Of a stretch of DNA of 17,366 bases, positions 1 to 17,366 are shown in pieces; the first letter of the stretch is position 1; each line of letters begins with the position of its first letter. The notes beneath the pieces were generated by a model. The model ran no database searches. It was not told where the DNA came from and was given only the letters and a program-made list of their open reading frames with translations. The translations under genes were made by a program, and so were the position numbers. The stretch is taken from positions 1-17,366 of the forward strand of contig JANRLW010000042.1 in NCBI GenBank assembly GCA_033762295.1, given 5' to 3'. The DNA comes from Capsulimonadales bacterium (GTDB lineage: Bacteria; Armatimonadota; Armatimonadia; Armatimonadales; Armatimonadaceae).

Positions 1-260
1 AGCGCGGGCGACCCCGGACGGGAGGGAAGCGGATGCCAGCCCGGTGCCAGAGGCAGCAGAGCGGACAGGACCGGATGGGAAAACCGTTCGTCGACCAGGT
101 ACAGCACTTCCGACGGCCGGAGTTTCGAACGGACGTTGATCGCCACCCGGTACGCGGTATGCCGGTCGGTCACTTTTACCTGGAGGTGCGGGTTGTCGGC
201 GATGGCGGGTCGGGTCTCCGTCACCGTACCCACCAGCACTCCGTATTGTCGAAGAGGCAT
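1..260 (-). CDS. DUF2278 / YukJ-family protein, N-terminal part (runs off the left edge of the window)
   Basis: Absent from the ORF track. Manual translation from the ATG at 260-258 is open to position 1: MPLRQYGVLVGTVTETRPAIADNPHLQVKVTDRHTAYRVAINVRSKLRPSEVLYLVDERFSHPVLSALLPLAPGWHPLPSRPGSPAL. The pattern MPLxxYGVL..PH.Q...YR.AINV.S...PSE..YLVDERF.HP matches my recollection of the DUF2278/YukJ N-terminus. Confidence 0.85.
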   Translation of the reverse strand, partial: MPLRQYGVLVGTVTETRPAIADNPHLQVKVTDRHTAYRVAINVRSKLRPSEVLYLVDERFSHPVLSALLPLAPGWHPLPSRPGSPA

Positions 261-265
261 GTCCC

Positions 266-290
266 ACCGATTATAACCGATATAACCGAT
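266..290. promoter_or_regulatory. Divergent promoter region with three ACCGAT direct repeats and overlapping -10-like boxes
   Basis: ACCGAT at 266, 276 and 285. TATAAT on the - strand at 275-270, 9 nt before the DUF2278 ATG. TATAAC on the + strand at 272-277 and 281-286. AT-rich patch in GC-rich DNA. Confidence 0.5.
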
Positions 291-348
291 GATACGGGCA
301 GGAACCGACCCGCTCCGGTGGCGAAACGAGGAGCGGAGGAACGTCGAA

Positions 349-1356
349 ATGCAACGATTTGCGCTGCTCGGGGCCGGGTTCTGGGCAAGTTACCAGCTGG
401 CCGCCTGGGGAGAGATACCGGGCGCGACCTGCGCGGTCGTCTGTGACCCGGATCGGGAGAAGGCGGAACGATTGGCCGCGCGGTTCGGCGTACCGCGTGT
501 CGCCGCCGATCCGGAGGAAGCGCTTCGGGACGTCGATTTCGTCGATATCGTCACCCCCCCGGCGACCCATCCCGAACTGGTGCGCCGGTGCCTGGCGCAA
601 CGTCTGCCGACCGTCTGTCAGAAACCGTTGGCCGAGGACCCGGAGACCGCCGAAGCGCTGGTCCGCGAAGCGGACGATGCCCGTGTGCCGCTGCTGGTGC
701 ATGAGAACTGGCGCTGGCAGATACCGATTCGCGCTCTGAAAGCCGAAGTCGATTCCGGAGTGATCGGCGGCCTGTTCCGGGCGCGTCTGACCATGGTATC
801 CGGGTTCCCCGTCTTCGCCAACCAGCCGTTCCTGAAGACGCTCGAACGCTTCCTCCTGGCGGACATCGGGGTCCATGTGCTGGATACCGCCCGTCTGTTG
901 TTCGGTGAGGCGGATTCGGTCTACTGTGTCACGCGCAAGGTACAGGCGGACATCGCCGGAGAGGACGCGGCGACCGTCGTCACCCGGCATGGCGGCGTGA
1001 CCGTCGTTACCGAACTCGGCTACGTCCAAAACCATTACGAACGCGACCGCTTCCCCGAAACCTTCGCGTTCGTCGAGGGGACGAAAGGGTCGATCGAACT
1101 CGCGCCGGACTTCCGGCTCGCGGTCACCACCGCCACCGGAACCCGGTCGCGCCGGGTGCCGCCGCCCCGCTACGAGTGGGCCAACCCCGATTACGCCGTC
1201 GTACATTCGTCGATGGTGCCCTGCCTGCGCGACCTGCTGTCCGGGGTGACCGGCGGACCGTCGGAGAACACCGCCGCGCAGAACCTGAAAACCCTTCGGC
1301 TCGTTTTCGCCGCCTACGAAAGCGCGGCGAATAACCGTGTGGTCGCTCTCGTCTGA
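349..1356 (+). CDS. Gfo/Idh/MocA-family oxidoreductase, D-apiose dehydrogenase (ApsD)-like, 335 aa
   Basis: Start moved from 289 to ATG 349 because GGAGGA lies at 335-340 and the Rossmann motif GAGFWA follows immediately. CQKP replaces the usual CEKP. VHENWRWQ, FANQPFL..ERF..D.G.H.LD, FPET and NLKT..LV.AAYESA are motifs I associate with the ApsD subgroup. Confidence 0.85.
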   Translation: MQRFALLGAGFWASYQLAAWGEIPGATCAVVCDPDREKAERLAARFGVPRVAADPEEALRDVDFVDIVTPPATHPELVRRCLAQRLPTVCQKPLAEDPETAEALVREADDARVPLLVHENWRWQIPIRALKAEVDSGVIGGLFRARLTMVSGFPVFANQPFLKTLERFLLADIGVHVLDTARLLFGEADSVYCVTRKVQADIAGEDAATVVTRHGGVTVVTELGYVQNHYERDRFPETFAFVEGTKGSIELAPDFRLAVTTATGTRSRRVPPPRYEWANPDYAVVHSSMVPCLRDLLSGVTGGPSENTAAQNLKTLRLVFAAYESAANNRVVALV

Positions 1357-1436
1357 CGCGGGCGTCAGGAAGGCGTTTCCGGTGTCCGCGCCGTAATGTA
1401 ACGGACGCAAGGAAGATTACGGAAGGAAGAGAAGCG

Positions 1437-2516
1437 ATGTTTAAGCAGGATTCGACGGGGAAGTGGATTCCCGATCTGCCCCAGCATGAACTCGGCGGCG
1501 CGTTCGCCGCCGGTGTCTGGAATATCGGTCCCGGAGGCGGGCGTTTCGCCCCGGCCATGCGCCCGACGCTGTCGCTGGAAGCGACGCTGAGCGAACTCAA
1601 GGCGGCCGGTTGCACCTATGTCGAGTTTCACGATACCGAGGCGGAGCCGAAGGACGCCGACGCGATCATGACCGCCGTCCGGAACGCCGGCTTGCAGGTT
1701 TCGATGTGTACCGCCAACCTGTTCAAGCGCGGGCCGGAGTTCGCCAACGGTAACTTCGGGTCGCCGGTGCCGGCGACCCGCGCCGAGGCGGTCCGGCGTA
1801 CCAAAGATTATATTCGCACCGGCATCGAAGTCTTCGGTGCGGGAGTTTATGTCTACTGGAACAGCAGCAACGGCTTCGGCGGACCCCTGATGGTGAACTA
1901 CGCCGACGTTTACAAAATGACCGCCGACGGGTTGAGCGAGGTGGTCGCCTGGATGCTGTCCGAGTACGGTCCCGAACGCGCCCTGCCGATCGCGATCGAA
2001 CCGAAGCCGAACGAACCGGTGAACTGGGGCGTTCCGGCGGACTGCGGCGAGGCATTGGCCATCATCGCGCTGATGCCGGAGGAGTACCGCCCGTTCGTGG
2101 GCACCAACCTGGAAACCTGCCACTCGCTGATGGCGGGGAAACGGTACGCGGCGGAGATCGGCCTGGCGGCGGCGGCGAACAAGGTCTTTTATGTCCACCT
2201 GAACGGCGGCACCGGCCTGAAATTCGATGAGGATATCGCGTTCGGTGACAACGACTTCGGCGTCGCGATCGAGACCGTCCACACCCTGAGGGAGGTCGGG
2301 TATTCGAGCGTGGTCGGGATCGACGTCCAGCCGCTCAACACCGATACCGCCGAGCAGCAGAACGCGTCGGTCGCGCGCAGCATCCGCAACTTCCGCCGCG
2401 CCCTGGAAATCGTGAACGAGCGGATCGATCCGAACGCGCTGAACGCCCTGCGCGAAACCGCCAACCGCGCCGAACTGGCCGAATGGTTCGCGGTCGTCAC
2501 TTCCGGCAAGCATTAA
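1437..2516 (+). CDS. Class-I xylose isomerase-like TIM-barrel sugar isomerase with atypical active site, 359 aa
   Basis: GVWNIG, EFHD, MCTANLF, VYW, IEPKPNEP, NLETCH, KFDEDIAFG and GIDVQP align in order with Streptomyces-type XylA motifs. Purine-rich RBS (GGAAGGAAGAG) upstream. No xylA symbol is given because of the ligand substitutions described in the findings. Confidence 0.85.
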   Translation: MFKQDSTGKWIPDLPQHELGGAFAAGVWNIGPGGGRFAPAMRPTLSLEATLSELKAAGCTYVEFHDTEAEPKDADAIMTAVRNAGLQVSMCTANLFKRGPEFANGNFGSPVPATRAEAVRRTKDYIRTGIEVFGAGVYVYWNSSNGFGGPLMVNYADVYKMTADGLSEVVAWMLSEYGPERALPIAIEPKPNEPVNWGVPADCGEALAIIALMPEEYRPFVGTNLETCHSLMAGKRYAAEIGLAAAANKVFYVHLNGGTGLKFDEDIAFGDNDFGVAIETVHTLREVGYSSVVGIDVQPLNTDTAEQQNASVARSIRNFRRALEIVNERIDPNALNALRETANRAELAEWFAVVTSGKH

Positions 2517-2548
2517 ACCGGAAATCGTCGAAACCGCGTTGGAATCGG

Positions 2549-2577
2549 AAGCGGGGCCACTGGCCCCGCTTTATTTT
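2549..2577 (+). terminator. Rho-independent terminator after the isomerase gene
   Basis: AAGCGGGGCC-ACT-GGCCCCGCTT perfect 10-bp stem, overlapped and followed by TTTATTTT. Confidence 0.9.
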
Positions 2578-2651
2578 GTCCACTGTATTTTGGCGGGGTT
2601 CCTGCCGAAAATCCCAAAGGGACAGCGTTCCCGGGGAAAGGTAATACGGCA

Positions 2652-5432
2652 GTGGCAACGGTGATTCAACAGCAATCCGGTCCGTCGGAGGTAACCCGAC
2701 CGACTCCCTCCCTTCGATTCGAACGCGGCGCGACGGTGTTCGTCTGTCTGTTGTTCGTTCTGTCCGGGGCCTGCGGACTGGGGTACGAGGTCGTCTGGGC
2801 CAAATTCCTCGGACAGTTCCTCGGAAATACGGTTCTGCTGCATACCGCGGTCCTCGGCGCGTTCGTCTCGGGACTGGCGCTCGGAAGCCTGGCGATCGGA
2901 CGCCGCGCCGACCGATGGGCCGCGCCTCTGAAGATCTACGGATTTCTGGAGATCGCGATCGCCGGTTATGCGATCGTGTTCCCGACGCTGTCCGGACTGG
3001 GGCAGAGCGTCGTGTATTCGGCGGCGAAAGCGATGCCGCCCGGTTCGCCCGCCTTGATTGCCGTCAAAATGCTGGTCGGCGCGGCGCTGCTCGCGCTCCC
3101 GACCATTCTGATGGGCGCGACCTTCCCCGTCCTGACCGCGCATGTCGAACGCAGTCGGCGACTTGCCCTCGGGGCGAACGGGGCGAACTGGCTCTACTTC
3201 GCCAACTGCGCGGGGGCCGTCCTGGGAACCCTCGTCACCGGGTTCCTCCTGATTCCGGGGGTCGGACTGACCGGGACCGTGACCGGAATCGCTCTCCTGA
3301 ACCTGGTCGTCGGGGTCGCCGCCGTCGTCGCGGAAAAGATTCTGCCCGCCGAGCCGATCGCACCGCCCGAAGCCGCCAATGTCGTGCGCCTGCCCGGCGC
3401 GCCCGCCGCCGGAACCGCCCTCACCGGTCAGCAACGCGCCGTGCTGATCGCCATCTGCGTCTCCGGCGCGACCGCCTTCCTCTATGAACTGGTCTGGACC
3501 CGACTCTTCGCGGTCACCCTGGGCAGCAGCACCTACTCGTTCACCCTGATGCTGGCCGCGTTCATCACCGGACTGGCGGGCGGCAGTATCGTGTCCGGAC
3601 TCGCGCCCACGCATCGGCGACCGCTCGTCTGGTTCGCCGTAGCCGAGGTTCTGATCGGAGTGGTCATCGCTTTGTCCGTCCCGCTCTATCCGCACCTGCC
3701 ACATACCTTCTGGCAGTGGAAATGGCTGCTCCGCCCCAACGCCGAGAGTATCGGCCTGTACCATCTGTTTCAGTACGGGGTCATCTTCAGCGCGATGTCC
3801 CTGCCGACGTTCCTGTTCGGTCTGACGTTCCCGACGGCGATCAAGGCGGCATCGGAGGAGAACGACGGCGGAAGCGTGGCCGAACGGGCGGCGATGGTTT
3901 ACGGGTGGAACACGGTCGGCACCCTCGCCGGTACCCTGGCCGCCGGCTGTCTCCTGATCCCGATGCTGGGACTGATGCGGACACTCCAGATCGGCGCGGT
4001 AATCAATCTGGGGATCGGCCTGTTCCTCCTGCCGATCGGACCGGCGATTCGCCGTGGTCTGCTGTTCCTCGCCGTACCCGCGGCGATCATCCTGGTGGCA
4101 ACCCCGGTTTGGGACCCCGCACTGCTGACCGTCGGCCTGTTCCGACACCGGGATCAACGTCCGATCCCCTGGGAGGAGCATCGCAAACTGCTCGCCGACC
4201 GTAAATCGGTTTTTTACCGCGAGGACTTCGGCTCGACGGTCGCCGTGGTTCGTGCGAAAGAGGACACCGGCAAGGATCAGTTGACGCTGGTCGTGGACGG
4301 CAAAGCCGATGCCTCCTCGGTATCGGATATGCCGACGCAGGTATTGCTGGCGCAATTGCCTCTCCTCTTCAAGCCCGACGCCCGGGACGTTTTCGTTCTC
4401 GGACTCGGCAGCGGTGTCACCGCAGGGAATGTCCTGACCCATCCGGTGGACCGGGTCGATTGCGTGGAACTCTCTCCGGCGGTAATCGACGCCGCCCGAA
4501 CCTTCCGGGAGGCCAACCACGACCCGTTCGCCGACCGACGCTTCCATTTATATGAGGACGACGGTAAGACGTTCCTTGCGTCGGTCAACCGTCAGTACGA
4601 TGTCATTATCAGTGAACCCACCAACCCGTGGATCGCGGGAGTCGGCGGCCTGTTTACGCGCGAAACGTTCGAAGCTCAGAGGGATAAACTGCGTCCGGGC
4701 GGGATCGTCGCCCAGTGGTTCCATTCCTACGAACTCGATGATCGTCTGGTGGCGACAATCCTGCGAACGTTCCGTGAGGTCTTCCCCGAAACCCTGATCT
4801 TCCAGGGATGCTCCGGCGACTTCATCATTCTGGGATCGCTGGAACCGATCCGCCCGGATTATGCGGCGATGGGCGAACGGATGCGGACGCCCGCCGTCGC
4901 GGCGACGCTGACTCCGATCCGAATCAGCAGTATCCCGGCCCTGCTCGCCATGCAGAGCCATTCCACCGAGGCGGCCCAGGCGCTGACCGAGGGCGGCGGA
5001 ATTAACTCGGACGACTTCCCGCAACTGGAGTACCTGGCCCCGCATGCGTTCTACGTGGGAGAACCCGTTCGCCGCCTGGCCGAAATGGATGGCCGGTTCC
5101 GTAAGGACGGGAACCTCCTGCTCTCCGAATACCGCCGACAATTCCCTCTGACACAGAACGACGAGTGGAGCATCGTCACCCTGATGGACGATGTCCGGAT
5201 TCGAAAGAACGAACTGTTCCCGCGTGTCCTCCTCTCCTATGCCGAACGTTATCCGGACGATCCGCGGGCGGCCCTGCCGACGGTGCAGGTATTGCGGGCC
5301 ATCGGGCGGGAGGCCGAAGCGCTGGCGCAGGCGGAGCGATGGGCCGCGAGGGGCAACGCCGAGGCGAAAACGCTGGCGGAAACGATCCGCAACGCGATAA
5401 AAGAGAAGCGACAAAACGCGCTGATCGACTGA
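2652..5432 (+). CDS. Fused MFS-like membrane domain / spermidine-synthase-like (class I SAM-binding) protein, 926 aa
   Basis: GTG start after GAAAGG. About 13 hydrophobic helices with an internal 6+6 duplication (SG..L.YE.VW twice; N..G...G.L..G.LLIP.G twice). C-terminal LVVDGK, VLGLGSGVT, CVELSPAV, DDGK.FL, YDVIISEP.NPW, LRPGG..AQW and NSDD.P.LEY, then a TPR-like tail. Confidence 0.9.
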   Translation: MATVIQQQSGPSEVTRPTPSLRFERGATVFVCLLFVLSGACGLGYEVVWAKFLGQFLGNTVLLHTAVLGAFVSGLALGSLAIGRRADRWAAPLKIYGFLEIAIAGYAIVFPTLSGLGQSVVYSAAKAMPPGSPALIAVKMLVGAALLALPTILMGATFPVLTAHVERSRRLALGANGANWLYFANCAGAVLGTLVTGFLLIPGVGLTGTVTGIALLNLVVGVAAVVAEKILPAEPIAPPEAANVVRLPGAPAAGTALTGQQRAVLIAICVSGATAFLYELVWTRLFAVTLGSSTYSFTLMLAAFITGLAGGSIVSGLAPTHRRPLVWFAVAEVLIGVVIALSVPLYPHLPHTFWQWKWLLRPNAESIGLYHLFQYGVIFSAMSLPTFLFGLTFPTAIKAASEENDGGSVAERAAMVYGWNTVGTLAGTLAAGCLLIPMLGLMRTLQIGAVINLGIGLFLLPIGPAIRRGLLFLAVPAAIILVATPVWDPALLTVGLFRHRDQRPIPWEEHRKLLADRKSVFYREDFGSTVAVVRAKEDTGKDQLTLVVDGKADASSVSDMPTQVLLAQLPLLFKPDARDVFVLGLGSGVTAGNVLTHPVDRVDCVELSPAVIDAARTFREANHDPFADRRFHLYEDDGKTFLASVNRQYDVIISEPTNPWIAGVGGLFTRETFEAQRDKLRPGGIVAQWFHSYELDDRLVATILRTFREVFPETLIFQGCSGDFIILGSLEPIRPDYAAMGERMRTPAVAATLTPIRISSIPALLAMQSHSTEAAQALTEGGGINSDDFPQLEYLAPHAFYVGEPVRRLAEMDGRFRKDGNLLLSEYRRQFPLTQNDEWSIVTLMDDVRIRKNELFPRVLLSYAERYPDDPRAALPTVQVLRAIGREAEALAQAERWAARGNAEAKTLAETIRNAIKEKRQNALID

Positions 5433-5477
5433 TCCTTCGGGTCGGGACGGCGATCGGCGCGGAAACGGACGCAGGCC

Positions 5478-6161
5478 ATGAAACTGCTGATCGTTGAGGA
5501 TGATCCCGGGCTGGTCAAGGTACTCCGGATGGCCGTGACGGAAAACGGCTATGAGGCCGTTGCCGAGGGAGACGGCGTGATCGCGCTGGAACGGGCGCAG
5601 GAGGAGGCATTCGACCTGATCCTCCTCGATGTCATGCTGCCCGGACTCGACGGCTTTACGATCTGCCGTCGCTTGCGTGAGGCGATGGTGCGAACGCCGA
5701 TTTTGATCATGACGGCGCGCGACGCGGTCAAGGACAAGGTCGACGGGCTGGACGCCGGGGCGGACGATTACATCGTCAAACCGTTCCCGCTGGCGGAACT
5801 GCTGGCCCGGGTTCGGGCGTTGTTGCGCCGGGCGCAGGCCGCCCCCACCCTCCTGCGGGTCGGCGACCTTGTCCTCAACCCGGCGACCCGCGAGGCGCGC
5901 CGGGACGACAAACGGATCTACCTCTCGGCCACCGAGTTCTCCCTGCTCGAGTTCCTGATGCGGAACGCCGGACGCGTCCTGAACCGTTCCGCCATCATGA
6001 ACCATGTCTGGGAATATGATTTCGGCGGGAATGACAACGTGCTGGAAGTGTATATCAGCTACCTGCGGGGCAAGATCGACAAGGGGTCGAAGAAACCGCT
6101 GATCCATACGGTGCGCGGGGTGGGGTACGTCCTGGAGGACCGGGGAGAGACGCGTTCGTGA
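5478..6161 (+). CDS. OmpR/PhoB-family response regulator (CusR/CzcR/MprA-like), 227 aa
   Basis: MKLLIVEDD, LILLDVMLPGLDG (phospho-acceptor Asp), GLDAGADDYIVKPF, and a C-terminal wHTH with NVLEVYISYLRGKID...IHTVRGVGY. Confidence 0.96.
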   Translation: MKLLIVEDDPGLVKVLRMAVTENGYEAVAEGDGVIALERAQEEAFDLILLDVMLPGLDGFTICRRLREAMVRTPILIMTARDAVKDKVDGLDAGADDYIVKPFPLAELLARVRALLRRAQAAPTLLRVGDLVLNPATREARRDDKRIYLSATEFSLLEFLMRNAGRVLNRSAIMNHVWEYDFGGNDNVLEVYISYLRGKIDKGSKKPLIHTVRGVGYVLEDRGETRS

Positions 6162-7477
6162 CCGCGACCGGTCCGTTTGCCTCCTTACGCGCCCGGATGA
6201 CCATCGGCTTCAGCGTGCCGTTCGGTCTGGTCGTGCTCGTCTGTACGGCCATGGTGATGATCTGGACCTACTTCCTGGCCCGTTACGAAGCGATGCAGGT
6301 GATCTCGACTGCGGGAGCGCACCTGCATCGGGCCGGTTTGCGGGACCGTTCCCGCGAACATCTGCTGGCGACCCTGACCGAACTGGAGCGGGACGAACGC
6401 CTGGGGCATATCTCCCTGGTGGTTCAGGACGATCGGGGCCGGGTCATCGCCTCCAACCACCTGCCCATGCCTCCGCTGCAGGGGCCGGATCAGGAGCGCT
6501 GGCTGACCGTGCCGACCACGTTCGGGGATTGGCGGGTCGTGGCCGGCCTGTACTGGGAACCCACCCGACGATCCCTCAGATTTCAGGCGATTCAGGTCGT
6601 GGTCGTGTCGGTTCTGGTGACCGCCGTCGCCTCGGCGTTCGCGTGGATTCTCGTCGGGCGAACATTGCGCCCGATCAAGGCGCTGTCCGAGCAGGCCGGC
6701 GCCGCCACCTCCGACCCCCTGCACGTCCGTCTGGTCCCGCCCTCTCCCGATGCCGAACTCCGTCTGCTGGTCGATACGCTGAACACCATGCTGGATCGAC
6801 TGCGGCAGGACACGGTCGCGAAAGAGCAGTTTTACGCCTCCGCCGCGCACGAACTGCGCACCCCTCTGGCCGTTCTGTCGGGCAGTATCGAGATGGCCCT
6901 GTCGCGTCCGCATGCGCCGGAGGAGTATCGCGAAACCCTGGCCGACCTGCATAAGGAGACCGCCCGCCTCATCACCCTGACCGAGAGCCTGCTGTTCCTC
7001 AACCGTCTGGAGATGCGGACCGATCGGGAAAAGCCGGAAGAAGTCGATGTCGCCGATATTGCCGAGCGCACCCTGAACGGTCTGCGGACCCAGGCCGACG
7101 AACGAAACCTGACCGTCTTCGTCCATACGGCGGAGGTGATCCTCGCCGCGCCGCCGACCCATGTCCGTGTCCTGGTCCGAAACCTGCTCGAGAACGCCGT
7201 GCGCTATGCGACCTCCGGCGGACAGGTGGATGTTTCGCTCAAATGGGAGGACGGTCAGCCCTGTCTCCGCGTGCGGAACGATGCCCAACTTCCCGATAAT
7301 CTCGATCTCGACCGGCTGTTTACCCCCTTTTTCCGTGCCGACGCCTCGCGGAACTCCGCGACCGGTGGCAACGGTCTGGGCCTGAGTATCTGTCAGGCGC
7401 TGGCGAGGGCGAACGGCTGGCATTTCGCTCTGGAACGGGATCGCGGCGGATTTTGCGCCATCGTCCGTTTCGGATAG
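6158..7477 (+). CDS. Sensor histidine kinase (2 TM, HAMP, HisKA, HATPase_c), 439 aa
   Basis: GTGA overlap with the regulator stop codon (translational coupling). Two TM helices, HAMP (LRPIKALS...ELRLLVDTLNTMLDRL), H-box AAHELRTPL, N-box NLLENAVRY, F-box LFTPFFRAD, G2-box GNGLGLSI. Confidence 0.95.
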   Translation: MTATGPFASLRARMTIGFSVPFGLVVLVCTAMVMIWTYFLARYEAMQVISTAGAHLHRAGLRDRSREHLLATLTELERDERLGHISLVVQDDRGRVIASNHLPMPPLQGPDQERWLTVPTTFGDWRVVAGLYWEPTRRSLRFQAIQVVVVSVLVTAVASAFAWILVGRTLRPIKALSEQAGAATSDPLHVRLVPPSPDAELRLLVDTLNTMLDRLRQDTVAKEQFYASAAHELRTPLAVLSGSIEMALSRPHAPEEYRETLADLHKETARLITLTESLLFLNRLEMRTDREKPEEVDVADIAERTLNGLRTQADERNLTVFVHTAEVILAAPPTHVRVLVRNLLENAVRYATSGGQVDVSLKWEDGQPCLRVRNDAQLPDNLDLDRLFTPFFRADASRNSATGGNGLGLSICQALARANGWHFALERDRGGFCAIVRFG

Positions 7478-7506
7478 CCGTACTCGCTGGCCTGTCGTCT
7501 TCTTCC

Positions 7507-7585
7507 GTGACACGGGCGTGACACTTTGCCCGGTTTTTGTGACACTTTGCCCGGTTTTTGTGACCGAATCGCGGCGATCTGTGAC
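7507..7585 (+). repeat. Phased GTGAC direct-repeat array containing an exact 21-bp tandem duplication (putative operator)
   Basis: GTGAC at 7507, 7518, 7539, 7560 and 7581 (spacings 11, 21, 21, 21). GTGACACTTTGCCCGGTTTTT occurs exactly twice (7518-7538 and 7539-7559). Lies between the kinase stop and the NTPase-WD40 gene. Confidence 0.85.
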
Positions 7586-7625
7586 GGTTTTCCGAAACGA
7601 GCGGACGGACCGATGGGAACCGATG

Positions 7626-7631
7626 TACTAT
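7626..7631 (+). promoter_or_regulatory. Putative -10 box (TACTAT) of the NTPase-WD40 gene
   Basis: TACTAT lies 17 nt upstream of ATG 7649. There is no canonical -35 and no SD, consistent with an activator-dependent, short-leader promoter. Confidence 0.35.
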
Positions 7632-7648
7632 GTTCCCGGTACCCGGTC

Positions 7649-10600
7649 ATGCCTGTCCCATCCCAGTCTCACACCGAACGTCCCCCGTCCGAACCGGACG
7701 CCTTCCCCGAACGTTTCTTCGTAACGGGTGGGACGGTGCCGGCCGATTCCCCCGCCTATGTCGAGCGTCGCGCCGATGGCGACCTGCTCGATGCGCTCCT
7801 GCGCGGCGAATACTGTTACGTCCTCAATACCCGACAGATGGGGAAATCGTCGCTGTCCGTGCGCACGATCCGAAAACTGAACGGTCAGGGGGTTCGGACC
7901 GTCTTTCTCGACCTGACGGCGTTCGGCGGCCAGAACGCCACGCCGGACCGCTGGTATCTTTCCCTGGCGGCGGAGGTCGGTCGACAACTGGAGATCCGGG
8001 AGGAGTTCGTCGGCTATCTCAAGGAGCAGCAGGACAAGACACAGGTTTTCCGGCTTTTCGGCGCGCTTCGGAACGTCGCTCCGGAACGGACAAACGCGCC
8101 GCTGGTGATCTTCGTCGATGAGATCGATATCGTACGGTCACTTCCGTTCCCGACCGACGAGTTTTTCGCGGCGATCCGCGCCTGCTATAACCTGCGTTCG
8201 ACGGACCCGCCCTTCCACCGGTTGACCTTCTGCCTGCTCGGGGTAGCGACGCCCGCCGACCTGATCGTCGATACGAAAACCAGCCCGTTTAATATCGGGC
8301 GACGGATCAACCTGACCGATTTTACGGCGGAGGAGGCGCGCCCGTTCGCTCAATGGCTTCCGGGCGGTGAAAACGCGCTGCGACGTGTCCTCCACTGGAC
8401 CGGCGGACATCCCTACCTGACGCAACGTCTGTGCCATGCGGTCGTCGAAAAGGGAGCGCGTTCGACACGGGATATCGACCTCGTTTGCGACGCTCTGTTT
8501 CTCTCGAAGTCCGCTCGCGAAACCGACGATAACCTCTCCTTTGTCCGGAATCGTCTCCTGCGCTCCGATGCCGACCTGCCGTCGCTCCTGGACCTCTATC
8601 GAAAGGTGCGGGCCGGCAAGCGGGTGCGCGACGATGAGACCAACCCGCTCTGCGCCACTCTGCGACTGTCCGGCGTCTGCCGTACCGAACGTGATCTTCT
8701 GGTCGTTCGGAACCGGATTTATGACCGGGTGTTTGATGCCCGATGGGTCGAGTCGCATATGCCGGACGCCGAACTGCGACGGCAGCGGGAAGCCTATCGG
8801 CGTGGTGTGACGCGGGCGACCGCCCTCTCCGGCGCGGTGACCGTCGCGTTCGGTGTGCTGTCCTTCGTGGCGATTACCAAGGCGAACGAAGCGAATGCGC
8901 TCAGCCGAACGGCCAACGAGCAGCGAAGAGCGGCCGAGGACGCCAGTCGGCAAGCCCGCGTGGCGAGCCGATGGGCGCGGGCGAGCGAGGATCAAGCGAA
9001 AGCGCAGGCGAACGAAGCCCGGCGGCAGACGGTCATCGCGCGGCGCGAGGAACGGATCGCTCGGGAGGCGGAAAAGAACGCGAAATCCCTGACGCTCCGC
9101 CTGGAGGACGCTCTGGACGCCGCGCGAATGTCCGAAGGCAAGGCCACACGGGCGGCGGACGCCGCCCGGCACTCCGAACGTCAGGTGGCCGAGAGCCTGC
9201 GCCGGGAGACGCTGCGGAACGGGATAAGTCTGCTCGAAGAAGGGGACCTGGAACCGGCGATCCGACGGCTGACCGAGGTCTTGCAGCTCGACGAACGGTT
9301 CTTTCCGGAGCGGATCGAGGCCGATCGGAAGCGGCTTGCCTTTGCGGAACGGCGTCGACTGGCCCCCACGGTCGTTCTCGAGGCGGGCGGTCCGGTCCGT
9401 AAAGCCTCCTTCTCTCCGGACGGCTCGCGTATCGTCACGGTGACCACCGACGGCAGGATGCGTCTGTTCGATGTGGCCGGACGGTTCCGGGTGGTGACCG
9501 AACGCCGATGGAACACCACGATCTTCGATGTCGCATTTTCGCCGGACGGGCAGCGGTTCGCGTTGCTGACCGCCGATGCGCGCGGATATCTGTACGACGC
9601 GGCTTCCGGACGGCGGATCGCGACGCTGGTCCATTTCGAGAAGCCGGAAAGGCTCGGGGAAGGGGGGTGCGTGGCGTTCAGCCCGGATCGAAAATATCTG
9701 GCGACCGGGATACGACCGGGAACCGCGATCTGGGATGCGCGCACCGGAGACGAAGTCGGGCGCGTCCGGTGGGAGGACACGGGGGACTGGGACGCACGCT
9801 GGTATAACCGTGTCCCGCTGATTCCCACCGCCCTCGCGTTCTCTCCCGATCGGCCGTATCTCGCCTGCGTCTACGGAGGATACCAGTCGAACGGGGCGAC
9901 CCTTCGCTTTCCGGAGATCGGAAAATTGGAAACCGTCTACCCCGGCTGCTGGTCCGGTCGGGCCGTGCATTACAGTCCCGACGGAAGCAAGGTGCTGATC
10001 GTCGGCGAATATGGCCAGGAGACGACCGCCGTATTATACGACGCGAATATCAGCTGGAAACGCGGATTGCCGATCGGGGATCGACCCGGGGGAGTGGACG
10101 GAGTTTTCAGTCCGGACGGGAAACGGGTGGCGCTTATCAGTTCCGACAATGCGGGGCGGATCTACGATACGTTCGGTCGGGCCGTCGGCGAAGCGTTCCG
10201 CCATCGTTCGCCGATCCGCACCGTCCGTTACGACTGGACCGGTCAATGGCTGGTGACCGCCTCCGCCGACGGTACCGCCCGTGTCTGGGACAGCCGGAAC
10301 GGCAGAAACATCGGCGGCGCGCTCGGACATCCGGCGGAGGTGACCTTTGCCGAGTTTTCCCCGGACAGCCGTTTCGTATTGACCGCCTGCCAGGATGGAA
10401 AGGTGCGACTCTGGCCGTGGGATTTCGAAAAGAGCCTGCGGGACGAAAGGATCCCGCCGCCGATGCCGGAAAGCGTCGACCGGTTCAAAATACGGTGGGA
10501 GGATACCGAAGGAGAAGTCCTGAAGTTCCGAACGAACGGCGCCCATCCCGAGGCGACGGCGTTTGTGAACGCCGTCACCCGTCGCCCCGAACCGATCTAC

Positions 10601-11521
10601 GCGCGGCTTCCCGGCGAACACCGGGAGGATGGTCCGCAGCGGAAATGGTCCCTGGTCCGTGTCGGAAAGGAGTACCGGATTTATGAACGGGCGACCGGTC
10701 GTCTTCTCCGAACGTTCCCGGATCGGGGCCAGGAGTTCGGTCTTACCGTGACCGGAGACACCCTCGGTCGGTATTTGTTTTGCTTGTTCCCTGACGGTCG
10801 CCGGGGGGTGCTGGACAGTAAAACGGGACGTGTTCTCCCCGACGACCCGACGGGTTTCTTCTTTCCCGCCCTCGGGAAGCACCTGCCTCTTCCCTACCGC
10901 AGAAACGATGCGTCTTTCGTCGATTCGCCGAGCCGGATGACAACCGTTCGCTGGCTGGTGGAGGACGGAACCGGACGTTCCGAAGAGCGATTCCATGTCT
11001 TCTTTTTGGATCAGCACGCTTCCCGGATACGGGATCTGGGCATGCTTCCCCTGTTCCGCCAGATCGTCATCAGCCCGAATGATCGCTATCTGGTCATCGA
11101 CGGCGCAAACGCCGGTATGTATGATACCGGAACCGGGAAACGGCTTGCCTCGCTATGCGGCCCGCGAGAAAAGGTCATCTCGCTCGCGATCTCTCCGAAC
11201 GGAGAACGGATCGCGGTGGGCACAGCGGATAAAACGGTCTTCGTGATCGACGCACACACCCGCCGTCGGATCGGGGCGGTAACCGCCCTTCCCTCCCCGG
11301 CCGCCAGATTAGCCTTTTCTCCGGACGCCCGATCGCTGGCGATGGCCTGCAGTGACGGAAGCATTACCGTTCGGGAGACGGACAATGGCGACCCGTTGAC
11401 CCCGATCCTGCGACAAACGTACGGCACATTGGACCTGCGCTTTACCTCCGATGGCAAGAACCTTCTGGTTCTGCGTTCCGTGAACAACGAACGGGTGCCT
11501 TACCTGCTGTCCCTGTTCTGA
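7649..11521 (+). CDS. STAND-type (AAA_35-like) NTPase - single TM - coiled coil - WD40 beta-propeller protein, ~1290 aa
   Basis: FVTGGTVPADSPAYVERRAD, Walker A VLNTRQMGKSS (7820-7852), Walker B LVIFVDEID, SPFNIG, STAND GxP motif WTGGHPYLTQRLC and RNRIY. TM at 8816-8878 preceded by an Arg-rich stretch. A/R/E-rich coiled coil, then 12 clear FSPDG-type WD40 repeats. Start is uncertain: 7649 preferred, 7613 possible, and 7526 runs through the repeat array. Confidence 0.9.
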   Translation: MPVPSQSHTERPPSEPDAFPERFFVTGGTVPADSPAYVERRADGDLLDALLRGEYCYVLNTRQMGKSSLSVRTIRKLNGQGVRTVFLDLTAFGGQNATPDRWYLSLAAEVGRQLEIREEFVGYLKEQQDKTQVFRLFGALRNVAPERTNAPLVIFVDEIDIVRSLPFPTDEFFAAIRACYNLRSTDPPFHRLTFCLLGVATPADLIVDTKTSPFNIGRRINLTDFTAEEARPFAQWLPGGENALRRVLHWTGGHPYLTQRLCHAVVEKGARSTRDIDLVCDALFLSKSARETDDNLSFVRNRLLRSDADLPSLLDLYRKVRAGKRVRDDETNPLCATLRLSGVCRTERDLLVVRNRIYDRVFDARWVESHMPDAELRRQREAYRRGVTRATALSGAVTVAFGVLSFVAITKANEANALSRTANEQRRAAEDASRQARVASRWARASEDQAKAQANEARRQTVIARREERIAREAEKNAKSLTLRLEDALDAARMSEGKATRAADAARHSERQVAESLRRETLRNGISLLEEGDLEPAIRRLTEVLQLDERFFPERIEADRKRLAFAERRRLAPTVVLEAGGPVRKASFSPDGSRIVTVTTDGRMRLFDVAGRFRVVTERRWNTTIFDVAFSPDGQRFALLTADARGYLYDAASGRRIATLVHFEKPERLGEGGCVAFSPDRKYLATGIRPGTAIWDARTGDEVGRVRWEDTGDWDARWYNRVPLIPTALAFSPDRPYLACVYGGYQSNGATLRFPEIGKLETVYPGCWSGRAVHYSPDGSKVLIVGEYGQETTAVLYDANISWKRGLPIGDRPGGVDGVFSPDGKRVALISSDNAGRIYDTFGRAVGEAFRHRSPIRTVRYDWTGQWLVTASADGTARVWDSRNGRNIGGALGHPAEVTFAEFSPDSRFVLTACQDGKVRLWPWDFEKSLRDERIPPPMPESVDRFKIRWEDTEGEVLKFRTNGAHPEATAFVNAVTRRPEPIYARLPGEHREDGPQRKWSLVRVGKEYRIYERATGRLLRTFPDRGQEFGLTVTGDTLGRYLFCLFPDGRRGVLDSKTGRVLPDDPTGFFFPALGKHLPLPYRRNDASFVDSPSRMTTVRWLVEDGTGRSEERFHVFFLDQHASRIRDLGMLPLFRQIVISPNDRYLVIDGANAGMYDTGTGKRLASLCGPREKVISLAISPNGERIAVGTADKTVFVIDAHTRRRIGAVTALPSPAARLAFSPDARSLAMACSDGSITVRETDNGDPLTPILRQTYGTLDLRFTSDGKNLLVLRSVNNERVPYLLSLF

Positions 11522-11524
11522 CGG

Positions 11525-11554
11525 CGACCGGCAGACGGCTCTAAACGCCGGTCG
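11525..11554. terminator. Stem-loop at the convergent gene junction (possible weak bidirectional terminator)
   Basis: CGACCGGC (11525-11532) and GCCGGTCG (11547-11554) form a perfect 8-bp inverted repeat around the stop of the - strand gene. No U tract. Confidence 0.3.
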
Positions 11555-12248
11555 GTCGAATCGTCGGAGGGCGTCGCGTCTCCGGCAGGTCCGGATCTAT
11601 CTCCCCCCGGTTCGGGTGCGAATGGTTGAAGTAGACGAGCGCACCATCGCTCTCCCGGAGGCTGACCCGTAATGTGCGGTTGAGGTTGTCACGGGCGCCG
11701 ATGTTGAACAGCAACTCCTGAACCGGAGCGTCCTGCCCCACGGTCTTCCGGTGACTACGAACCAGGGTCAGCCGTGGGTTGTCCCACCCGAAAATCCGAA
11801 TGTACGAAAAGCCGAGCCATCGTGTCTCCCGCTCCCGCATGGGGCGATTCGGTCTCGCCGTGGCTCCGCCTGCGGTGGATCCCTGCCGTCGAAAATAGAG
11901 TATTCGGCCGTCCTCCGATCGAACGCGCACCTGGAATTCCGTATCTCCGGAATGGCAGGTGACGTCCCAGATCGATCGAGCCAGCCGACCGGAAGGGAAA
12001 ACGGAGGCGGCGGAAAGAATCGTGGTGGACTGCCCGCTGATCCGGGTGCAGACTTGCTCCGCATGGGAGGTTGCCGCCTGCCGCCCGGGCTCGTACGACC
12101 GGACAGTCGCAAATCGGCAGACCAGCGAAATGGACAAAGCGGGAACCAGCCAGAGCGCGACCTTTTGAGCCAATTCCGCCGGAGTGCGTTGCGGGGACGC
12201 CTGAGCCACGCCACAAACGATACCCGGCATACTGCGAACGACCATCAT
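11541..12248 (-). CDS. Hypothetical membrane-anchored protein with two PepSY-like repeats, ~235 aa
   Basis: Start moved from 12398 to ATG 12248 because GAAAGGAAG precedes it. Hydrophobic segment VALWLVPALSISLVC. Two similar units end in WDVTCHSGDTEFQVRVRSEDGRILYF and VQELLFNIG...TLRVSLRESDGALVYF, resembling the PepSY helix + V.V...DG.I hairpin pattern. Confidence 0.6.
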   Translation of the reverse strand: MMVVRSMPGIVCGVAQASPQRTPAELAQKVALWLVPALSISLVCRFATVRSYEPGRQAATSHAEQVCTRISGQSTTILSAASVFPSGRLARSIWDVTCHSGDTEFQVRVRSEDGRILYFRRQGSTAGGATARPNRPMRERETRWLGFSYIRIFGWDNPRLTLVRSHRKTVGQDAPVQELLFNIGARDNLNRTLRVSLRESDGALVYFNHSHPNRGEIDPDLPETRRPPTIRPTGV

Positions 12249-12370
12249 CCCTGCTTCCTTTCTTCCAAAAAGATGGCGATAATCTCCATAAAACCGAAAA
12301 TCGTCGAGCGATAAGCCCCTTCGCCATTTTTTGCCGACGGCGCATCCCCTGTATTTCGACCAGTAACCTG

Positions 12371-12414
12371 GGGTATAATATAACATTAAACAAAACATTG
12401 CGTCCGCTTGTTTA
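12371..12414. promoter_or_regulatory. AT-rich overlapping divergent promoters and inverted repeat
   Basis: TATAAT on + at 12374-12379. TGnTATATT (extended -10) on - at 12385-12377. TAAACAA-N14-TTGTTTA inverted repeat at 12387-12414. Confidence 0.5.
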
Positions 12415-12457
12415 TTTGGCCGATCTTCACGGACACTTTCACTATAGGAACTTCTCC

Positions 12458-12519
12458 GTGACCGTAGTGTGTTCGGAGGGTCGGTGGTGTGACAGTTCGT
12501 GTGACAGGCATTGTGGCAT
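12458..12519 (+). repeat. Second GTGAC direct-repeat array upstream of the SARP-NTPase gene
   Basis: GTGTGACAG at 12487 and 12499, degenerate TTGTGGCAT at 12511 (12-bp period), and a further GTGAC at 12458. Confidence 0.7.
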
Positions 12520-12557
12520 ACGGCATTTCCTCTGTTTATTTCTTGTCGGAGCTATTT

Positions 12558-14225
12558 ATGAAGCACGGGCGGTTGGCGATTCAAATGCTGGGCGGGTTCT
12601 CCGTCTCCGCGGACGGCAGGCCGCTCGACGGGTTGCAGCGGCGCGAAGGCCGTCGTCTGCTCGCGTTCCTGATCCTGCAGAGGGGCGAACCGGTGGAGTA
12701 CCGAACCCTCGCCGAACGGTTCTGGCCGGCGGAGGCCCGGTCGGTGGCGGAGTTCGGGGGAGGGTACGATTCCGCGCGGCAGGCGATCCACTCTTTGCGA
12801 ACCGCCCTCGGACCGGACGCCGAGCGTCTGCAGAGCGTCAACCGGGGGGTTTTACGTTTCGATTGTGACGGACTGGCGATCGATCTGGCGGAGTTCGACC
12901 GTCTGATCCGGTCGGAGTCCCCTGCCGACTGGAAAGCTGCCTGCGCCCTCTATGGCGGGCCGCTGCTCGATGGGTGGACCGATACCTGGGTCCTACCCGC
13001 GCGTCAACGGCGACAGCGCGAGTACGAACGCCTGCAGGAACGGCTCCGGGAAACTCCGGAGGTCTCCCCGGTATCCTCCGCGTCGCCGGATTCACCCCCG
13101 GGAACCGTGCCCGCCCGCCTCGCGGACGGCGACGAACCGGCGGAATCCCTTTCCCTCGAGCCGGAAAGCGGGGCGATGGCGCTCGATTCGCGATTCTACA
13201 TCCGGCGGCCGATCGATACCTCGTTTTTCGCCGCGCTGGACCGCCAGGACGCCATCCTGCTGATCCAGGGCGCGCGCCAGATGGGAAAAACCTCGCTGAT
13301 GGCGCGCGGACTCGATCACCGGCGCAGTCGGAACGGTCACGTGGTTGTCACCGATTTCCAGAGCCTCCCCGCCGCACGGCTGGAATCGGTCGATGCCCTG
13401 TACTTCGGACTGGCCGCCAGCATCGCCCGACAACTCCGAATCGACGGACCCCGGCAAGATTGGGACGAGGATTTCGATGCCTCGACCAACCTGGAGGAGT
13501 TTTTGCGGCGGGTTCTTGCCGACCGATCGCTGGTCTGGGGAATGGATGAGGTCGATCGACTCTTTTCCTGTCCGTTCGGTTCCGAAGTCTTCGGACTGAT
13601 TCGCTCCTGGTACAACCGCCGCGCTCTGGAACCGCAGGGTATCTGGTCGCGACTGACGCTGGTCATCGCCTACGCAACCGAGGTACACCTGTTTATCTCC
13701 GATATCAACCAGTCGCCGTTCAATGTCGGAACACGCTTTGCCGTGACGGACTTCACTCGGAACGAGACCGAGGAACTGAACCGGCGCTACGGCAGCCCCC
13801 TGCGGAACGACACGGAACGAGAACGGTTTTATCGGGCGTTCTCCGGCCATCCGTATCTTTCCCGGTTGGCGCTCAATCTGATGGTCGGTCAGCGTTTCTC
13901 CCTCGGCGAACTGGAACGCATGGGGCAGGGGGACGAATCGCCCTTTCACAACCACCTGCGCCGTTTTCACCAGCTCATCTCCTCGGACGACCGACTGGAA
14001 ACGGCGTTGCAGGCGGTACTGGCGGGGCGAGCGGTGACCTCGGTCGACGCCTTCTACCGGTTGCGTAGCGCGGGCCTGATCGTCGGCGAACCGTCGTCGG
14101 CTCGCCTGCGCTGCGGTCTCTACGCCGATTTCTTCGCGCATCGCCTCGGAGCGAACGGCACGAACCGGGGAAAGTTACCTAACGCCAGCCCCGGTCCTGC
14201 GCCTCGGATGCCGTCAGGCGAATGA
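12558..14225 (+). CDS. SARP-like transcriptional regulator: wHTH + truncated BTAD + STAND-type (AAA_35-like) NTPase, 555 aa
   Basis: ATG 12558 follows GGAG at 12548-12551. LAIQMLGGFSV..DG, RRLLAFLIL, LAERFWP and RQAIHSLRTALG form an AfsR/SARP wHTH. IDLAEF..ALYGGPLLDG..D.WV..RQR is the BTAD start. Then GAMALDSRFYIRR, Walker A GARQMGKT (13269-13292), Walker B VWGMDEVD, DINQSPFNVG, GHPYL and RC.LY..FF. Confidence 0.9.
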   Translation: MKHGRLAIQMLGGFSVSADGRPLDGLQRREGRRLLAFLILQRGEPVEYRTLAERFWPAEARSVAEFGGGYDSARQAIHSLRTALGPDAERLQSVNRGVLRFDCDGLAIDLAEFDRLIRSESPADWKAACALYGGPLLDGWTDTWVLPARQRRQREYERLQERLRETPEVSPVSSASPDSPPGTVPARLADGDEPAESLSLEPESGAMALDSRFYIRRPIDTSFFAALDRQDAILLIQGARQMGKTSLMARGLDHRRSRNGHVVVTDFQSLPAARLESVDALYFGLAASIARQLRIDGPRQDWDEDFDASTNLEEFLRRVLADRSLVWGMDEVDRLFSCPFGSEVFGLIRSWYNRRALEPQGIWSRLTLVIAYATEVHLFISDINQSPFNVGTRFAVTDFTRNETEELNRRYGSPLRNDTERERFYRAFSGHPYLSRLALNLMVGQRFSLGELERMGQGDESPFHNHLRRFHQLISSDDRLETALQAVLAGRAVTSVDAFYRLRSAGLIVGEPSSARLRCGLYADFFAHRLGANGTNRGKLPNASPGPAPRMPSGE

Positions 14226-14676
14226 CCTTGCCGTCGGCCTGCAGAAAGCCACGGGTGGGAACGACGGTCGGAGCGCCTTTGGCCGGCGGCGGCAGCTCCG
14301 CTTCCGCATAGATCAGCTCCGTCCCCGCCAGGTTTTTCAGAATCTTGCGCGAGAATTTCGGATTGGGCAGGTGCGGGGCGTTGTCGCCCATGCGGACGAA
14401 GGCGTTGTCGAAAGGGACGTAAAGCGGCAATAGACCCGCCTTCGTCCTGTCCGGATGGTCCATCGCCGGGAGTTTGCCGCCGTGGTCCGCAGCGTACCGC
14501 TTCAGGCCGTCCGCGAGTATCTCCAGATCGTACTTCGTGTCCTTTTGCTGTTTGCGAAGCATGGCCGCCCGCAGACCCGACTCGCTCACATTGACCAGCA
14601 TGGCAAAGAAAGCGAGGATGGTCAACCCCCCGAAAAACAGGAGCAGCAGTTTACATCCCATCGTCCTCTCGGTCAT
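14179..14676 (-). CDS. Pseudopilin / DUF1559-like exported membrane protein, 165 aa
   Basis: SD GAGGAG upstream. N-terminal TM. DLEILADGLKRYAADHGGKLP resembles the GspG/DUF1559 helix motif, and the C-terminal RGFLQADGKV resembles the 'FADGHV' (H-X9-DG) terminal motif. Confidence 0.65.
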   Translation of the reverse strand: MTERTMGCKLLLLFFGGLTILAFFAMLVNVSESGLRAAMLRKQQKDTKYDLEILADGLKRYAADHGGKLPAMDHPDRTKAGLLPLYVPFDNAFVRMGDNAPHLPNPKFSRKILKNLAGTELIYAEAELPPPAKGAPTVVPTRGFLQADGKVIRLTASEAQDRGWR

Positions 14677-14760
14677 TGTTTCTCCTCACCTATGTTATCG
14701 GTTGATAAGCCGAGAATGCCTACCTGCCTGAGGGTTCATCGGGCGATGATCCGGAGGGCG

Positions 14761-14769
14761 TGCTATACT
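14761..14769 (+). promoter_or_regulatory. Extended -10 promoter of ilvE
   Basis: TGCTATACT (TGn-TATACT) ends 57 nt upstream of the ATG at 14826. Confidence 0.55.
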
Positions 14770-14825
14770 TCCCAAAAGCTTGGTGGCGACCGCCGCCGAC
14801 ATCCTCGCGAAAGGGTAATGCGCTC

Positions 14826-15704
14826 ATGGCGGAATATGTTTATATCAACGGTGAGTTTGTCCCGAAAGCGGAGGCGAAAGTCTCTTTTTTCGACCACGGC
14901 TATCTCTACGGGGACGGCGTCTTCGAGGGAATCCGGGTTTACAACGGACGTATCTTCCGGTTGGAACCGCATGTCGAGCGTCTGCTGTATTCGACGCATG
15001 CCCTGGGCTTTCCGAAAGGCGACCTGACCCTGGCGTCGGTCAACGAGGCGATTCTGGAAACCTGCCGCCGCAGCGATCATTACAACGGTTATATCCGGGT
15101 CAATATCTCGCGGGGGACCGGCCTCGGACTGGACCCTTCGCATATCGAACAGATACCGAGCTTTACGATCGCGACGAATCAGTTGCGGCTGTACCGCGCC
15201 GATCTGTACGAGACGGGGCTGACCATGATCACCTGCGCGATGCGCGTCGCACCGCCGGACGTGATCGATCCGCGTATCAAATGTACGGGGAAGTACGTCA
15301 ATAATATCCTTGCCAAGATGGAAGCGAACCGGGTCGGGGCAGGGGAGGGGCTGATGCTCAACCAGCAGGGGTATGTGGCGGAGGCGACCGGGGATAACAT
15401 TTTCGTCGTTCGAGACGGGGTGATCTACACGCCGCCGCCGTCCGCGGGCTGCCTGAAAGGGATCACCCGGCAGGTCGCCTGGGAACTGGCCGAACGGATG
15501 AATCTTCCGGTTCGTGAGGATAACCTGACGCTGTATGACGTTTACAATGCCGACGAATGCTTCCTGACCGGGACGGGAGCGGAGATTATCCCGGCGATCT
15601 CGCTCGATGACCGGCCGATCGGCGGAGGAAAACCGGGCAGTATCACCCGTCGCCTGATTGCCGCGTTCCGTGACCTGACCGGCTCCACCGGCACCCCGCT
15701 CTAG
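14826..15704 (+). CDS. ilvE: Branched-chain amino acid aminotransferase (PLP fold type IV), 292 aa
   Basis: Start moved to ATG 14826 (GAAAGGG upstream). YINGEFVP, FDHGYLYGDGVFEGIRVY, H..RL..S, YIR, DPRIK (PLP Lys), E.TGDNIF, L.GITR and ADECFLTGT.AE. Confidence 0.93.
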   Translation: MAEYVYINGEFVPKAEAKVSFFDHGYLYGDGVFEGIRVYNGRIFRLEPHVERLLYSTHALGFPKGDLTLASVNEAILETCRRSDHYNGYIRVNISRGTGLGLDPSHIEQIPSFTIATNQLRLYRADLYETGLTMITCAMRVAPPDVIDPRIKCTGKYVNNILAKMEANRVGAGEGLMLNQQGYVAEATGDNIFVVRDGVIYTPPPSAGCLKGITRQVAWELAERMNLPVREDNLTLYDVYNADECFLTGTGAEIIPAISLDDRPIGGGKPGSITRRLIAAFRDLTGSTGTPL

Positions 15705-15884
15705 TTCCGTCGGAGAGTTCCCTCACCGGCCGCCGCAGCGACCTGTCCCCCGCGAAGCCCGGACGGTGGATTCCCGCCGGGTTCCCGCCGGTGGAACGGG
15801 TACCATATCGAAAATGCGGCAGGGAACGGTTCGCCGTTTGTCCAATAGTCACGTCGCACAAAACGCAACGAAAGGCATCTTTTC

Positions 15885-17333
15885 ATGTCCGCACCACGCA
15901 TCGGTCTGACCGGGCTTGCCGTCATGGGTCAGAATCTCGCGCGAAACATCGCCCGCAACGGCTTCCCGATCGCCGTCCATAACCGTACCACCGAGAAGAC
16001 GCTGGAATTCGTCCGGGAGTACGGTCACGAAGGGACTTTCGTCCCCGGCACGACCGATGAGGAGTTTGTCGCCGCCATCGCCCCGCCGCGCGCGATCATT
16101 ATCATGGTCAAGGCGGGGAAACCGGTGGATGATGTGATCGGAAAGTTGAAGCCGTTCCTGGCCAAGGGCGATTTGCTGATCGACGGCGGCAACTCGCACT
16201 ACTCCGACACGCAGCGGCGGATCGACGAACTGGCCGCCGAGGGACTGAACTTCCTCGGAACCGGCGTCTCCGGCGGGGAGGAGGGGGCGCTCAACGGACC
16301 GTCCATCATGCCCGGCGGGCCGCGCCAGGGGTACGACTACATTTCGGACATCCTGACGAAGATCGCCGCGCAGGTCGATGGCGAACCCTGCTGTACCTAC
16401 ATCGGCGAGGGCGGGTCCGGCCATTACGTCAAGATGGTCCACAACGGCATCGAATACGCCGACATGCAGTTGATTGCCGAGGCGTACGACCTGCTGAAGA
16501 ACGCGGTCGGGCTGTCCAACGACGAAATCGCCGATGTCTTCGCCGAATGGAACGCGGGCGACCTGGACTCGTTCCTGATCCAGATCACCGAACAGATCTT
16601 CCGGACGAAGGACGCGGAGACGGGCGAAGGCTATCTGGTGGACAAAGTCCTGGACCGGGCGCAGCAGAAAGGGACCGGGAAGTGGGTCTCGCAGTCGGCG
16701 CTCGATCTGGGGTCGCCGGTGACCGCCATTACCGAGGCGGTTTTTGCCCGCTTCCTTTCGGCGTTGAAGGAGCAGCGGGTGGCGGCGTCCGCTCTGCTCT
16801 CCGGACCGTCGGGGAGGTACTCGGGCGACCGGAAGGCGTTTATCGACGCGGTTCGGGATGCGCTGTACGCCTCGAAGATCGTCGCTTACGCCCAGGGGTT
16901 CGACCAGATGGGTCTGGCGGCAAAAGAGTTTGGCTGGAACCTGCACTACGGCGAACTGGCGACGATCTGGCGCGGCGGCTGTATCATCCGCGCGCGATTC
17001 CTGAACCGGATCAAGGAGGCGTACGACCTGCAGCCGGACCTGGCGAACCTGATGCTCGCTCCCTACTTCAACGACGCGTTGAAAGGGGTGCAGGAGTCCT
17101 GGCGTCACGTCATTCGGGAGGCGGTGTTGCTCGGGGTGCCTGTCCCGGCGTTTACCTCCTCGCTGGCCTATTACGATGGCTACCGTCGCGCCGATCTGCC
17201 GGCGAACCTGATTCAGGCGCAGCGCGACCTGTTCGGGGCGCATACGTATGAACGAACGGACCGTCCGGGCACGTTCCATTCGATGTGGGGACCGGGGGAC
17301 GGCGACCCGCACCCGATGAAACCGAAGGAGTAG
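15885..17333 (+). CDS. gndA: 6-phosphogluconate dehydrogenase, NADP-dependent, decarboxylating, 482 aa
   Basis: [15 protein letters not shown] (NADP specificity), [47 protein letters not shown] and [21 protein letters not shown] upstream. Confidence 0.98.
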
Positions 17334-17366
17334 AACGCCTGCGGAAATAGCAAAAGAAGACGGGAG

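Follow-up and report, generated by a model that had tools for sequence, protein, structure and literature searches.

We analysed a 17,366-nt stretch of DNA from a Capsulimonadales bacterium (the window) in which two genes, A (7613–11521, plus strand; 1302 residues from the ATG at 7613, with the ATG at 7649 as an alternative start) and B (12558–14225, plus strand; 555 residues), appear to represent a widespread design that carries an outside signal to a promoter lying between its own genes. Both open reading frames are intact. Computation established the architecture of the two proteins, their division into two clades, their linkage and co-descent, and a promoter tied to the subfamily of B. A and B probably make up, one half each, a transmembrane unit that works without a kinase and in which a signal would lead to a mixed oligomer and hence to SARP activation of a divergent gene. 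New here is a predicted minus-strand gene (11541–12248) behind a putative SARP-type promoter, between A and B.

A comprises an AAA_35 NTPase module (7706–8785; AAA+ core, helical domain and winged helix), a single predicted transmembrane helix (8819–8878), an Ala/Arg/Glu-rich helical stalk that by eye is likely a coiled coil (8879–9350), and a WD40 β-propeller region presumed to be the outside sensor (9365–11518), all on the plus strand. Pfam AAA_35 (PF14516) matches residues 39–281 (E = 6e-28, 98 bits) and WD40 models match the C-terminal part. The protein has one hydrophobic segment (residues about 403–422; Kyte-Doolittle 1.99), with six Lys/Arg before it and two after; hydropathy and charge bias together predict an N-in, C-out topology, with the NTPase inside and the propellers outside. 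A hydrophobic segment directly follows the NTPase in 108/119 A-type proteins, and among these Lys/Arg are more numerous before the segment than after it in 86, equal in 20 and fewer in 2. Five of the 119 have no such segment (below 1.4) right after the NTPase, which counts against a membrane-receptor model. What follows the NTPase in other A-types is PEGA, CarboxypepD_reg, CBM_4_9, CHASE2, FGE-sulfatase or DUF2092. Pfam (best 25 of 35 families) and the hydropathy scan detected no effector domain in A, which is thus not a one-chain effector-NTPase-sensor protein.

B consists of a SARP head (12558–13046, plus strand; an OmpR-type winged helix and the first BTAD helices, with no TPR part) and a B-type AAA_35 module (13149–14156, plus strand; Walker A QGARQMGKT, Walker B GMDEVD) that Pfam matches over residues 204–527 (E = 2e-66, 224 bits). 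The hydropathy scan found no hydrophobic (transmembrane) segment in B, nor did that scan and Pfam find a sensor domain; the chain ends at the NTPase in 119 of 120 longer B-type proteins. The complementary architectures described by the first-pass annotation, NTPase-TM-WD40 in A and SARP head plus NTPase in B, are thus borne out by Pfam, hydropathy, profile and fold comparisons. One of the 120, P0004 (kinase-B-A-TM-WD40), reads as a Rosetta-stone B-A fusion and was left uncounted as a probable frameshift, since unrelated sequence replaces the last ~30 residues of B and the arrangement occurs in one member on one contig. The outputs of other B-types include TIR, Ser/Thr kinase, class III cyclase, GGDEF and CHAT domains.

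Pfam scores the SARP head of B weakly (Trans_reg_C, E = 0.016; no match to BTAD, PF03704), but profile and model comparisons confirm that the head is real. The top profile matches are EmbR (E = 2e-5) and AfsR (E = 6e-5), which are also the top fold matches of the predicted structure (pLDDT 92; TM 0.73–0.75). The likeness of B to a full-length BTAD paralogue stops at residue 159, and in the model three helices follow the winged helix, where a complete BTAD has seven. Of the SARP assignment made earlier, the winged helix therefore stands and the BTAD is cut back to its first helices, a shortening that recurs in relatives of B. The short BTAD of B would lack the helices for two of the three AfsR dimer interfaces, as these are described in the available part of the AfsR study (PMC11301090), which weighs against the activation model.

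Both proteins exceed the curated AAA_35 cut-off (27 bits), and the four motifs on which a common NTPase family had been proposed are all present in both translations. The two domains share 32% identity over 251 residues (E = 3e-21). Walker residues are conserved among the A rows (Lys 31/31, Asp 30/31, Glu 31/31) and the B rows (Lys 29/29, Asp 29/29, Glu 27/29) of our alignment, and the Walker A Lys-Ser/Thr and the acidic Walker B residues of STAND NTPases are intact in both A and B. Walker A of A is LNTRQMGKS, with Asn for the first Gly, and Walker B is FVDEID; the first Gly is replaced in all A-types (N in 17, T in 8, D in 6; n = 31), a replacement that also served to label rows as A-type. 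A GxP motif in the helical domain is invariant in both sets (G234-x-P236 in 31 A rows, G233-x-P235 in 29 B rows). An AAA+-type P-loop followed by a GxP helical domain and a winged helix is the arrangement of STAND proteins in the broad sense.

The NTPase model (pLDDT 91) can be superposed on STAND and ORC folds over some 300 residues. Its best structural matches, which are also the top Foldseek matches, are the archaeal ATPases PAB2304 and SSO1545 (Z 19), more than 4 Z units ahead of NLR resistosomes and ORC/Cdc6 (Z 14.6–14.9), so that the module is STAND-like and not NLR-type. The profile match to SSO1545 (2FNA) is weak (E = 0.016). No NB-ARC or NACHT domain occurs among the four Pfam families matching B at E 0.01, or among the best 25 of the 35 matching A. 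By these sequence and model comparisons the module is of the archaeal-ATPase/MNS type, closest in kinship to archaeal SSO/PH-type ATPases, and neither NB-ARC nor NACHT; the STAND half of the earlier description holds, and "NLR-like" is a loose label for the pair.

The spacing of about 1 kb between the genes had been noted correctly, but the gap is not empty: a minus-strand reading frame and its promoter had been overlooked. The frame has codon-position GC of 0.63/0.54/0.71, a ribosome-binding motif and a start 214 nt from the last box of the promoter; alternative frames across it show flatter codon bias and were set aside. The predicted product (235 residues) begins with a hydrophobic segment and continues as a PepSY/YcdB-like fold, with Atlas structure matches at TM about 0.5; the sequence search for homologues returned only the protein itself. 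The candidate promoter (12441–12505, minus strand) has GTNACG boxes at 12505, 12493 and 12462, then 10 nt, then TATAGT (12446–12441), and is the sole one of 48 core matches in the genome with two or more upstream boxes. Phased direct repeats in the −35 region are a hallmark of SARP promoters, which this one has at the level of sequence. The 11-bp proximal box pair of most relatives is missing from it. A sigma-70 scan reported no promoter in either intergenic region, as expected if boxes replace the −35 element, and did not report a TATAAT hexamer seen by eye on the plus strand (12374–12379), a possible −10 of B's own promoter that faces the target promoter. The informative read-out promoter would be the minus-strand one (12505–12441) rather than one on the plus strand.

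The promoter travels with B's SARP subfamily. Counted by strand, GTNACG arrays number 30 in 19 B-subfamily loci (242 kb), none in 45 control loci (641 kb), and 13 in the 5.16-Mb genome of this bacterium, of which 3 lie in the window. Among 13 held-out subfamily loci, 8 have arrays and 6 the 10-nt geometry; 5 have no array and 7 not the full geometry, several of these being short contigs. The spacer is 10 nt in 8/17 arrays, and every other spacer from 4 to 20 nt occurs in at most 2. Transcription had been proposed as the output of B, and the tie of this promoter to B's subfamily supports that proposal. Plain GTGAC pairs at 11 bp, also considered, show no genome-wide enrichment (14, against 1 to 34 at other periods) and are missing upstream of most A and B genes; the motif resolves only as GTNACG tied to one SARP subfamily. 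In relatives, the genes behind GTNACG promoters are mostly those of surface proteins or A itself, and B is predicted to target A in the loci L041/L127, L197 and L200. In the window, five phased GTNAC(G/A) boxes precede A (7506–7585; minus-strand spacing 21, 21, 21 and 11) and include a 21-bp stretch duplicated exactly in tandem; at the 10-nt position neither strand has a −10 hexamer. In locus L115, an array in this position drives a divergent gene. The array before A is probably the relic of a divergent target promoter, and it possibly acts on A.

These promoters bear on an alternative that we regard as improbable, in which A and B are linked and co-regulated with no signalling between them: B, its SARP paralogue on contig C49 or an adjacent OmpR-family regulator would run the boxes, and A would be one target gene or have a separate role. 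Boxes do lie upstream of A in several loci, and the paralogue on C49, a one-chain SARP-NB-ARC-TPR protein, has a recognition helix nearly identical to that of B and could serve GTNACG boxes without A. An OmpR-family response regulator and a kinase are encoded near A (5478–7477), and such regulators also bind 11-bp repeats, as PhoP does at the AfsR site (PMC10972967). This response regulator has, however, no close homologue in the other 18 subfamily loci and was rejected as the owner of the boxes, and the only complete promoter in the genome adjoins B, not the C49 paralogue.

The linkage of A and B speaks to the same alternative. In a tree computed by a quick method, a single branch (SH-aLRT 100) separates 31 A rows from 29 B rows, three rows having been excluded (a B with a divergent Walker A, a partial A and an unrelated match); the distinct clades anticipated for the two types are thus present. 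The genome of this bacterium has 11 AAA_35 matches in 5.16 Mb, six of which form three A+B pairs within 10 kb; 2/5 B and 3/6 A copies are unlinked, so that cross-talk or solo action is possible. In other genomes the opposite type lies within 10 kb of 18/25 B and 18/25 A copies, compared with same-type neighbours in 2/25, and both types are present in 14/14 genomes holding any copy. One cyanobacterial genome, with 21 AAA_35 matches, shows the same A/B split and pairing. Linkage across genomes, as had been predicted, is the rule: B lies within 8 kb of A in 58/80 A loci from at least eight phyla and in 32/35 loci with full flanks, and A is nearby for 13/13 complete B proteins chosen by their SARP head alone. 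Linkage also holds for B proteins without a DNA-binding head (cyclase-TIR, kinase-TIR, CHAT); it therefore tracks the NTPase rather than the regulon, which argues against mere co-regulation.

Partners also share their descent: over 80 pairs the Mantel rho is 0.77 (p 0.001), a correlation inflated by near-copies, and shuffling partners within genomes gives p 0.005. Co-descent does not prove contact specificity, since the genes are linked. A 1:1 model that pairs the NTPase domain of A with that of B reached a score of 0.66, whereas the best control, in a set that left out homodimers and non-cognate paralogues, had 0.00; the mark used is reached by 116/157 solved pairs and 2/215 mismatched pairs. 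Close cousins of true partners also reach this mark. At least 92% of the contacts are shared between model runs, and the partner pLDDT is 85 or more. At the predicted interface, the A side is formed by Walker A and Walker B residues, and the B side by the SPFN segment and the helix that follows Walker B. An AAA+ head-to-tail interface of this kind may arise from likeness to solved rings. The NTPase interaction proposed by the first-pass annotation is thus predicted by modelling, and that the model passes also counts against a pair with no mutual signalling.

In the mechanism that we favour, A would be a receptor that crosses the membrane once, the NTPase lying within the cell and the propellers on its exterior, and B would be a soluble SARP activator. 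Their NTPase modules would bind head to tail in the AAA+ manner, the trans face of B closing the nucleotide site of A. A ligand, or clustering, would change the outside domain of A, and this change would pass through the stalk to its NTPase, which would shift B to another nucleotide or assembly state; most likely, A and B would join in a mixed oligomer that aligns several SARP heads. B would bind the phased GTNACG boxes in place of a −35 region and switch on the divergent membrane-anchored gene or, in relatives, genes for surface proteins, often A itself. We infer the ligand, the oligomer and this direction of control.

Control could also run the other way. A would then be an anti-activator that uses the NTPase contact to keep B off at the membrane and lets it go upon a signal or cleavage, making an activating mixed oligomer unnecessary; we consider this unlikely. 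Linkage, co-descent and the predicted interface fit it equally, and A as a target of B would amount to negative feedback, as for anti-sigma factors. The replaced first Walker A Gly of every A-type suggests that A may be a poor ATPase, and regulators are known to be sequestered at the membrane, MalT (a STAND protein) by MalK and Mlc by PtsG. Against sequestration, the A rows keep the Walker A Lys and Walker B Glu without exception, and A keeps invariant arginines on its own trans face, which fits a ring in which each type completes the other's site. Moreover, the TIR, Ser/Thr kinase and class III cyclase domains found on B-types are typically switched on by clustering.

The suggestion that the pair senses phage or predators gained no support, and we think it very improbable that A and B are an immune system in the manner of Avs or NLRs. 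TIR domains are found on many B-types, the fold resembles Avs3, Avs5 and resistosomes (Z 11.9–14.8), and the part of Kaur 2021 available to us (PMC8195603) proposes STAND proteins whose sensors are WD40 or FGS domains as counter-invader systems. PADLOC (library of 2023), however, returned no family for A, B or the output protein at E 0.001, which sets them apart from Avs and other known anti-phage STAND systems. The neighbours in the window are housekeeping and metabolic genes, as are those around other copies, and the predicted output is transcription of surface-protein genes. A single-sequence query of a viral collection with the NTPase of A gave four pattern matches, none of which was confirmed as a relative.

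Known STAND switches are cytoplasmic sensors made of one chain. If the activating reading holds, a split STAND form that reads across the membrane would be a modular signalling class in many phyla, with up to several copies per genome, as the 11 AAA_35 genes of this bacterium and the 21 matches of the cyanobacterium illustrate. It would give a function to AAA_35, a large uncharacterised Pfam family, and bear on the origin of paired sensor/helper NTPases and of ORC-like mixed rings. More tentatively, and with the balance slightly against it, such pairs could be a third general bacterial transmembrane route beside histidine-kinase and anti-sigma/ECF pairs, with a mixed ring, swappable domains and interface-coded specificity. 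The swappable domains would be WD40, TPR, PEGA, CBM and CHASE2 sensors and SARP, cyclase, TIR, Ser/Thr kinase, GGDEF and CHAT outputs. With an operator and promoter now predicted (GTNACG boxes, 10 nt, −10), the pair idea becomes amenable to a simple reporter test.

The literature searched, which lay outside subscription journals, yielded no experimental study of AAA_35 A/B pairs. Like ToxR/CadC and histidine-kinase systems, the pair would convert an outside signal into transcription through an OmpR-type winged helix; ToxR and CadC, however, have no NTPase and a DNA-binding head that is itself membrane-bound, and the phosphotransfer domains of two-component systems are absent from A and B among the Pfam families listed. 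NAIP/NLRC4 (Z 11.6) and RRS1/RPS4 likewise divide labour between two related NTPases, but these are cytoplasmic NACHT or NB-ARC proteins with repeats in both partners and cell death as output. The archaeal ATPases SSO1545 (2FNA; Z 19.2, rmsd 4.7, 310 aligned) and PAB2304 (2QEN; Z 19.0, rmsd 4.6, 305 aligned) are closest in fold and, unlike the A/B pair, stand-alone and soluble. Leipe et al. in 2004 reportedly named an "Npun2340/2341 family", which we take to be probably that of the AAA_35 pairs, going by the name rather than a sequence alignment. As far as the available text goes, this family is placed in the MNS clade, and the supplement puts the label on NTPase+TPR+GreAB-C+PIN proteins (Kaur 2021; PMC8195603).

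The nSTAND2 systems of the same source also comprise two neighbouring genes with a STAND module in each, and are predicted to form a toroidal hetero-multimer. In the available part of that source, one nSTAND2 partner has eroded NTP-binding motifs, the effectors are GT4 or HEPN, and no membrane sensor is described (PMC8195603); A and B differ in that neither has lost the Walker A Lys or the Walker B Asp-Glu, and a SARP serves as the output. Large SARPs such as AfsR resemble the pair in their SARP head (E = 6e-5, TM 0.73), STAND-type switch and repeat sensor domain, and in binding phased repeats that cover the −35 region and lie immediately before the −10 (PMC11301090; PMC10972967). From the accessible portions of these papers, AfsR binds direct repeats over −35, 8 nt upstream of −10 (PMC11301090), at a site shared with PhoP (PMC10972967). 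The GTNACG boxes and 10-nt gap fit this mode of repeat binding, the gap of AfsR being measured from a longer repeat. AfsR-type SARPs, however, join SARP, NB-ARC and TPR in one chain, whereas here the BTAD is shortened, the NTPase is AAA_35, two proteins each carry an NTPase, and a predicted membrane helix in A separates the NTPase from the sensor.

Gene A (7613–11521, + strand; 1302 aa) encodes an N-terminal AAA_35 NTPase followed by one hydrophobic helix (about residues 403–422), an Ala/Arg/Glu-rich stalk, and WD40 repeats that run to the C-terminus. The product of gene B (12558–14225, + strand; 555 aa) opens with a SARP head and closes with an AAA_35 NTPase. The two NTPases are 32% identical, and every NTPase motif quoted in the first-pass annotation was found in both proteins. 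The SARP head proposed there for B matches EmbR and AfsR in both profile search and fold comparison but scores poorly against Pfam. Its BTAD is cut off early relative to a full-length paralogue; because the short form recurs in relatives, the shortening is a trait of this SARP subfamily and not decay. A convergent membrane-anchored ORF of 161–165 aa (14182–14676, − strand), with no match in Pfam or NCBIfam, overlaps the final 44 bases of B, and the 30-residue tail of B past the family's usual end falls inside the overlap.

The first-pass annotation treated A and B as lying about 1 kb apart and overlooked a 235-aa ORF between them (middle ORF; 11541–12248, − strand). The source genome is GC-rich, and the ORF has gene-like codon bias, a hydrophobic N-terminal stretch and a predicted PepSY/YcdB-like fold (TM about 0.5). 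Among 509 candidates, it had no sequence homologue except itself.

The A NTPase module was modelled with a pLDDT of 91. The top structural matches were the archaeal ATPases PAB2304 (Z 19.2, rmsd 4.7, 310 aligned) and SSO1545 (Z 19.0, rmsd 4.6, 305 aligned). Next came plant resistosomes and ORC/Cdc6 (Z 14.6–14.9), followed by MalT (14.0), CED-4 (12.8) and Avs3 (11.9); a sequence search of solved structures gave no close relative (best E 0.016). Because the archaeal ATPases outrank the rest, the A NTPase is, as modelled, a basal MNS-type STAND NTPase and neither an NB-ARC nor a NACHT, which makes the original 'NLR-like' label a loose one.

The 5.16-Mb genome carries eleven AAA_35 genes. Six are A-type (sensor-bearing), in each of which a helix follows the NTPase, and five are B-type (output-bearing), with N-terminal SARP (2), cyclase (1) or cyclase-TIR (2) domains. 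As anticipated, the types form distinct clades: in a quick tree of these genes and copies from 13 related genomes (3 rows excluded), 31 A and 29 B rows were split by one long branch (SH-aLRT 100), with labels assigned by Walker A residues and independent architecture concordant. The Lys of Walker A and the Asp-Glu of Walker B are conserved in A-types and B-types alike, and both show invariant arginines on the helix that follows Walker B; A-types have another residue in place of the first glycine of Walker A. Over all loci, a hydrophobic segment (cut-off at least 1.6) directly follows the NTPase in 108 of 119 distinct A-types, with more basic residues before it than after in 86, equal numbers in 20 and fewer in 2. 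The part beyond the helix is mostly WD40; TPR, PEGA, CarboxypepD_reg, CBM_4_9, FGE-sulfatase, DUF2092 and CHASE2 also occur there, and several of these domains are typically extracytoplasmic. Two A-types of the window's own genome lack WD40 and continue through a proline-rich linker into a CBM_4_9-like domain (contig C116, L072) or a small domain, judged TonB-C-like by eye, with no Pfam match (C71, L075).

B-type outputs comprise SARP, class III cyclase, TIR, Ser/Thr kinase, GGDEF and CHAT domains, and the NTPase forms the C-terminal end in 119 of 120 long B-type proteins. Two B-types with an N-terminal TIR carry GGDEF after the NTPase (L044:7008–9386 and L061:2287–4653), exceptions to this rule. 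The one cyanobacterial genome inspected shows this A/B split too, and most of its A copies carry the helix. A lone record (P0004) runs from a kinase through B and A to the helix and WD40 as one 1896-aa frame, apparently joined by a frameshift.

The predicted linkage was borne out: outside the window's own genome, 18 of 25 B lie within 10 kb of an A, and 18 of 25 A within 10 kb of a B, compared with 2 of 25 for same-type neighbours. Both types occur in all 14 genomes with any copy (31 examined). In a species-level collection, B lies within 8 kb of 58 of 80 A loci (32 of 35 when both flanks are complete), a set biased toward the query because it holds the best 80 of at least 611 matches; the records assign these loci to Armatimonadota, Acidobacteriota, Verrucomicrobiota, Bacillota, Gammaproteobacteria, Chloroflexota, Actinomycetota and Cyanobacteria. 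Complete B proteins picked by SARP head only had an A nearby in 13 of 13 cases. The A and B trees correlate (Mantel rho 0.77, p 0.001; 80 unambiguous pairs, 2 duplicate pairs removed), and with partner shuffling restricted to 9 multi-pair genomes the fit was 0.69 versus 0.47 shuffled (p 0.005). This co-descent shows inheritance as a unit and is not proof of contact.

The window's own genome has three linked pairs, with two B and three A solitary. Its B-types on contigs C2 (L071), C18 (L074) and C70 (L073) carry class III cyclase or cyclase-TIR heads; that on C70 overlaps an A gene and the other two are solitary. Pairs of this design may direct output into cAMP or TIR signals. An unlinked A-type (C73, 44812–51697), its NTPase 69% identical to that of A, is convergent with a gene trio that by eye is vWA, PP2C-like and kinase-like.

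Structure prediction of the proposed A-NTPase/B-NTPase hetero pair gave a score of 0.66 (best control, among unrelated proteins, 0.00), although the contact type modelled is a common one. Of 157 solved complexes, 116 attain the score mark used, as do 2 of 215 mismatched pairs. In the 1:1 model, contact agreement between runs is at least 92% and partner pLDDT at least 85, and the nucleotide-binding face of A is predicted to pack against the trans face of B, the usual AAA+ ring contact. Contact through the NTPases is likely. A probably activates B; that A is instead a membrane anti-activator of B is unlikely.

GTGAC repeats occur in the intergenic DNA ahead of both A and B, and three of the four GTGACA pairs spaced 8–23 bp in the whole genome lie in the window. 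Relatives sharing the SARP recognition helix refined the motif to GTNACG, a quasi-palindrome that recurs at intervals of about 11 or 21 bp and whose final copy lies exactly 10 nt ahead of a TANNNT hexamer. A predicted promoter of this type faces the middle ORF (− strand; boxes at 12505, 12493 and 12462, then TATAGT), the sole one of 48 genome core matches with at least two upstream boxes. Phased arrays (at least three boxes) number 30 in 19 loci with this SARP subfamily (both strands counted, some twice); 45 control A/B loci in which B has a different head contain none, and the whole 5.16-Mb genome contains 13. Among 13 held-out loci obtained once the motif had been defined (after removal of one duplicate, and including one close relative of a discovery locus), arrays are present in 8 and the complete geometry in 6. 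The array-to-hexamer spacer is 10 in 8 of 17 arrays; every other spacer from 4 to 20 occurs at most twice. SARPs bind repeats of this kind over the −35 region, according to two reports (PMC11301090, PMC10972967), in which the AfsR repeats stop 8 nt ahead of the −10, in contrast to 10 nt here. It is very likely that B binds the boxes and activates.

A five-box array (7506–7585), for which no −10 was found, precedes A. The window, L115 and L193 share the order leftward target, A, leftward target, B; as read from this layout, the window has lost its first target, and a kinase gene now abuts the array. The + strand run upstream (2652–7477), a fused MFS-like/spermidine-synthase membrane protein (926 aa), an OmpR-family regulator and a HAMP histidine kinase, stops 28 bases short of the array; the neighbouring response regulator has a close homologue in none of the other 18 subfamily loci. 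Outside the window, this genome has a single four-box GTNACR array (C51, 42658–42721), with no −10 at the 10-nt position. At 12374–12446 a possible −10 for B (+ strand) faces that of the target (− strand); the B transcript would therefore cross its own boxes, making negative autoregulation possible.

Fifteen promoters were followed to the downstream ORF. Five lead to proteins judged by eye to carry a signal peptide and a PEP-CTERM-like tail (the NCBIfam model matched a similar gene in L193 but none of the five themselves), three to prepilin-type proteins, one to a collagen-like protein, three to A itself, one to a second B of cyclase-TIR type and one to the middle ORF; for one, no convincing ORF was found. 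The surface-protein targets suggest a role in envelope or surface remodelling; that the pair serves phage defence is very improbable. At L041 (6176–6206, 10873–10925) two genes face one SARP-type B, an A and a further B of cyclase-TIR type, each with its own boxed promoter; a single receptor may serve two outputs, one transcribing the other.

A one-chain SARP (short BTAD)-NB-ARC-TPR protein is encoded from C49 32080 onward (L189:7841–10756). Its head is 50% identical to that of B; the nearly identical recognition helix shows that STAND activators of the one-chain and the split kind exchange this SARP head. Upstream lie two CGTGAC copies 11 bp apart, with no −10 at the 10-nt position. This protein could serve the GTNACG boxes too, which favours a reading in which A and B are co-regulated without coupling, a reading we consider improbable. 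We lean instead toward a coupled pathway in which A would sense something outside the cell and, through its NTPase, alter the assembly state of B, whereupon several SARP heads would engage the phased boxes and activate a membrane-anchored or surface gene.

The A/B system is real and widespread, and consists of known parts in an arrangement for which we found no characterised example. Searches of the open literature found no account of the GTNACG operator, nor any in which the pair is presented as a system for transmembrane signalling. The pair is presumably the Npun2340/2341 family. In one passage, PMC11119718 lists AAA_35 solely as a domain carried by certain sigma factors, and a term search of PMC5587647 gave nothing relevant. 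Kaur et al. (2021; PMC8195603) name the Npun2340/2341 family in the MNS clade, after Leipe et al. (2004), and describe nSTAND2, a STAND system with a predicted mixed ring that, like the A/B pair, has two genes, yet is a different system.
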